From the IMG/VR virus record IMGVR_UViG_3300028327_000585: a DNA stretch of 64,000 nt. One strand, written 5' to 3'. Of the stretch, positions 1-64,000 are shown piece by piece. Source of the DNA: a virus. The notes under the pieces were generated by a model that was not told where the DNA came from, ran no database searches, and saw only the letters and a program-made list of their open reading frames with translations. Positions within the stretch are counted from its first letter, which is position 1, and every line of letters starts with the position of its first letter. The position numbers and the translations under genes were made by a program.

Positions 1-738
1 CACGCAATGCAAGGGCGCGATATTGTTTTTCACAACGCGGCTTTTGTCAGCATACGAAACAGCTTTTTTCAGCCCCGGCGCGAATCCGAAATTAACGTGA
101 CAGGGACGATCAATGTTCTTGACGCCATGATTGAGACCGAAGTCCCCAAAATCATTTTTGCGTCCTCAATGGCTGTTTACGGCATCCCCAGACATGACAG
201 CGTTCACGAGGGCGACATCGCGCAGCCTGTCTCTCCATATGGTTTAAGCAAACTGAAAGGCGAAATGCTGTGCAGAATTTACTCCGAGCGGTACGGCATT
301 TCATACAATGTCCTGAGATACTTTAATACTTTCGGCGAGGGGCAGCAGTATTCCGAATACGTCGGAGTCCTGACGGCCTTTATCAATTTAGCCGAAAGCG
401 GCAAGCCCATAACCGTATTCGGAGATGGATCACAGGAGAGGGACTTCATCTTCGTTGGCGATGTCGTTCAGGCAAATATCCTTTCCGCGAACAACTCAAA
501 AAACGCTATCTACAACATTGGAAGCGGAACAAAGACCTCCATTCTGTCTGTTGCGAAAGCCGTTCAGCATGAGTATAAAAACGCTGAAATCGCCTATGTG
601 CCAAACCCGCCTGGGGAAATTCAAACTATACGCGCAAATATAGAAGCCGCCGCAAATGACCTCGGCTTTACGCCGACGCGGGGAATTTTGGAATACACAC
701 CCGTACTTTGTGCGAACGCAAAAAGGAACAGAGTCTGA
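1..738 (+). CDS. NAD-dependent epimerase/dehydratase (extended SDR), 5' part outside window
   Basis: Frame open from base 1; FASSMAVYG, catalytic YGLSK (YxxxK), LRYFNTFG and RDFIFVGDV motifs; the N-terminal GxxGxxG motif is not in the window. Confidence 0.9.
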   Translation, partial: HAMQGRDIVFHNAAFVSIRNSFFQPRRESEINVTGTINVLDAMIETEVPKIIFASSMAVYGIPRHDSVHEGDIAQPVSPYGLSKLKGEMLCRIYSERYGISYNVLRYFNTFGEGQQYSEYVGVLTAFINLAESGKPITVFGDGSQERDFIFVGDVVQANILSANNSKNAIYNIGSGTKTSILSVAKAVQHEYKNAEIAYVPNPPGEIQTIRANIEAAANDLGFTPTRGILEYTPVLCANAKRNRV

Positions 739-1470
739 ATGAAATCCGTCATACTGTGCGCGGGTGAGGGAACCCGCGCCTCCGCCCATACAAACGGCGC
801 TAATAAATGCCTGACAGAAATCCAGAATCACGGAGTGTTAATAGACTATTCCCTGAAAACAGCTATTGAATTGACCGGCGTAGCCATTGTGCTTGTCGGC
901 CACAGAGCCGAGGCCGTGCGTGAATACATAGACGCTTTCGTCACAAAATATTACCCGCAAGCACAGTTGTATTACGCCGAGCAACGAGAGCGCAGAGGAA
1001 TTTGCGATGGTTTGTTGTGTATAGAGCCGTTGCTCAGCGGCGATGATTTTTTGATGTTTCTCGGCGATGAAATCATAACTCAACCCTCCCATAAAAAAAT
1101 GACAGAACTCTTTTCTCATTCAGGCGCATTGGCCGTGTGCGGTTATGTTCGCGCCAAAAACATTGGAGACGTGCGGAAAACATACTCATTGCAACTGACA
1201 GACGGCAAAGTGTCGGATATTACCGAAAAACCATCAAATCCAGTCAATAACCTGATGGGGACAGGAAATTGCGTTTTCAGAAACACTTTCCTTGACCACA
1301 TTCGCGGGTATTGCAAAAAAACATCGTCATACAAGCCCTACTTTTCATTTCCCGATGTGCTGAAATACGCTGTGGACAGCGGGGAAACAGTCCTTGCTTG
1401 CGAGATTGGCAAGGCTTATCTGAACTTTAATTACATGGACGACATCGCATCATTTTTACAAGGGGAATAA
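739..1470 (+). CDS. Sugar-phosphate nucleotidyltransferase (NTP_transferase family)
   Basis: N-terminal VILCAGEGTR...NKCL, FLGDEI, ITEKP motifs; abuts the upstream stop codon. Confidence 0.85.
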   Translation: MKSVILCAGEGTRASAHTNGANKCLTEIQNHGVLIDYSLKTAIELTGVAIVLVGHRAEAVREYIDAFVTKYYPQAQLYYAEQRERRGICDGLLCIEPLLSGDDFLMFLGDEIITQPSHKKMTELFSHSGALAVCGYVRAKNIGDVRKTYSLQLTDGKVSDITEKPSNPVNNLMGTGNCVFRNTFLDHIRGYCKKTSSYKPYFSFPDVLKYAVDSGETVLACEIGKAYLNFNYMDDIASFLQGE

Positions 1471-1472
1471 AA

Positions 1473-2798
1473 ATGGAACCCATTGTTGTGGTCTATTCAT
1501 TTAACGACGCCTACGCGGAGCTTGCCGCCGTATCTATGACATCGCTGTTGCACAACACAAAAAGGGATTGTCACATTCACATTTTTAAAAATTCAGTCAG
1601 CGACGATGTAATGACAAAAATTCTCAAGTTGGAGGAAATGTATCAAAACGCCAAAATAACGGTACACCATATACCTGACAAAGCATTTGTCGAAGTCGCT
1701 GATAAACATTACGGAAAAGAAACTTGGTATCCTCTGCTTACGCCTGAAATCCTCAGCGATCTTGACAAGGCGCTGATTCTTGAGCCTGATACTCTTGTAT
1801 GCCGCGATGTTTCGGAGCTATTTGATATTGATCTCGGCAGTCATCCTTTGGCAGCAAATTTCCGAACTTCCCCCCCCGGTTGGTCCTTGCCTACTTGGTT
1901 TTGTAATAAGTCCACGAATTTTAATGCAGGCGTTTTACTTTTAAATCTGAAATACATACGTGAGAACGATTCATTCGACATGAAGAATCTCGTTGGAATC
2001 GTAAAGCGTATACGCTCCTTGTATGGTATTGACATGTGGTTTGCTCAAGAGACATATCTGAATTATATTATTGACCATGTAAGCGTGAGCTATCTTGATA
2101 TAAAGTATAATTTTACTTTGTCTTCTCCAAACCTATGGCGTCTCGAAATGTATTTATTCAACATGGAAACACGTTTTATTGAGTTGCGTAATGCTTTTAC
2201 AAACCCAGTAATAAGACATTATGTTTGTGATAAACCAAATAGTAAGCTATGTAAACATTCGCTTGATTCGGTATTATCGTGGTGGAAATACCGCACGATT
2301 TCACCCTTTGCCAATCAAGAAAAGGACGCCGAGTGCCTGGAGGAAATTGTGGCGTACAGGCGATGTTCAAGAAATTCCCCAATTTCCTACTTTGATTATT
2401 GTTACCGCTATTTCTCCAGCGATATCCCGGAAGCTATCGAAAGACTCAAAGAATTAGTGGATGCGGGCAAAAAAATTGCAATCTGGGGGATAGGTCGTAT
2501 GGGTACAGTGTTTATACGCCTATCACGCATAATGAACCTGATGCCGGATGTAATTTGCGATATGTCAAAGTGCGGCACTAAACTTGATGGTATGGAAATA
2601 AACTCACCAGGAATCTTAAAGGACATGGCAACAGACAGCATTGTGGTAATAGCCATTGAGGATCCCGCTATTTGGTTAGACGTAAAGAAAAAGCTGCTGA
2701 ACATGGACTTCCCCGAAAAACATATTCTTACACTCTGCGAACCTTTGGCGCTCGGCGGCAGAAGATGGAATGAAGTACTGCAATCCGTGGCACTATAG
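1473..2798 (+). CDS. Glycosyltransferase family 8 with C-terminal Rossmann-like domain
   Basis: YAELAAVSMTSLL, LDKALILEPDTLV (variant DxD), FNAGVLLLNL, IRHYV..KP; C-terminal KIAIWGIGRMG. Confidence 0.8.
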   Translation: MEPIVVVYSFNDAYAELAAVSMTSLLHNTKRDCHIHIFKNSVSDDVMTKILKLEEMYQNAKITVHHIPDKAFVEVADKHYGKETWYPLLTPEILSDLDKALILEPDTLVCRDVSELFDIDLGSHPLAANFRTSPPGWSLPTWFCNKSTNFNAGVLLLNLKYIRENDSFDMKNLVGIVKRIRSLYGIDMWFAQETYLNYIIDHVSVSYLDIKYNFTLSSPNLWRLEMYLFNMETRFIELRNAFTNPVIRHYVCDKPNSKLCKHSLDSVLSWWKYRTISPFANQEKDAECLEEIVAYRRCSRNSPISYFDYCYRYFSSDIPEAIERLKELVDAGKKIAIWGIGRMGTVFIRLSRIMNLMPDVICDMSKCGTKLDGMEINSPGILKDMATDSIVVIAIEDPAIWLDVKKKLLNMDFPEKHILTLCEPLALGGRRWNEVLQSVAL

Positions 2799-2843
2799 AT
2801 GTGGCTGTCCTCCGCTAATCAGCATGACTTTCCACGTTTTTGA

Positions 2844-3113
2844 GTTTTTTGTAATAAGCGTGCTAACATTAACTCGAAACTTGATGAATATGAAAACAAT
2901 GGGTGTCTTCCGAGTACTCCTGGCTTAACCAAGAAATACGGTGGCATTGGAGAACTGCGTTTCTATTTTGCCCCTGGATACTGCGTATATTTCTGCAGCT
3001 ATGGTAAAATTTTAGTACTATTGCTCTGTGGCGGCGATAAAGATACACAACCAACTGACCTGGCTACAGCGAAGATCATCAAATCCCGTGAACTCAAAAA
3101 ACTCAAACCCTGA
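2844..3113 (+). pseudogene. Degenerate addiction-module killer toxin (HI1419-like, RelE/ParE superfamily); no start codon
   Basis: Not in ORF track. Frame 2844-3113 reads ...GIGELRFYFAPGYCVYFCSYGKILVLLLCGGDKDTQPTDLATAK..., matching the family pattern ELRIxxGPGYRVYF...LLxGGDKxTQ; in-frame TGA at 2841 and no ATG. Confidence 0.75.
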
Positions 3114-3127
3114 AACAAGAGGTAACA

Positions 3128-3373
3128 ATGGCGACCAGACTTTACGATTCTGTTGAATTTCTTGCTGACGAAGCTACAATATACGCTTACTTGCAAACGG
3201 CAGCCGAAACAAACGACAACGCATTCTACATCGGTTGTTTGGACAAGGCCATACGCGCCCGAGCAATCAATCAGCTTGCGGACGCAAACTCCAATCCGCT
3301 TGTTGTCACTAAAATTCAAGCCACTTTTGCTACCACGCCAACACCTACGAAAGAATTGACAAATGCACAATAA
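3128..3373 (+). CDS. Addiction-module antidote (HI1420-like), HTH apparently deleted
   Basis: YDSVEFLADEATIYAYLQTAAE...LDKAIRARAINQLA matches the family N-half; lies directly after the toxin remnant with SD GAGG; the usual TGLSRESLY helix is absent. Confidence 0.7.
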   Translation: MATRLYDSVEFLADEATIYAYLQTAAETNDNAFYIGCLDKAIRARAINQLADANSNPLVVTKIQATFATTPTPTKELTNAQ

Positions 3374-3493
3374 TCAATATTCAGGATGGTTTTTTTGACC
3401 GCCAAATTTTGCAGGATTCACGCACTATTTCGTTTTTTGCCAGTCAAGCGTGTAATTCCCTTAATTCTTTAACACTAACCACAAGAGGACAAA

Positions 3494-4276
3494 ATGAAAG
3501 TAGTTATTCTCGCGGGCGGGTTGGGTACACGGATAGCTGAGGAGTCCCACCTGCGTCCCAAGCCTATGATTGAAATCGGTGGTATGCCCATTCTGTGGCA
3601 TATTATGAAAATATATTCTTTTTTTGGTTTTAATGAATTTATAATATGTTGTGGATACAAAGGCTATGTGATCAAAGAGTACTTTGCCAATTACTACCTG
3701 CACCGCTCAAATGTGACCTTTGATTTTTCCGCCGAAAACAACATGACTATCCACAACAGCATTTCTGAGCCGTGGCGTGTCACCATTGTTGACACCGGCC
3801 TCAGTACACAGACAGGCGGACGCATAAAACGGGTTAAATCTTATATTGCCAACGAAACTTTCATGATGACATACGGCGATGGCCTCGCTGACATTGACAT
3901 CAAGGCATTGTTGAAACAGCACAGAGACTCAGGTATGACGGCCACGCTCACCGCCGTCCAGCCCTCGGGTCGCTATGGCGTACTTGATTTGGATGAAAAC
4001 AAAAACTGCGTGGTCGGTTTCCGCGAAAAGGCAAGGGAAGATTCCAACTGGATCAACGCCGGTTTTATGGTGCTGGAGCCTGAGATATTCAACTATCTTG
4101 ACGGAGACTCCTGCATCTTTGAGCGCAGACCAATGGAGATACTGAGCCTTGAGAAAAAACTGGGCGTCTATCGTCACCGCAATTACTGGCAGTGCATGGA
4201 CACACAGCGTGACAGGGATGCCCTTGAGTACCACTGGAGCAGTGGGAGCGCACCGTGGATGATGGATAAGATTTAA
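3494..4276 (+). CDS. rfbF: Glucose-1-phosphate cytidylyltransferase
   Basis: MKVVILAGGLGTRIAEESHLRPKPMIEIGGMPILWHIMK, TQTGGRIKR, MTYGDG, WINAGF, WQCMDT. Confidence 0.95.
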   Translation: MKVVILAGGLGTRIAEESHLRPKPMIEIGGMPILWHIMKIYSFFGFNEFIICCGYKGYVIKEYFANYYLHRSNVTFDFSAENNMTIHNSISEPWRVTIVDTGLSTQTGGRIKRVKSYIANETFMMTYGDGLADIDIKALLKQHRDSGMTATLTAVQPSGRYGVLDLDENKNCVVGFREKAREDSNWINAGFMVLEPEIFNYLDGDSCIFERRPMEILSLEKKLGVYRHRNYWQCMDTQRDRDALEYHWSSGSAPWMMDKI

Positions 4277-4289
4277 CATCAAAACCTAA

Positions 4290-4379
4290 GAGCATGGAGG
4301 CACAGAATATGACCGCATTGGCTTTTATCTCAGGCACTACACTTATGGTTATTGCGAAACGGTGCTCTACGCTGTATAA
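4290..4379 (+). pseudogene. 3' remnant of an FkbM-like methyltransferase gene
   Basis: 30 codons ending GFYLRHYTYGYCETVLYAV*, resembling the usual FkbM-family C-terminus (YLRHY...ETVLYA); in-frame stop at 4287, no start. Confidence 0.55.
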
Positions 4380-4382
4380 TGG

Positions 4383-5297
4383 GTGACACTAATAATGATC
4401 AGCGTACTTATGCTCACATACAACCGCCAGGCCCTCGTAGGACGGGCCATAGAGAGCGTTCTGAACCAGACGCTCAGGGATTTTGAGTTTATCATTGTTG
4501 ACAATGGCTCTACAGACGACAGCGGCGCGATAGTTGACAGTTACGCCGAGCGCGATAGACATATCCGCGTGATCCACCGCGAGCGCGGAAACATAGGCAG
4601 CGGACGCAACGCGGCTCTGGACGCCGCCAGGGGCGAATACATGGCCTTTATTGACGATGACGACTGGTGCGAGCCTGATTTTCTTGAATTTCTCTATAAT
4701 CTAGCTGTGGATAACGATGCGGAAGTGGCCATTTGCGGCGCTACTGATAAGGCATTCGACGAAGTAATGATTATGACCGCGGAAGAGGCGCTCATAGAAT
4801 TGATGTGGCGCAAGCGCTACAACATGGCTTTTCCAACCAAGCTGTTCAAGGCTGAGATAGCGGAAAAACTGCGTTTCCCAGAAGAAGGCTCGTACGATGA
4901 CATAGCCCTGATGTACCGCCTGCTGGCCCTGCCAAAGCGTGTGGCCTATCACGGACTGCCGAAGTACACCTTTTACAGGCACGATAGCAACAACTCCGCC
5001 TGGACTACAGACCACAGCCTCCTGACTCCCGAAACTCTGGACGAGTACTTACACGCTTACCGTGAGCGCACGGAGTGGCTAAGCGGTCTGTTTCCCAACA
5101 GCGCGGCGGCCTTCCGCTACTTTGAGTGGTCTTTCATGATTTCCATGGTGGAAAAAATAACCCGACTGAAATTACCGGGCTGCGATGGCCAACTGGCGGA
5201 CATGACGCGGGAATTGCGGGCGCATAGCGATGAGTTTATGAACGGCGGCTATATACTGGATTTTGAGAAAGAGTGGATGAGACAGCATGTATTATAG
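4383..5297 (+). CDS. Glycosyltransferase family 2 (start possibly ATG 4395)
   Basis: ISVLMLTYNR, IIVDNGSTD, RNAALDAARGEYMAFIDDDD. Confidence 0.93.
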   Translation: MTLIMISVLMLTYNRQALVGRAIESVLNQTLRDFEFIIVDNGSTDDSGAIVDSYAERDRHIRVIHRERGNIGSGRNAALDAARGEYMAFIDDDDWCEPDFLEFLYNLAVDNDAEVAICGATDKAFDEVMIMTAEEALIELMWRKRYNMAFPTKLFKAEIAEKLRFPEEGSYDDIALMYRLLALPKRVAYHGLPKYTFYRHDSNNSAWTTDHSLLTPETLDEYLHAYRERTEWLSGLFPNSAAAFRYFEWSFMISMVEKITRLKLPGCDGQLADMTRELRAHSDEFMNGGYILDFEKEWMRQHVL

Positions 5298-5298
5298 C

Positions 5299-5713
5299 AG
5301 TTCAACTTTTTTAGGTTGAACTTAATACTATACAGAGGTAATTGCAAAACCCCGCTGCACGTCTGCTCCCGACCTTCCGCCGTCTCTGGCTGTATTTCAC
5401 AACTTGTTTATTGACAATATTTTACGCCAGAGCCTGCTCCGGTCGGGCGCAACCTACCAACTCCGTTGGACTTGCAAAACTAACGTTTTGCAAGTGGCTC
5501 TACAGACAAAAACTGTTCAACTGATATGTCTGCCTGCCTGAGAATGGCTCGAAGCGTCCCTTCGGGCAAATCGCCTGGGTGATTCGGAATGGTCGTGAAG
5601 CGTTGTGACGCTGTAGAATACCATATAGCAATTTTCGCTTTTATTGCTTGCTTACGGCGGGCAAAGCTCGCCTACAAGCAATAAGCGGCAAGGATTTACA
5701 AGTAAATCCTTGC
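5299..5713. repeat. Cluster of REP-like palindromes in host intergenic DNA
   Basis: Perfect inverted repeats: AGTTCAAC 5299-5306/5315-5322; ACTTGCAAAAC 5470-5480/5485-5495; TTATTGCTTG 5641-5650/5675-5684; GCAAGGATTTAC 5688-5699/5702-5713. Confidence 0.65.
5334..5501. mobile_element. Candidate MITE (168 bp)
   Basis: Imperfect terminal inverted repeats AGAG-N4-TTGCAAAAC (5334-5350) and GTTTTGCAA-N4-CTCT (5485-5501); no convincing coding content; no clear target duplication. Confidence 0.35.
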
Positions 5714-5935
5714 ATAGCAGTTCAGCTATAAATGGTAGATCGAACCAAAAATCATATTAACAGCATATAGCAAATAAGTATTTCCTAAAAATGTAAATAC
5801 TGAAATATATACATTTATTTTTTATTTGAATTCTTTGTGTATTGTAGTTTAATATCGTTTTTCTCAGACATCCTCTTTTGCCGAAAACGAAGATTGTTCT
5901 TAGCAGCCACTCTTCGAGCGATTTTTGGATGTTTG

Positions 5936-5952
5936 GGACACGGATCGGACAC
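5936..5952 (+). repeat. GGACAC direct repeat pair, candidate integrase arm-type site near the att junction
   Basis: GGACAC at 5936-5941 and 5947-5952, immediately before the integrase ATG (5957). Confidence 0.4.
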
Positions 5953-5956
5953 CAAT

Positions 5957-7213
5957 ATGCAAAAACTTCACTCACGCACTTCCAGAAAAAAACTCGCGGC
6001 AGGACAGCGGTTCCATGAACACGTGGCAAACGGTCAGTATCTGTGCTACAGGCGCCCCCAAAATGGGAGTGCCGGAACATGGTCCGCCAGGTTTTTGGAT
6101 GAATTTGGCAGTGAACATCTAAAAAAAATGGCTCTTGCGGATGATGACCTGCCAGCAAACGGCAAGACGGTCATGAGCTATGCTCAGGCCATACTAAAAG
6201 TAAGGGATGTTCTCGAAATTCTGCGCCTGCAATCCAGGGCAAAAGCGGCGGGTGAATACGTCATAGACGTTGATAAATACACGGTTGCTCAAGCAATGAA
6301 CGATTACTTTGAAAACAAGGAGCGAACCGGAAAGAGAAACAAAGGATTGAAATACTACAAGCAAAACTCTGATGCCTATGTAATACCAGAGCTGGGGCGT
6401 ATCCCTATGGTTCTTCTGACAAAAACCCGGATTGAGAAATGGCTGAGTTGGATTTCCATGTCGCCGCGCAGAACAAAGAAGTTTGCACAACCACCAAAAA
6501 GCGACGAAGAAAAACGGGCGCGGAAAGAAACGGCCAATCGCAACCTGGGTATCCTTTGCGCTGCCTTGAATTACGCGGTTAAAAACAACATCGAACTGGC
6601 GCGTGAGTGCATTCCCTATCAATGGCGATTGGCGGAGCGCTTCGAGGGGACTGGCAAATCAAGGGACGGCAAACTTTCAAAAGAAGACAGGAGTAAACTC
6701 CTTCAGGCTTGCAATCCTGATTTCAGAGATCTGGTTCTTGGAGCTTTGCTCACAGGCGCGAGATATGGAGAAATCATCCGTTTCAAATGCAGGGACTATC
6801 AGCACGGCAGCATATACGTTCCTGATTCCAAGAGCGGCAAACCAAGAACAATTCAACTGACGCAAGCGGGGGTCGCCTTTTTCGACAAATTGATACAGCA
6901 CAGGCGGGCGGACGAGCTGATTTTTACACGCGCAAACGGCAATCCCTGGATTAGAGGCGCACAAACACCGCTGATGACAAAAAGCTGTAAAGACGCCGGT
7001 ATAGCGCCCATTGTTTTCCACGAGCTAAGACACGAGCGCATGAGCAAGCTGGCAAACGCGGGGCTGGAGCCTGAATTGAACGCTCTTTTGGCCGGACACT
7101 CAGACACAAAAATGGGTGAGCGCTATTATATTCATCGCGAAAACAGACACCTGATTGCAAGGATTGAAGAAACAGGCGGACAGGATGATTGGGAACTATT
7201 GAAGATTTGTTGA
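5957..7213 (+). CDS. int: Tyrosine recombinase / phage integrase
   Basis: Catalytic set R (TGARYGEI), K (SKSGK), HxxR (FHELRH), H (LAGHSD), Y (ERYYIH); N-terminal arm-binding-like region; ATG 5957 preferred over the track's 5837 start. Confidence 0.93.
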   Translation: MQKLHSRTSRKKLAAGQRFHEHVANGQYLCYRRPQNGSAGTWSARFLDEFGSEHLKKMALADDDLPANGKTVMSYAQAILKVRDVLEILRLQSRAKAAGEYVIDVDKYTVAQAMNDYFENKERTGKRNKGLKYYKQNSDAYVIPELGRIPMVLLTKTRIEKWLSWISMSPRRTKKFAQPPKSDEEKRARKETANRNLGILCAALNYAVKNNIELARECIPYQWRLAERFEGTGKSRDGKLSKEDRSKLLQACNPDFRDLVLGALLTGARYGEIIRFKCRDYQHGSIYVPDSKSGKPRTIQLTQAGVAFFDKLIQHRRADELIFTRANGNPWIRGAQTPLMTKSCKDAGIAPIVFHELRHERMSKLANAGLEPELNALLAGHSDTKMGERYYIHRENRHLIARIEETGGQDDWELLKIC

Positions 7214-7216
7214 GCG

Positions 7217-7225
7217 TGGTAGCAT
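7217..7225 (+). promoter_or_regulatory. Extended -10 (TGG-TAGCAT) 5 nt before ATG 7231
   Basis: TGn-TAnnnT then AAGGA then ATG; member of the recurring leaderless-type set. Confidence 0.4.
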
Positions 7226-7230
7226 AAGGA

Positions 7231-7710
7231 ATGCTACAAATTAAATTGCTCCTTTACCTCAAAGAACTCGAAGAACTTGAAAAACAAGCCGCCGGACGCT
7301 TGCCTACATGGGGCCTCAAGAATCTGGTAGCCAGAGTCGCGCCAATTAACAATACAAAAGTTCTCGGCCCAATGCGTAAGCATTTGGCGGATATGATGAA
7401 TCGCCAGACGGGACATGCGATGAGGAACGGAGTTGACGCTTACGGGCAAATTGGAACGTCTATAGCTCAAAGCCGCCTTACCGATACCGCCATGCAATCT
7501 GTGAAGCGGACGCCATTATCTGATACTGTGGAGAATTTGAAATATAAAGTGTGGGATGGAGCACGCTATAGTGGAAAAGTAACGCCAATGACAGGAACTA
7601 CAGCCTTTAGTTTTATTGGTAGCGAATACAAACCCAACCCTGGAGTTAATTTCACAGATCCAATGTGGTATTTTAAGAAGTTTAGACAGCTAAAAAAATA
7701 CCCTCAATGA
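7231..7710 (+). CDS. Hypothetical phage protein, paralog of 37446-37913
   Basis: Shares ELEKxA and DAYGQIG[TS] with 37446-37913. Confidence 0.65.
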   Translation: MLQIKLLLYLKELEELEKQAAGRLPTWGLKNLVARVAPINNTKVLGPMRKHLADMMNRQTGHAMRNGVDAYGQIGTSIAQSRLTDTAMQSVKRTPLSDTVENLKYKVWDGARYSGKVTPMTGTTAFSFIGSEYKPNPGVNFTDPMWYFKKFRQLKKYPQ

Positions 7711-7717
7711 GGGTATT
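7692..7717 (-). terminator. Intrinsic terminator between convergent genes
   Basis: Perfect 9-bp stem AATACCCTC/GAGGGTATT with a 3-nt loop and a poly-U tail on the minus strand. Confidence 0.65.
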
Positions 7718-7720
7718 GGC

Positions 7721-7858
7721 TTAGGAAATCAAATTCCCAAGTATGTAACACATAACTTCTTTTAGCGTTTTTCCCTTAGAAAAGTGGCACAACCCAACCA
7801 CTATCCATGCGGCTAATACTGTAAAAAATATGATAAACGCTATTTTAGTCCCAGTCAT
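7721..7858 (-). CDS. 45-aa single-TM micropeptide MTGTKIAFIIFFTVLAAWIVVGLCHFSKGKTLKEVMCYILGNLIS
   Basis: Below track cutoff; SD AAGGAAGG; paralog of 8062-8181. Confidence 0.7.
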   Translation of the reverse strand: MTGTKIAFIIFFTVLAAWIVVGLCHFSKGKTLKEVMCYILGNLIS

Positions 7859-7871
7859 AGCTGCCTTCCTT

Positions 7872-8036
7872 TCAAAAGTGAGGGCACTCCCCTCTTTTTG
7901 TTTTTCTTGTTTTTTTTTGATGGAATGCTATCGGTTCAGTTTCATGCGCGTTACCCAATAGATCGTCTTTCAGTGAGAAATACAGGGTAACTGCGGCAAT
8001 ACACACTCCAATCATTACGAAAAATGTTTCAGACAT
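7872..8036 (-). CDS. 54-aa single-TM micropeptide MSETFFVMIGVCIAAVTLYFSLKDD...
   Basis: Below track cutoff; SD-like GGGGAAGGG; hydrophobic N-terminus, basic tail; LYFS shared with its neighbour. Confidence 0.6.
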   Translation of the reverse strand: MSETFFVMIGVCIAAVTLYFSLKDDLLGNAHETEPIAFHQKKTRKTKRGECPHF

Positions 8037-8061
8037 ACCCTTCCCCTAAAGTATCCTATCC

Positions 8062-8181
8062 TCAAAACAGACCTAGTATATCCCACAGTGCTTGTTTGAC
8101 ACTTTTGCCTCTGCAAGAGAAGTAGAGCGCAACGACAAAACAAACGGCCAAGACTGTGCAGTATATTCTGAATGGTGTCAT
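8062..8181 (-). CDS. 39-aa single-TM micropeptide MTPFRIYCTVLAVCFVVALYFSCRGKSVKQALWDILGLF
   Basis: Below track cutoff; SD GAGGAG; paralog of 7721-7858. Confidence 0.7.
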   Translation of the reverse strand: MTPFRIYCTVLAVCFVVALYFSCRGKSVKQALWDILGLF

Positions 8182-8238
8182 ACATTCTCCTCTCAGTCTG
8201 AGTATAGTCAAAATCAAAATGAACTAGCCTTCATAATA

Positions 8239-8251
8239 TTTATAACAAAAT
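8239..8251 (-). promoter_or_regulatory. ATTTTGTTATAAA extended -10-like element upstream of the micropeptide trio
   Basis: The identical 13-mer occurs at 16794-16806; both are followed by 4 nt and an ATG. Confidence 0.45.
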
Positions 8252-8269
8252 CGCCGCCGGACTTGCAGC

Positions 8270-10792
8270 CTAAAACTTATTGAACCAGGTGCCTAGGAGT
8301 TCCTGTTCTGTAAGTTGTCTGGGCTTGGTCATGTGGAAGTCCATGAGGGCGAATTGGGTGGCCTGGTATGGAGCCAGCAATACACGGCCATTTCCGACAA
8401 AGGCTCCACCGGCGTATTTGAATTTGTTGACATTATAGTCTCCGCAATACCTTGTCGATTCAGTATCAATGAGAGCCGATTGCGGATACGAGAATGGGAT
8501 TGCGAGAGGTTTGCCGACATAGACGCCGCCGCAGAACCTCATGTTGTTTGTGTAATAGTCATTTGCGATCTCAGATAACTCTGTGGTTGTTCCCAGCTCG
8601 CCATCAATAAGCAGCGGTCTGGATTCGCCAAACGGAATAGCCAAGACCAATCCATTGCCCAAATACACGCCGCCTCTGTATTTCGACAGGTTGTTGTTGA
8701 CGACGCCAAATTGGGTGATTGTCTTTTTGTACGCGTCAATGATTGCCGGGCGCGGAGTGTCAAGCGGAATCGCCACGGTTTTCCCGTTGCCAATATAGAC
8801 GCCGCCGGCATAATGTCCGCCATTGCTGTTTGCGCCGTCCAGATTGCCAAATGTCGTTATGGTTTTGGCTTCAACGTCTATCACAGCGGCGTGTTTACCG
8901 CCATACGGAATTAATGTCGCCGTGCCGTTCTCATTGTAGGTCGCTCCCCAATATTTATCGGGAGTTGAATAGTCCTCTGCTATTGAGACAGCCTGCTTCG
9001 TCCTGGTGTTTATCAGCACGGGCGCATTAGCGACGGCCAGCACAACGCCTTCGCCGACATAACATCCGCCCCTGCAAGAGCGGCCTTTATCAACATTGAC
9101 GCTGGTGACAAGCGGCGTTTCCCCTTCAAGATCGATCAACTGGAAGTTATAATTGTCCTGTCCAAGCATGTTGTATCTGATGGCGACGGCAAGATTGTCA
9201 CCGGCGTAAACCATGCCTATGTATTTCGTTTCAGACGTATAACTGGCGAAGAAATACTCTGTTGTTATGTCACCAATGTCGCAAATATCGCCAATATCAA
9301 TGGGGTCGGTGAGCGCGTCTTTTTTTACAATGCTCCACTCGGCAAAGAATTTTCTGTCCCTGTCGACAACAATACTGTGGATAGCGTCCGCTTCGTAGCA
9401 ATGATCTTCTTCGTCAAACCATCTATAAACTCCGCATTTCCCATCGGTTGATGTGAGTTTCGGAATGTACAGTCGGTAGTCGTCCGTCTTTGTTACAGTG
9501 ATGTCTTTCGGCCAATCATCAAACTGAAAAATAGGTGCTAATTGTAAAAAGCTAATTGTAAAGACCCTTAGATGAGCGTTTTCGTCCATGTAAAAGGTCA
9601 AAAACTTTGTAAAGGTCTGCTTGACCATCGGCAGAAACGCATTGAGCTTGTCGTTATGTTTTTTGTCGTGGCTCTCAATAATGGTCACACCGCTGAACAT
9701 CTCTGTGATTGAATACGTGGGCACAGATGTAAAGCGGTTGTCTTTGAAGTCTGTAAAGTCGCTCGCCACCTGGTTTGTGTTTACCGGGAGTTTGTATGCG
9801 GGTGACGGCGGGACATTCGGAAGATTCTCCAGCAGTCTGTGATCTCCCATTTCGTAATAAATTTCCGGCGTCTGGTCAAAAGAAAGCTCGCTGTCCCAAA
9901 AAAGCGCCGCGTAATCTTCCAACTTCTCCCGATCAATATTCAGCAGCCCTACCAGGGCCTCGGATTTGTTTGCCAGCAAGGTCTGGATGAACCTGGCCGG
10001 ATCGCTGTAAAAATCGTACACATAGACGGGCGGATCGCACAGCCCCTCAAATTTTTTGAGGTTGTAACCCAAATGGAATTTGGAATTTGTCGGCCCGGAC
10101 ACGTAGAAAGTATTAACCACGCCATTTGTGTCAATGGTAATGGAGTTTTGCGTGAGTTCTGTTATCACTCCGTCCATAGGCGCCGTAGGATAGCCTAAAA
10201 CCGCTGAGATGAAGTTTGTCAGATTGTCCTGCGTCGCGCCTTTCATTCTGATGTAAAGCAGGGCGAATATCTCACGCCGGGCGGCTTTTAGCTGAACGTC
10301 TATGTATTCATAGTCCAGGGGGTAAATGCCATTCTGGATTATATTTGAGTATTGCTTGATTGCCGGTGTATAACCAAGCAGCTTGCCGTAAAACTCAATG
10401 ACAGGATAGGTGTCAATGACTACTTCCTTGGCGTACAGCGTATACGGCGGTTTCTCGTCAAACTCAATGAATCTGGTTTCATTGAACACGTCGTGTTTCA
10501 GTCTGAAGGGTTTGTTGTAGAGCGCCTGGAACTTCGGATCTACATAAAGCTCGCCAATGTGTATGATGCTCTTGTCTATTGGCACTCTGACGCCGTTGAT
10601 CTCAAACGCTTTATACATCTCTTTCAGGACATTCGGACACTCGTCAATATTCATGATTTTCATGATGTCGGTTGCGCGTTGAAGTGTGTCCTCAACGGCC
10701 ATTGTCTGCAATTCAATAAAAGGATCAGCAAAGCGTCTCCCCTTATCGTCAGCAAAGTGATTCGCGAAGAAAGACGGCAGCAGACGAAGCAT
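8270..10792 (-). CDS. Baseplate/tail-associated protein with C-terminal beta-propeller-like repeats
   Basis: About six repeats of YxGGxYxGNGxVxAIP at the C-terminus; translationally coupled to the SNF2 gene (TAATG); the baseplate assignment of the N-half is inference. Confidence 0.6.
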   Translation of the reverse strand: MLRLLPSFFANHFADDKGRRFADPFIELQTMAVEDTLQRATDIMKIMNIDECPNVLKEMYKAFEINGVRVPIDKSIIHIGELYVDPKFQALYNKPFRLKHDVFNETRFIEFDEKPPYTLYAKEVVIDTYPVIEFYGKLLGYTPAIKQYSNIIQNGIYPLDYEYIDVQLKAARREIFALLYIRMKGATQDNLTNFISAVLGYPTAPMDGVITELTQNSITIDTNGVVNTFYVSGPTNSKFHLGYNLKKFEGLCDPPVYVYDFYSDPARFIQTLLANKSEALVGLLNIDREKLEDYAALFWDSELSFDQTPEIYYEMGDHRLLENLPNVPPSPAYKLPVNTNQVASDFTDFKDNRFTSVPTYSITEMFSGVTIIESHDKKHNDKLNAFLPMVKQTFTKFLTFYMDENAHLRVFTISFLQLAPIFQFDDWPKDITVTKTDDYRLYIPKLTSTDGKCGVYRWFDEEDHCYEADAIHSIVVDRDRKFFAEWSIVKKDALTDPIDIGDICDIGDITTEYFFASYTSETKYIGMVYAGDNLAVAIRYNMLGQDNYNFQLIDLEGETPLVTSVNVDKGRSCRGGCYVGEGVVLAVANAPVLINTRTKQAVSIAEDYSTPDKYWGATYNENGTATLIPYGGKHAAVIDVEAKTITTFGNLDGANSNGGHYAGGVYIGNGKTVAIPLDTPRPAIIDAYKKTITQFGVVNNNLSKYRGGVYLGNGLVLAIPFGESRPLLIDGELGTTTELSEIANDYYTNNMRFCGGVYVGKPLAIPFSYPQSALIDTESTRYCGDYNVNKFKYAGGAFVGNGRVLLAPYQATQFALMDFHMTKPRQLTEQELLGTWFNKF

Positions 10793-12210
10793 TAATTGAC
10801 CTTTCTCAATGCTGATAAGAACTGCATGTTCAGAGCGTCCTTTTCAGCGGCTCTAGCGGCAATATATTCGTCAACACCAAGCGGATTGTATTTCTTGTTA
10901 AAGACGCGCCTGACCTTGCCAAAAGCCCCCAGACGCGGCGTGGACTGATAACTGACAACGCGGACATTCCGCTCGGCAGGTGGCAGGGCGTCGTGAGAAC
11001 GGTATCTGGCGGTTCTTCCGATGGCCTGCTTGATTTTCTCAGGGTTCCAGGACGGCTCAAGGACACCCATGTGCTTTGTTCCCTTCAGATCAAGCCCCTC
11101 ACCGCCGGCAGGAGACAAAAGAAGAGTCTTGAGTCTTCCGTCATTGTAATCGCGCACCATTTTGTCCCGATCTGCCTTTGACTGAGAACCCGTAAACTTC
11201 CCGTAGGGGATACGCAGTCGATTCAGACCGTGCTCCAGCGGATTGATGCCGGAATCCAGATATTGCGAATAGACGACTGACTTGAAGTTCGGATCGTTGT
11301 CAACACCGAGGCGAATGTCATTCAATACCGCCGATATTTTGGGCGATGGGTTTTTCGCGCCATAGCCCTGGGCCGTGTTGCTCACCTGGCGGGCGCCCTG
11401 CAAAAAGGCGTTCATGTTTTTTGATTCGGACTTGTTTGGCGGCAAACCCTTTTTCACCTTGTATCTAGCCCACATCGGCAGGTTGCCGAACACGTAGTTG
11501 TAGTATTTCTGCTGCTCTTTGTCCATCTGTATTCTGCGTGTTTCGTGAGTCACGCTTGGGAGATGTTTTTTGTATTCGTCGTCACCGGCAAAACTGTGAA
11601 CGTATGGCCGCGCTCTTTGGGTAAAATCGTTCAGATTGTATCCGACCTCGACCTTGCCGGGCTTCGCTCCGATTATCCGCCCCCACAATCCGGGCTTGAT
11701 GGTCTTTTCCCGGATGTAGCGGTCGCGGAATTCCTGAGTGTTCCTGCCAAGTATGGGTTTGCCTGTGGCTGTGTGAAGCAATTCCCCGATTTCGGACGGA
11801 TGATTCTGCGCCAGTGAACCGCTCAAACCTATGAAATTCGGCACCTTTTGACGCGCAGCCCTTAAAGTGGAGCCTGTCAGACTCCCCGCGTCCTTGCCCC
11901 TATGAAACTCGTCCATGATTAAAGTGGACGGGTTATATTTTTCGATAGCTGTATTGGGATCGCGCCGAAACCTCTCGTAGGACATGATCTTGAAATCATC
12001 GGGGCGGAATTTATGCTTTTCGATTTCCTTTTGATAGTTGCCCACCAGAGAAGCGGGCAGGACAACCAGCTTATTGCCTGGAACTTCAGCGCCCGCCGCA
12101 AGAGATGTCAGCGTTTTACCGGAACCAAGGCCGTGATAAGCAACCAAAGTTCTGGATTTCTTAAATTTAGATACGGCTTCCTGCTGATGCGGTTGTAATG
12201 TTGTGGGCAT
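10792..12210 (-). CDS. SNF2/SF2 helicase-like ATPase
   Basis: LQPHQ, HGLGSGKT (Walker A), MDEFH (Walker B), LSGS, EGLDLK, QAIGRTAR. Confidence 0.9.
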   Translation of the reverse strand: MPTTLQPHQQEAVSKFKKSRTLVAYHGLGSGKTLTSLAAGAEVPGNKLVVLPASLVGNYQKEIEKHKFRPDDFKIMSYERFRRDPNTAIEKYNPSTLIMDEFHRGKDAGSLTGSTLRAARQKVPNFIGLSGSLAQNHPSEIGELLHTATGKPILGRNTQEFRDRYIREKTIKPGLWGRIIGAKPGKVEVGYNLNDFTQRARPYVHSFAGDDEYKKHLPSVTHETRRIQMDKEQQKYYNYVFGNLPMWARYKVKKGLPPNKSESKNMNAFLQGARQVSNTAQGYGAKNPSPKISAVLNDIRLGVDNDPNFKSVVYSQYLDSGINPLEHGLNRLRIPYGKFTGSQSKADRDKMVRDYNDGRLKTLLLSPAGGEGLDLKGTKHMGVLEPSWNPEKIKQAIGRTARYRSHDALPPAERNVRVVSYQSTPRLGAFGKVRRVFNKKYNPLGVDEYIAARAAEKDALNMQFLSALRKVN

Positions 12211-12216
12211 ATATTA

Positions 12217-12225
12217 AGTTTAACA
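12217..12225 (-). promoter_or_regulatory. Extended -10 (TGT-TAAACT) 6 nt before ATG 12210
   Basis: No SD between the box and ATG; leaderless geometry. Confidence 0.5.
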
Positions 12226-12227
12226 TA

Positions 12228-12434
12228 TCAGCAAACATATTCGCTCCATGATTCTTCCTCATTTGTATCGTAAAAATGAAGCGAAACCAGCCGCCAGCCA
12301 TCATCAATCACCCCAGGTTTACTCAGTTCGTCCGCGAAAATACGGCGGGCTAAATGAGAATCAAAAGTCCTATGTTTTTTGTAGATATAACCCAAGGCAT
12401 CCGAATATTCAAAATCAAGATTAAATTTAGTCAC
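12228..12434 (-). CDS. Hypothetical phage protein
   Basis: GTG start with SD AAGGAG, coupled to the upstream stop; 3' part of track ORF 12228-12524. Confidence 0.5.
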   Translation of the reverse strand: MTKFNLDFEYSDALGYIYKKHRTFDSHLARRIFADELSKPGVIDDGWRLVSLHFYDTNEEESWSEYVC

Positions 12435-12576
12435 GCTTCTCCTTGCGGCGAAATTCCTCAATAGCTTCCAATATTTGAGGATGGTGCGCCTGGACTTCTT
12501 TAACTGTGGGTGTATTGGGATCATCCTCAGCGCGTCTGAGGAATTCTTCCAACGCGGCAGTGGTATTCGTCGTCAT
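12427..12576 (-). CDS. Hypothetical small protein
   Basis: ATG with SD-like AGGGG; 3' part of track ORF 12427-12630. Confidence 0.5.
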   Translation of the reverse strand: MTTNTTAALEEFLRRAEDDPNTPTVKEVQAHHPQILEAIEEFRRKEKRD

Positions 12577-12631
12577 TACAACGCGCCCCTTTTTAAGAAT
12601 TGAGCATCTTTCAAAGTGCGGGAAAGTCATG

Positions 12632-12967
12632 TTACACGATTCCTTTTGTTTGAAATATGCTGCCCCACATGATTGCCCGATACTTGTTGTCCGACTTCAG
12701 TATGGCCTTTATCTCGGAGTAGAACCTGTTGTCGGGTGCGGCGTCTTTCTGCGGCTCGTAGTAATCCAAGACATCCTTTATGGAGCAGCAGTATTCGTCA
12801 ATCAAAACAAGTCCTGCCTTCAAGACACCTTGGCCTTTGCAATACTTTGCGAAATACTTCCTGGCATCGTCAAGGCTATGCCCGAACTGGCCCCACCATC
12901 TCAAGCCATCCCCTTTGTCGAGATATATTTTGTAGCTGTAGCTCTCGTCTAAAAATGATGTAATCAT
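12632..12967 (-). CDS. Hypothetical phage protein
   Basis: ATG 12967 with SD AAAGGAG; 3' part of track ORF 12632-13060. Confidence 0.55.
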   Translation of the reverse strand: MITSFLDESYSYKIYLDKGDGLRWWGQFGHSLDDARKYFAKYCKGQGVLKAGLVLIDEYCCSIKDVLDYYEPQKDAAPDNRFYSEIKAILKSDNKYRAIMWGSIFQTKGIV

Positions 12968-13127
12968 TTTCGCTCTCCTTTGGCGGAAAATTTTCTTTAT
13001 AACAAACTTCAGGCCAAACACGACGAAGAGCGTCCATAGTTTGAGCCAGAACATATTCATTTTCCACCGCTATTCTTTCAATCCAGGGCAGATACGAATC
13101 GGATCTTACAAATATTGTGTAGCTCAT
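12876..13127 (-). CDS. Hypothetical phage protein
   Basis: SD GGGAAGG before ATG; its 3' end overlaps the next gene, so the end is uncertain. Confidence 0.4.
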   Translation of the reverse strand: MSYTIFVRSDSYLPWIERIAVENEYVLAQTMDALRRVWPEVCYKENFPPKESENDYIIFRRELQLQNISRQRGWLEMVGPVRA

Positions 13128-13278
13128 GCGATTTCCTTCCCTTTTAATTAAATTGCGGACATGGTTTTCCTGTCAGTGTTAGCTGTATTGCTTTATTCAG
13201 TGCGCATGGTTTTGGACAAGGCGAAACGTGATCGTCGGGGATAGTTACCACACCTTTCAAGTGTCATATAGCAATCTC

Positions 13279-13575
13279 CTACCAGCATAACCACTCTTGT
13301 ACCGGTTCTGTTATATGCGTAAATATCCACAAGTCATCGTCAATTTCCTCGTTTTCGCATTCGCACAGGCAGTTATGTAGGTATATAGTTGCGCGCTCTA
13401 TCATTCCAAGTCTGTCACAATCTCCCATGAACATGTACGGGAAGCATAGGTCTTCACGTCCCTTTATCTGTACATCGTACAGATTCGGCCATATTTTCGG
13501 TATGAATTCCTCGTTATCTGGGTTTCTGACTCCCATTTTGATGAGTTCCTCGCGGTTGTAGAATTCTATTTTCAT
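13279..13575 (-). CDS. Hypothetical acidic phage protein
   Basis: ATG 13575 with SD AAAGGA (MKIEFYNREEL...). Confidence 0.6.
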   Translation of the reverse strand: MKIEFYNREELIKMGVRNPDNEEFIPKIWPNLYDVQIKGREDLCFPYMFMGDCDRLGMIERATIYLHNCLCECENEEIDDDLWIFTHITEPVQEWLCW

Positions 13576-13673
13576 GACAGTCCTTTCTTCGGCGTTTATC
13601 AGGGGCAGTGGCTGTATTGCTTGATTCTCTGCGATCCGCTTGTTCGGCAATAAATTCATTAGTAGAACGGTTG

Positions 13674-13823
13674 TCACACGACCTCCCACCACGAACTAAG
13701 TATTCCCCGGATAACATCCTGCACGCACTCTTCGATTTCTTCTGTGGTAGCCTCGTCTTCAATCTCAAATTCGCCTGTCTCTTCGGTTCTTTCAAGCTCT
13801 ACATGCCATTTAATCGTTTTCAT
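13674..13823 (-). CDS. 49-aa acidic micro-protein MKTIKWHVELERTEETGEFEIEDEATTEEIEECVQDVIRGILSSWWEVV
   Basis: Below track cutoff; SD AAAGGA; 15 of 49 residues D/E. Confidence 0.65.
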   Translation of the reverse strand: MKTIKWHVELERTEETGEFEIEDEATTEEIEECVQDVIRGILSSWWEVV

Positions 13824-14046
13824 TGTGTTTCCTTTTGGGTTTCAACGGAGCGGCTTCCAAGCAAGGTTTTAGTCGCAGGTCTTTATCGGCATCTTCGTCG
13901 TACTCGCATTGGCTTGTTTTGTATTCTTCGTCGTAAAACAGGCGGCAGGCTCCCTGGTGGTGCGCCTGTGGACAAGAGCGACCGCAGTACTTGCCGTCAG
14001 TTTCTATTTCGTATGCGTTAGTAATAACGATTGTTTGTTTTTTCAT
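13810..14046 (-). CDS. Small Cys-rich hypothetical protein
   Basis: SD GGAGG; CGRSC...CRLF...PCL pattern. Confidence 0.65.
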   Translation of the reverse strand: MKKQTIVITNAYEIETDGKYCGRSCPQAHHQGACRLFYDEEYKTSQCEYDEDADKDLRLKPCLEAAPLKPKRKHNEND

Positions 14047-14056
14047 ATATCCTCCA

Positions 14057-14065
14057 TGATATAAT
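14057..14065 (+). promoter_or_regulatory. Consensus extended -10 (TGA-TATAAT) 6 nt before ATG 14072
   Basis: Perfect TATAAT, no SD; leaderless geometry. Confidence 0.6.
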
Positions 14066-14071
14066 ATAGCC

Positions 14072-14599
14072 ATGAAAAATCCACAGCCAAATCAAATACC
14101 TCCTCCATTTGAGCTTGATATTGTCAGCGCCGGGCCGGATTGGTGCAAATATCAAATATTGGCTTTTAGGGGTGCTAGTAACAGCAATTCAAACATAAAC
14201 GAGGATTTTTTCCCTGTTGGCCCGACAAATCAGGTTAATTGGTCAACTCGCGAGGGAGCAAGCGTAACAATACCGGATAACGGGTATATTTATTTTAGAT
14301 TTTATGCAACAAACAACAATACACAAGCAATATTTATCTCTATCAATTCAGAGGGTTATACGCTTGGCGCGGGTGTGGGCATTCCCGTAGTGGGTATCAC
14401 AAATGGTATTTGGAACAGCTTCTGCTGGCCTGTGGCAAAGAACGACACCATAAAAATCTCTTTGCAGGCTCCAAACGCGAATCAGCAATATAACCTGCAA
14501 TACGAAAAAGATATGTGCTTATATTTTGCCCCATGCAGGAGAATATCTCTTGACTCGGTTATAGACAAAGAGCGTTTCAGGCAATGGCTTGAATCATGA
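14072..14599 (+). CDS. Putative virion/fibre-tip-like protein
   Basis: Beta-rich, AT-rich ORF; SVTIPDNGY...WPVAKNDTIKI...YFAPC resembles fibre C-terminal modules (inference). Confidence 0.45.
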   Translation: MKNPQPNQIPPPFELDIVSAGPDWCKYQILAFRGASNSNSNINEDFFPVGPTNQVNWSTREGASVTIPDNGYIYFRFYATNNNTQAIFISINSEGYTLGAGVGIPVVGITNGIWNSFCWPVAKNDTIKISLQAPNANQQYNLQYEKDMCLYFAPCRRISLDSVIDKERFRQWLES

Positions 14600-15261
14600 G
14601 CAACGACCTAATTCTTCAGTATCAGAAGTCGCCTGCTCCTGAATTGGAGCGGCAACTGCTGAATGAATACCGGCCATACATTCAGGCGTCAGCTAAAAAA
14701 TGGCGCGGGATTCTGCCGGACGCCGTTGTTGACTCACACGCCAACCGCTTTGCCGTCGAGGCTTTTAAGACCTACAAGCCGGGCGGGGCGACCATAAACA
14801 CACATTTGGCGTCAAAGCTGCAACAGTTGGGACGGCTCAATTACGAGCATTCAAACGTCGTGAAGATACCCGAACACCAGATAATGCGCCTGGGCGACTT
14901 AAAGCAGACCCAGGACTATCTGACGGACGTTTATGACCGCGAACCCACGCATGAAGAACTCGCAAGGGCGATGAAGATGCCCAAGGCGCACATCAGAAGG
15001 ATGCTGGCGAACTCCAGGGCGGATCTCATCAACGACAGTGATTCAGAGCAGATTGGCGTCCTGAAATCAAATTACGAAAAGTCCAATCTTCTGGCCGGAT
15101 ACCGCCAGCAGCTAAATGAAACAGAACAGAAACAGTTTGACCATATCACCGGGTTCGGCGGCGTAACTCCGCTCAAACCCAGTGAGTTTGGCAAAAAATA
15201 TGGTTTGAAACCATATCAGGTCTCGAAACTGAAACAGAGGTTCGCGGCGGGGTTAGGCTGA
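14596..15261 (+). CDS. Phage sigma-70-like (FliA/WhiG-type) factor
   Basis: Region-2-like YRPYIQASAKKW...AVEAFKTYKP, VVKIPEH, region-3 REPTHEELARAM, region-4 HTH LKPSEFGKKYGLKPYQVSKL. Confidence 0.7.
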   Translation: MSNDLILQYQKSPAPELERQLLNEYRPYIQASAKKWRGILPDAVVDSHANRFAVEAFKTYKPGGATINTHLASKLQQLGRLNYEHSNVVKIPEHQIMRLGDLKQTQDYLTDVYDREPTHEELARAMKMPKAHIRRMLANSRADLINDSDSEQIGVLKSNYEKSNLLAGYRQQLNETEQKQFDHITGFGGVTPLKPSEFGKKYGLKPYQVSKLKQRFAAGLG

Positions 15262-15888
15262 ATCCTTCCCGTGAAACCACACTTCCTCTATAGCCAGGTC
15301 AACATAATCACTCCAAATCAGGCCGTGTCCGCCAGGGGAAAGCCACACGCTCTGAAAGAACTCTTCGTCTTCAAGAGGCGCGAAATACTTGGGTTCATTC
15401 TGGATAAGTGGCTTCATGTCATAGGTTTTCACAGTGCCATCGCTGAATGTAACCTGGAGGATTTTGTCCGCGCAGACCTGGACTGACTGACCGAATGGGC
15501 AGGATAGCTCTATTATTTTGGGTTCGTCCTCTATTGAAAAAATAGATTCGCCTTTTTCATTAAATCCATGAACGTGCGGAGGCTCAATATCTTTGAGATA
15601 CATACACATACAAATTATATTTTCCTCTACTTTTTCTTCCCCGTTGCGCCATATCTCTTCTATATCAAGACTAACGCCATTATCCCAAAACAATTCGCGC
15701 CCTGTAGGCGATAAATCCACATCCCGAAAAATATCCTCGTTCTCAAGAGACGTGAAAGGTTCATTCTTGATAAGTGGTTCCATATCGTAGTTCTTTTCGG
15801 TTCCGTCTTCAAAAATGACATGAACCACTTTATCCCACAGAAAAAAAACCTCTGTGGCGGATGGGCAGCCTATTTTTTCTTTATCCAT
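15253..15888 (-). CDS. DUF2442-[partial DUF4160]-DUF2442 chimeric antitoxin-like protein
   Basis: Two copies of VxFxDGxxKxYDMxPL...FxxVxLSPxGxxLxW...DLxxEExW flanking MCMYLKDIEPPHVH; ATG 15888 with SD GGGGA. Confidence 0.75.
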   Translation of the reverse strand: MDKEKIGCPSATEVFFLWDKVVHVIFEDGTEKNYDMEPLIKNEPFTSLENEDIFRDVDLSPTGRELFWDNGVSLDIEEIWRNGEEKVEENIICMCMYLKDIEPPHVHGFNEKGESIFSIEDEPKIIELSCPFGQSVQVCADKILQVTFSDGTVKTYDMKPLIQNEPKYFAPLEDEEFFQSVWLSPGGHGLIWSDYVDLAIEEVWFHGKDSA

Positions 15889-16259
15889 GACTTCCCCTTG
15901 ATCTTCGTTGTAAAGTCCTGCTTTTCCCACTTCTCGGCAAACTCATCTTTGTTACTTTCTGTCCATATAAGTGTTTGTTTGACGTCTCCTGTGGGCAGCC
16001 CTTTGCCAATATGTTTCACCCGTCCGTCAAGAAAAATTTTAGACGTCAGCCCGTCTTGGTTGGTAGCGTGTATGTGCGGATCTCCATGATCCTTTCGTGA
16101 TTCCGGCAGCCCCTCTGTAGGGTTCATCTCTATTCTGATTGGATTGCCGCCTTTTTTATTTTTTGCAAAGTCAATAGTGGGAGCGGCTCCTTTTCTTATC
16201 TCCGCCAGCTTCTTTAAACTCATTCCTATCAGTATTGGTCGGGTTTTTATGAATCCCAT
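15870..16259 (-). CDS. DUF4160-family (DhiT-like) toxin-like protein
   Basis: IRIEM...DHGDPHIHA...GLPTGDVKQTLIWTESNKDEFAEKW; ATG 16259 with SD GGAGGG; overlaps the start of the DUF2442 gene. Confidence 0.7.
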   Translation of the reverse strand: MGFIKTRPILIGMSLKKLAEIRKGAAPTIDFAKNKKGGNPIRIEMNPTEGLPESRKDHGDPHIHATNQDGLTSKIFLDGRVKHIGKGLPTGDVKQTLIWTESNKDEFAEKWEKQDFTTKIKGKSWIKKK

Positions 16260-16282
16260 TGATTCCCTCCTGCAAAACCATT

Positions 16283-16741
16283 CTAACTGAATATTAATCT
16301 TTTCCCGTTGCTTGCAGCGTACTCCATGAGTTCTATTATCAGACGCATACTGTCGTAGTCCTCGTCGGCTTTCGGCCACACGGCAAGCAGTGATCTCATC
16401 CTTTTGATCATCGCTCCGCATTGTTTCGGCCCGATGTAACCATTGCAGTCCGAGTGTTTCAGAAATGGGATTATTGGGTCTGTTCCCTTGTTCCATTTCT
16501 TTTTAGGCGTGTTCGTATCAGGAACGAGCGCGTCCAGCGCTTCTGTTGATGGGAAGCATTCAAAGTCTCCGAAGTATTCGCCGCTTACCCTCCGCACGAG
16601 ATTCAGTCCGTCAAGAAGCATATTTATTTGATTTAGATCTATCCCCGCCAACACTGCCAGTTTTGTTCGTATTATGTGAAAGTGCCAATACGCCGAATGA
16701 AAGTAATTGTCATTGCCTTTTACGCTGAGGGCGATACCCAT
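16283..16741 (-). CDS. Conserved hypothetical phage protein (in-frame upstream ATG at 16789)
   Basis: SD AAAGGAG; FLKHSDCNGYI motif of a type common in phage hypotheticals. Confidence 0.6.
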   Translation of the reverse strand: MGIALSVKGNDNYFHSAYWHFHIIRTKLAVLAGIDLNQINMLLDGLNLVRRVSGEYFGDFECFPSTEALDALVPDTNTPKKKWNKGTDPIIPFLKHSDCNGYIGPKQCGAMIKRMRSLLAVWPKADEDYDSMRLIIELMEYAASNGKRLIFS

Positions 16742-16756
16742 GTTTTCTCCTTTATT

Positions 16757-16787
16757 AAAAAAAAAAGAGGAAATACTATATTCCCTC
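16757..16787 (-). terminator. Terminator/attenuator in the 5' leader of the 16741-DUF4160-DUF2442 operon
   Basis: Minus strand GAGGGAATA-TAG-TATTTCCTC (9-bp stem, one G-U) followed by 10 T, between the TGTTATAAA box and the SD. Confidence 0.55.
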
Positions 16788-16890
16788 ATAGTGTTTATAA
16801 CAAAATTTCCAGTGTTTTTGCCGGTCCGCTCAATTACCTCGAATTTGAGGTATTTTGTGGTAATATAATATTATATAAGGACAAGTAAAA

Positions 16891-17253
16891 ATGATTAGGC
16901 TTAATCGTGGCACAGATCAGAAGATCCGCTTTACAATTTATGAGTCGGCAATAAATCAAAATCCGGTTGACCTGTCAGGTTTTTATGACATCGTTTTTGA
17001 GGTGTTCGGTTCCATTAATGACAAACCGATAATTAGAAAAACCATTGGAACAAATAGTATTGTTCAAGGCGAAAAAAACAATCAAGTGACAGTTTTTGTA
17101 GACGCGGACGACACCATGCGTTTTAGCCCAAACAACATGACAGGCTCAGTAAGCCGCATTTATCAACTCCAGGGATATATGACTAACGGGAGGATACAAA
17201 TGCTCAACCAGGGATTCTTTTATTGTGAGGCGGCGCCATGTACTACGCGGTAG
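16891..17253 (+). CDS. Virion protein, BppU-N-like (inference)
   Basis: MIRLNRGTDQKIRFTI...PVDLSG pattern; first gene of the plus-strand structural block. Confidence 0.5.
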   Translation: MIRLNRGTDQKIRFTIYESAINQNPVDLSGFYDIVFEVFGSINDKPIIRKTIGTNSIVQGEKNNQVTVFVDADDTMRFSPNNMTGSVSRIYQLQGYMTNGRIQMLNQGFFYCEAAPCTTR

Positions 17254-17296
17254 TTGAGGTGGAAGGTAATTTTTACGCAGTAGTCGAGGTCGAATA

Positions 17297-18241
17297 ATGC
17301 CTTTTATCCAAACTGATTTTGTCGCGGACATCTCCGAAATCAATGTCGGCGGCACTACCAACAACACCATCACAATCCCGCTGACCTTTGACGGGTCTCT
17401 TGGTAATAATATCACCACCTCTTTTTCTGCCCCCGGCGCTCCTTCAGTCTCCGACGTAGTTTTCGAAGCGTCTGTCACCCCTGTAAGCGATGGACGTTAT
17501 GATCTCGCTCTGCGTTTTACCAAGCCATTCCATTTGTTAAAACCCGGACATGCATACGACATCTTTATAAACGGCAACAAGATTAGAGTCACCATTGTCT
17601 ACGCCTACCCCTTTAACGTCAACCAATGGACAAACATTGAGAGCGATGCCAAGGACATCTCCAACATCCCTCTCGGCGCACAGATTAAGTCCACGACCGC
17701 CAACATGCTGTGGCTTGGGATTTTCAGGACGGCGCTGGCCGCCTGGTACAATATCAGAGACCTTACGCGCCTCTATTTTTATAAGGGCAAATATCTGAAT
17801 GACATCCTGCAATTCGCGACCGTTGCCGGCGTGTTGCCGGAAAACTCAACGTCCACAATCACATACGAAGACAACAATTACTATATCCAAAGCGTATTGA
17901 TAAAATACGCCGACGGGCGCAAGGTCAGAGCCGATTACGCCTATATTACCGTAGCCGTGAGCCGTTTTGAGACCGACGGCAACAATACTTGGCGCGAAGT
18001 GCAAATGTCGCCCGAAAAGGTTGTCGACTCAATAACGGTGAGAGCGGTTAAAGATGATGGGACGACAACCATCAAAACTCTAGGCAAAATCACTTACCTG
18101 CGGGAGAAAAAACAAGCGACGATGCCGTACGCGCCGGAATATAAAACGAGCCAGTCCCCGATTTCGGCGTTCAACCAGCTATCTTGTTTCAGACGCTATG
18201 AGACCCAGCTTGTAACCGGTTACAAAGTGGAGTCAAATTGA
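17297..18241 (+). CDS. Hypothetical virion protein
   Basis: 314-aa beta-rich ORF in the structural operon. Confidence 0.55.
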   Translation: MPFIQTDFVADISEINVGGTTNNTITIPLTFDGSLGNNITTSFSAPGAPSVSDVVFEASVTPVSDGRYDLALRFTKPFHLLKPGHAYDIFINGNKIRVTIVYAYPFNVNQWTNIESDAKDISNIPLGAQIKSTTANMLWLGIFRTALAAWYNIRDLTRLYFYKGKYLNDILQFATVAGVLPENSTSTITYEDNNYYIQSVLIKYADGRKVRADYAYITVAVSRFETDGNNTWREVQMSPEKVVDSITVRAVKDDGTTTIKTLGKITYLREKKQATMPYAPEYKTSQSPISAFNQLSCFRRYETQLVTGYKVESN

Positions 18242-19134
18242 ACGATTTTCATGTCAAGGTCATCTGGGACGCGATGCTTAAAACGGCTGAGCGCGTGGAG
18301 ACTGTGTACGATTATTACAACGAATTGCGCAGATACACAAAAGACACAATGGTCGTCAACCAGATTGTAAAGAGAATGGCTGACGAACAGGCAAGAACCG
18401 GCCTGACCCCAAGCCAGAGAGTGAATGTATCGACAAATTTTGGTGTTGGAACCAAGGACACGGGACAGAACAAAGACCACAAGACTTATTTCTTTGACGA
18501 AGGTTCCACCGCTCTCTATTGGAAGATACTCGGCCCGGACAACAAACAAGACCTTGAGATAATGAATTTCGCCTCGGTTGTCGCGCTGATTTATCACATG
18601 ACAGGTCTGATGCGGGGGAAAAAATACCTTCTTGCGACCGGCGACCACGCGACCGGCGATTATCTTTTCGATGAAGGCGCTCAGGTTTTTTCAAATCCCA
18701 AAAGACAGGGTTCGCCAAAGGATAATGAAGATCTGGTAAATCTGGGGTATTTGAGACAGATGCTCGAAATTTATGGCTGTAAGTGCGCTCCTCCTCCCCC
18801 GCCACCGCCTATAAACGAAATCATGGTGATTGTTGAACCGGATTGGGTGGCAATGAAGTTGGGAGAGGATACCCAACAAAAATTCACGGCAAGAGTTACA
18901 GGAACCAGCAACCAAGCCGTAACCTGGTCTGCGAGCGCCGGGGAAATAAGCGAGGACGGCCTTTACACCCCGCCATCAGCCGTTGGATCATATAAAGTCA
19001 AAGCAACCAGTCAGGCTGACACCAGTAAATCCGGCGTCGCCACAGTTGAGATATATGATGGTGAACAGCCCGTCAAACCGCGTATTGAGATCGCTCCAAA
19101 GGAACTGCCGCTGACATTGCAAAACGGAGGATAG
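18238..19134 (+). CDS. Virion protein with fibre-type repeat, poly-Pro linker and C-terminal Ig-like (Big_2) domain
   Basis: PKDNEDLVNLGYL; CAPPPPPPP; QKFTARVTGTSNQAVTWS...GLYTPP...ATVEI. Confidence 0.65.
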   Translation: MNDFHVKVIWDAMLKTAERVETVYDYYNELRRYTKDTMVVNQIVKRMADEQARTGLTPSQRVNVSTNFGVGTKDTGQNKDHKTYFFDEGSTALYWKILGPDNKQDLEIMNFASVVALIYHMTGLMRGKKYLLATGDHATGDYLFDEGAQVFSNPKRQGSPKDNEDLVNLGYLRQMLEIYGCKCAPPPPPPPINEIMVIVEPDWVAMKLGEDTQQKFTARVTGTSNQAVTWSASAGEISEDGLYTPPSAVGSYKVKATSQADTSKSGVATVEIYDGEQPVKPRIEIAPKELPLTLQNGG

Positions 19135-19135
19135 C

Positions 19136-20464
19136 TTGATTAATGATTTAGACATTAAATCTATTCAGGGGCAGATACTCTCTCTCGCTGAGCAACTGGA
19201 GAATATCAAGGGCAGCTTCGCGAATGTCACCCGTGCCATCAAGAACAAGGTCAACCGCGTGTCTCTTAGATACGACAGCGAAGAGCGATACGGAATTGCC
19301 GGCGCCGGAATGGTTCGGGTCAGCAGTGACGGGAAAACAGTAATCGGCATCCGAACAATGTTTTTGGGTCAGGCGTTTATACCGGAAGATCACGTTCCGC
19401 CGTACGCCCCAAGACCCACAGCCAGCACAAATCTCTTTCGGATTGAGATAGGCGGCCAGACGAGATTCATAAAAAATATTGACAACAACAACATTTTGCA
19501 TGTCACCGAGCCATTTACCGCGCCGGTCGCGGGCAATGAATACAGCAACTATGTTTTGGAACAGCCTGTCACAAAAGAAATCCTCTTGGGCGATTACGCT
19601 TTCGGCCTGCTGAATCTTGATCTGGAGGATTTGACAGTCAACAAAAACGACTTCCAGTTTCGCGGGCGGGTAAACTTTGGTTCTGTCCTGGAACACTTTG
19701 GCCGCCAAGAACTACCCAATGACGTCTCGACCATAAAATTCGTGGAAGACAGGATTCAGACGGCCTCCAAAGCCCTGGGGAACGCAATACGAAGAACCGG
19801 GGATATTGTGGAAGGGCCGGGCGTGCCTGACAGCACCAACCCCCATTCAGACACCAACGGAAGGTTCAGTTATGCCTTTAATAACGTGAACTGGACATTT
19901 GGGCAAAGCACGACATTGAAATACCAGGGAACCCCGGCAACCCCCGGCAGCGATATTGTGGTAACGGGGGAAAGCCTGAAAAACAGCATGGACGCGGCTC
20001 TTCCGTCGGGGTTGTTTTTGCGGGGGTTTCAAATGTCCAAAAACGGTCTCACTTTTAACGCTTCTTTGAGTAGCGGAAACGTATTGGTATTTGGCTCGAT
20101 GACTGTGGCGGAATTGTCAGGCAGTAATGTCAAAATCTCAGAAGATGGAACGTATATATTACAGGGGAATGTTACTATTGGAATACAGTTCGAGCATTAC
20201 GACAAACAACCTATGATTATAGGAAAATTAAAAATTAATAACAATGACGTAGCATCGAATTATTTGGGCTGGAATGCCCATATGACAGACCACCATGAGC
20301 GTTTGATTGATGGAGCGGTGTCGTTATACTGCATAGCAAAATTAAAAAAGGGGGACGCTGTTTCGATGATATATGAAATAAAAGAATATGAAGAGAGGAA
20401 CCCAAACTATACAAAAATACACCAAGACTCAACTTATCTTTCCATAATGCGAATCTCTTCCTGA
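19136..20464 (+). CDS. Tail fibre / receptor-binding protein (TTG start)
   Basis: Coiled-coil N-terminus, C1q/TNF-like beta C-terminus (LKKGDAVSM); the 3' ~430 bp is visibly more AT-rich. Confidence 0.55.
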   Translation: MINDLDIKSIQGQILSLAEQLENIKGSFANVTRAIKNKVNRVSLRYDSEERYGIAGAGMVRVSSDGKTVIGIRTMFLGQAFIPEDHVPPYAPRPTASTNLFRIEIGGQTRFIKNIDNNNILHVTEPFTAPVAGNEYSNYVLEQPVTKEILLGDYAFGLLNLDLEDLTVNKNDFQFRGRVNFGSVLEHFGRQELPNDVSTIKFVEDRIQTASKALGNAIRRTGDIVEGPGVPDSTNPHSDTNGRFSYAFNNVNWTFGQSTTLKYQGTPATPGSDIVVTGESLKNSMDAALPSGLFLRGFQMSKNGLTFNASLSSGNVLVFGSMTVAELSGSNVKISEDGTYILQGNVTIGIQFEHYDKQPMIIGKLKINNNDVASNYLGWNAHMTDHHERLIDGAVSLYCIAKLKKGDAVSMIYEIKEYEERNPNYTKIHQDSTYLSIMRISS

Positions 20465-20469
20465 TAAGA

Positions 20470-20475
20470 TATAAT
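20470..20475 (+). promoter_or_regulatory. TATAAT 6 nt before ATG 20482
   Basis: No SD; suggests the second ATG (20482) is the real, leaderless start. Confidence 0.45.
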
Positions 20476-21390
20476 ATGATTATGATAGACCATATACATG
20501 ACCCATTGGCTCAAAAGTTTACATTTGATATGCGAGAGGCGTCGGCTCTTACCAAGACGGCCTGTGATGACCTGGCGAATGAGGATTTATCGTCATTGCC
20601 CGATTCCGCTTTCGCGTGTTGCGTCGAATTTGGCGACAGATACTACCCCTGCCACACGCCGGAACACGCGGCGTTGAGCCGTGTGTATCTGCACGGTCAT
20701 CCGCCTAAAGGCGAATCATTCAGTAAAATAGCGGCGTATCTTGAGGATGTCGCCGCCGCCTTTGGATTGCCGCCCTGGAACCCAATCAAGCAAGCGGCTG
20801 AGTCTGTGGATGAAACGCAGAAGCTCGCCGAAGACATGATGGATTTCGAGAAAAACTATAAGAGGATGTTCATTGAATCCAGGCGAAGCGCCGCGCTCAA
20901 TCTACGTGAACGCGCAGAATCTCTCAACAAGACAGCTTCCCTCCCTTTCATCGTACAAAGATACGCCGGACGTTTCCTCAGACCTGACTTCATGAACGCT
21001 ATCGCTGACAGACAGGATTATTTTCCGAGCGGTTCGCCTGAGCGGGTATTGCTGCTCAATATTGGCATGAAGGCTGATGATGCCGCCGATCTTGTTTCGC
21101 GTCTCAGACAATTCGATGAGAATAACGGGTTGACGGCGCATTATGACGGCGATTTGCTTGATCCTTGTCTGGGGTTGCTTGGGGATGAGCCGCCGCCGCC
21201 CAAATCAATATTCAGAGAAGGTGATTGCGAACTGTTTGAGAACGACCTTGCCCTGGAAAACTTAAAGAGCAAACTAAAAGACTTAGTAAGCGATAAAATT
21301 ATTCAGGCGTTAAACCTTGATTTTGCTGACGCCATAGAAAAAGTCAAGCCGGAATTGAAAGTGGTTATTTTAAAAGCAGTAACCCAATAA
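20476..21390 (+). CDS. Putative head-associated protein rich in K-x-A motifs
   Basis: KTAC, KIAA, KQAA, KLAE, KTAS within 304 aa; two genes upstream of the portal. Confidence 0.55.
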   Translation: MIMIDHIHDPLAQKFTFDMREASALTKTACDDLANEDLSSLPDSAFACCVEFGDRYYPCHTPEHAALSRVYLHGHPPKGESFSKIAAYLEDVAAAFGLPPWNPIKQAAESVDETQKLAEDMMDFEKNYKRMFIESRRSAALNLRERAESLNKTASLPFIVQRYAGRFLRPDFMNAIADRQDYFPSGSPERVLLLNIGMKADDAADLVSRLRQFDENNGLTAHYDGDLLDPCLGLLGDEPPPPKSIFREGDCELFENDLALENLKSKLKDLVSDKIIQALNLDFADAIEKVKPELKVVILKAVTQ

Positions 21391-21416
21391 TAGTACTATA
21401 AATAATAATATTTATT

Positions 21417-21425
21417 TGTTATACT
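21417..21425 (+). promoter_or_regulatory. Extended -10 (TGT-TATACT) 6 nt before ATG 21432
   Basis: No SD; leaderless geometry; in an AT-rich spacer. Confidence 0.55.
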
Positions 21426-21431
21426 TATAGC

Positions 21432-21872
21432 ATGGACAACGAAACACTGCTGCTTGCCTTGCCCGATAAAAGCGAAGCTGAAATGGAGCGGTTTTTTGCG
21501 GAAAAAGCTATCCGCGAAAACCCTGAAGCAGTCCTGTCGTCCGTTGTCCCTTTTGAAAAAGCCGTCTATGTTTTTAACGATTTAAAGCCCAATTTTACCA
21601 CATTTGAACCGTTGAATACGCTTTGCAACGCAAAGGCTGTTCATGAAATTAAAAAGATATTACCGGATTGGGAATTTAATAGTGAAATTAATTATTATCT
21701 GGCCTATATAGCCTGGGGCGAGGGTTGGGTAAAAATGCCCGACGTTTTGTCTTTTGCCCAGACTGAACTTGATAAAATCGCACCCGCTCATCAGGAACTG
21801 GATGAAGAACAAAAGAAATTCCAGATGCTGAGGCACGCAGCGGCAGAAAAATACATGGAGACAGACAAATGA
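21432..21872 (+). CDS. Hypothetical protein preceding portal
   Basis: 146-aa ORF coupled (ATGA overlap) to the portal-like gene. Confidence 0.6.
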   Translation: MDNETLLLALPDKSEAEMERFFAEKAIRENPEAVLSSVVPFEKAVYVFNDLKPNFTTFEPLNTLCNAKAVHEIKKILPDWEFNSEINYYLAYIAWGEGWVKMPDVLSFAQTELDKIAPAHQELDEEQKKFQMLRHAAAEKYMETDK

Positions 21873-23656
21873 TGTCAATTGACAGTAGCAGCACCGCCCC
21901 CCTGGAAATCACAGGCAATGCGGATTCCGCTCCCCACCTTTTTAATTTTTTAAAATTCAGCGTCCCCAGAACAAAAAAGAGCATGTTTGAATGGGCGGAG
22001 AAGCTCTCTTCAAACGGGATTTTAGATCGCATCATTGACATATATTCCCGCTATCCCATCACAAAAATAAACGTGACTGGCGACAACCAGGAGGAGGATG
22101 GCTTTTGGGGTGATTTCCTGAATGGAACTCTGAAGATGCAGGAAGAACTGATAGCTAACGGCAAGGACTACTATACCTACGGGAACTGCTTTGTCACCGT
22201 CGTCCCCCCGTTCACACGCTATCTGGTATGCCCCAAATGCAAAGCCCACAAACTGCACAATATCAGCGAAAACGAAAACGCTCTTGACTGGGAATTCGTC
22301 GATTTCAAGTTCAGAGGCACCTGCAAAAATTGCAAGCACAAAGGCGTGATGAAGGTAAAGGATGAATTCCTGACAGGCAAGGAATCGCTTAAAAAAGTGA
22401 GAATCCACCGCTGGTCTCCCCGCAATATAACGGTCAAGGACATGTCCCTGGTCGGGCGTAAGAAAATCTATTACACACTTGAGCAAAAATACGTCACAGC
22501 CATCAAAACCGGCGACAGATTCTTAGTCTCCTCAATACCATTGGGTTTTATTGAGGCGGTCAAAAGCAACGCGAAAAATCCGGTGGTCGAACTGGATTCA
22601 GACTCCACTTATCACTACAAAGCGGAATCCACTACTACACCCGAAGATGACGGGCTGGCAAAGCCGTTCTTTATGTCCGCCTGGAAAGACATCTACATGA
22701 CGCTCGTTCTCCGCAAGGCCCAGGAGTGTATCGTCTCAGAGCATATACTGCCAATGCGCTTCGTCTACCCGATGTCGGACGGCAATTCCTCCCCCCTTAA
22801 CCACCTGGCGGGCGATCAATGGAGGCGAGACGTCGAAATGATTATCCAGAAGCAAAAGAGAGACCCCAATATGATCGGCGTCCTCAGTCATGCGCTTGGC
22901 TATCAGCAGCTAGGCGGAAACGGACGGCAATTGTCGATCTCGGACATCATAGAGTGGCAGGATCGCAGGGTCATAACAATGCTCGGTATGCCGTCGGAAT
23001 TAATTTACGGCGGAATGCAGTATTCAGGTATGAATATAGCCCTGAGAATGCTGGAAAACTTTTTTTCCAACTACATTAAAATGCAAAACATTTTTCTGCA
23101 ATTCCTCGTGAACGCGCTGTCTAACACGCTGCGTGTTCCGGCGCCGGCTCAAGTCAGTCTTGCTGACTTTAAGATGGCTGACGACATCGCCAAGAACAAC
23201 GCTTATTCCATGCTTGGCGCTCAGTTTAGGATCAGCCCCACAACGGCGCTGAGCGGTCTCGGAATAGACCTGGAGGCCGAAGCCAGGCAGGCCGAAAAAG
23301 ACGCGCCGCACATGAAGACAATATCCGCGGCGTATCAGTCAGCGCAATCGGTCGCGGCTCAGGAGGGCAACAGGGACGCAAATGTATTGGTTGACTCAAA
23401 CAATGTGCAGTCTTTTATCCGCCAGCAAAACGCCCAGCAAACAATGGCGTCCACGCCAAATCGAAGCGTCGTCTATGTTGATCCAGAATATCAGCGCCGT
23501 GAACTGGCGCGCATAGCCGCGCCGGAAAGAGCCGAGCTATTGAGGCGCAACGAAGCTGAGATGAGTCCCGAAGCGTTTGCCAATTACCAGCAGCAGATGG
23601 GATCTAATATTGACCCGCAGCCCGTGCAAAAACCTCCGCGCAGAAAGGCAAAGTAA
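21869..23656 (+). CDS. Portal-like protein with Zn-ribbon insertion
   Basis: GKDYYTYGNCF and IHRWSPRNI portal-type segments; CPKC...CKNC insert; LGMPSELIYGG; Q-rich tail. Portal identity is inferred from these segments and position. Confidence 0.65.
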   Translation: MMSIDSSSTAPLEITGNADSAPHLFNFLKFSVPRTKKSMFEWAEKLSSNGILDRIIDIYSRYPITKINVTGDNQEEDGFWGDFLNGTLKMQEELIANGKDYYTYGNCFVTVVPPFTRYLVCPKCKAHKLHNISENENALDWEFVDFKFRGTCKNCKHKGVMKVKDEFLTGKESLKKVRIHRWSPRNITVKDMSLVGRKKIYYTLEQKYVTAIKTGDRFLVSSIPLGFIEAVKSNAKNPVVELDSDSTYHYKAESTTTPEDDGLAKPFFMSAWKDIYMTLVLRKAQECIVSEHILPMRFVYPMSDGNSSPLNHLAGDQWRRDVEMIIQKQKRDPNMIGVLSHALGYQQLGGNGRQLSISDIIEWQDRRVITMLGMPSELIYGGMQYSGMNIALRMLENFFSNYIKMQNIFLQFLVNALSNTLRVPAPAQVSLADFKMADDIAKNNAYSMLGAQFRISPTTALSGLGIDLEAEARQAEKDAPHMKTISAAYQSAQSVAAQEGNRDANVLVDSNNVQSFIRQQNAQQTMASTPNRSVVYVDPEYQRRELARIAAPERAELLRRNEAEMSPEAFANYQQQMGSNIDPQPVQKPPRRKAK

Positions 23657-24163
23657 ATGACAGAAGAGCCTTTGAGTCGTTTCCACAAAAAAAAGCCCGG
23701 TGGCTTTAATTCCGCCTTTTATTCATTGATGGAACAAGAGAGTCGGGAAAGTTACACCGAGCAACTGACGCGATTGTGCAACAACCCGTCTCAGTTTAGC
23801 GTCCAAATACACGAGGCAAGCGCCGAGCCAAAGACCAAGAACCCCAAGGTTTTTTTGTCGTATTCGGAAAACATTAAGAAAAAAGACGAGAAATGGTCCG
23901 CCTTTGATTACGTTATTGAAAGCCGGGTGTTCAACGAAGCAACGATTGGTCAGTTCGATCAGTTTATGGAAGACCTGACAACGTATGGCTATCAAATTCT
24001 GCAAGACTATCGTTTTTATTCTACAGTGGACGAATTTACGTCGATTTTTTACATAATAGTCATTTATGCCACCAAAAATGAGAATGATAACGAGCTGTCC
24101 AGAAAACCGACAGGGGGCAGGGTAAATTGGGGGAACCTCATTCCCGTCAAAGCGTCATATTAA
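23657..24163 (+). CDS. Hypothetical protein
   Basis: 168-aa ORF abutting the portal stop. Confidence 0.6.
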   Translation: MTEEPLSRFHKKKPGGFNSAFYSLMEQESRESYTEQLTRLCNNPSQFSVQIHEASAEPKTKNPKVFLSYSENIKKKDEKWSAFDYVIESRVFNEATIGQFDQFMEDLTTYGYQILQDYRFYSTVDEFTSIFYIIVIYATKNENDNELSRKPTGGRVNWGNLIPVKASY

Positions 24164-24173
24164 GAGGTGCGCG

Positions 24174-24647
24174 GTGTCTTACCTGTCGGAACTCCACAGG
24201 AAAATGATTACAGATATTGACGGTTATGAGTCTGGCGACGGCTATACTCATAAATTGGTCGAATACCATCGCGAGAGCTTTGAGTGCTGCGAATGCGAAC
24301 TGACCATCAGACCGATAGATAATGCCTTTGTCGTCCATCTTAAATATCTGCCGCCCATTTTAAGGCAGCCAAGATTTTTTGACTACGCGTGCAAGTTCTG
24401 GCGCAAGCGCATCGGAGCGTTCAAGGGCTTTGAGGCGTATTACACCGACAAAGTGGACGACGCGAATGAACTGTATAGCCTGGATATGATTTTTATTGAA
24501 TATTATCCCGCCATCATGGGAGACGTAAATTTCATGAAGCGCCACGCGTTCAAAATCGCCGGCGACATGAACCGGGAGGTCGTCGGAGAGTTGCAGGGTC
24601 ACGCCGTCAGAAAAGGCTTCCGCCGTGAAGATAACCCTGAAAACTAG
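24174..24647 (+). CDS. Hypothetical protein (GTG start)
   Basis: SD GAGG; lies in the structural operon. Confidence 0.55.
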   Translation: MSYLSELHRKMITDIDGYESGDGYTHKLVEYHRESFECCECELTIRPIDNAFVVHLKYLPPILRQPRFFDYACKFWRKRIGAFKGFEAYYTDKVDDANELYSLDMIFIEYYPAIMGDVNFMKRHAFKIAGDMNREVVGELQGHAVRKGFRREDNPEN

Positions 24648-25440
24648 AGGCCTTGGCCTGGACGGAGTGCAGTTTTTATGGGACGTTGACCTGGCCCACG
24701 ATGAGGTTCTGAGTTTGGCGAGGTTTTTCGTAGAGGTGAGCGAAAGCAACAGCGGCCCGTGGATTGCCGTCAACACCGACCCCATAATAAACGCTTTCGG
24801 ATACATAGACAGAAAGGCGTATCGGGGCGGCGTGGCAAAACGGATATGCTACAGAGTCAGAGCGATTAATGCCGCCAATGACGAGGAATTCGCATCGAAT
24901 GTGGCTGTTCTGGGCGAGCAGCCCATATCCGGGATAGGGCGCATGATAGCCAAAAATCAGCGGTTGTTGCTGCAACGTTTGATTGGGGACAGAACACTGC
25001 ATTACGCGCGCAAACATTTTGGCAAGCGCTGCGAATGCTACGACGAAGTAATGAAAAAGCAGATAATCTCGCCCTGCCGAAAGTGTTATAACACCACTTT
25101 TGTCGGCGGCTATTACTGCCCCAATTTGATTTATATCAGCAGAGGCCCCACAAACCGAACCGCCGAGCCAACCCAGTTCGGTTCTCAGGAAAATACTATG
25201 ACAGAGAGCTGGACATCAAACTACGCGCCGGTTGATGTCGAGGATCTACTGATTACCAGCAATGAGCAGCGATATATAGTCAAGCGTGTCCAGGCCACCT
25301 CGGTTCAGAACGCCACCATCAAACAGGCGCTCGCTTTGCAGCGCGTCAAGCCCAATGACCCGGAAATGATGGTGCCGGCATTCAGCGCCCCCGTGAATCT
25401 TGAAGACGCCGATGTTTTTCGCAGGGATTGGGGGGAATAA
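24625..25440 (+). CDS. Putative neck/head-closure protein
   Basis: FN3-like N-half (YRVRAIN); RCEC...CRKCYNTTFVGGY Cys motif; position between portal and sheath. Confidence 0.5.
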   Translation: MKITLKTRGLGLDGVQFLWDVDLAHDEVLSLARFFVEVSESNSGPWIAVNTDPIINAFGYIDRKAYRGGVAKRICYRVRAINAANDEEFASNVAVLGEQPISGIGRMIAKNQRLLLQRLIGDRTLHYARKHFGKRCECYDEVMKKQIISPCRKCYNTTFVGGYYCPNLIYISRGPTNRTAEPTQFGSQENTMTESWTSNYAPVDVEDLLITSNEQRYIVKRVQATSVQNATIKQALALQRVKPNDPEMMVPAFSAPVNLEDADVFRRDWGE

Positions 25441-26084
25441 TGGAAGCCGAAGACAGCCCGATTCTGTTCGCCAGGAATGTCAACTACAACCCCTCCCTCT
25501 ATTTGCGCAAAGCGTTTGTCATATACCTGACGGCGTTTTTCCGCGATAATCCCAGGCTTGGTTATCAGATTTACGATGAAAAAGCTGATGTGGACAAAAA
25601 ATTCAGGTCATTGCTCATAACCCCGACATACAACATGACCCTGCCGGATAAAGGCCATCTGCCGGCAATCTTTGTGGAGAGAGGCCCCATTGATTCCGGC
25701 ATGGTCACAGGAGCGTCCCGTTATATCAAACGTGGCCGCGGCGAAAATTCCGAGCTTTACAAGACGCCTCTCGCCACTACAATCATCTGCCACTGCCTGA
25801 CAGACGATGACGAGGAGGCTGACAGGCTGGCGAATCTGGTAAGGGTAGCCGTCGAACTCGACTATCACTACTTCAAGACCAAATTCGCGATAAACCTTAC
25901 GCGCACCACAACAGATCATGTGCAGCCTGTGCAACCAGGCGTTTATCGCTCAAGCGTGATGGCGCCGGTGATTCTCGAAGTGGAGTTTGACATAGAAAGA
26001 CCCAAGGGCGAAACGCTGCGTGAAATAGAGATGTGGGTCGACAACGAATACAAGATTTTTGTGGGTGCTGAGACAGACTATTGA
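25440..26084 (+). CDS. Putative tail completion/terminator protein
   Basis: ATG coupled to the upstream TAA; LPAIFVERG...TIICHCLT...EADRLA pattern; position. Confidence 0.5.
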   Translation: MEAEDSPILFARNVNYNPSLYLRKAFVIYLTAFFRDNPRLGYQIYDEKADVDKKFRSLLITPTYNMTLPDKGHLPAIFVERGPIDSGMVTGASRYIKRGRGENSELYKTPLATTIICHCLTDDDEEADRLANLVRVAVELDYHYFKTKFAINLTRTTTDHVQPVQPGVYRSSVMAPVILEVEFDIERPKGETLREIEMWVDNEYKIFVGAETDY

Positions 26085-26144
26085 CTATTGCCGATTGCCC
26101 GCCGATAATTTTCAAGAGAAGAGAACTTCTCTCATAGGAACGAT

Positions 26145-26747
26145 ATGTGGGACTTTTTAAAAACCGTTTTGGGAAGCCCGACTGGTTCGTTTGCGTTTGT
26201 AGGGGGGCTTTTAGCTTTATCTTGGTGGCTTGTTCACAGCATTACAAAATTTATCACAGAATACTCTATCAAACAGGGTTTGTTCAATAAACAAATGGAC
26301 AAAACCGAGTCAGATATTGCCCAAATTAAAGAAGATATAGCTTTTCTCAAGGGGTCATTTGGGGCGGCCATAGAAATAAAAGACACATTGGTAAAAAAGA
26401 AAAGCCCAATATCTCTTACTGATCTTGGCCTTCAATTGGTGGCCGAGCATAATTTAGACGGTATAATCGTTGATAACTGGCTCAAAATTAATACCGCCAT
26501 ACAAAATCTAAAGACGAATAACCCCTATGACATACAAGAGTTTTGTCTTGAGTCAGCATTTGTCAGAGCAAACATCTTTTTCTCCGACAAGGATATTGAT
26601 AGGCTCAAGCGCATATCTTATCAAACAGGAGCGCCGCTATTCTCTATTGCCAGAGTAATGGGCATACTCATTCGCGATAGATACCTCAAAGAAAACGGTA
26701 TTGATATTGGGGAAATTGACCAGCACGCTCCGCGACCTGATAATTAG
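26145..26747 (+). CDS. Moron-like membrane-anchored hypothetical protein
   Basis: N-terminal TM helix, coiled coil, KSPISLTDLG; AT-rich; own SD. Confidence 0.65.
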   Translation: MWDFLKTVLGSPTGSFAFVGGLLALSWWLVHSITKFITEYSIKQGLFNKQMDKTESDIAQIKEDIAFLKGSFGAAIEIKDTLVKKKSPISLTDLGLQLVAEHNLDGIIVDNWLKINTAIQNLKTNNPYDIQEFCLESAFVRANIFFSDKDIDRLKRISYQTGAPLFSIARVMGILIRDRYLKENGIDIGEIDQHAPRPDN

Positions 26748-26811
26748 ACTCCAAAAATAATCGCTTTAATGATATACTTGTTATATCAAATCAGTGTATA
26801 TAAGGAGCCTT

Positions 26812-27045
26812 ATGAGCAATCCATTGCCGCACGACCCTTGGGCTAATATCTCGGAAGGTATGAGATGTAAAACCTGTATGTATTTCTGCCCGAAAGATGA
26901 TTCTTCTTGCCCTAAAAGAGGCAAGATTGGCAGGTGCAGGAGAAACGCTCCTACTATGAAGGGTTTCCCAGTCGTTTTTGAAACGGACTGGTGTGGCGAT
27001 CACAAGCTGGTTCTCAACAGTTCCGGCTCTTCTTCGCGTAGTTAA
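26812..27045 (+). CDS. Small Cys-rich phage protein
   Basis: SD AAGGAG; CKTCMYF...GRCRRNAP...FPVV...DWCGDH. Confidence 0.65.
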   Translation: MSNPLPHDPWANISEGMRCKTCMYFCPKDDSSCPKRGKIGRCRRNAPTMKGFPVVFETDWCGDHKLVLNSSGSSSRS

Positions 27046-27073
27046 GATATACAGCCTGTCTGGAGATAACTAT

Positions 27074-28027
27074 ATGAGCTTAGAAAAACTGGGGTATCTT
27101 GAGCCAGGTGTAAGGGTTTTTCAGATAATCGCGAACCTTACGACTCCGCTCGCCGACATTCCACTGACGCCCGTATTAGTCGGCGCTTGTTACAAAGTCG
27201 TAAGCAAAGAGAATTTCGCCGATCAAGCAACATTTACCTTCCCATTCGAGGGCGGTCTGCCCTCTCTGCCGCCGGGGGCAATCCTCAATAGCGATAGCAT
27301 TGTGTTATATGTTACCGGAAAAGCAAAAATATATGGCGGTAATATAAGCGGGGGTTTTGCTGCGGGAAATAAATACACCGAATTGACGCTGCCTGATTCT
27401 TCCATTCTCCAGACGGGCGACAAAATTGAGATTGGCGGTTCCAGAGGCTCTTACACAATTGATTATGTCAAGGGCGATAAGATATACCTGAACGAGACCA
27501 TAAACCACACAGTTGACAACGACGCAACCGTCAGCATATTCAGAGACTACGTGGATTGTCCGGTAAAGTCAGGCTTTACTGTCAATATACAGGAATCCAT
27601 GCTTGATGTGGAAGAATTAAAAGCTCAAAAGCTGTTTCCTTTTGTCGAAGGCTCAATAAGCGTTTCCTATACAGCGTTGAGGCAAGACCTGTCCGGCAGA
27701 TACAAAATCAAGAATCACGCCGAACTTCAGGACATGATGGAGACCTGCATCAAGAATCCCCTGGGATTTCTCGCCTCCAAGTCCATTTCCACCAATTCGC
27801 TGTATCTGTACGTAACGACTGACGACAGCAAGGAAGCGATTCAGGCGGCGGCTTCAGAGTTGTCATATCCCGGCATATATTATTTAGTCCCAATCCTCGG
27901 CGGCAAAGAGATAGCAAACGCGTATTCAAATTACGCCATCGCCAAAACTCAGCCTGAAATTGGTGAATTTATGATGGCAATGGTCTGCCCCGCAACCGAA
28001 ATAGTCAAAGAAGAAACAATCGCATAG
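27074..28027 (+). CDS. Tail sheath protein, N-terminal part
   Basis: YLEPGVRVFQ...PVLVGACY sheath-type N-terminus; SD GGAG; ends at TAG 11 nt before the C-terminal part. Confidence 0.65.
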   Translation: MSLEKLGYLEPGVRVFQIIANLTTPLADIPLTPVLVGACYKVVSKENFADQATFTFPFEGGLPSLPPGAILNSDSIVLYVTGKAKIYGGNISGGFAAGNKYTELTLPDSSILQTGDKIEIGGSRGSYTIDYVKGDKIYLNETINHTVDNDATVSIFRDYVDCPVKSGFTVNIQESMLDVEELKAQKLFPFVEGSISVSYTALRQDLSGRYKIKNHAELQDMMETCIKNPLGFLASKSISTNSLYLYVTTDDSKEAIQAAASELSYPGIYYLVPILGGKEIANAYSNYAIAKTQPEIGEFMMAMVCPATEIVKEETIA

Positions 28028-28038
28028 GAATTACAGAT

Positions 28039-28974
28039 ATGGACTGGCCCCTTACGATCACAAAAGACAAAGGTAATTTCATGGAGTCCGTGCGCGTGGG
28101 CGACTATGTAGTTGCCACACCGCCCGGATCACAGCCCTGGATAACCAAAGAAAGCGCCGACACGCCTGTTCCTTACACCTCTATCAGAGTCGTAAACGTT
28201 TTAGACAACCACAATCTTGCCGTCAAAGCATACCTCAATAAAACCGAGGTAAAAGGTAAATTTGAAGTGGCGAGCGGAACAAAATATGAGGTAAAACGCT
28301 ATCTTACGACAGACCAGCAGATTGACCGCCTGGTCGCCATTGCCGCCAAATACAACAGCAACAGAACATGCTTAATCTGGCCTCCTGTAGCTCTGTGGCA
28401 GGACGAAGACGGCGAGTTGATTGACCTGGGGGCGCCATCAATAGCCGCCTGTTACGCCGCCGCCAAGACACGCTACCCGGCGCAGCAAGGATTTACCAAT
28501 ATGCCATTTGCGGGGCCGCATAGACTGAAATATTCAAATGATTATTTCAACCGCGAGCAACTCAACCGTCTGTCGGCGTCGGGATGGGCTGTGTTTGTAC
28601 AGGACGAACCCGGCGGCGCCATCAGTTGCCGTCACCAGGTTATGTCCGACGGCACGGAATCAACGATAATCCAACAGATTGATAAGGTAAGCATGGACAT
28701 TAAAGCGATGCTCAAGCCCATGATAGGTGTTTGGAATATCACAAGCGATTTACTTTCGGCTCTGACGGGTGTTATCACCAACTACCTCATTGAAGCGACA
28801 AACCGCAAGGTTGAACGTTGCGGCTCCTTGATTCAAGGGTTTACAGGGCCGATATTGCGGGCTAATCTTGGTGGACAGAATCGGGATTTGCCTAAGACTA
28901 TGATTGAATGTCGCGTCAATATCAGCTTTGGGCATCCTTTTAACAATTTAGATTTGATTATAATGGGAGAATAA
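28039..28974 (+). CDS. Tail sheath protein, C-terminal part
   Basis: AQQGFTN, FNREQLNRLSASGWAVFVQ...CRHQ, LKPMIGVWNIT, FNNLDL: contractile sheath C-terminal domain features. Confidence 0.7.
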   Translation: MDWPLTITKDKGNFMESVRVGDYVVATPPGSQPWITKESADTPVPYTSIRVVNVLDNHNLAVKAYLNKTEVKGKFEVASGTKYEVKRYLTTDQQIDRLVAIAAKYNSNRTCLIWPPVALWQDEDGELIDLGAPSIAACYAAAKTRYPAQQGFTNMPFAGPHRLKYSNDYFNREQLNRLSASGWAVFVQDEPGGAISCRHQVMSDGTESTIIQQIDKVSMDIKAMLKPMIGVWNITSDLLSALTGVITNYLIEATNRKVERCGSLIQGFTGPILRANLGGQNRDLPKTMIECRVNISFGHPFNNLDLIIMGE

Positions 28975-28976
28975 CT

Positions 28977-29675
28977 ATGTCTGGCACACTGTCCAATACT
29001 GCTAATAATTGGGATTGGAAAGAGAAATTTGTTGATTCAAAAGCAAACGCCTCAACCAGCGCCACATTTGCAAGCGCCGACAGCACTTTGATCTGCGTTG
29101 GCCCACCTGAAGCCCAGAAAGGCAGTCAATTTAATGTCCAGAAATTAGGCGCGGCATCTAGCTTCAGCCTGTCGCAACAGATACCTCAAAATCGAATAGC
29201 TGAAATCGGTTCCAGGCGCGTTCATTTTGTAAATGGCACTCCTGTCGGCGGAGGTTCTATATCAAGGTTTTTGTACCACGGGCCGACCCTGTTAAGGCAA
29301 TCTTATAAGCTGGTGTACGATACCAAAGAAAAAATAAGCATTGGCTCAGAGGAATTCTTTGGCAACCCAGATGTCGCGGGCATGTGGGAGCAAATGATTA
29401 AAAACGAAGAGGCCAAAGAAATCCATCATGCTCATGAAAAAACAGATTTTTGGATTTCATGCTGGGATACCAAACTCAGGTATCCTATTGGTTTTGCTGT
29501 TTATTTTCAGGATTCAGGCGGCAGATTTATTGGCGGGTATTATGTCGAGGGCGTTCAATACAACATGCACAATGTTGGGCAACAGGCGTCTCAAACGCTC
29601 ATAGCCGAGAGTCTCAGCTTCGCTTTTACCAAAGTCGTCCCGCTTGCTACGGGGCCAGGAAGCGAACTCAACTAA
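28977..29675 (+). CDS. Tail tube protein
   Basis: Directly follows the sheath; SFSLSQQ...IAEIGSRR, YYVEGVQ...IAESLSFAF beta pattern. Confidence 0.6.
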   Translation: MSGTLSNTANNWDWKEKFVDSKANASTSATFASADSTLICVGPPEAQKGSQFNVQKLGAASSFSLSQQIPQNRIAEIGSRRVHFVNGTPVGGGSISRFLYHGPTLLRQSYKLVYDTKEKISIGSEEFFGNPDVAGMWEQMIKNEEAKEIHHAHEKTDFWISCWDTKLRYPIGFAVYFQDSGGRFIGGYYVEGVQYNMHNVGQQASQTLIAESLSFAFTKVVPLATGPGSELN

Positions 29676-29712
29676 TTTCAGTTCGTAAAATAAGAAACAA
29701 CCTTATTTTATA

Positions 29713-29982
29713 ATGCCCCGACAAACTAAAATAACGCGAATGACAGAAATCACAGACCTAGTAGCGAAAGAAATCGACGAAGCCTTGGTGTCGTTAGGTT
29801 TGTCCATTCAAGACCTGATAACACGCGATCAGCTTGTCGAGGGCTACAGGGCTTACATGAACTCGCGCACGAACAAACCTGTACGCGACGAGCGGTACAG
29901 AAGCCCCGGACAGAGCTTTGCGAACGCGATAACTGAAGCGCCGCCGGACAAAACCTGTCTAAAGCCCCAGGCTCAATGTTGA
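29713..29982 (+). CDS. Hypothetical protein
   Basis: 89-aa ORF ending the plus-strand block. Confidence 0.45.
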   Translation: MPRQTKITRMTEITDLVAKEIDEALVSLGLSIQDLITRDQLVEGYRAYMNSRTNKPVRDERYRSPGQSFANAITEAPPDKTCLKPQAQC

Positions 29983-30225
29983 CGGCGCAATAACTATTTT
30001 TGCGCTGTCATGGGATTCCTCAGTCGGCAAAATCACGCGTATTATGTCGCCATTTGCAAAAGTAAAGTCTATGTGCTTTTTGCCCGACAGCGACAATGTT
30101 TGCGACGCGCCGCTTCTAAGAGTGTAGCTTATAGAGCTTGCGCCCTTTAGAGTTAAGGTTGAGGCCGACGAACTGCTCCATGAAATTATTATTTTATCAG
30201 CTGGCCCTATTGTCGTCATCCCCAT
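29959..30225 (-). CDS. Small beta-rich protein downstream of the long fibre
   Basis: 88-aa Ser/Thr-rich ORF 3 nt after the fibre stop. Confidence 0.55.
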   Translation of the reverse strand: MGMTTIGPADKIIISWSSSSASTLTLKGASSISYTLRSGASQTLSLSGKKHIDFTFANGDIIRVILPTEESHDSAKIVIAPSTLSLGL

Positions 30226-30228
30226 GCG

Positions 30229-33200
30229 CTACCCCACGCTGATACCGACAACGCAATTGGGAACGCTCGGTATGCTTATTGACCCCATCGCGCTGGATAC
30301 CGCGCTACTAACCGCACCGCTAACGTAAGACATAGTGGCGTAATCGCTCAAAGTCGAACTAAAATCAGACTTTGTCACATAACTGCTAAGGATGCTGGTT
30401 ATGGAACTGATTGAGGAGTTAAGAAGCCCCTGGGTGACAACCGCGTCCTTGCCGTCGGCGGATGTCGGAGTGGCGGCGTAAAGTTTGCTGCTGGCGTCGC
30501 GCCTGGCGAGAGAGTTATTGGTGGCGCTTGACGACCCCGCTGTATTCTGCACCCAGCTCCAGGTGGCGACATCGTTGCCGGATACGGGCGTCGCGCTATG
30601 CAGACGCGAATTGCCGTCATAAGCGGCTATCATGTTCGCGGTGGGGGTGGAAGTGGAATTGTGAACTCCGTCCGCGCCGCTTTTGCTTATGTGATCGCTG
30701 AGGTCTTGCCCCTTGGCATAACCGGAGAGGCTCTGAGGGTTTATTATAACCGTGCCTAACTCCTGAGCCAGAGCCTCCTCAGAGGACGCCCATGTGTCGG
30801 GGCGTCTCAGGTTGGGGATGTAAGCGGTAAAGAGATTGTCAACAAAGCTCTTGGTGGTGACGTCAAAGCCGTTTACGGGTGCCGCGGCCTGGATTCTGCC
30901 GTCAAGCCTGACAACCAGATTGTTGTCCTGCTCAATGTTTGTGACGTCTTTTTTCCCTGGCTTGGTGTCGTCGTAATACCAGTCATCGTGTGGAACAAAG
31001 TATGACCCGCCATGAGCGTTTTCACCAAGATTCTGGGCGTGCAGGGCCAGCGTTGTATTCTTGAGATAGGCGCTTAAATGGATCGGGCGCAAGGGTTTGT
31101 AGACCTCTTTATCAGGGTTTACAGCGTCATCCATAGTCGCCCACTCAGGCGCGTCCTTCACATCCACAAACTTTGATTGCAGGTATTTATAAGCGTATTC
31201 CCTGTTTATCACGGTGTCGTTGCTGTCTTCAAGTGTGGCCGTAGCGCTGGTCAATTTGGCCGCGGCGGTGTAGGATACCAACTGATTCGCAACCGGCGTA
31301 TCGGAGGCTCCGTGAGCGGACACGCCGCGCAGTTTGCTGTGTTCATCCAGTGATTTGTCGCTGTACCCTTTGGTAGCGACGTCAAAGATATTTACCGGCT
31401 CGGCGGATTGCAGGCGACCCTGGTAGCGGACAGCTATATTGTTGTCAGCGTTGGAAGGAGCTTCTTTCGTGAAAAATGTCCCGCCATGAACCTTGTCCAC
31501 CCCCGTTGCTTTGAGATGCGCCGCTAAATCGTCGTTTTTTGCATATCCAAACAAGCTCTGGGGGCGCACAATAAGGTTTCCCGCGGCCTGTTCCAAAGCC
31601 TGTTCCGCCGAAGCCCATTCCAGGTTGTCTATGGTCGCTTTCAGATTGTTGTCGATATAGCCCTTGGTGGCGACAGTGCTTGTTGGGTCAGTGTCCACGG
31701 GCGTAGTGCTGTATAGTTTGGCGGAGCCATCGTAGGCCGCTATTGTGTATTTCGTCGGGGTTGAGGACGCCCCATGCGCCGCTGTCGCTTTAATGTGAGC
31801 GGACAGATCACCGGCCTTGGCATAATCCGTCAAATTACTTATCACGCTGCCTATAGCAGTTGCCAGCTCTGTGGATTTAACTGTTATGGCGCTGTCGACG
31901 TAATCTTTGTTCGCTGCGTCAAGAGCCGCGTCAGGCGTCGCCACCTGCGTTCTGCCCTGGGCGTCGCGGCGCATAATCGTATTGGCAGTGGACATGCTGC
32001 TTCCGAGTTTGTCGGAATACCTCTTTGTGGCCGCGTCGGCATCAGCTGCCGGATCGGCCACCTGCACCCTGCCCGCGCTGTTCCTGAGCATTATGCGGTC
32101 AGGAGAGGCGTCAAAAGTGGCCCCATGCGCCGTCATTGAATTCACATGCGCATCAAAGGTTATCTTGAGCGTGTAACCGGTAAGCGCGGCTGGAGCCACA
32201 ACTTTGTCCTTTGACGCCTGGAGGGCGGCTTCATCGGCGCTCGCAAAGGAGATGTAAGAGATTGTGTCAACGTAACTCTTTGTGGCCGCGTCGCCATCCA
32301 GAACAGGGTCGGCAAACTGAGCACGGCCATCCTTATCACGAACAACAATGCGATCCGCCGTTGGCGCCGAGACAGCGCCGTGAGCTGTGGTCAAATCAGC
32401 GTGCGCTTTCACAGTATCAGAGCTTTTTGTGTCGGCGTACAGTTTGTTTACGGCATCCCCGTCTTTGGTCGGAGCGCCCAGGCTGATTATGGTGTTGCCG
32501 GCCAGGTTGAGATGGCTGCGTAATGGCGTCCCGTTGTCCTGGATATATGGGTCAAGAGTTTCCGCCAGCCATTCGGGGCTTACCTGTAAAGACCCCTGCG
32601 GATTCATTATCAGCGAAACGTTGTCAGGGTATCCGTATTGATCCACTATTTTCAGCCACGCGGTAGAGCTTACTTTCTCGTTCCACCACGCGACACCTGT
32701 ATGCCCCGGCGCCATGATGTCCATGTTCTGAATAAAATAGTAGTCGCCATGCGTTCCAGCCAGAGGAAGTTTGCTTTCAAGATCCAATTCCCCCGGAATG
32801 CTCAAAGACTGTGATTCGATAACCATACCCAGTGACTGCTGCACATAGTCGTGAACGGCTTTCACGGTAGGGTATTTATTCGCGTGCTCAACCTTTCCGG
32901 TGACAGAGGGCCATCTGTTGCTCTGTCGCTCAAAAAAGTCGGAAGCGATGGCCCTGGCAACAGCCGTCCGCAAATCTTCGGATGTACTAAGCACAGGGTT
33001 CTTTGGGTCTTTGTTGTCAACGTCAAGCAGCGTCTCGTCGTTGCGCGACGCAATCGTCTCGACCATTCCGTTTTGTGTCAGATACGAAATGGCGTTGTCT
33101 GTATAAGCAGACGACGCATTTTTTGCTTCATTGACTGATGAAGCGACAAAATTATAGGTTGCTTCAGCGGTAGGATACTGATTATTTGTCGCCTTATCCG

Positions 33201-34839
33201 TTATGGCAATCACTTTATTGTCTGTCTGCTCGGCGGAGTTAGCCAAATTTACGGCGTTTACTAACAAATCCGAAGCGCCGAGCGTAGGATGAGAGGCGTC
33301 GGAATTGTCAACGTCTATCATCTCGTCATGAGGCTCTATGCCGCTCACGATAGGGGGCAGCTCGGCGACAATGTTCTCAGCGTATTGCTCCGCGCTTGTC
33401 TGGGCTGTATCAGCGTAATGCTGCGCGTTGCTGTCAAGCGATACGGCGAGCCTGCGGACTGAAGCCGCGCTTGGGTATTGCTCGTCTGTCGCGTTCTCGT
33501 CAATGACCGTGACTTTATTGGCGGGCTGTTCCGCCTTGTTGGCGAGGCTAACCGCCTCCTGGAGTTCCGGTGTTGATTCTATGATTGGGCTTGAGGGGTT
33601 GAGGTTGTTGGCCGAAATCAGAATCTCATCCGCCACGATGCCGCTCACGATTTTGGGCAGCTCCGCAATCCTGTCGGCTGTATAGCTCTGGACGAAATCA
33701 GCTACGGCTTTGGCGCTTGGATACTGGCCGTTTGTGGAGTCTTTATCAATGGACGACACCTTGAAAGCTGTATGCTCCACAGTGTCATTCAATTCATTGA
33801 CCCGTTTGTCCGTGTAACCTTTCGAGAAGGTGTAGACAGCAAGTGAGCTTGGGTAAGCGCTGTTGCTTGCGGCGTCGTCTATTTTAGTCACTTTGTTTGC
33901 GGACAGCTCCGCTTTGTCGATCAGCGAGACGGCATTTTTCAGGGCGGTCGTGGAACTAATGACAGGAGCGTTTTTGTTAGTGGAATTGACCTGTATCAAC
34001 GCCTCCCCATCCGCAGCGCTGACAGTACTGACGATATTGGGAAGCGCGTCAAATCTTTCTTTGACGGAGGTTGACACATAATCGGTAAGTGCTTTCACGC
34101 TCGGATACTGGATGACGCTCTGAGTGTCGCCGATGGCGGACACCTTATTGGTCTTCTGCTCGGCGGTCTTTGCTTTGGAAGCGATGTCCTGCAAAGCTGT
34201 TGTCGAGAGTATCACGGGATTCAGCGGGTCGGTGTTGTCCACAGACACCAACGAATCATACGATGTCACGCTGCTAACAATGCGCGGCAGCGAATTCATC
34301 GCGTTTCGGACAGAAGCCGTGACGTAATTTATCACTGCTCCCGTGCTGGGATATTTTGTCGCGTCGGGCGCGTCTATGACACTCGTTTTGTTCGCGGACA
34401 TTTCCGCTTTGGGGATGGTCGCCACCGCGTCTTTTAAGATTTGTGCCGAAGACAGAACCGGATGAGCGGGATTTTTGTTGTCCACATTGAAAAGCTGCTC
34501 GCCATTACTTTTTGTCACGCTGCTGACAATCGGAGGCAATTGGGCGATCTCGCTGTCCGTGTATTCCTTGGCCTCGATCAGAGCCGTAGCGACTTCCCGT
34601 ATCGCATCCTCAAGACTCGCCTCTTTCAGCCAGGTCTCCATGTCTGGGGACAGCCTGTATGTCTGTTCTTCCATTGCGACCCAGACCAACATCCCCGTTT
34701 TTCTGCGGAGCGATGGGATCGCGTCTCTTTCCCCGATGTCCCGAACCACGCGGAGGCCGCCCGACATGTGTGTGTCGGATACAATCGCAAACGGAGCGTC
34801 ATTTTCCGGCACAAAATTGGAGATAACATTAATAGGCAT
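30229..34839 (-). CDS. Long tail fibre (~1536 aa) built from repeats
   Basis: About 7 NKVxxI...YPSxxAV repeats, then about 9 AHG...RD..GR.Q...P....DAATKxYxD repeats; ATG 34839 with SD GAGG. Confidence 0.8.
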   Translation of the reverse strand: MPINVISNFVPENDAPFAIVSDTHMSGGLRVVRDIGERDAIPSLRRKTGMLVWVAMEEQTYRLSPDMETWLKEASLEDAIREVATALIEAKEYTDSEIAQLPPIVSSVTKSNGEQLFNVDNKNPAHPVLSSAQILKDAVATIPKAEMSANKTSVIDAPDATKYPSTGAVINYVTASVRNAMNSLPRIVSSVTSYDSLVSVDNTDPLNPVILSTTALQDIASKAKTAEQKTNKVSAIGDTQSVIQYPSVKALTDYVSTSVKERFDALPNIVSTVSAADGEALIQVNSTNKNAPVISSTTALKNAVSLIDKAELSANKVTKIDDAASNSAYPSSLAVYTFSKGYTDKRVNELNDTVEHTAFKVSSIDKDSTNGQYPSAKAVADFVQSYTADRIAELPKIVSGIVADEILISANNLNPSSPIIESTPELQEAVSLANKAEQPANKVTVIDENATDEQYPSAASVRRLAVSLDSNAQHYADTAQTSAEQYAENIVAELPPIVSGIEPHDEMIDVDNSDASHPTLGASDLLVNAVNLANSAEQTDNKVIAITDKATNNQYPTAEATYNFVASSVNEAKNASSAYTDNAISYLTQNGMVETIASRNDETLLDVDNKDPKNPVLSTSEDLRTAVARAIASDFFERQSNRWPSVTGKVEHANKYPTVKAVHDYVQQSLGMVIESQSLSIPGELDLESKLPLAGTHGDYYFIQNMDIMAPGHTGVAWWNEKVSSTAWLKIVDQYGYPDNVSLIMNPQGSLQVSPEWLAETLDPYIQDNGTPLRSHLNLAGNTIISLGAPTKDGDAVNKLYADTKSSDTVKAHADLTTAHGAVSAPTADRIVVRDKDGRAQFADPVLDGDAATKSYVDTISYISFASADEAALQASKDKVVAPAALTGYTLKITFDAHVNSMTAHGATFDASPDRIMLRNSAGRVQVADPAADADAATKRYSDKLGSSMSTANTIMRRDAQGRTQVATPDAALDAANKDYVDSAITVKSTELATAIGSVISNLTDYAKAGDLSAHIKATAAHGASSTPTKYTIAAYDGSAKLYSTTPVDTDPTSTVATKGYIDNNLKATIDNLEWASAEQALEQAAGNLIVRPQSLFGYAKNDDLAAHLKATGVDKVHGGTFFTKEAPSNADNNIAVRYQGRLQSAEPVNIFDVATKGYSDKSLDEHSKLRGVSAHGASDTPVANQLVSYTAAAKLTSATATLEDSNDTVINREYAYKYLQSKFVDVKDAPEWATMDDAVNPDKEVYKPLRPIHLSAYLKNTTLALHAQNLGENAHGGSYFVPHDDWYYDDTKPGKKDVTNIEQDNNLVVRLDGRIQAAAPVNGFDVTTKSFVDNLFTAYIPNLRRPDTWASSEEALAQELGTVIINPQSLSGYAKGQDLSDHISKSGADGVHNSTSTPTANMIAAYDGNSRLHSATPVSGNDVATWSWVQNTAGSSSATNNSLARRDASSKLYAATPTSADGKDAVVTQGLLNSSISSITSILSSYVTKSDFSSTLSDYATMSYVSGAVSSAVSSAMGSISIPSVPNCVVGISVG

Positions 34840-34847
34840 TGGCGGCC

Positions 34848-37358
34848 TCAACTATTGACATGAAAAATATTGATTTCGTCATCAACCAGAATGTCGGCGT
34901 CGGGAATAGAGAGCAGCCTGTTCACTGGGTTGTAAGTCCAAAACCCTGTCGGGTACACAAGCATGTTCCGACAAACCATAAGAACGCCAGCAACTTTATT
35001 GCCCATAGCGAAAGTCTGGGCACCGGCTGTCGTGGTTGTTTTGAGCGTCCACTGAAGACCATCCAGGAGCTGCTTTGTCGCGGAATTATCAACGTATTTC
35101 TTGTTTGCTATGTCCAAGTCCGCTACGGGCGCGAGAACCTGTGATCTGCCTTGCGAATCCCGAATCATCATGCGTCCGGCAAGAGCTTCGGACGTAGCGT
35201 TGTGCGCCGATGTCTGATTGGTGTGGACATCAATGTCGTTTGTCAGCGCGAAGTCGACGAGACTGGCGGGGCTGACGGCTTTGTTCTCCACGCTTCTGGC
35301 TACGGTCTCATCAGTGCTGGCGTAACTTATCTGAGGTGAAAAGGCGTCAAGATAACCTTTGGTCACAATTGTGGTGGGCGGGTCTGTGGACAACGGGGTG
35401 CTGACATAAGCCTTGCCATTGCTGTCTCTGGATATAATTCGCCCGGATATGTTGTTTGGTGTCGCGCCATGCGCCGCCACGGACGAGGTGTGATCGCTGA
35501 ACCAGGCGGGGCGCCAGGCCGAAGAAACAGAGAGTTGCCCCGTGGCGTTGAGAACAATGGACGAATTATCCGGCACGCCATATCTGTCAAAAAGAGTATG
35601 GAAACTGCCGTCGTTATACCAGGCGACACCGGTATGTCCGGGGGCTGTGACGTCCATTTCCTGAATATAGTAATGGTCGCTGTCTTTGGCGGTGGCCGAT
35701 AATTCGTCCAATTCGCTTTCACGTTCAAGCGGTAGCGGGATTTTCAGACCGGTGGACGGAACTGTATTAATAGCCGCCTGAAGCTGCGCCCAGACAGAGG
35801 CCGCGTTGGGGTATTGGTTTGCTGTGGACGTTGCGCTGAGAGCCACTTTGTTGCTCTTTTGCTCGGCGCCCTGAGCCAGTGTCACAGCGTTCCTAAGAGC
35901 CGTGGTTGACTCGATAAAGGGATTGGCGGGGTCATCGTTATTGACAAATACCAGGGAATCAACAGACTGAACACTTTCAACGCCTGTGTTGAGCGCCGCG
36001 ATAAAATCAACGACGCCCAAAAACTCATCTGTTGTCCTGAGTACCGGATTGGCAGGATCGACATTATCTATGGTTATGTAGCGTTCATTGGGATCGACAT
36101 TGACCGTTTGAACGCCGCTGACATGCGCGGCGATGATGCTGTTAAGCCATGAGACGGCCACGGACATTCGCCCCAGCGCGTCTGTAACAATGGTTTCGCC
36201 GTCCGGCACAGGAGAATCCTGAAGATAGTTGTGGTCGCCGTCCTGTCCTAACCTGCCAACCGCTTCAGTTATTTGCTGGATATGATTCCACACCGATTTG
36301 GCGTCGGGATACTGGTCTGAAGTCACATTTTCACTGAGCGGGACTCTGTTTGTTTTTAATTCAAACGCTGTTGTGTCTATATCTGGAGTGTTATTGAGTA
36401 TTTCAGAGACGATATTTGTGGTGCAGAAATTCGCCAACCACTCAGGGTCAACTTTTATTTGCCCTGTGGAGTTAATGACAATGCTCTCTCCATCGGGCGA
36501 GTTATACCGGTTCACAAAGACCTTGAATTCGCTTCCTGTCCACAGGGCCATGCCGGAATGTCCAGGGGCTGTCTTGTCCAGATACTGAATCAAATAGAAG
36601 TCGCCGTCCTGCCCTGGCGCGACAAGAGAGCTTTCGAGGTTCAGATATTTGGGTTTCCATCCGTAACCCGCGGAAAGACCAACAAAAATACTGCTGATAT
36701 AGTCATAGACTGATTTGGCGTTTGGGTATTGGTCTGATGTCGCGTCGGCGCTGAGTTCAACTTTGTTTTCAATCTGCTCTGATTTCTGAGCGAGATTTAC
36801 CGCGCTTTTAAGTGTCGCGGAGGACACCACGACAGGATGTTTGGGGTCGTCGTTGTCAACTAACAGGAGTTCTTCTGTGGGGCTTGCGTTAATTGTTACG
36901 ACACCCGTGTCGACAGCGGCGGGTTTGAGTAAATCGCGCAATTTATCAGTAGTGAACAGGACTCCATCGTTAATCCCGATGAGTTCCTCACCAGCCTTGA
37001 CGCTGAAGGTAACGTTGGGCGTTGATTGTGAATTAAGCGCCTCTCTTAATTTATCTGTGGAAAATATAGTGTTATCTTCCACGCCAATGAATTCTTCGCC
37101 ATCCCTGACACTAATGGGGGCGATCGTGACGCCGCCCTCCTCCGACGCGACTCCCCAGACAATGAGATTATCAGCGAGCCTATATGTGCGCTGTTCATCC
37201 TGGACATATACCAGCATCCCGGCTTTACGTCGCATCTTCGGGATCTCCTGCATCTCCTGACGAGTTTTTACAGTACGAAAACCTCCCGCGATAAAATCAT
37301 CACGAGTTACAGGAAAATCACTAAATGGCACAATTTCACTGATTATATTTATTGGCAT
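34848..37358 (-). CDS. Second tail fibre (836 aa), paralog of 30229-34839
   Basis: Same N-terminal GGxRxV...RRKxGMLVxV...TYRL domain and the same repeat types; SD CAGGAG and an upstream TGTTATAAT. Confidence 0.8.
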   Translation of the reverse strand: MPINIISEIVPFSDFPVTRDDFIAGGFRTVKTRQEMQEIPKMRRKAGMLVYVQDEQRTYRLADNLIVWGVASEEGGVTIAPISVRDGEEFIGVEDNTIFSTDKLREALNSQSTPNVTFSVKAGEELIGINDGVLFTTDKLRDLLKPAAVDTGVVTINASPTEELLLVDNDDPKHPVVVSSATLKSAVNLAQKSEQIENKVELSADATSDQYPNAKSVYDYISSIFVGLSAGYGWKPKYLNLESSLVAPGQDGDFYLIQYLDKTAPGHSGMALWTGSEFKVFVNRYNSPDGESIVINSTGQIKVDPEWLANFCTTNIVSEILNNTPDIDTTAFELKTNRVPLSENVTSDQYPDAKSVWNHIQQITEAVGRLGQDGDHNYLQDSPVPDGETIVTDALGRMSVAVSWLNSIIAAHVSGVQTVNVDPNERYITIDNVDPANPVLRTTDEFLGVVDFIAALNTGVESVQSVDSLVFVNNDDPANPFIESTTALRNAVTLAQGAEQKSNKVALSATSTANQYPNAASVWAQLQAAINTVPSTGLKIPLPLERESELDELSATAKDSDHYYIQEMDVTAPGHTGVAWYNDGSFHTLFDRYGVPDNSSIVLNATGQLSVSSAWRPAWFSDHTSSVAAHGATPNNISGRIISRDSNGKAYVSTPLSTDPPTTIVTKGYLDAFSPQISYASTDETVARSVENKAVSPASLVDFALTNDIDVHTNQTSAHNATSEALAGRMMIRDSQGRSQVLAPVADLDIANKKYVDNSATKQLLDGLQWTLKTTTTAGAQTFAMGNKVAGVLMVCRNMLVYPTGFWTYNPVNRLLSIPDADILVDDEINIFHVNS

Positions 37359-37399
37359 GTTAGGGGTGCTCCTGATTAATTATAACACCGCCAATAACT

Positions 37400-37427
37400 A
37401 AAAAAAAGAGGCTCAAAGAGCCTCTTT
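37400..37427 (-). terminator. Intrinsic terminator ending the minus-strand early arm before the fibre promoter
   Basis: Perfect 10-bp stem AAAGAGGCTC/GAGCCTCTTT with a T-run on the minus strand. Confidence 0.7.
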
Positions 37428-37433
37428 GGTGAG

Positions 37434-37439
37434 TATTAT
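37434..37439 (+). promoter_or_regulatory. TATTAT 6 nt before ATG 37446
   Basis: No SD; leaderless geometry. Confidence 0.4.
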
Positions 37440-37445
37440 TGGAAT

Positions 37446-37913
37446 ATGTTGAAACGAAATCTTGAACGCGAAATCTTTAGATCAAGAATCAGGCGCTTTC
37501 TGGAGAAACGAGCCGAAGAACTTGAGAAGAAAGCCGGCCCGCGGCATCAATACCAGTTGTCCAATATCCCGCAGTGGCAGCAGCGATCAAGATTAGGGCA
37601 ACCCGGACTTGATTACAAAGAGATTGGGAGGATTCTGGCGGAAGACGCCGTGAGGGTTGCTCGGAAAAATCCTAATCCTGTAATTATGTTGAATTTGCAG
37701 CCGCCAACAATCGCGACACAAAGAATAACCAACAGGCTGAAAGAGCGATTGGCAGATATTGATTTGGAAGATGCGTATGGACAAATCGGATCGGCAATGC
37801 TCGAAACATTAACCGGCATGTCCTTGCCATACCAAATATTGAATGCGGCAATAGCGATTGCCAAAAACGCTTTAGAATACATAATACAGAGATTAAGACA
37901 CAACTTACTTTGA
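37446..37913 (+). CDS. Hypothetical phage protein, paralog of 7231-7710
   Basis: EKRAEELEKKAG and DAYGQIGS; lone plus-strand gene. Confidence 0.65.
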   Translation: MLKRNLEREIFRSRIRRFLEKRAEELEKKAGPRHQYQLSNIPQWQQRSRLGQPGLDYKEIGRILAEDAVRVARKNPNPVIMLNLQPPTIATQRITNRLKERLADIDLEDAYGQIGSAMLETLTGMSLPYQILNAAIAIAKNALEYIIQRLRHNLL

Positions 37914-38135
37914 TGACTTTTGACTTCGTTTGATTTCTTGATTGATTTTCCATACTTGCCTGGGAAAATCTCGCAAATAATAGTAAGGCCAATTCGTCTT
38001 GGGGATCAGCGCTTTGTCAAATTCTTCCGCAAAAATTCTCGAATAGATACGAATGGATACCACCCAGCGCATTGGAATCATGAGTATCAATAGCAATGCA
38101 AGACCAATGATGATTGCGGTTTTGGTTATTATCAA
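37905..38135 (-). CDS. Small membrane protein (TTG start)
   Basis: Strong SD AAAGGAGG; N-terminal TM segment. Confidence 0.6.
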   Translation of the reverse strand: MIITKTAIIIGLALLLILMIPMRWVVSIRIYSRIFAEEFDKALIPKTNWPYYYLRDFPRQVWKINQEIKRSQKSSK

Positions 38136-38207
38136 ACGCTATGCCTCCTTTCAGGTTGTATGTTAGCAGGACAGAAAGATTATTCTGTTCCTCTTTGCAG
38201 GTCATTA

Positions 38208-38396
38208 TCAATCTGCAGGCTTGGCTTTCGGCTTTAAAAACATTATAAGCCTGTTGTCGTAGATTGCTACAGACACTGGATCTCCGTCATAAGAAGTGAT
38301 TGGAGACCTTACAATATTTTCCAATATTTTGCTATTACCAAACTCGTCGCGCTCGTCAAAGAACTGAATCGGATTTAATTCGTCTTCGTTAATCAT
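38208..38396 (-). CDS. Hypothetical protein
   Basis: SD AAGGAG; overlaps the upstream stop. Confidence 0.55.
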   Translation of the reverse strand: MINEDELNPIQFFDERDEFGNSKILENIVRSPITSYDGDPVSVAIYDNRLIMFLKPKAKPAD

Positions 38397-38775
38397 TGCG
38401 GCAATTCTCCTTCAAAGTTGTGATTTGGGCGTTTTTAAGTTTCTCCAAAAACTTCCGGCCACAAGTCACTACACCGCCGAATATTTTCCCATTTCGATAA
38501 TGGTTGTAGACGCACCAGCCGTTGCCGTCGTCTTCAAAGTTTTTGCATTGTCGTTGCTCTTCCTGGATGATTGAGTGGCATCTTGTCGCGAACCCCAGCC
38601 ATGAGCCGTCAAGAAAAGTCTGCTCAAGCGCAATCAGAACATCGTCGCAAATCAGGCCGTAAACCTGCATGACTGTTCTGAGATGGTTTATCTGTTCTTC
38701 GCGGGTATCCAGCCCCATCGCTACATAATATGCGGGAAATTGCTCGAATGTAGTTATGTTTGTGAGTTGTTCCAT
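38389..38775 (-). CDS. Hypothetical protein
   Basis: 3' part of track ORF 38389-38850; ATG 38775 chosen. Confidence 0.55.
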   Translation of the reverse strand: MEQLTNITTFEQFPAYYVAMGLDTREEQINHLRTVMQVYGLICDDVLIALEQTFLDGSWLGFATRCHSIIQEEQRQCKNFEDDGNGWCVYNHYRNGKIFGGVVTCGRKFLEKLKNAQITTLKENCRND

Positions 38776-38934
38776 GCTCCGGCTATTTTTCAACCCTGAC
38801 CTCCCGAAGAACTTCCGAATGACAGCCGGGGTTTCCGTCTTGATCCGCAAAAACAGTAACCTTCGTTACAAACGGAGCTTTCGCGGCTTTTTTGGCAAAG
38901 GCTTCCGCTTTCTCTCGGCTGGCAAACATCGCGT

Positions 38935-39102
38935 TCCAAAACTTGTTGTCGGCATTGAATCCTCCCCTCCCTAAAGGGCGGGGATTCCTGTTTCATCAAC
39001 CACTGCCTTGCTCCGAGAGGAACTTGGTCTTACATAGTCTCCACAGGCTGACGCCGCCATTCCGACGGCCAAAATGTTACGGGAAGCGTTGATGTCACGA
39101 TT
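38935..39102 (-). ncRNA. Predicted TnpB omega-RNA (reRNA): ~148-nt scaffold plus flank-derived guide UGCCGACAACAAGUUUUGGA
   Basis: Retained segment corresponds to the tnpB 3' end and right end, which encode omega-RNA in IS200/IS605 elements; co-oriented with the surrounding operon. Exact ends are inferred. Confidence 0.6.
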
Positions 39103-39163
39103 GCAAGGAGAAAATCGCGCCTTATATCCCCGCCCTGAAGAGCGGAGTTTTACGGCGCACTGG
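38955..39163 (-). mobile_element. 209-bp non-autonomous IS200/IS605-family element (PATE) with both ends and a tnpB 3' remnant
   Basis: Minus strand: target TTAT (39164-39167), left end with AAAA guide plus hairpin CTCCGCTC-TTCA-GGGCGGGG; NRDINASRNILAVG..ACG TnpB tail; right end GAAT plus hairpin CCCCGCCC-TTTA-GGGAGGGG ending TTCAA. Confidence 0.9.
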
Positions 39164-39180
39164 ATAACAAAATGTATGTA

Positions 39181-39618
39181 TCAAAGTTTGTATAACTCCA
39201 CCTTTCTCTCGGACAAAACTGAATCAATAAGACTGTAAACAACAGTCCAATCGCCGCCGCCCAATCCGCAGCCAATCAGATACGGCATGGCGATGGTGTC
39301 TTCCGGCTCAGTTAAATCCAGTATTTTACGCAGACAGCTCTTCATCGCGTCGTAATTCGTATTACGCATACCAAAGCCGCAGCCGTATTGGGAAAACAGA
39401 TTTAATATAATCTGGCCAGAATCAATTTGAACCGGTAGCACAGTCCCCAGCAAATCTTTATGGTTTTTGATATATTTAAGATACGAGCTAAAGACCTCCG
39501 GGTACAGATTTTTAATTTGAAGCGCCACACCGCCACCCATCACACCCTGGCAGTTGACCTGGTGGCAGATGTATTTTGCGCTTGTGTTGAGTAAGTCGCC
39601 GCTGATAATCGTAATCAT
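39181..39618 (-). CDS. Macro domain (Appr-1-p processing / ADP-ribose-binding) protein
   Basis: GDLL...ICHQVNCQGVMGGGVALQIK, IAMPYLIGCGLGGGDW. Confidence 0.92.
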   Translation of the reverse strand: MITIISGDLLNTSAKYICHQVNCQGVMGGGVALQIKNLYPEVFSSYLKYIKNHKDLLGTVLPVQIDSGQIILNLFSQYGCGFGMRNTNYDAMKSCLRKILDLTEPEDTIAMPYLIGCGLGGGDWTVVYSLIDSVLSERKVELYKL

Positions 39619-39755
39619 CCCTAATCCCTCGAAAAATTGTTGCTTTCGCTCAGTTTGTACAATTCGTCCTGAGCTTCGTCGTCAGGCAACGCACGATAAG
39701 TTGTATAACCTTGGAAGCGCATCTCTGACTTCCACTAAAAATCTCATATCTCCTC

Positions 39756-42700
39756 CTAAACCCTGACAATGATTTTGTCTGCCTCTTTTAATAAACACTG
39801 GTGCAGTTCCTGCGTATATGACACGTTGTATTTGTCGCCGCGCCAGTTCCCCTCGGTTACAACTGTCAGCAGTATCTTGCCTTCCGGGTATTTATCTGGC
39901 ATGGGGTTGTTATCACTATAAACCATAATACTTTTAATCGCTATACACTCTTCAGGCAATATCTCGTCAACAATAAATTTTCCCTCGTCGCTTTTCGTGT
40001 CCGCTCGCCCTTCAAATGCGTAACACTTGCCCAGAAAAATCTCTTTTTTCTTCCAGGTCGACGGGAAGATAACAAGCTGCATTTCCCCATTGGCTGTAAC
40101 TATAGACGCAAAAGCCATCTCCTCGTTTTTGGTCTTGGTATAGAAACGGTGGACATCAATAACGATTCCGACGACGCTCGTGCTGATAAGAAAACCAAGC
40201 CACCACGAGTTTTTAGTCAAATAGCTCTCAAATATTGAAAACCCATAGCAGGTTGTTTCTGCGTCACCAGGTATAGGTTTTCTGAGTCTGGCCTGCAAGC
40301 CAAAGGATTCCGCCGCGTCAAACAGGCTGGCGAATGCGACCTTGTTGGATTCCTTGCCGAACTTCATAGCCAATTCCAGATTGCCGTGAACGACTTCCCG
40401 CTCTCCAAAGCAATCAAGTGCTCCCGACAGACACAGTTTCAATAGCTGCGTCTTGTCGGGGCTGACCTTGGCACAAAAGTCGCCAAGCCCTGCAAAGGGT
40501 GCATGGTCAACTATCTTCTGCGCTGTCGCCCCCATGCCCTTCAGCGCGAGCAGTCCGATCTGAACACCGTCCTTATACGGCCTGAAGTCTGTTGATGGAT
40601 CGTTGACGTCAGGCGGATAATACTTTGTTGTCTGGGCAAAGCGCGGCAACGCTGACATCAGATAATTTGTATCGGCTATCTTCGAGGTCAGGCAGCTTGC
40701 TACAAATTCCCTGGGATGATAATGTCTCAGGTACGCCCCCCAGTATGAGAGTACAGAGTAGGCGACGCTGTGGGACTTGTTGAAGCAATAATCGGCGAAA
40801 CTCACAATGTCGCGCCACAGCTCCTCAATGGTCTCCCTGGGATAGCCATTGGAAACAGCCCCGCCAATGAACTCGGCTTCCAGTGAGTCCATTAGTTCCT
40901 TGTCTTTTTTTCCAATGGCCTTTCTTAAAACATCAGCCTTTGCGAGCGAGAACGACGCAACATGGCAGGCGACAAGCATCACCTGCTCCTGGAATACGAA
41001 CACGCCGCAGGTCTCGCTCAACAACGTCTCAAATTCCGGGAGCAAATACTCGCGGTTTTTGGAGGATTTATTGACCGCGTATTGTCTTGTCAACCCCGAT
41101 TGGAGCGGTCCCGGTCGGTTCAAGGCATTTATGATTGCCAGGTCATTAATGCTCACAGGCCGAAGCTGTTTTAATAGAGACTGCACTTTGGTTTCTTCGA
41201 GCTGGAAGAGGCCGAGTCCGTTGCCGCCGTGCAACGATTTGAACACATCTAAATCATCCAGAGGAACATAATCCAAATCATAATAGTTTTTTCCGATCTG
41301 TTCGCAAACACGGGCGAGAAGGGATATGGTTTCAAGCCCCAGGAGATCCAATTTTAACAATCCGTATTTTTCGGTGTCTTTCATGTCAAGCTGGCAGACG
41401 TTGATTTTCTTTGCATCGTCGTAGCTGAGACCGACCATATCCTTTAAGTCGCTCGGCGCCACGACGATGCCCGCGGCATGAAGACCTGACTGCCGGCAGA
41501 ACCCCTCTATTATTTTGGCATCCCTCCAAACCTGCGGGAAAGAAGCAATAAAATCGTCAACATCATCTGTCCCTACAAAATCATCAAGTTTGGAGTGCTG
41601 GTCGTACATAGATTTGGTCACAGTATTGATGTCCAGATAATGCACCCTTGAGTCTATCTTCGCCGCGTCCTTGAGGGCGTTTTTGGCTTTGATTTTGTTG
41701 TAGGTAATAATGGCGGCGACCCTTTCACTGCCGTAACGTTGCGAGAGATAATGTATCACTTCCAGCCGCCGGTTACTGTCAACATCAATGTCAATATCAG
41801 GGAAACCTCCGCGCCTGCCAGGATTGAGAAAACGCTCAAACAACAGGCCGAATCTTAACGGATCTACGCGCGTAATCCCCAAAATATATGAGACGATTGA
41901 ACCGGCGGCGCTGCCTCTGCCTGGGCCGATACCAATGTTGTTGCGGCGAGCGTAAGAAACAACGTCATAGAGAACCAAAAAGTAATCAGCGAAACCAAAA
42001 GATTTAATTGTTTTTAGCTCAAATTCCAGACGGGTTAAAATGTCGTCTGTCGGGTTCGGGTATCTTTCAGTCAGCTTTTTTCTGACAAGGGTTTCAAAAG
42101 TCTCTTCTGAGTTTCCAATATCGAATTTCGGAGTTCTGTCTATAGACAGCTTTACTATATCAGTCCTGGCTTTATTTGAAAATGAATGATACGCTTCTAT
42201 TGACGATGGGATTTTGGCGGCAATATTAAAATGCGACGAATCATAATAATATAGGCTATTAAAACTACCTCCACCTTTACCTTTTGAATCTATATCTTTC
42301 AATAAATCAATGATTTGCAAGTCGCTTTTATTGAGAGCGTGGCTTTGATACCAAAAGATTGCCGGAAAGTATAAATATGAGCTATGTTTCGGATCGCAGG
42401 TTGAATTTATATAAAGATATACTTTCAAATCTTTCATCAGATCCAAATACTCATGCTCCGGCGAAACAACAAGAGCGTAATCGCCGGCCAGAGTTCCCGC
42501 CAGGTCATCTATGCTTATGCGGCCCAAGTCATACCGCTTGTGCCGGTTGGCTATAGCCACACAGCGGCACATGGCGGTATAGGCCGTCTCGTCAAAAGCG
42601 TATATCACCACCGGGGCCGACGGCCTCGTGCTCTGGATGTACGTCGCCGTCGTGTAGAGTTCGACAGCAGGAATAAACCTCTTTCCGCTCTTTGCGAGGG

Positions 42701-42833
42701 CGACGAGATTCCCCAGATTCGCGTTGTCGCAAATGGCTATGGGGTCAGTGTCCAGCTTCAGCAAGTCGTCCAGTTTATTAGCTGACTGAAGAAAGGTCAG
42801 CTCGCTGACAAACCCCAGAGAGCAGTACATCAA
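39756..42833 (-). CDS. dnaE: DNA polymerase III alpha subunit (phage DnaE)
   Basis: GPGRGSAAGSIVSYILGITRVDPLRFGLLFERFLNP, FPDIDID, GLHAAGIVV, LKLDLLGL, FNKSHS; PHP domain degenerate; no intein. Confidence 0.96.
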   Translation of the reverse strand: MMYCSLGFVSELTFLQSANKLDDLLKLDTDPIAICDNANLGNLVALAKSGKRFIPAVELYTTATYIQSTRPSAPVVIYAFDETAYTAMCRCVAIANRHKRYDLGRISIDDLAGTLAGDYALVVSPEHEYLDLMKDLKVYLYINSTCDPKHSSYLYFPAIFWYQSHALNKSDLQIIDLLKDIDSKGKGGGSFNSLYYYDSSHFNIAAKIPSSIEAYHSFSNKARTDIVKLSIDRTPKFDIGNSEETFETLVRKKLTERYPNPTDDILTRLEFELKTIKSFGFADYFLVLYDVVSYARRNNIGIGPGRGSAAGSIVSYILGITRVDPLRFGLLFERFLNPGRRGGFPDIDIDVDSNRRLEVIHYLSQRYGSERVAAIITYNKIKAKNALKDAAKIDSRVHYLDINTVTKSMYDQHSKLDDFVGTDDVDDFIASFPQVWRDAKIIEGFCRQSGLHAAGIVVAPSDLKDMVGLSYDDAKKINVCQLDMKDTEKYGLLKLDLLGLETISLLARVCEQIGKNYYDLDYVPLDDLDVFKSLHGGNGLGLFQLEETKVQSLLKQLRPVSINDLAIINALNRPGPLQSGLTRQYAVNKSSKNREYLLPEFETLLSETCGVFVFQEQVMLVACHVASFSLAKADVLRKAIGKKDKELMDSLEAEFIGGAVSNGYPRETIEELWRDIVSFADYCFNKSHSVAYSVLSYWGAYLRHYHPREFVASCLTSKIADTNYLMSALPRFAQTTKYYPPDVNDPSTDFRPYKDGVQIGLLALKGMGATAQKIVDHAPFAGLGDFCAKVSPDKTQLLKLCLSGALDCFGEREVVHGNLELAMKFGKESNKVAFASLFDAAESFGLQARLRKPIPGDAETTCYGFSIFESYLTKNSWWLGFLISTSVVGIVIDVHRFYTKTKNEEMAFASIVTANGEMQLVIFPSTWKKKEIFLGKCYAFEGRADTKSDEGKFIVDEILPEECIAIKSIMVYSDNNPMPDKYPEGKILLTVVTEGNWRGDKYNVSYTQELHQCLLKEADKIIVRV

Positions 42834-43132
42834 ACCGCTCCGACCAGCTTCTCCAAAACACGGGAGATCACTTGAGCATCATTGCTTTCGTGCTGGATAT
42901 AGATACCGAGGGACTTTATGTAGCCATTAACTCTGTATGGCTCCTGGTCGTCGTCTTCATCGCCCTCTCTCTCGATTATGGCTAATTTTGTCTTAGTGTC
43001 CATATTCGGATCACACTCGTCCAGCTGAATGTGCATCAGTTGCCATTCGCCCCAAGTTTTGTCGTATTTCCAACTATAGCCAGTCTTTAACGGTCTGTCT
43101 TTGAGTAAATTAGATATGTCTTCATCCTTCAT
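42830..43132 (-). CDS. Hypothetical acidic protein
   Basis: SD AAGGAG; coupled to dnaE. Confidence 0.6.
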   Translation of the reverse strand: MKDEDISNLLKDRPLKTGYSWKYDKTWGEWQLMHIQLDECDPNMDTKTKLAIIEREGDEDDDQEPYRVNGYIKSLGIYIQHESNDAQVISRVLEKLVGAV

Positions 43133-43172
43133 TTGAAGCTCCTTAATTAAAAATGTTGTAATTGATTACGTG

Positions 43173-43823
43173 CTAGGACGGAGATTTACCGTTAAGCCAG
43201 ATTTCTTCTACGGCTAAATCAATGTCATATCCCCAGGATATTCCATACCCACGAGGGCTTAATCTTACGTCTTTGAAAAACGCTTCGTCTTTCAGCTCTT
43301 GAAAATCCTCAAATTCGTCCAGCAGCGGCTTGACATCATAGAGCTTGACTATCCATTTTTCAAAAGTAACCTTGAGCATCATATCCGGCAGCGCCTCAAC
43401 CTCTATGGCCTGGGGAGATACTCTGAATTTTTCCTCTTCCTCCAATGTCCATTCTTCCCCGGTTTTGGGGTCAATCAAAGATTCACAGTCTCCGCACACG
43501 GCGTGAAGATGTTGCGGCTCTACGTCGTACGCATATACCTTGAGAATGAGCGATTCTTCTATTGGGAAAACCTTGCCAATTGTCCCATCGGGAAACACCA
43601 TGTAAGGCTGTTGCCACCTGGCGTCAAACTTGGGCGTTGGCATCCCCTTTGATTCAATCAGTTCTGTTGATTCGCGTAGAACGTCAGCCAGAAGCATCTT
43701 TTTTTGCTCCGCTTCTTCCTGGGTTAATTCGCTGTCGTCTTTACAGACAATATTCTGCCAAAAATTGTGGTATTCGTCTAAGTCATACCATCCAGCTTCA
43801 TCTTTTTCTGGCAGTCTGCTCAT
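43173..43823 (-). CDS. [unknown]-[partial DUF4160]-DUF2442 chimeric antitoxin-like protein
   Basis: GMPTP...LKVYAYDVEPQHLHA...IDPKTGE followed by AIEVEALPDMMLKVTF...YDVKPLL...VRLSPRGYGISW..DIDLAVEEIW. Confidence 0.75.
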   Translation of the reverse strand: MSRLPEKDEAGWYDLDEYHNFWQNIVCKDDSELTQEEAEQKKMLLADVLRESTELIESKGMPTPKFDARWQQPYMVFPDGTIGKVFPIEESLILKVYAYDVEPQHLHAVCGDCESLIDPKTGEEWTLEEEEKFRVSPQAIEVEALPDMMLKVTFEKWIVKLYDVKPLLDEFEDFQELKDEAFFKDVRLSPRGYGISWGYDIDLAVEEIWLNGKSPS

Positions 43824-44140
43824 TTAGGGCCTCTCTTCTTGGGGCCAAGTTTGTTCAGCAGATCTTTAGATTCAGTGATTTCCTCTTGTGACTTAAATAG
43901 CTTTCTCAGCCTTTTTTGTTTTGCGGGCGACATTAAATGTCGTTCATTTTTAGAAACTTCGCCCGTATTTGGGTCAACGTGAAACCTATGCCCCTCATGA
44001 CGATAGTGAAAATGTGGCGTTGCCTCACGTCCGGTTTCCACGACTAAAACGTCGTTAGATCCGTATCGTTTAGCTTTTGCCGCCTCTTTCTGAAGCTCTT
44101 CTTTGCGAAGCATGGCTATAAGCATTTCTATTTTGAGCAT
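43820..44140 (-). CDS. DUF4160-like toxin-like protein
   Basis: EATPHFHYRHEGHRFHVDPNTGEV; coupled (ATGA) to the DUF2442 gene; ATG 44140 chosen. Confidence 0.6.
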   Translation of the reverse strand: MLKIEMLIAMLRKEELQKEAAKAKRYGSNDVLVVETGREATPHFHYRHEGHRFHVDPNTGEVSKNERHLMSPAKQKRLRKLFKSQEEITESKDLLNKLGPKKRGPK

Positions 44141-44159
44141 GTTTGCCCGTCCTGTCTCT

Positions 44160-44729
44160 CTATATTGGAAAACGGACACACCAGCAGATCTGCTCCAACA
44201 TACCCGCTAGTGTCTGGGGATCATTATCCTCAGATTGTATGACGAATCGCGGATCCATAACATTACCAATTATTTTGTTGTCTTTACCGTAATTCATCCA
44301 GGCTATAGTACTTTTTTGTCCCAGCTCTTCAGATGTATACGTCAATGCCCATAGCTTGAGATTTTCTTTGTATTCCCAAGCTAATTTTTTGTTCAATGTC
44401 GTCCTGCTTCCAATCGGAGCCATTCCAAGAGGATCTTCCTTTGTCAGTCTATCAATCTCGGCGGCAATCAAGGCTCCCGCTTTTACAAGGTCTCTTATAC
44501 GCCCTGATTTGTCGCGATTCGCCCATCTTTCGTCCCATTTTTCAGGGAAAAATCGCTCAGGTTTAATCTGCTTCTCTTCATCGTAGCGCGTATAGGGAAT
44601 AGGACGAGGCAAGGCGTAATAGCAAGCGGCAAACGCAAGCTCTCCGCTTTTATTTTTTGCGTCGTGCGCGTCGCTAAATTTAATTCTTTGTCTGTCCCTC
44701 TCTTTGGCAATAAGCTCAACACCTGTCAT
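44160..44729 (-). CDS. Conserved hypothetical phage protein
   Basis: LIAKERDRQ...GELAFAACYYA...RDLVKAGALIAAEIDRL, a widespread phage motif set. Confidence 0.75.
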   Translation of the reverse strand: MTGVELIAKERDRQRIKFSDAHDAKNKSGELAFAACYYALPRPIPYTRYDEEKQIKPERFFPEKWDERWANRDKSGRIRDLVKAGALIAAEIDRLTKEDPLGMAPIGSRTTLNKKLAWEYKENLKLWALTYTSEELGQKSTIAWMNYGKDNKIIGNVMDPRFVIQSEDNDPQTLAGMLEQICWCVRFPI

Positions 44730-44834
44730 TCAATACTCCAAAAACAAATCTGATATAGCAAAAAAGAGCAGCAGCAGAATCAAAAACGTTGCTACCGCGG
44801 CGAGAAACGCAATGGGTCTCAACCTTCTTTTCAC
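44730..44834 (-). CDS. 34-aa hydrophobic micropeptide (GTG start)
   Basis: VKRRLRPIAFLAAVATFLILLLLFFAISDLFLEY; fills the gap between two genes exactly; no clear SD. Confidence 0.4.
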   Translation of the reverse strand: MKRRLRPIAFLAAVATFLILLLLFFAISDLFLEY

Positions 44835-44836
44835 TG

Positions 44837-45691
44837 TTAAGACTCACAATATTCAGTGCGCTTACATCCAGGCCAATGCCAAGATGCGGCGGCTACAGCG
44901 CAATCAGTTACATACCATATTGGTTCTTTAGCGGTAAGCAAAATATCCACTGACCACTTGCCACCAAGAGCTTCTCCTGCTCTGGAAGCTAACTCAAGCA
45001 CACCATCTATATCATGACTATTGCAAAAGTCGTCATAATTAAACACATGTTCTTTAGGTTGAAAACCGCCATCTTTTAGAGCGTCCAGAGGCCAATAAGG
45101 ATGCCAGCATATAATCTTAGGTCCATCAACAAATACCCTAAACTCTTTTGTTACAGGAAAATTTCCGTACTTGGGGCATATGCCTAATGGAATTACAGGC
45201 AGATATTCTCTCATAACCCAAGTTATTGGGTACGGCAGATTCATCATTTCTTGAAATGTGGCTATATTGATTATTCTTTCAACTAAAGTTGGCAAACCTG
45301 CCTTCTTAGCCTCAGCATCATTACATGATACAAAACAAGTCTCCTTCCAGTCATGCTTATAAGAAGTTTCACCTGACCTCAAGAAAACAGGATACTCTCT
45401 CTTGTCATTAGTTATTTTTTCGTATCCAACTCTAAGACGATTTGCAAAATCCTCTAAAAGAGAGATGTCCCCTTTCCCATCAAAAGCATTGTATATTGCT
45501 TTGACCACTTCCTTACTAGCAAACTCAATATGAGTCTTAGGAGTTGGGAGACCAGCCCTGACCAGTGCAGGATACCAGTAAGACAAACAGTTTTTGTTAA
45601 GGGTTTTCGACTCTCTATCAAAGGAGTCCTCGAAAGAGGTCGGCTTCTCACTACCTATTATGCGATCTAATTCTGGAATGCTAAAATCCAT
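44837..45691 (-). CDS. ATP-grasp-like protein (R2K-type, inference)
   Basis: YPVFLRS...KH.W, WVMREYL, KEFRVFV, WSVDIL...WYVTD pattern. Confidence 0.55.
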   Translation of the reverse strand: MDFSIPELDRIIGSEKPTSFEDSFDRESKTLNKNCLSYWYPALVRAGLPTPKTHIEFASKEVVKAIYNAFDGKGDISLLEDFANRLRVGYEKITNDKREYPVFLRSGETSYKHDWKETCFVSCNDAEAKKAGLPTLVERIINIATFQEMMNLPYPITWVMREYLPVIPLGICPKYGNFPVTKEFRVFVDGPKIICWHPYWPLDALKDGGFQPKEHVFNYDDFCNSHDIDGVLELASRAGEALGGKWSVDILLTAKEPIWYVTDCAVAAASWHWPGCKRTEYCES

Positions 45692-45700
45692 TGCTGCCTC

Positions 45701-46120
45701 CTAAAGTATATTCCATTCGTGTTTCTCCATTTCTTGTTTCCTGCACTCGTCCGCCAATTCGGGGTACGCTTCGGCTATCGCTTTGTATATCTTTGAGCGG
45801 ACGGCGTTGAGAACCTTTTCCCGTTTCGCGTTGCGACAAAAACGCCTCACAACGGAATGATATTTGGTTAGGTTGTGCCTGATATAGTTGACAGAAATCT
45901 TGTCCAGAACGCTTTTGCGGCAAGACCCATTCAACGGGCTAAAGTCGGCCTTGCCCTTGTGTATGGCGTTGTGGGCTTCTATCGCCTGTTTATAGACATC
46001 TTCAATAGGAATTTTCTTAACATTGATCTGAAAATTTTGAATGCCCTGAAGAACCGCCGCACGCTTATCGGTCGCGAAAGTCACGGCGGCTCTGATTCTG
46101 GCACTGGTTTTAGGTTTCAT
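45701..46120 (-). CDS. Hypothetical basic protein
   Basis: 139-aa ORF in the operon; VNYIRHNLTKY. Confidence 0.6.
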   Translation of the reverse strand: MKPKTSARIRAAVTFATDKRAAVLQGIQNFQINVKKIPIEDVYKQAIEAHNAIHKGKADFSPLNGSCRKSVLDKISVNYIRHNLTKYHSVVRRFCRNAKREKVLNAVRSKIYKAIAEAYPELADECRKQEMEKHEWNIL

Positions 46121-46126
46121 GCCGCT

Positions 46127-46594
46127 TTAAAAGGGAATGTCGTCGTCATAGTCAGCATTGCTTTGAGGGGCGCTTTGAGGACTGTTTTGAGGCGCGGTGG
46201 CGGTTCCGCCGCCTGACTTTCCTTTATAAGTATCTTCTCCATAACCATAATTATTGCCGTCTTCCGCACGTCCCAACATAACCAGATTGTCGCACTGAAT
46301 CTCTGTGAAATTCCGTTTAACATTGTCGTTGTCCGTGTATTCGCGGTATTGAATGCGCCCTTCAATCATCACCTGCTTGCCTTTTCGCAGATATTTTCCC
46401 ACTATCTCGGCCAGCTTGTTCCATGCGACTATCTGATGCCATTCGGTTTTCTGCTGTTTTTCGCCCTCTTGTGTCTTCCATGTCTCTGTGGTCGCAATGC
46501 TGAATCTCGCGACGCTTTTGCCGTTTTGGGTCACTTTTGTCTCCGGGTCTTTCCCCAGATTTCCTATAAGGATTACTTTATTTAATGATCCCAT
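46127..46594 (-). CDS. ssb: Single-stranded DNA-binding protein
   Basis: LNKVILIGNLGKDPE, TEWHQIVAW, C-terminal DDDIPF; SD GAGGAG. Confidence 0.96.
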   Translation of the reverse strand: MGSLNKVILIGNLGKDPETKVTQNGKSVARFSIATTETWKTQEGEKQQKTEWHQIVAWNKLAEIVGKYLRKGKQVMIEGRIQYREYTDNDNVKRNFTEIQCDNLVMLGRAEDGNNYGYGEDTYKGKSGGGTATAPQNSPQSAPQSNADYDDDIPF

Positions 46595-46609
46595 ATAATA
46601 CACTCCTCG

Positions 46610-46618
46610 TGGTATGAT
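46610..46618 (+). promoter_or_regulatory. Extended -10 (TGG-TATGAT) 5 nt before ATG 46624
   Basis: Leaderless geometry; divergent from ssb. Confidence 0.4.
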
Positions 46619-46623
46619 TGGGT

Positions 46624-46791
46624 ATGTTTAGGAAAAAAGCCATAATCAACAAAAAACTAACGTTGATGAGTCTATCTCCTGAAGAAAAACTCAGGCTCAT
46701 TGAAAGCGCTAAAAATGTCGCGACGAAACGGGCGATTGAGAAGCTGGCTACTCGTCTTCGCCTTGGTACAGCTCGTCGTCGTCGCTTATAA
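46624..46791 (+). CDS. 55-aa very basic micro-protein MFRKKAIINKKLTLMSLSPEEKLRLIESAKNVATKRAIEKLATRLRLGTARRRRL
   Basis: Below track cutoff; supported only by the upstream -10 box and K-x-A motifs; 3' end overlaps the acidic ORF. Confidence 0.4.
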   Translation: MFRKKAIINKKLTLMSLSPEEKLRLIESAKNVATKRAIEKLATRLRLGTARRRRL

Positions 46792-46864
46792 ATTCATCCT
46801 CAAAATCCTTGGTATCATAATCTACAGCGTCTTCATATTCCGGGATTTCTTCATCGTATGGCAT
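46748..46864 (-). CDS. 38-aa hyper-acidic peptide MPYDEEIPEYEDAVDYDTKDFEDEFISDDDELYQGEDE
   Basis: Below track cutoff; SD AAAGGA; 19 of 38 residues D/E; upstream of ssb on the same strand. Confidence 0.7.
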   Translation of the reverse strand: MPYDEEIPEYEDAVDYDTKDFEDEFISDDDELYQGEDE

Positions 46865-46893
46865 CGGATGTTCCTTTTGAATTAATTTTACCA

Positions 46894-48264
46894 CTATTCA
46901 AATAAAGGCAATAGTGAATCATAATAATCCTCGCTGATAATAATGCTGTGTTTAATCGCCCTGACAGCAGGAGGGTCGCCCTTGTGAAAAACTTTTGTCC
47001 GGCTCAATTCATGCTCACCCGCCATATAATTGTAAAAATTCATCGCCAAAGACAGAGGTATCCTCAGATCATCTAAAAACAATACTTTCCTGGAATATGG
47101 TTTTATCTGCTCTAAGGAGGTATTATATAACTGATTGAGGTCATGTTCTTCCAGTTTGTTTTGATTAATCGCTTCATTGGCGAGCAGGCTTTGGGCGTTC
47201 CTGAGTTTTTCCACTCTACAGACACGCAGCCAGTCGAACAGATTCACATAAATCTTGTTCTGGCAGGAGTACATCCTTGCGGCCTGGGTGCCATTGTGCC
47301 CAATCTTATGGGAATAAAATCCGCGGCATGTATTATAGTCAACGTACTCTAAAAATGGATATACATCACGATATAGACTCGACACTCTTTCGATGCTGAC
47401 GTTGGCGTGACGGCATCTGCGAGTCAGTAGCCCTCTGTAATTATATCCTTTTATAACGCCTATGTGCTCTTCGTGGTCAAAATGCCCTTCGGCGCACCAG
47501 TGCAGCGTGGAATTGGCCGGGCTGGGAAGCTCCCCGTCATCCTCAGTCCTGGTGTAAAGAAAAACCTTGAAGCGGTCAAAGTTGCGCGGATCCAATACGG
47601 CGCGGGCTTTTATGATGTATGGGTCGGGTTTTCGTCTGCTCTTGTTAAGAGCCTTAACCTTGCTTGCTATATGACTCAATTCGGGGAGTGTCTTCTGTTT
47701 CATATACCCCGAACCGTTTCTGAGGTGCTCGGTTCTGAGGTGCGTCAGACCGCAGTCACGAAACAAAGGCTCGACCGTGCTCAGTTTTGCGAACTTGTGT
47801 TCAGCCAGCCCTTTTATTTCATGAAGTTTGCCGCAGTATGGCGAGGGTCGTCCCATTCGCCTGAAGTAACTTTGCAGATCGCAACCAACATTGCGATGCA
47901 CCACAGGCTCCAATCCCTCAAGGTTGACATAGTAATCAAAGTCCTGCTTGGCGAAAATGACGTCGTCCACGGTCGCGAAATAAACCCCGTCTTCAATGGG
48001 ATAACGCGCCTCATTGATTAGGGAGTAGGTGCCGTCAAATCCGGGCGGGGCATAGTCGCAAATTACATTGCCGTCTTCGTTGTAGCCGGCTGAAAGAGTC
48101 TCCCACGTCGCCCCTTGCCTGGATTTAAAAACTATAAGCCCAACCGGGTCAGACCTGAGCCACTGCCCGAAATTGTAGAGAGTAATAGAGCGGTCTATCA
48201 CGTTTCCGTAGGCGTCGAATATCTCGACAAACTCACGGCGGCCTATGTAGTAGTGCTTTTTCAC
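46894..48264 (-). CDS. Large hypothetical protein (456 aa, GTG start)
   Basis: SD GGGAGG and GTGA overlap with the SLT stop; no family recognised. Confidence 0.7.
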   Translation of the reverse strand: MKKHYYIGRREFVEIFDAYGNVIDRSITLYNFGQWLRSDPVGLIVFKSRQGATWETLSAGYNEDGNVICDYAPPGFDGTYSLINEARYPIEDGVYFATVDDVIFAKQDFDYYVNLEGLEPVVHRNVGCDLQSYFRRMGRPSPYCGKLHEIKGLAEHKFAKLSTVEPLFRDCGLTHLRTEHLRNGSGYMKQKTLPELSHIASKVKALNKSRRKPDPYIIKARAVLDPRNFDRFKVFLYTRTEDDGELPSPANSTLHWCAEGHFDHEEHIGVIKGYNYRGLLTRRCRHANVSIERVSSLYRDVYPFLEYVDYNTCRGFYSHKIGHNGTQAARMYSCQNKIYVNLFDWLRVCRVEKLRNAQSLLANEAINQNKLEEHDLNQLYNTSLEQIKPYSRKVLFLDDLRIPLSLAMNFYNYMAGEHELSRTKVFHKGDPPAVRAIKHSIIISEDYYDSLLPLFE

Positions 48265-48908
48265 GGCGCTTCGTTGCCTCCCAATTGTTTTTGATACGGC
48301 GCGGCTTTGGACATGACCTTTCTGGCGTAAACATCGCCCCTGCCATTGTAAAGCCAAAGGGCGCGGGTAAAATCGCCCTGGGGAGACTGACCGGACATCA
48401 CAGAGACGGAGTAGTTGTCATACAAAACCTGCGTACAAATCCTGATATTGAGCACCGGATCACGAAATTGTTTCAAATCGCTTATATTGAGGCCAAACAT
48501 CCTGGCATAGGCCAGCCCGGTGGCCGGCATCAACTGCATCAATCCCATCGCGCCGGCTCTGGATACCACGTCGGGTTTCCATTCGCTTTCCGTTTCAATG
48601 AGCGCCAGAATCAGCCACGATGGAATGCCTGTGCGCTTGCATCCGTCGAAAATTTCAAAGGCGATTTTGGCGCTGGTGTCTGGAGAGGCGTTGGGCAGCT
48701 TTTCCATGACGATGCTTCTCAGAATGCCCTCCTCCCGAAGTATCGCCACATGTGCCCTGATGGCCTGGTTCTCCTGCAATATGTGTTCGTATTTGTTGAG
48801 TGTCCTGAGAAATGTGATGACCAATATGAAGTTGCAGGCGATACAAAGCAATATTGCGACAGTCGCCCAAAGATATTGGAGTATGGCGGAGATGATTTTG
48901 TTACGCAT
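48261..48908 (-). CDS. Soluble lytic transglycosylase (SLT) with N-terminal TM anchor
   Basis: ALIETES catalytic Glu, SRAGAMGLMQLMPATG, DPVLNI, ALWLYNG; hydrophobic residues ~8-33. Confidence 0.9.
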   Translation of the reverse strand: MRNKIISAILQYLWATVAILLCIACNFILVITFLRTLNKYEHILQENQAIRAHVAILREEGILRSIVMEKLPNASPDTSAKIAFEIFDGCKRTGIPSWLILALIETESEWKPDVVSRAGAMGLMQLMPATGLAYARMFGLNISDLKQFRDPVLNIRICTQVLYDNYSVSVMSGQSPQGDFTRALWLYNGRGDVYARKVMSKAAPYQKQLGGNEAP

Positions 48909-49230
48909 TGACTAAAAGCTCCTTGTCGTAGCGCGGGAAAACTATATTCCCATCAACCCGGTAGCTCTTGCCATTCTTAAAATATTGCCGCCATATATCA
49001 TCGTGGAGTTCCCCGATGACTGTTACCTGAAAAACTACATTTGGATACGTCCGAGAGAGAACCTTCATATCTTCTTCAAAATCCCAATCCAGCCAGGCGT
49101 TTGGGCATCCGAATTCATCGACGGCTTCAAACAGATCGCTGAATAATTCCTTGTTTAATGCCGATAGTATTGTGTATAGACTTACGTTTCCATCGACGAT
49201 GTCCAGGTCATAGCGGTTTTGATAGCTCAT
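48901..49230 (-). CDS. Acidic hypothetical phage protein, tandem paralog B
   Basis: WDFEEDMKVLSRTYPNVVFQVT...DDIWRQYFKNGKS. Confidence 0.75.
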   Translation of the reverse strand: MSYQNRYDLDIVDGNVSLYTILSALNKELFSDLFEAVDEFGCPNAWLDWDFEEDMKVLSRTYPNVVFQVTVIGELHDDIWRQYFKNGKSYRVDGNIVFPRYDKELLVNA

Positions 49231-49568
49231 ATTTTCTCCAGTTTGTCTTCGTCAAAAGGCGGATATGTCACAATCGCGTCAACTTTATGAGATTTGCCGT
49301 TCTTGAAATATTGCCGCCACATGTCATCGGGTATCTGGCCTTGTCCGGTTAGCTGGAATACGATGTCTGGATACATCTCTGATATGGCTTTCATATCTTC
49401 TTCGCAATCCCAATATGTATCGTTGTCGTTAGGACTTCCATCGTCGTTTATTTTACAAAATAAATCTTCAAATTCGTCTCTGTCTAACTCTGACAGGATA
49501 GTGTATATACTCTTGTCGCCGCTGAAAACGTCTAATTCGTAGTAGGTGTAGCTATCGTACATGCTCAT
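49227..49568 (-). CDS. Acidic hypothetical phage protein, tandem paralog A
   Basis: WDCEEDMKAISEMYPDIVFQLT...DDMWRQYFKNGKS. Confidence 0.75.
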   Translation of the reverse strand: MSMYDSYTYYELDVFSGDKSIYTILSELDRDEFEDLFCKINDDGSPNDNDTYWDCEEDMKAISEMYPDIVFQLTGQGQIPDDMWRQYFKNGKSHKVDAIVTYPPFDEDKLEKI

Positions 49569-49753
49569 TTCCTTTTTCTCGCTTTTTCATCCAAAAGGCA
49601 TTCGTCTGGAACGCAACCATGCTGTGTCATTCCATCAGTATGGCGGCAAACTTGCGTCATTGCTTCGGCTCTGGTGATGCTTTCGATTTGCTTCTTCTTG
49701 ATATTCTTTGCAGATTTTGTTTGTCCTTGCTTCTCTGGCATTTTTCTGTCCAT
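49565..49753 (-). CDS. Small basic hypothetical protein
   Basis: SD AAGGAGG; coupled to the next gene. Confidence 0.5.
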   Translation of the reverse strand: MDRKMPEKQGQTKSAKNIKKKQIESITRAEAMTQVCRHTDGMTQHGCVPDECLLDEKARKRK

Positions 49754-50184
49754 GTTCCTGCCTCCTTTTTGGCGTGTTCGTCAACCAGGTCGTTGTATCT
49801 GTTCCCCGAATGGGATTTCACATACTGCGCTGTCAGGCTCAAATGAAATTCGGACGCTCTTTTGAGCCTCAGCCAGAGGTCGAGGTTTGGCCTGTCTGGA
49901 TTTTGAACCATACAGGAAAGGTCGTATCCGCGTTCTAAATTAATCGGTTGGGTTACGTACGTCGCGTCGCAAATGATTATGACGTGCGCTGGTATTCTGA
50001 TGGCTTCGAGGCCGAGGATCGCCGCCAGGAGTTCCATCCTGGGAGCACTGATCGGCCCCTCCTTAATCTGCCCGTGGACGAGCTTCTCCGCTTTATCGCT
50101 TTTTAGGAAATAAGCATATCCTCCGGTTTTTGTCTTTACAGAATAGGCGCCATCTGTGTAGAGTGTGATGTTTTGAATAGACAC
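49657..50184 (-). CDS. rnhA: Ribonuclease HI
   Basis: LYTDGA, RMELLAAILGL, IICDATYV, PNLDLW, VKSHSGNRYNDLVDEHA. Confidence 0.9.
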   Translation of the reverse strand: MSIQNITLYTDGAYSVKTKTGGYAYFLKSDKAEKLVHGQIKEGPISAPRMELLAAILGLEAIRIPAHVIIICDATYVTQPINLERGYDLSCMVQNPDRPNLDLWLRLKRASEFHLSLTAQYVKSHSGNRYNDLVDEHAKKEAGTWTEKCQRSKDKQNLQRISRRSKSKASPEPKQ

Positions 50185-50185
50185 C

Positions 50186-50722
50186 TCATTGGCGTATAGG
50201 CAGTTCTTTCCATTCGTCTATCCGCCTCAAATATTTCATGAATTCTCTGGAAATAAAGCCGTCCATCTCCAGATAAAGAAGCGTGCCGGCTTCGTCTATC
50301 GTTTCTCTCAACAGTTTGGTTGAGTAGAACGATGGCACTATGGTCTTAATATGCTCGTGATCAAGAGGTTCAGAATATACATGGTATTTAATTTCGTTTT
50401 TCAAAAACGGATTAGGGTTATTTTCCCACAAAACTTGTAATAATCGTCCTGTCGGGGTGGCGTTAGAAGCCCTGTCAACGTAAGCGCGAAACTCCATCTC
50501 GTCCATAACTCTGTTGCGGCATTCCTCAAGAGTGCCTGAAAAGACATCCACTGTTTTTTGCGTTACTGTATTAACTAGTTTGCTCGTATAATTTTTAGGG
50601 TCTATCATGCTCTGAACTATCTTCCCGATATAATTCTCGTGAGACAATTCGACGCAATCCAAAACAATCTTGCCTGTTCTTTCAAAATGCAGCGTATCGC
50701 TACTCATTACTTTTCTCATCAA
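50186..50722 (-). CDS. Hypothetical protein, paralog of 50770-51360
   Basis: FSGTLEECRNRV...DRASNATPTGR. Confidence 0.65.
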   Translation of the reverse strand: MMRKVMSSDTLHFERTGKIVLDCVELSHENYIGKIVQSMIDPKNYTSKLVNTVTQKTVDVFSGTLEECRNRVMDEMEFRAYVDRASNATPTGRLLQVLWENNPNPFLKNEIKYHVYSEPLDHEHIKTIVPSFYSTKLLRETIDEAGTLLYLEMDGFISREFMKYLRRIDEWKELPIRQ

Positions 50723-50769
50723 AAAGAATTTTGGTTAAATCGGAAATTTTCATCCATAACTTGAAAAAG

Positions 50770-51360
50770 TTAGGCCATAGTCATATTCAAAATTGGATTG
50801 TCTTCGTAAGGATATAACTCAGATATTTCCTCAAGATCCTCAATTGATTTTAATGAACGGATTTCTTTTGCGGGCGGCTGACTATCAATGGGCCTCCAAA
50901 TAGCAGCGTTATAAAAATACTTAAACTGACACAGATAATATATTTTATCGCTACCTATCCTTTCATCCATAATATAGAGATCACGAGCATCTTTATAAAG
51001 TAATGATTCGGGCTTCTTTTGAGCATCTTCAAGATTATCAAATATCCAATATTTTAATTTTTCAGGATAGCTCCCCGCCCCAAGAGGCGAAGTTAATATA
51101 TATCGCCCCGTTGGGGCAATTTCAAGAGCTTTATCTCTATAATCCAGAAGCCTAAGAAAACTTTCGACATTTTTAACGCATTCGACTAAATTAGTTCCAG
51201 AACGAATTTTAAAAAAACCATTGGTTTTTACGTTTGTAATTTTAAGGTCATAAAAAAGAATGCCGCCTTTTTCTGGAATGTCCTCGAAAATCTCCCCCGT
51301 AAAATTACCAAGCCTACATTTTTTAAAATCTTCCCAAACCACTGGTTCCGTAGTTAGCAT
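50770..51360 (-). CDS. Hypothetical protein, paralog of 50186-50722
   Basis: RSGTNLVECVKNV...DKALEIAPTGR. Confidence 0.65.
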   Translation of the reverse strand: MLTTEPVVWEDFKKCRLGNFTGEIFEDIPEKGGILFYDLKITNVKTNGFFKIRSGTNLVECVKNVESFLRLLDYRDKALEIAPTGRYILTSPLGAGSYPEKLKYWIFDNLEDAQKKPESLLYKDARDLYIMDERIGSDKIYYLCQFKYFYNAAIWRPIDSQPPAKEIRSLKSIEDLEEISELYPYEDNPILNMTMA

Positions 51361-52010
51361 TAGCTGTCCTTCTTCTCATAAATCTTGAAAAACACGCCGG
51401 CGGTTACTTCGGCGTCGGTTATGGCCCTGTGGGCCTTTTGGTTTGAAATTCCGCAGTGTTCGGCCACTTTCTCCAGCTTGTACTTGTCGAGATTGGGGAA
51501 GTGTCTCTTGGACAATTGCAACGTGCAGAGAAATTCCGGTATCACACTGTTGTCAAAGCCGTATCGGGCCAGATTTTTGTGGATCATGTTCCTGTCAAAG
51601 ACCGCGTTGTGGGCGACAAAATACTTTGGTTTCAGGTCGTCCAGCCAGTTCAGAAAAGACTGATAGACCTTGGCGGGCGGACTGGCGGACGCATTCATGT
51701 CAGCATCCGTCAGTCCGGTTATCTCAACAATTTTTGGGGGCAGCGAGCGCCCAGGGTTAAGCAAATCCCAAAAGGCGTCCACCTCAACGGAATCGCCATT
51801 GTATTTGACAGACAGAGCGCCGATTTCGATGATGTCCTCTTCATCGGGATTCAGGCCGGTGGTCTCGACGTCGAAAAAGACTATGGGGCCATCAAAACGG
51901 CGCTCTTTGTCTCTCCAGTGATTCTTATAAAAATCCAGTGCCGGCTCAACGATGCGCTTTTTTATATCGGGCAGTATTTTGGGAACGTCTAAAACTATAT
52001 CTTTACTCAA
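51360..52010 (-). CDS. DEDDh 3'-5' exonuclease (DnaQ/epsilon-like)
   Basis: FFDVETTGL, VAHNAVFD, CTLQLS, AHRAITDA. Confidence 0.92.
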   Translation of the reverse strand: MSKDIVLDVPKILPDIKKRIVEPALDFYKNHWRDKERRFDGPIVFFDVETTGLNPDEEDIIEIGALSVKYNGDSVEVDAFWDLLNPGRSLPPKIVEITGLTDADMNASASPPAKVYQSFLNWLDDLKPKYFVAHNAVFDRNMIHKNLARYGFDNSVIPEFLCTLQLSKRHFPNLDKYKLEKVAEHCGISNQKAHRAITDAEVTAGVFFKIYEKKDS

Positions 52011-52461
52011 GGTCGCCTTCCTTTACAAGTCTGTACATGCCCGGTCCGTCATACGCGGTTTTCAGCGCAACCGAAACGCCCGCCAAAATCATCGTCATCC
52101 ATGAGCCTGAGCGATCAGAGGCTTTGCGCTTTGAATATGTGATCTTGCTCCTGATCACCGAGCAAATCGGTTTATAAGCCGGCTCCAGCTCTTCCACGCT
52201 ATTAAGAAACGCCTCCACAAACGGGCGCTGCTCCTGATAGAGAACTCCATTACGTTTATTTAGCTTGCGAGGAAAGTTTTTTAGCCGCTCAAGAGCTTGT
52301 TTATGACTAATACCGATAGCAGCGCTTATTCGTATCGCTAAAGGGTCTTTTAGACTGGTTAAGATAATACTTTTAGCCTTTTCCGCTACATCAGTTGACA
52401 GCTTTAGTGATTTTTGATTGCTCAAACTATTCTCCTTATTGTTATCTAACAAGGATAGCAA
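52003..52461 (-). CDS. Hypothetical protein
   Basis: 152-aa ORF in the operon. Confidence 0.55.
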   Translation of the reverse strand: MLSLLDNNKENSLSNQKSLKLSTDVAEKAKSIILTSLKDPLAIRISAAIGISHKQALERLKNFPRKLNKRNGVLYQEQRPFVEAFLNSVEELEPAYKPICSVIRSKITYSKRKASDRSGSWMTMILAGVSVALKTAYDGPGMYRLVKEGDLE

Positions 52462-52476
52462 CCAAAAAAGTGTTTG

Positions 52477-53505
52477 TCAACCGTTAAAAATTGTGCAAGA
52501 TGTATAAATGTAACGGTCTTTTTGTGAAAATACGATATTCTTGTTGTCCGACAAATTAAGTGTGATTTTTCCGTCTGTTTCAAAACCGATGTCGGATATA
52601 TGCTGGAGCGCTTGTCTCGACACCCTGATACCTGGAGCTTCCTCCGACATTTTCACTTCGATAGCATATTTTGTCCTATCGCCTTGTCCGCAAGACAAGC
52701 CCTCTTTACTGATCTGAATTGGAAATATATTGCTATCGACAGAATCTGAAAATAATACCTTGCAAGCCTCTTTTAACTCAGTGGCATTAAATTTAATGGT
52801 GGGGCAATTTGGCTTTATCGTCTTTTCCAGCATTTTATTGACCATAGGAGTTTTGCTGACTATCAACGGCGCCGTCATCAGACGGGAATCGTTTTTGAAC
52901 GCCACCCTGTTGTCGTCAACATAAATGTGAGTGGGATCACAAGATAGCAGCTTCGGCACAAAGTCCTGCGCCAGTTGGAATCTTGGCAATTTCTGTCTGA
53001 CCAAAAACAGATTGGATACACCTGAGTTTTCTTTGTAGTACAGCAAGTCTTCGCTGGAGACAAGCGTGCCTTTGATTTTCAGTTTTTCAAGTGCTTTGAT
53101 GTCTGCCTTAAAGGTATCCGGGAGTTTATGCCACTCGCCCTCTATTGTAACCTGCCGATGTGTCTGAATAGGATAGGTCTCGAATTTCCGAGATGCCCTG
53201 CCGCTTTTCATGACAAAAAGCCCGCCGTCAAGACTGACCTTGAACTCCGCTTCCTGGCTTAGAGCGTTGGCAAAATCAGACAACTCATAGACGTCCACCT
53301 CGATCTCTCCTATGCCCTGAAAGAGAGGCTCCAAGGGGAGCGTGATATTGCCACCCTGCTCAAATGAGCCGCACTCGAATTTTAGCTGCTCTCTGGCGTC
53401 AATCCTTACTCGCTTGAGAGGTTCGTGAAGCACGCCGGCGTTGTAGTTGGCGAACTGCCGGACATAGTTGAGCGCAACGGCAAAATCCTTAACTTTCATT
53501 GTCAT
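52477..53505 (-). CDS. Divergent sliding (beta) clamp-like protein
   Basis: 342 aa; N-terminal pattern (PLKRVRIDA...LKFECGSFE...V.V.EL....L......V......MKSG) and the FNATELKEAC segment fit the three-domain DnaN layout. Confidence 0.6.
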   Translation of the reverse strand: MTMKVKDFAVALNYVRQFANYNAGVLHEPLKRVRIDAREQLKFECGSFEQGGNITLPLEPLFQGIGEIEVDVYELSDFANALSQEAEFKVSLDGGLFVMKSGRASRKFETYPIQTHRQVTIEGEWHKLPDTFKADIKALEKLKIKGTLVSSEDLLYYKENSGVSNLFLVRQKLPRFQLAQDFVPKLLSCDPTHIYVDDNRVAFKNDSRLMTAPLIVSKTPMVNKMLEKTIKPNCPTIKFNATELKEACKVLFSDSVDSNIFPIQISKEGLSCGQGDRTKYAIEVKMSEEAPGIRVSRQALQHISDIGFETDGKITLNLSDNKNIVFSQKDRYIYTSCTIFNG

Positions 53506-54661
53506 CTTCCTCGTCGGCTTGCTTGCGCGAGCCGTAGCTGTTTCTCACGGAGACCTTTGCGAACACATCGAACTCATTAGGATCCAGTTCGGCCTTTTTG
53601 CAGATACCTTTTAATTCGGTGCCCGTAATGCTGAGCTTCTTGTTCAGCAGATCGTCCTCAACTCCAAGTTCCCGTAGCTTCGATATTGTTTTTTCGTAGT
53701 TGTAGCTTTTGACCGTACTTGGTTTGTTTCCGTATATACGATCTCCGCCCGCGGGAATGTCGCCGTAAACCTCTACTGCCGCTTTCATCAGATCCTCCCA
53801 GTGTTTCAGCTTGGCCTGCGCGAGCAGATAGTTGCGGCAAAACTTCTCTGCGTCCTCAATGGAATTGATTCTTTCGTTGGCCGCGAAAGCCTGGTGATAT
53901 GCCGGACACGCGCTCATACAACCACAGAGCACACAATAGGAACCGGGACGGGCTTTGGGGGCAGTGTCTCTCGCGAGAATCAAATAATAATCGTCTATCA
54001 TCTTTTTGACGCGCCGCTCAAATTCAGGCAAATCGTCCTCTCTGGTGAACAGGATCGGGGTTGTCGCCCTACCATACCGGCTCATGACAAATGAGAAGTA
54101 GACCTCCTCAACTTCGGGGTGATGCTTTAACACCAACCAGCAATAGACTTCGCGTTGCAGCGACATCTCGGCGTTACCGGCGGAAATGGCCTCCCTGGAG
54201 GTCTTGTAGTCAAAAGCGTAAGCCGTATCCCCATTAATATGATACAGGTCTATGCTGCTGCTAAAGTAATCGGTTGAGCTTGTCGGCTTAAAGTCTTTAT
54301 CCACGCCCAGGCGTTTCTCAATATGCACAGAGTCCGCGGTTGCGAGGTCTTGAAACTCTATCGCGTTCTTGACATTGCGGCAGACATTCAGATAATCGCT
54401 CCGCAAGTGTCCTGGCAGCGTCGTCCGGTATTTTGATACCAGTTCCTCATAAAACTCATCGTCCGTTGCGCGTCTGCGGTCAAAACAGTGCTGGGCGTAT
54501 TCGTGCAGCACCTCATGGACAGCCGTTCCCACTTGCGCTGCGGGATTACGAAAACCTGCCAGTTCTTCTTTATAAACCAGATAAATATATGCCTGACACT
54601 TGTCAAGCCAGTCGATAGCACTATATCGGCAGCGTCGTAGTTCCGCATTGTTGCTCATCAT
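53489..54661 (-). CDS. PD-(D/E)XK nuclease, Cas4/AddB-like with predicted Fe-S cysteines
   Basis: YSAIDWLDKC, GTAVHEVL, IEKRL, SIDL...DYKTS, QREVY, GSYCVLCGCMSACP. Confidence 0.85.
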   Translation of the reverse strand: MMSNNAELRRCRYSAIDWLDKCQAYIYLVYKEELAGFRNPAAQVGTAVHEVLHEYAQHCFDRRRATDDEFYEELVSKYRTTLPGHLRSDYLNVCRNVKNAIEFQDLATADSVHIEKRLGVDKDFKPTSSTDYFSSSIDLYHINGDTAYAFDYKTSREAISAGNAEMSLQREVYCWLVLKHHPEVEEVYFSFVMSRYGRATTPILFTREDDLPEFERRVKKMIDDYYLILARDTAPKARPGSYCVLCGCMSACPAYHQAFAANERINSIEDAEKFCRNYLLAQAKLKHWEDLMKAAVEVYGDIPAGGDRIYGNKPSTVKSYNYEKTISKLRELGVEDDLLNKKLSITGTELKGICKKAELDPNEFDVFAKVSVRNSYGSRKQADEEDDNES

Positions 54662-54845
54662 TTCTCCTTAAAAATTTAGGATTAATACTTTCCGTTAATT
54701 CGCGCATGAATGACTCGATCTCCTCAAATTCCGTGCCGTCCATTAATTTCGACGCAAGTTGGCGATGCAGCAGTTTCCCTTCGAGCGATTCCATAAACTC
54801 GTCAGAAAAACCATTCTCATGCCAAGGAATGCGGCAAATTCGCAA
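54621..54845 (-). CDS. Small hypothetical protein (start uncertain)
   Basis: Fills the gap between operon genes. Confidence 0.4.
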   Translation of the reverse strand: MRICRIPWHENGFSDEFMESLEGKLLHRQLASKLMDGTEFEEIESFMRELTESINPKFLRRNDEQQCGTTTLPI

Positions 54846-54880
54846 TTAATCTGTTTTTCGTCCGGTGTGTCCATAAGCTG

Positions 54881-55201
54881 CTATCCTTGATCCAAATAGA
54901 GAATGTTTTTCTCTAGAGAAAAGTTGGCGACAAAGAAATCGCCTATTATTGGAGGGCTTTCCAGGCTTCTTCCGCATATAGAACCAAAATACTCCTCATA
55001 TATCGGAGCTGGGAGCGCAAGCAATTTAAGAACATAATCCTTGTCAACCTTAATGGTATAAGGCACGCTATCGGCAAAAGGGAGAGTCATAAACATCGGA
55101 AATCGAAGGCGATACGCAATCCTAACTTCAACATCCTCTCTCTTGATTAAATCAAGCATTTCACTGGTGTTTACAATCGGTATTAGATTTTCGTTTTTCA
55201 A
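54881..55201 (-). CDS. Hypothetical protein
   Basis: 106 aa; strong SD GGAGGAGG within the acidic tail of the upstream gene. Confidence 0.6.
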   Translation of the reverse strand: MKNENLIPIVNTSEMLDLIKREDVEVRIAYRLRFPMFMTLPFADSVPYTIKVDKDYVLKLLALPAPIYEEYFGSICGRSLESPPIIGDFFVANFSLEKNILYLDQG

Positions 55202-56271
55202 TCCTCCTCCTCGCTGCCATCCTCATCTTCGTCATCGCCGCTACCCTCAATATCCTCATCATTATCTTCATCGTCCTCAATATCCTCGTCATCATCGTCC
55301 TCGACTTCGTTGTCGTTCCTGTACATCTCCACTTCCTGACCCAAATACTCAAAGACCATCGGTTTCTCCCCCTCGTCTTTATAGTCGGCAATGTTCATAA
55401 GGGTCTCAATGCCCTTAAACTGCGTGGAGTTTCTAAGACCGCTTATGCCTGCCCCATTAATCACGTCCTCAATCTTGAGGAAGTCTATCTCTGGATCGAA
55501 ATGGATTTTAACTCTTATGCACTCGCCTTCGTCAATCATGGAGAGCGAAAACGTTGGTTTTTGTCCAATAGCCATAGTTCTCCTTGGTAAAATATCGGGG
55601 TTTATATCTTTGACCATCATATAGAGGTCAATCTTCCCCAGATAATTGAAAATCAGCAACACCTCTTCGTTGACTTCTTCTCCGTTGAGTTCATGAAGAA
55701 ACGCGAGTTGCGTAAAAGTGTTGTACCTAGGCGCGTTGCGCCCCAGCGTGTTCCTGTATTTATCCTCAATGTTCATGCCTTTTTGCGTTGGGCATGGCAG
55801 ATCATAAAAGAACACGCGGTGATCAACTTCCCTGAATCCGGGATAATCTTCCGACGCTCTCAGTGCGATATACTCGTTGTTACAATCGTAACCCCGCATG
55901 ATGGCGTTAGCCAGAGTTCTCTTTGTCTCGCTACCTGAGTCGATATTGACTTCGGCCCATTCTTTGCGTTCCTCAACGTAAAGCGCGTGGGCCGCTTCCT
56001 CAAGCTCTCTGCTTTTAAGCGGAGGGTAAAACGCGGCAGGGTCTTTGAGTACAATGTCCCGCAGTTGTTCCATGAAAGATTCGGGTTTGTCGCAATAGCA
56101 CAAAACCTTGCCCTTCTTAGTCCTGATAAAGGTCGGGTTCTGCAATGAGGAAACCTTGACCTTACCGTACGGCAAATTTTTGTAGTGCCCCCGATAGTGA
56201 ACAATGCACCTGCCAAAGGGCCTCCCCTGGCAGGTCAGACGAGTGTCGTTAATGGCAATGAGCATGGACAA
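55198..56271 (-). CDS. Hypothetical protein with very acidic tail; possible RAMP/Cas7-like fold
   Basis: The CDS is clear. The fold guess rests on N-terminal RLTCQGRPFG, MIDEGECIRVKI and the G-loop-like AGISGLRNS. Confidence 0.45.
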   Translation of the reverse strand: MSMLIAINDTRLTCQGRPFGRCIVHYRGHYKNLPYGKVKVSSLQNPTFIRTKKGKVLCYCDKPESFMEQLRDIVLKDPAAFYPPLKSRELEEAAHALYVEERKEWAEVNIDSGSETKRTLANAIMRGYDCNNEYIALRASEDYPGFREVDHRVFFYDLPCPTQKGMNIEDKYRNTLGRNAPRYNTFTQLAFLHELNGEEVNEEVLLIFNYLGKIDLYMMVKDINPDILPRRTMAIGQKPTFSLSMIDEGECIRVKIHFDPEIDFLKIEDVINGAGISGLRNSTQFKGIETLMNIADYKDEGEKPMVFEYLGQEVEMYRNDNEVEDDDDEDIEDDEDNDEDIEGSGDDEDEDGSEEED

Positions 56272-56273
56272 TC

Positions 56274-57092
56274 TTACGCAAAGTCAGGAAAAAGGTCTTT
56301 CTCTTCTGTTGAGCTTGAGTCCGCTTCTTTGGGCGCTTCGGTTGGGATCACGGGAACCGTGACCTTCACTTTCTGCGGTTGCGTGAATTTCCGGCCCATT
56401 CCGGCCTCAAGCTGAGACGGACTGTGTTTGCTGCTGAGCCTGACAGTGGGGATTCGGGTCTGCTTGTCTTTGACGATTGCGGACTCGAATTCCAGTTCAA
56501 GGTCAACTTCGAGACCGTTCAAATCTTGTGTGTAGTCATACAGGTTTTTGAGGTTATCCCTCAATTTACGTATCGAATTCCAACTGTGTGTGACAAATCT
56601 CCAGTGTCCGCCGCTCACAGGAGCGTGCTCGAAACGGAATTTGAGTATCGCGTATGGATTGCACTTTGGTTTTGCGGTTGCCGCCGCATACGGGCAGAGG
56701 TCTCTGTCGCACTCCACCTGGACAGGCTTCCCATCCACAATCCGCGTGGCTGTCTTAAAATCGGTGCATCTGCACATGCAGTTCTGCCCCGGCCAATAAG
56801 CGTACCCTGCGTGCAGCACCTCGTCCGGTTTGTGGTTCCCCAGAATAATCGTTATCTTCTGAGGTTTCTCGCCGTGCAGTTGTGCAAGAACCCTGTTCAT
56901 CTCTGTATGTTTACGGGCTGTGGCTTCGTCGCTCGCTTTTTTAAATGGGTAAGTGGCGATAAAATAGTCCAGTTTGGCGGGGTACAGACTGCCTTTTTCG
57001 GATTTCTTTTTCTCTCCTATACGGACGTAGCCGTCGATGGAGCCGCCGGGGCCGAATGGATCTTCTTCACACATGGATGTACTCCGGTTCAA
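56274..57092 (-). CDS. Gp3-like ('recombination directionality factor-like') phage recombination protein
   Basis: GYVRIGEKK...YPAKLDYF, CRC...C...CP...CNP, WRFVTHSWNS. Confidence 0.65.
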   Translation of the reverse strand: MNRSTSMCEEDPFGPGGSIDGYVRIGEKKKSEKGSLYPAKLDYFIATYPFKKASDEATARKHTEMNRVLAQLHGEKPQKITIILGNHKPDEVLHAGYAYWPGQNCMCRCTDFKTATRIVDGKPVQVECDRDLCPYAAATAKPKCNPYAILKFRFEHAPVSGGHWRFVTHSWNSIRKLRDNLKNLYDYTQDLNGLEVDLELEFESAIVKDKQTRIPTVRLSSKHSPSQLEAGMGRKFTQPQKVKVTVPVIPTEAPKEADSSSTEEKDLFPDFA

Positions 57093-58317
57093 ATTCTTTC
57101 AGTTGCGAGACAAAGTTCGCCAACATACCGGATTTGTCGTCAACGGTAATCGTTCCAAATAGCTGGACACCTTCGCAGCTTTTAATAAATTTCGCAACGC
57201 CGTCCGGGACGCCCAACGCCTCCAGATTGTCAATGAAAATGGTGTTGTTCTTAGGAAAGAGCCATCTTACGAGAGCGTAGCACCCTTTTATCTGCACATA
57301 TTTCGGGCATTCATAAAGAGGAATATTATTATATAAAAATACGCCGTCGCTCATAACAATCCCCTTAAAAGGAGTCTGCCCGTTGGCGATTGCGGAATAC
57401 AGCGCGTCAACATCAATTGAGGGCGAGGACGCGGAGAGTTTGTCCATCTCTTCCTGAATGTGAGCGATTGTGGAATGGAGCGCGTCAACATCAATTCCCG
57501 TCTCTTTCTGAATCTTGGATAAATCGCTGACCTTGCACGCTTTCATCACCTCAAGCACTGAATCGCGTTTCAAACTCAGTAGCTGCAATTCTTCATAACG
57601 CTTCGCGTCACGCCTCAGTTTTTCGGAAAGATCGCGGCTTCTTATGACTTCGGCGTATGTGGCCTGCTTCTTTTTAGATGTGGTGCTTTGGGCATATGCT
57701 TCTTCTGCCTTGTGCACCGCTTCGTCCTGATCTTTGACGTGCTTTGCCGTCACTTCTTCCGCGTCTTTCAGCGGCCCCATCAGCTCATCTATTTCTTTCA
57801 GCGAAAGCAGGTATCTCTGGGAGTTCCTCAAGTCCGCCAGCTTGATTTGATCTTCCCTGTTGTTCGCGTGATCCTCAAGCCACGTCTTAGGGTTCTTTCT
57901 GAACGCAGCAGTATCAGAGACGGAAGCCGCTTCGAGCACCGCGTCATCAAGTGACGCCAATAGTCTGTTTTCAACCATCTGACGAATTTCGGTTTTTTTA
58001 GTAGAATCCAGCAATAGCAGAGGATTAAAGATATAATCAGGATAGTGGCTCCTAACAGAATCAAAATCCCCAGAGCCATCAGCGCCAGCAGGTACAGGAT
58101 GAAAATTAAAGCGTCCATCTTTATACGTCTCTATAAATTTATTGTCATGGGTTGTAACTCTTACCTTGTCAAAGTTACCTTCGAGCGTAAAACATTGTCG
58201 GAATGCTTTTAATATTCTACTCTTTCCCGAACCGCTTGGCCCAATAAATATAGTAATGGGCTTACATTTAATTTTTTGGTGAATATCACCAATTTTATAT
58301 TGGATAGTCTGAATCAT
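57067..58317 (-). CDS. SMC/Rad50-like AAA ATPase
   Basis: Walker A IGPSGSGKS, central coiled coil, Walker B/D-loop IFIDNLEAL. Confidence 0.75.
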   Translation of the reverse strand: MIQTIQYKIGDIHQKIKCKPITIFIGPSGSGKSRILKAFRQCFTLEGNFDKVRVTTHDNKFIETYKDGRFNFHPVPAGADGSGDFDSVRSHYPDYIFNPLLLLDSTKKTEIRQMVENRLLASLDDAVLEAASVSDTAAFRKNPKTWLEDHANNREDQIKLADLRNSQRYLLSLKEIDELMGPLKDAEEVTAKHVKDQDEAVHKAEEAYAQSTTSKKKQATYAEVIRSRDLSEKLRRDAKRYEELQLLSLKRDSVLEVMKACKVSDLSKIQKETGIDVDALHSTIAHIQEEMDKLSASSPSIDVDALYSAIANGQTPFKGIVMSDGVFLYNNIPLYECPKYVQIKGCYALVRWLFPKNNTIFIDNLEALGVPDGVAKFIKSCEGVQLFGTITVDDKSGMLANFVSQLKEFEPEYIHV

Positions 58318-61300
58318 GTTTTAGTCCTGTTATATTCTGTCATCAGAACGTCGTAATCAATAGACATAAATTCGTCCTCCTCGCTAAAAAATTTTGACCC
58401 CGGCGGCGGGCTTCTCAAAACTTTTTCAAGCAGACCTGTTTCAAGCCCGTCATCTCTGAATCTACCGGCGACTAAATCCGTGTTGCCGGACATTTGCCGT
58501 AACTTCTGTTGCAGAGCGTTTTCGGCGACAATTAAAATCTTCCGTCCGACATCGGGATAGGTTACATCAATCAATGTGACGCCCATATTTGGGTTTCCGT
58601 GATACGCCCATCTTTCGTTGGGCTGGTCGCCCCTGTATGTAGCTATTTCGACTTTCTTTGAGATTATAAGCTCTCCAAGATACTTGGCTATGCTTGTCAT
58701 TGACGAATGTTTCTGGACTTGCTGAACCTGCTCGAATATTCCGGTGTCCCAATAGGCCGCGTATTCCTCAAGGCTTCGTCTAGCCGCGTCACGAGAAACG
58801 TAACCGCTGTCGACCATGAAAGCGCATATGCGATCAAACGCCGCCACCAGACGGGTTACCATGTGAACCGTTCTGTAAGAGTTCTCGCCGCCCGTAACCT
58901 TTTGAAGATAATGGTCGTACCATTTCTTCATGGTTTTGACGTAGGGGAAACCTTCCTGCGACTGTTCCCAGGCGATCATTCGCGGCATAAAGCCATGCAG
59001 CAGACATTTCTTGGTTTTGATCTTGCCGTTGAGCAATATCGGGGAATACAGATCGTCAAGATGAACCTTTCGCCTTACGGCCTCTGTTGTCTCACTTCGC
59101 GGAACACGTATAATTATCATGCGGCTCGCGATTGATTCCGGTATATTCCGGGGCTTCGCCTCTGATGTAACAATGGCGGAGCACTTGACCTTGACGTCGC
59201 CGCGTGAGACGGCGGAACTGCTCAAACGGCCTCTGGTGGAACCGCCATACAGCGTGTTGAAGATTCTCACAAGCGGCTCCATTGTAGGAAACAACTCGTT
59301 TTTCAATTCGTCGAGCGGCGCTGTAATCGTGCCGCACTTAATGAACAAGTTGTCCATATAATTCGTTGTGTTGTCCCAACTGAACAGGTCATTCTGGGTA
59401 TTGAACTCACCAAGCAAAGCCATCGCGCAGATTGCGGCAGTGGTCTTATGACTGCCTGATCGCCCGTCCAGATAAATGGGGAAACCGTGCCCATTCGGAA
59501 TGACCGAATCGCCCATCATCTCCCTGGTGCAGCTATCGTAGTTCAAGGCCACCAGTGAATTCATGATGTGAGGCTGATGGACATGCAGCAGATGATCCCA
59601 GAATAATCCGGCGGCGTCTTTGGCCTGATCGTCGCTGATGACGCTCCACCTGAATCCGCTTTCTTCTTCGATCTCAAGTTCGGCGTGGCTTCTGAGAGAG
59701 ACGTCTATCTCTTTGTTCTCTACGACCTCCCCGCCGATTACCGAGACCTTCGGCATCAGGCAATATCTGTCGGTCGCGATCAACTGCTCCAGTTCATTCT
59801 CAAAAGACGGCCTGCCCATTGAGTTCAGCACTGTTTTGCTGACCTGCGGCTCAATGGCGTTCATCAACCCCTTGATAGCGTCCCACTTGAAGCCCGGCGC
59901 GACTTTGCAGGTATGCGTGTCGCCGATTCGAGCCACGAATTCCTCAAGTTTTTTGGGGTCTGTTATCTTGTCAACTTCCGCTATCCCTGTGCCTATGGCT
60001 TCGCCGTTTCTAAATAATTCCAGACGATAAAATTTCTTGCGCTCGCGGTCATACACGTTATACTCGGTGATAACGTACTTCATGCACAAAAAGAAATTCG
60101 TCATCGTCTTATGGCCTATAGGCAGTTTGTCGTCGTTGAATTCCGTCTGGCAGACGTGGTACTTGTCGTTGATAAAATACGGCCCCCAATGCGCTTCACG
60201 GGCGCGTTTGAGGGCTGAGGTCGCTTCTTTGTTTATGCCGCTGACCTTATCAATTGTTTCCGTTTGATACTCATTCAGGCGTTTTTTGACATTGCCGATC
60301 ATCTGGAGTTTCGAGGTGTCCCGATTGTCTGAATCAGAAATGTGGGAGATTACCTGGTTGACGAGACCGACGGCAAATCGGTACAAATTAACCTCCGACA
60401 GGTCGCGCAGTTTTTCCGCTTTGTAATCCACACTTTTGAGATAATCAGCCAGATCGAATTTGTCGAACACGCTGTCAAGCTGCCCCCAGTCAACCAAATG
60501 AAAATCCAGACACTCCAGTTGCCCCTGCAAATGGGAGGATGCCTGGAACACCGGGTGATCCTCCACCTTGGTGTAAAGGTCAACCGTTGAGAGGTCATAG
60601 TCGGGATAGTACAGGAGAGACGGCAGTTGGCCCTGCATCATTTCCACATTCGTCATTCTGGGGCCTGTGCAGTAAATTCCGCACAGCGCGTTGTCAAGGT
60701 ATGCCGCAAGGTCTTTGCCGCCCTCTCTGTATGCCGCTATAGCGTAGGCTATGATGTTGCCCTCGCCCTCGACCATTCTGATCCGTGACTTTTTGTGGCG
60801 TCTGGAGAATCGCTGAAAATTGTAAAACGCCGCTTGTCCCGTCGGCTCCCATGTCGCGAAGTTTTTTTTACTGACATGCCGGAATTTTATCCCGACCAGC
60901 GCACCGGCGAAATTGTAGAGAGGAAAAGCTATCGCGCTGTATTCAAACTCATAGGAAAAAATCATGGTTTCAGACAGCTTCAGATCATTCAGATAATCCA
61001 CTACTTTTTGATGCCCCGGACAAATCCCGATGTTCACGGCGTCCAGAAACACGCGGTCGACAGGCATGTCTCTTGTCTTGAAATAGCCCATCATGGACGG
61101 GTGCGACTGGCCTTCCGTATTACAAAACCTGTTTGCCTCTTCTTTGCACAGCTCCCAGACATATCGTATAGCCTCACCAAGATGGGCGGCATTTAAACCC
61201 TTTTGTCCTTTGTATAATTCCATGGGGAACTCTCGCCCCAGTTTTTCACATAACCATTTAACTGCTTCAGGTTTTGATATGCAGGTCTGCGTGGCTAATA

Positions 61301-61574
61301 ATAAATCAATAGCGTCATAAGTCCTGGGTTTTCCATTATCCCATTTCTCCGTAAAATCGGTAAGTATATGAGGATGTCCACTATGATACGCCAAACTCGG
61401 AGTATGGTCGTCTCTCCAGACGCACCTTGCCCTGAGACGTGATTTCTCATCCTGAAACATCTCATTTGTCAGCTCTGTGTACAGCGATTTTATATCAATA
61501 GAATGCTTTAAATTGGTCTCAAACTCATTTCGTTGTACAAACAGAGCCTCTTTTAGACTAGCGCTTGGAGGCAT
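58314..61574 (-). CDS. Primase-helicase-like replication protein (Zn-binding + TOPRIM + DUF927-like ATPase)
   Basis: RCVWRDDHTPSL, GIKFRH, VEGEGN, DGRSGSHKTT, PLDEL, IVTSE. Confidence 0.75.
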   Translation of the reverse strand: MPPSASLKEALFVQRNEFETNLKHSIDIKSLYTELTNEMFQDEKSRLRARCVWRDDHTPSLAYHSGHPHILTDFTEKWDNGKPRTYDAIDLLLATQTCISKPEAVKWLCEKLGREFPMELYKGQKGLNAAHLGEAIRYVWELCKEEANRFCNTEGQSHPSMMGYFKTRDMPVDRVFLDAVNIGICPGHQKVVDYLNDLKLSETMIFSYEFEYSAIAFPLYNFAGALVGIKFRHVSKKNFATWEPTGQAAFYNFQRFSRRHKKSRIRMVEGEGNIIAYAIAAYREGGKDLAAYLDNALCGIYCTGPRMTNVEMMQGQLPSLLYYPDYDLSTVDLYTKVEDHPVFQASSHLQGQLECLDFHLVDWGQLDSVFDKFDLADYLKSVDYKAEKLRDLSEVNLYRFAVGLVNQVISHISDSDNRDTSKLQMIGNVKKRLNEYQTETIDKVSGINKEATSALKRAREAHWGPYFINDKYHVCQTEFNDDKLPIGHKTMTNFFLCMKYVITEYNVYDRERKKFYRLELFRNGEAIGTGIAEVDKITDPKKLEEFVARIGDTHTCKVAPGFKWDAIKGLMNAIEPQVSKTVLNSMGRPSFENELEQLIATDRYCLMPKVSVIGGEVVENKEIDVSLRSHAELEIEEESGFRWSVISDDQAKDAAGLFWDHLLHVHQPHIMNSLVALNYDSCTREMMGDSVIPNGHGFPIYLDGRSGSHKTTAAICAMALLGEFNTQNDLFSWDNTTNYMDNLFIKCGTITAPLDELKNELFPTMEPLVRIFNTLYGGSTRGRLSSSAVSRGDVKVKCSAIVTSEAKPRNIPESIASRMIIIRVPRSETTEAVRRKVHLDDLYSPILLNGKIKTKKCLLHGFMPRMIAWEQSQEGFPYVKTMKKWYDHYLQKVTGGENSYRTVHMVTRLVAAFDRICAFMVDSGYVSRDAARRSLEEYAAYWDTGIFEQVQQVQKHSSMTSIAKYLGELIISKKVEIATYRGDQPNERWAYHGNPNMGVTLIDVTYPDVGRKILIVAENALQQKLRQMSGNTDLVAGRFRDDGLETGLLEKVLRSPPPGSKFFSEEDEFMSIDYDVLMTEYNRTKT

Positions 61575-61617
61575 AAAATACCATTGGGGTCTTTTAGTTT
61601 ATCAAAAAATCAGAGAA

Positions 61618-62190
61618 CTAACCGCAAAATTTTTCACTTTCTCTGAATACGCTCAAACGTTCTACTCCAAGCTTCTTCAGATACTCCTCTGTTATTGGTT
61701 CCTTATGCCACTTGATGCCCCTGGCTAAATATAGCGGAATCCAATGCGACGTATAGAAGTCATATCCAGCGCCATTGATTCCAAAGACATATTCGTAATC
61801 CTCGGATTCAAACACCATGAATCCGCACTTAGCCAAAGCCTCTAAGCCTTCATGGGTTTTTACCCATTCTGTGTCAAGCCATGAGCCAAAACTCCATAAT
61901 GTCCCCCACATGGGAAATTGATCTTTATCTGTATTGAGATCCCCTGAGTCAAATTCTCCCGGTTCTTCTTCATCGTCTAATTTGACAAGGTATGAACCTC
62001 TCCCAAGATCCTTAACTATTGTCCCCTCAACTATAGAGCCATTTTTATACACAGTAACGTCTTCTCCATCAAAATGAGGGGTGATATTGTAAAAATCATC
62101 TTCATTTTGTTTTATCAGCTTTTCTATAACCGAAGCCGGAATACTATTAAATTCTCCAACCCATTTCTGGGTTGCTTCCATGAGATTCAA
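61618..62190 (-). CDS. Conserved hypothetical phage protein
   Basis: FPMWGTLW...GINGAGYDFY..HWIPLY. Confidence 0.7.
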   Translation of the reverse strand: MNLMEATQKWVGEFNSIPASVIEKLIKQNEDDFYNITPHFDGEDVTVYKNGSIVEGTIVKDLGRGSYLVKLDDEEEPGEFDSGDLNTDKDQFPMWGTLWSFGSWLDTEWVKTHEGLEALAKCGFMVFESEDYEYVFGINGAGYDFYTSHWIPLYLARGIKWHKEPITEEYLKKLGVERLSVFRESEKFCG

Positions 62191-62471
62191 TTTATTAACC
62201 CCCTAAGAAAAGTGCTAAAGGACAGCGTCAAAAATAAATCGACAGCGATTAAAACAGGCAGAATCTCAAAGCAATTCAAAGCAAAAACCGTCGCAAGACT
62301 TATGATTATGAGGCCGACAAAATAAGGTATTACACGTTGAGACAAACCTTTGATTTTCTCTCTGCGCACAAATCGCGACAATTCTTTTGATATTCGGATT
62401 ACTTCTTCTGAGCTGGCTTTGCGTTTGTCGCCAGACTCGTCCACAATATATACCTCTATTCTGTTTGACAT
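62187..62471 (-). CDS. Small two-TM membrane protein
   Basis: Two hydrophobic segments in the C-half. Confidence 0.55.
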   Translation of the reverse strand: MSNRIEVYIVDESGDKRKASSEEVIRISKELSRFVRREKIKGLSQRVIPYFVGLIIISLATVFALNCFEILPVLIAVDLFLTLSFSTFLRGLIN

Positions 62472-62800
62472 GGTCTAAACTCGCAAAATGGCGTGCCGGC
62501 GATTTCTATATAAATTATATCATCTTTATTGTCTTCGTCGACCAATAGGCACTTTCTTGTTTTTAGCCGAAAACCGTCAGCTTCAATTTCGCTGATTTTT
62601 GTTCCGCGAGGGCAATAAGTTTTGATGAAAGCCTTGATATTGTAATATCCTTTCAATATTTTGAGCACAGCATTATTTGTCAGTTTGTTGCCGTCAATAA
62701 CCACGTCTGTAGAATAAATATCATTGACATAGAAACCACCATCGACCTCCGCCCAGAGGTCATACGTGTACAGACGGAAACGCCCCAAATCTCTCCTCAT
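62456..62800 (-). CDS. Hypothetical phage protein
   Basis: ATG 62800 with SD AAGGTGG; FRLYTYDLW...YVND...PFCEF. Confidence 0.55.
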   Translation of the reverse strand: MRRDLGRFRLYTYDLWAEVDGGFYVNDIYSTDVVIDGNKLTNNAVLKILKGYYNIKAFIKTYCPRGTKISEIEADGFRLKTRKCLLVDEDNKDDIIYIEIAGTPFCEFRPCQTE

Positions 62801-63275
62801 ATTCCACCTTAAATTCTTCAAATATATCCCCTGGGATATTTGTAATAAGAAAATCCTCAAAATCCACCAGGGATGGCAGAAGTTTCGCAAAGTGCTTAAT
62901 CTGTTTTGGGAGGTTGCCTCCCGTAAAAAAAAGAACGCCTTGCTTCCTGTCAAAGTCCTCGCATTGCCGCATCAGATTAAAGAGTTTGCGTTTGGGAAAA
63001 TAACAGTATCCGACAAGATCGTTGGTCGTGCTGTGCCCTTCGCATTTGCAACCCACGGCGCCAAGAGCTTTAAGCATTAAAAACCACTTGCTCTCAAACT
63101 CTTCTATCCGTTGCCGGATAGCGAGCCATGTGCTGTTTGGATAGCACCAGTTGTAATAAGGTTGAGATTCCGGCACATCTTTGGTTTTAAGATCAATACC
63201 AGCATGTTCTGCGTTCAGTTCAATTATGTCGTCGCCGGAAACACGTATAAGCCAATTCACGCGTATATCAGCCAT
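62760..63275 (-). CDS. Hypothetical protein, tandem paralog of 63276-63989
   Basis: Aligns over ~155 aa (LKALG...EGH..NDLVG...PKRKLF). Confidence 0.7.
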   Translation of the reverse strand: MADIRVNWLIRVSGDDIIELNAEHAGIDLKTKDVPESQPYYNWCYPNSTWLAIRQRIEEFESKWFLMLKALGAVGCKCEGHSTTNDLVGYCYFPKRKLFNLMRQCEDFDRKQGVLFFTGGNLPKQIKHFAKLLPSLVDFEDFLITNIPGDIFEEFKVEYEERFGAFPSVHV

Positions 63276-63989
63276 CTACGTCTCCACACCAAGAACAAGG
63301 TCTGTAATTGCTTCGCGGGCGGCGTATATTATATCGCTTCTGTAACGATTGAAATTGGGGTTGTCACAAATGAAAATGTAATAGTCGTCTTTGGGCGCCT
63401 TGATTTTGGTCAATCTATCCCAAACTCTGTCGGCTACGTCAAAGCCCCATTTTTCAAAGACGTCATACTCGTCGAATATTTTTTGAGGTATATCAAAAAT
63501 CTCAAAATCAAAGTCAACCGCACTATGTAAACCATTTGCAAAACATTCGATTTCAGACGGCAATTGGTCGCCTGAACCCAAAAAACACAACTTTCGAGCA
63601 TCTCTACGAACACCGTCGCACCAGGACAGCCACTCAAAGAGCTTTCGCTTGGGGATTCTGGCGCTGCCAACAAGATCGTTAGAACTGTCGTGTCCTTCTT
63701 CTCTGTACCATGTAAAACCAAGGGCTTTAAGTATATCCGCCCATTTCCATTCAAGTTCGTCTATGCTTTTGCAGATGTCGTTCCATGTCCGGTTCCTGGA
63801 TGTGCAAGTGCGATACACTTCATTCTCCGGGACGTCCTGAGTTTCAATGTCATAGCCCAGTTCTCTGGCGTTTTCTTCGATTACGTCTTCGCTGCTCGTT
63901 GATATAGCCCAACCAACGCTCACTTCTTCGTCAAGAAGTAGGTCTTTAAGTATTGATCTACCTTTGTCCTCGTTGTTATTGCAGTCCAT
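63276..63989 (-). CDS. Hypothetical protein, tandem paralog of 62760-63275
   Basis: SD GAGG; same motifs plus a C-terminal extension. Confidence 0.7.
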   Translation of the reverse strand: MDCNNNEDKGRSILKDLLLDEEVSVGWAISTSSEDVIEENARELGYDIETQDVPENEVYRTCTSRNRTWNDICKSIDELEWKWADILKALGFTWYREEGHDSSNDLVGSARIPKRKLFEWLSWCDGVRRDARKLCFLGSGDQLPSEIECFANGLHSAVDFDFEIFDIPQKIFDEYDVFEKWGFDVADRVWDRLTKIKAPKDDYYIFICDNPNFNRYRSDIIYAAREAITDLVLGVET

Positions 63990-64000
63990 ACAGCATCCTC

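Follow-up and report, generated by a model that had tools for sequence, protein, structure and literature searches.

The stretch of DNA analysed here (the window) comprises 64,000 nt of the IMG/VR virus record IMGVR_UViG_3300028327_000585. Within positions 1-7213, the first 5.3 kb correspond to a gene cluster of the polysaccharide or O-antigen type, with an epimerase fragment, two nucleotidyltransferases and glycosyltransferases of the GT8 and GT2 families; one of the two nucleotidyltransferases is a glucose-1-phosphate cytidylyltransferase (E 1e-117). These sugar-nucleotide and glycosyltransferase genes are followed by a tyrosine integrase gene (5837-7213), and this region likely marks the boundary between host and prophage. 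The remainder of the window is phage-like and encodes a DnaE-type polymerase and tail-fibre-like proteins. Sugar genes, integrase and phage-like remainder taken together fit an integrated prophage, whose host would be an uncultured termite-gut bacterium. The flanking RfbF gene has few named matches and these are scattered over phyla, so that it is uninformative on host taxonomy.

The feature under study is a 209-bp element that occupies part of the 387 bp separating a Macro-domain gene from the next called gene (Table 1). Its coordinates are given for the minus strand. The insertion is intergenic, the element lying 17 nt past the stop codon of the Macro gene. Neither the window nor the collections searched contain a second copy of the element. 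It is co-oriented with DnaE, Macro and the downstream genes, and the co-orientation stated in the sequence-only reading was confirmed for the flanking genes.

A Macro-domain protein of exactly the same sequence is found on three contigs, namely one of 87 kb from ENA that includes the window, one from JGI and a second from ENA, and the public runs in which the locus occurs are labelled as termite gut metagenome. The metagenome samples that contain the phage are those of ERZ27257309, ERZ27257311 and JGI 3300002119. In the three termite-gut assemblies (3/3), the element is found at the same site with an identical sequence. Two of these assemblies break inside the element, one in the right hairpin (L046) and the other in the tnpB remnant (L047), as expected where a repeat confuses the assembler. 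No empty site was detected in the three assemblies, nor in the contigs of four termite-gut runs, whose coverage is patchy and in which rare variants are missed; none of the contigs of runs X3 and X4 align at the locus and no piece in the four runs spans the whole stretch. The element-free allele postulated in the sequence-only reading, which was looked for in assemblies and contigs, was thus not encountered, and the insertion looks fixed in the visible data. In INPHARED, a DNA search with the locus matched only 57 bp of the left end and a protein search with DnaE returned nothing above 35% identity, while relatives of the Macro gene in IMG/VR are at most 53% identical, so that no empty-site comparison can be drawn from them.

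Table 1. Features at the locus, with their coordinates in the window.
Feature	Coordinates	Strand	Basis or composition
Macro-domain gene, upstream neighbour	39181..39618	-	Pfam Macro 9.5e-10; phrog_335 3e-39
TTAT target / transposon-adjacent motif (TAM), outside the element	39164..39167	-	Read from sequence; position kept in relatives
Left end, 62 nt	39102..39163	-	12 nt + AAAA + hairpin + 26 nt to the deletion junction
tnpB 3'-end remnant, 42 codons from RDINA (RuvC-III motif) to stop	38971..39101	-	tblastn
omega-RNA scaffold-coding segment	38955..39099	-	Covariance model R1, pair counts, sub-threshold RAGATH-18
Right-end core	38955..38987	-	GAAT + hairpin + AGGAT + TCAA, read from sequence
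Phage flank, putative 16-20 nt guide of a read-through omega-RNA (TGCCGACAACAAGTTTTGGA)	38935..38954	-	Position by the ISDra2 rule (PMC8612924)
Possible 48-aa ORF between the element and the downstream gene	38783-38929		ORF list
Downstream called gene, 134 aa, no known family	38389..38793	-	Gene calls on L045

Ends of the element

On the minus strand, the TTAT (39167-39164) is followed by the element itself (39163-38955; length checked) and then by the flank TGCCGACAAC. The element opens with CCAGTGCGCCGT-AAAA, in which AAAA (39151-39148) represents a DNA guide located directly 5' of the left hairpin, CTCCGCTC-TTCA-GGGCGGGG (39147-39128), made of 8 pairs of which 2 are G-T. At the right end, a second DNA guide, GAAT (38987-38984), is found directly 5' of the hairpin CCCCGCCC-TTTA-GGGAGGGG (38983-38964), which has 8 pairs and 1 mismatch. 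This hairpin is followed on its 3' side by AGGAT and by the cleavage motif TCAA (38958-38955) that closes the element, beyond which the phage flank begins at 38954 (TGCCGACAACAAG...). No target duplication is seen in the sequence of the flanks. The TTAT, the 209-bp length, the AAAA and GAAT that precede the two hairpins and the terminal TCAA had all been noted in the sequence-only reading and were found again as claimed.

In IS608, the cleavage tetranucleotides are distant from the subterminal hairpins and are read by 4-nt guides located 5' of the hairpin feet, TTAC being paired with AAAG on the left and TCAA being the motif on the right (PMC3201880). By the same rule, AAAA pairs here with TTAT and GAAT with TCAA. 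Across relatives of the element, GAAT pairs with TCAA in about 20 elements and GAAG with TCAC in 4 elements, the latter possibly forming one clade. The element resembles IS608 of Helicobacter pylori in having imperfect subterminal hairpins, 4-nt guides, the TCAA/GAAT combination and an insertion 3' of a tetranucleotide without duplication. It differs from IS608 by its target and guide (TTAT/AAAA instead of TTAC/AAAG), by the spacing between cleavage site and hairpin foot (left, 16 nt versus 19 nt in IS608; right, 9 nt versus 10 nt) and by the lack of both tnpA and tnpB.

The description of the locus as a protein-free IS200/IS605 mini-element with IS608-type ends thus agrees with the data, the left 60 nt being 93% identical to known left ends. 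Chance similarity was excluded by the covariance-model E value of 3e-22 obtained for the right 145 nt (see below). By its sequence, the element is a non-autonomous derivative of the IS200/IS605 family. No TnpA-like sequence was detected in the window (best tblastn E 0.33) and precomputed Pfam lists contain neither TnpA nor TnpB at positions 48.7-81.8 kb of the 87-kb contig; the lack of a TnpA nearby is what is expected of a non-autonomous element. The remnant in the element aside, no TnpB is encoded in the window, in agreement between tblastn and the sequence-only reading.

The right end also provides a GGAGG (38965-38961) located 5 nt before an ATG that is formed by the last A of the element and the TG of the flank (window 38953-38967, minus strand). 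This ATG at the right boundary opens a basic ORF of 29 codons running into the flank, probably a chance by-product of the insertion.

The tnpB remnant, the deletion junction and sister copies

With both IS ends present in so short an element, the sole coding trace is a tnpB remnant of 42 codons. Its product, RDINASRNILAVGMAASACGDYVRPSSSRSKAVVDETGIPAL followed by the stop (39099 to the stop codon at 38973-38971), matches the C-terminus of a sister TnpB at 79% identity (E 3e-17 by tblastn); it runs from RDINASRNILAVGMAASACGD to a terminal IPAL, and the stop codon falls inside the loop of the right-end hairpin. From the left end, 62 nt have been retained, and a further 147 nt cover the 3' end of tnpB together with the right end. 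The deletion joined position 62 of the left end to the codon that precedes the RuvC-III RDINA motif, with the junction at 39102/39101. In the termite-gut runs X1 and X2, contigs match 39026-39101 and then extend into tnpB (CATGCAATACGCCACACTCAGG..., plus strand), which places the junction at this point. The left end of a sister copy, L132, runs on as TTGCATAATAAG... where the window changes to tnpB. The retention of a tnpB 3'/right-end segment, previously put at about 148 nt, is therefore upheld with a corrected length of 147 nt.

The sequence-only reading had further supposed that the deletion removed tnpA. This is probably wrong: in L132, tnpB is found directly after the left end, about 96 nt past the left boundary, and no tnpA is present, which indicates a family of the IS1341 type in which tnpA probably never occurred. 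The parent was probably a tnpB-only (IS1341-type) element.

When JGI metagenome contigs were searched for exact matches to the final 24 nt of the right end, four loci were obtained; the right-end 33-mer is absent from IMG/VR. One of the sister copies, L048 (11647-12202), is identical to the right part of the window element at 145 of 147 nt, has a different flank (ATTGCATTG...) and displays 144 further tnpB codons upstream. It adjoins ApbC, prepilin-peptidase-like and TamB-like genes and hence lies on a bacterial chromosome. The other, L132 (340-1190), came from a protein search seeded with L048 and has the structure TTTTAT, left end, tnpB (243 aa), right end, TGATATCG, the element starting after TTTTAT and ending before the last sequence. 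Similarity of the window to L048 and L132 ends exactly after TCAA and the flanks differ from copy to copy; a shared right end next to differing flanks fixes the right boundary and indicates that the family is mobile.

Neither sister copy has an intact tnpB. When compared to a 377-aa relative, L132 lacks residues 69-216 while L048 joins approximately residue 66 to residue 248. By sequence comparison, the window element, L048 and L132 therefore read as a deletion series with three different junctions and no intact TnpB. An intact cognate TnpB was not found in any of the other collections either: the best match in a scan of reference genomes has 67% identity, those of a search of 1.84 billion representative proteins have at most 66% among the matches whose sequences were inspected, and searches of 5.8 billion clusters returned one deleted copy of 243 aa at 85%, the best full-length protein being at ca. 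70%. No second copy with the 39102/39101 junction was detected in the collections searched, and movement of the mini-element itself was thus not seen.

These copies bear on the reading in which the element is an inert relic, that is, a longer tnpB element that inserted in the prophage, lost its interior in place and persists as a decaying, unmobilised remnant yielding no functional RNA. We regard such a fate as improbable. It would account for the single copy with its 39102/39101 junction, and a family in decay is suggested by the three subfamily members, each of which is a deletion derivative with a junction of its own. However, both ends and both guide tetranucleotides are intact in the window, and the right part differs from that of L048 at only 2 of 147 positions, which leaves little time for decay. 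A comparison of the L048 and L132 tnpB sequences also speaks against it: dN/dS is 0.105, and dS, which is 1.41 over the 100 codons upstream, drops to 0.26 over the 44 codons shared with the RNA, indicating past selection on the protein and on the RNA alike. With tnpB of the subfamily under strong purifying selection and synonymous change suppressed over the RNA, functional copies would have existed recently, and we infer that the shortened RNA described below and its TnpB may have been under selection until recently.

The retained omega-RNA segment, its putative guide and its predicted transcription

In ISDra2, the guide RNA is ca. 150 nt long and is composed of the tnpB 3' end, the right end and ca. 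16 nt of the flank (PMC8612924). Besides the right-end hairpin, the corresponding segment of the window element contains helix A (GCCGUC/GGCGGC), helix B (CCUGU/ACAGG) and helix C (GACUAU/GUGGUU). This segment was aligned for the window, L048, L132 and 20 full-length relatives taken from reference genomes, and the helices common to the alignment are A (GCCGYC/GRCGGC), B (CCUGU/ACAGG) and C (around GUAAGACC). For the 17 pairs of helices A to C, 95.7% of the cells are paired, versus at most 62% when the partners are slid by 1 to 3 columns. The covariation score is 0.428 against a shuffled mean of 0.177 and was reached in none of 500 shuffles, for sequences that are related to one another and in a region that is also coding. 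Compensatory changes on both sides occur in 39 cells, and 7 pairs changed on both sides. The window copy forms all of the 17 pairs, several of them by compensatory change, as with a C-G pair where relatives have G-C or U-A.

A covariance model, R1, was built from the 20 full-length relatives alone, leaving out the subfamily of the window. Its sole match in the window is at 38955-39099 (91.9 bits, E 3e-22), a score that partly reflects coding-sequence conservation since the region is also coding. R1 also matches the tnpB 3' ends of elements from E. coli, Klebsiella and a Morganella phage, and gave no match in 41 loci of related phages or in the rest of the contig. The 147 nt kept in the window, which start at the RuvC-III codons and finish with TCAA, align with the 20-element model from end to end. 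Both this full-length alignment with relatives and the unique match of the covariance-model scan for omega-RNA are in line with the earlier proposal that the omega-RNA-encoding region had been kept. Two results weigh on the other side: Rfam at gathering thresholds gave no match in the window, RAGATH-18 being detected below threshold at 38985-39047 (24.1 bits for a threshold of 44.9), and the minimum-free-energy fold of the single sequence is no better than that of shuffled sequences (z 0.33). RNAalifold run on a MAFFT alignment did not recover the two 3' hairpins, whose columns were misaligned.

One part of the scaffold is missing. A penultimate hairpin of 23 nt (model positions 121-143) is present in 20 of the 20 relatives and absent from the window, L048 and L132. 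In the relatives it stands after CAGGAA and ahead of the right-end hairpin, a place that corresponds to 38984-38990 in the window and to columns 147-198 of alignment A2. The hairpin was apparently lost by a deletion between GGAA repeats. Its loss might be counted in favour of an inert relic, but it is shared by all three members and is thus a trait of the subfamily rather than damage to the window copy. The scaffold of the subfamily could represent a naturally minimised omega-RNA, and the suppression of dS over the RNA argues that the shortened RNA was functional.

The guide of this putative RNA would be provided by the phage flank. The guide sequence occurs once in the window, even when 3 mismatches are allowed. 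TnpA is known to excise the top strand and to rejoin the flanks, the donor joint being composed of the TAM and the right flank and hence matching the guide RNA of the element itself (PMC8612924; PMC10055086). The predicted empty site would here consist of ...CATTTTGTTAT joined directly to TGCCGACAAC..., and the predicted target of the omega-RNA on this site would be TTAT-TGCCGACAACAAGTTTTG. The statement of the sequence-only reading that the guide is the phage flank and that precise excision would recreate TTAT and the target thus holds by the established mechanism (PMC8612924, PMC10055086). Such a match between guide and empty site is, however, built into every IS605 insertion and provides no evidence for a function in the phage.

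As for expression, a promoter and terminator scan revealed no promoter-like site inside the element and nothing beyond shuffle expectation, so that transcription would need read-through from the operon. The lack of an internal promoter-like site is also what an inert relic would display. From the Macro stop codon to the element, the scan gave no terminator-like site; both of those that it listed on the minus strand fall within the Macro coding region.

These data are relevant to the proposal of the sequence-only reading that the element is an RNA-only parasite or weapon, the omega-RNA of which would act with a host TnpB to cut sibling or superinfecting phages that lack the insert, in a form of homing or exclusion. 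Several observations are compatible with it. The cis logic holds, with the phage flank as guide and TTAT as TAM (mechanism as in PMC8612924 and PMC10055086), alignment and covariance model alike point to a complete scaffold region, the element is co-oriented with its flanking genes with no terminator-like site between it and the Macro stop codon, the metagenomes that contain the phage also contain related tnpB sequence and the occupied site is the sole allele in the three assemblies. On the other hand, none of the collections searched yielded an intact cognate TnpB and tnpB is internally deleted in both sisters; no empty allele was seen that could serve as its target; the geometry of guide and empty site, common to all IS605 insertions, is uninformative on phage function; the insertion is intergenic and single-copy; and other phages or prophages carry ordinary full copies of this IS family (see below). 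The proposal would require a compatible host TnpB, transcription, a working shortened scaffold and element-free competitors. We give it a very low probability, and the homing or superinfection-weapon reading is unlikely. Its most elaborate form, in which a borrowed host TnpB would cut element-free phage at TTAT-TGCCGACAAC... during co-infection or superinfection and the element would represent an RNA-guided gene drive or exclusion device, is likewise held to be very improbable; if true, this device would cost the phage only 209 bp. A CRISPR or TldR-like domesticated guide was also considered and rejected, there being no protein partner and the IS ends being ordinary.

With high confidence, we favour an internally deleted, tnpB-only (IS1341-type) derivative of the IS200/IS605 family, similar to PATEs and MITEs, that is carried as a passenger in a termite-gut prophage. 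Under this explanation, a longer tnpB-only element would have lost nearly all of its tnpB and kept every cis signal, namely both hairpins, AAAA, GAAT, TCAA and the 147-nt segment. The prophage would have picked up the element from IS copies in the host community. To move, the mini-element would need a Y1 TnpA matching its end-type to be supplied in trans, and its RNA would be active only with a compatible TnpB in trans and read-through from the phage operon. The omega-RNA would then direct cutting of the empty site, TTAT-TGCCGACAAC..., and thereby help to keep the element in place, which is common to all IS605 elements. The data show directly what the element is, where it ends, its homologies, the conserved helices and the existence of sister copies elsewhere, while its mobilisation in trans, its transcription and any activity as a guide RNA are inferred. 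Most likely, the element is a selfish or neutral passenger and not a phage adaptation.

Relatives in bacteria, plasmids and phages and comparison with known systems

Of 5426 complete E. coli genomes, 4923 contain a sequence 93% identical to the left 60 nt, as do 1375 plasmids, and the left end is 89.5% identical over 57 nt to one in Morganella phage IME1369_01. In E. coli (NZ_CM135133), the element that has this left end carries divergent tnpA and tnpB genes, is preceded by TTAT on the left and ends in ...GGAGGATGTCAA. On a Klebsiella IncF plasmid, tnpB follows the left end directly. Left ends of this type are preceded by TTAT at the same spacing in the window, in E. coli, on the Klebsiella plasmid, in L132 and in viral contigs of IMG/VR. 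A scan of the latter collection detected 17 viral contigs (L138-L154) with this left-end type, the TTAT being at a constant distance in all 17 of them. In 6 of the 17, a right end is located 1.28-1.33 kb downstream, which corresponds to full-size tnpB-only elements. The other 11 contigs have no right end detectable in the stretch examined and may carry truncated elements, elements with a tnpA or solo left ends.

In Morganella phage IME1369_01 (KY653118, L042:4061-5209), a 382-aa protein described as a "putative virulence protein" is a TnpB, with Pfam matches to OrfB_IS605 (3.7e-34) and to a TNB domain (4.6e-24). Its gene lies inside a complete tnpB-only IS, the left end of which is at 3501-3557 and the right end of which is matched by model R1, up to 5252; the label "putative virulence protein" is therefore misleading for this TnpB. 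With full elements in at least 6 IMG/VR viral contigs and in the Morganella phage, insertions of this IS family in phages or prophages are ordinary. In run X2, a left-end variant has a depth of 29 versus ca. 3 for the phage, as word depth in Logan contigs, which is not a true copy number; related IS copies appear to outnumber the phage in this sample.

The enterobacterial elements (NZ_CM135133, Klebsiella IncF, KY653118) thus resemble the window element by their left end (89-93% over ca. 60 nt), their TTAT TAM, a right end that finishes in ...GGAGGATGTCAA and the match of their tnpB 3' ends to R1. They differ in that their tnpB/omega-RNA part is distant, with no blastn match to the window, and that they have a full TnpB and the extra hairpin before the right-end hairpin. 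Likeness to ISDra2 resides in an RNA derived from the tnpB 3' end and the right end, the flank as guide and a TAM that is the TnpA target (PMC8612924). RAGATH-18-derived RNAs are guide RNAs of IS607 TnpBs (PMC11061315), and the RAGATH-18 core of these IS607 reRNAs, CCUGUGGAG...GAUGAAACAGGAA, aligns to 38985-39047 at a score below the gathering threshold. Unlike the ISDra2 and IS607 systems, the window element encodes no protein partner and its RNA is putative.

The closest known counterparts are the palindrome-associated transposable elements (PATEs), a term that originates from a study of Haloquadratum (PMC3119063). That PATEs may encode omega-RNAs acted on in trans by TnpB has already been noted by Meers et al. 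2023 (PMC10055086, discussion). The window element shares with PATEs a short length, both IS ends, the lack of a protein gene, an omega-RNA-coding 3' segment and a reliance on TnpA and TnpB that would be supplied in trans. Whereas PATEs and MITEs usually occur in several copies per genome, only one copy of the window element is known; it further differs from PATEs by its location in a prophage of an uncultured termite-gut bacterium and by an RNA that lacks the penultimate hairpin of related elements. No earlier published description of the 209-bp element was found. This kind of element is already described, and what is new is this member, in a prophage of an uncultured termite-gut bacterium.

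Another mini-element of ca. 200 bp, protein-free and unrelated to that of the window, was observed in L049 (2604-2810, minus strand; Ga0335397_10068389). It is preceded by TTAC, contains AAAG followed by a hairpin and has the right end GGAATCCCCTCCCTTTAGGGAGGGGAGGATTCAA, the TTAC/AAAG pairing being of the IS608 type. A full element in L050 has, at its tnpB 3' end and right end, the same sequence as the last ca. 100 nt of this mini-element. Mini-elements that keep the omega-RNA end thus recur in metagenomes.

A larger importance would attach to the element only if a trans-acting TnpB used the RNA of the window against element-free phages. Independently of this, the locus provides a clean and well-bounded case of tnpB elements decaying to protein-free mini-elements in which the ends and the guide-RNA module are kept, and it indicates that such mini-elements reach the prophages of uncultured gut bacteria. 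For annotation, it illustrates that short conserved "intergenic" blocks of phages can be remnants of IS605 elements. Finally, the subfamily is of interest for the minimal omega-RNA scaffold, being one hairpin short and yet displaying constraint at the RNA level.
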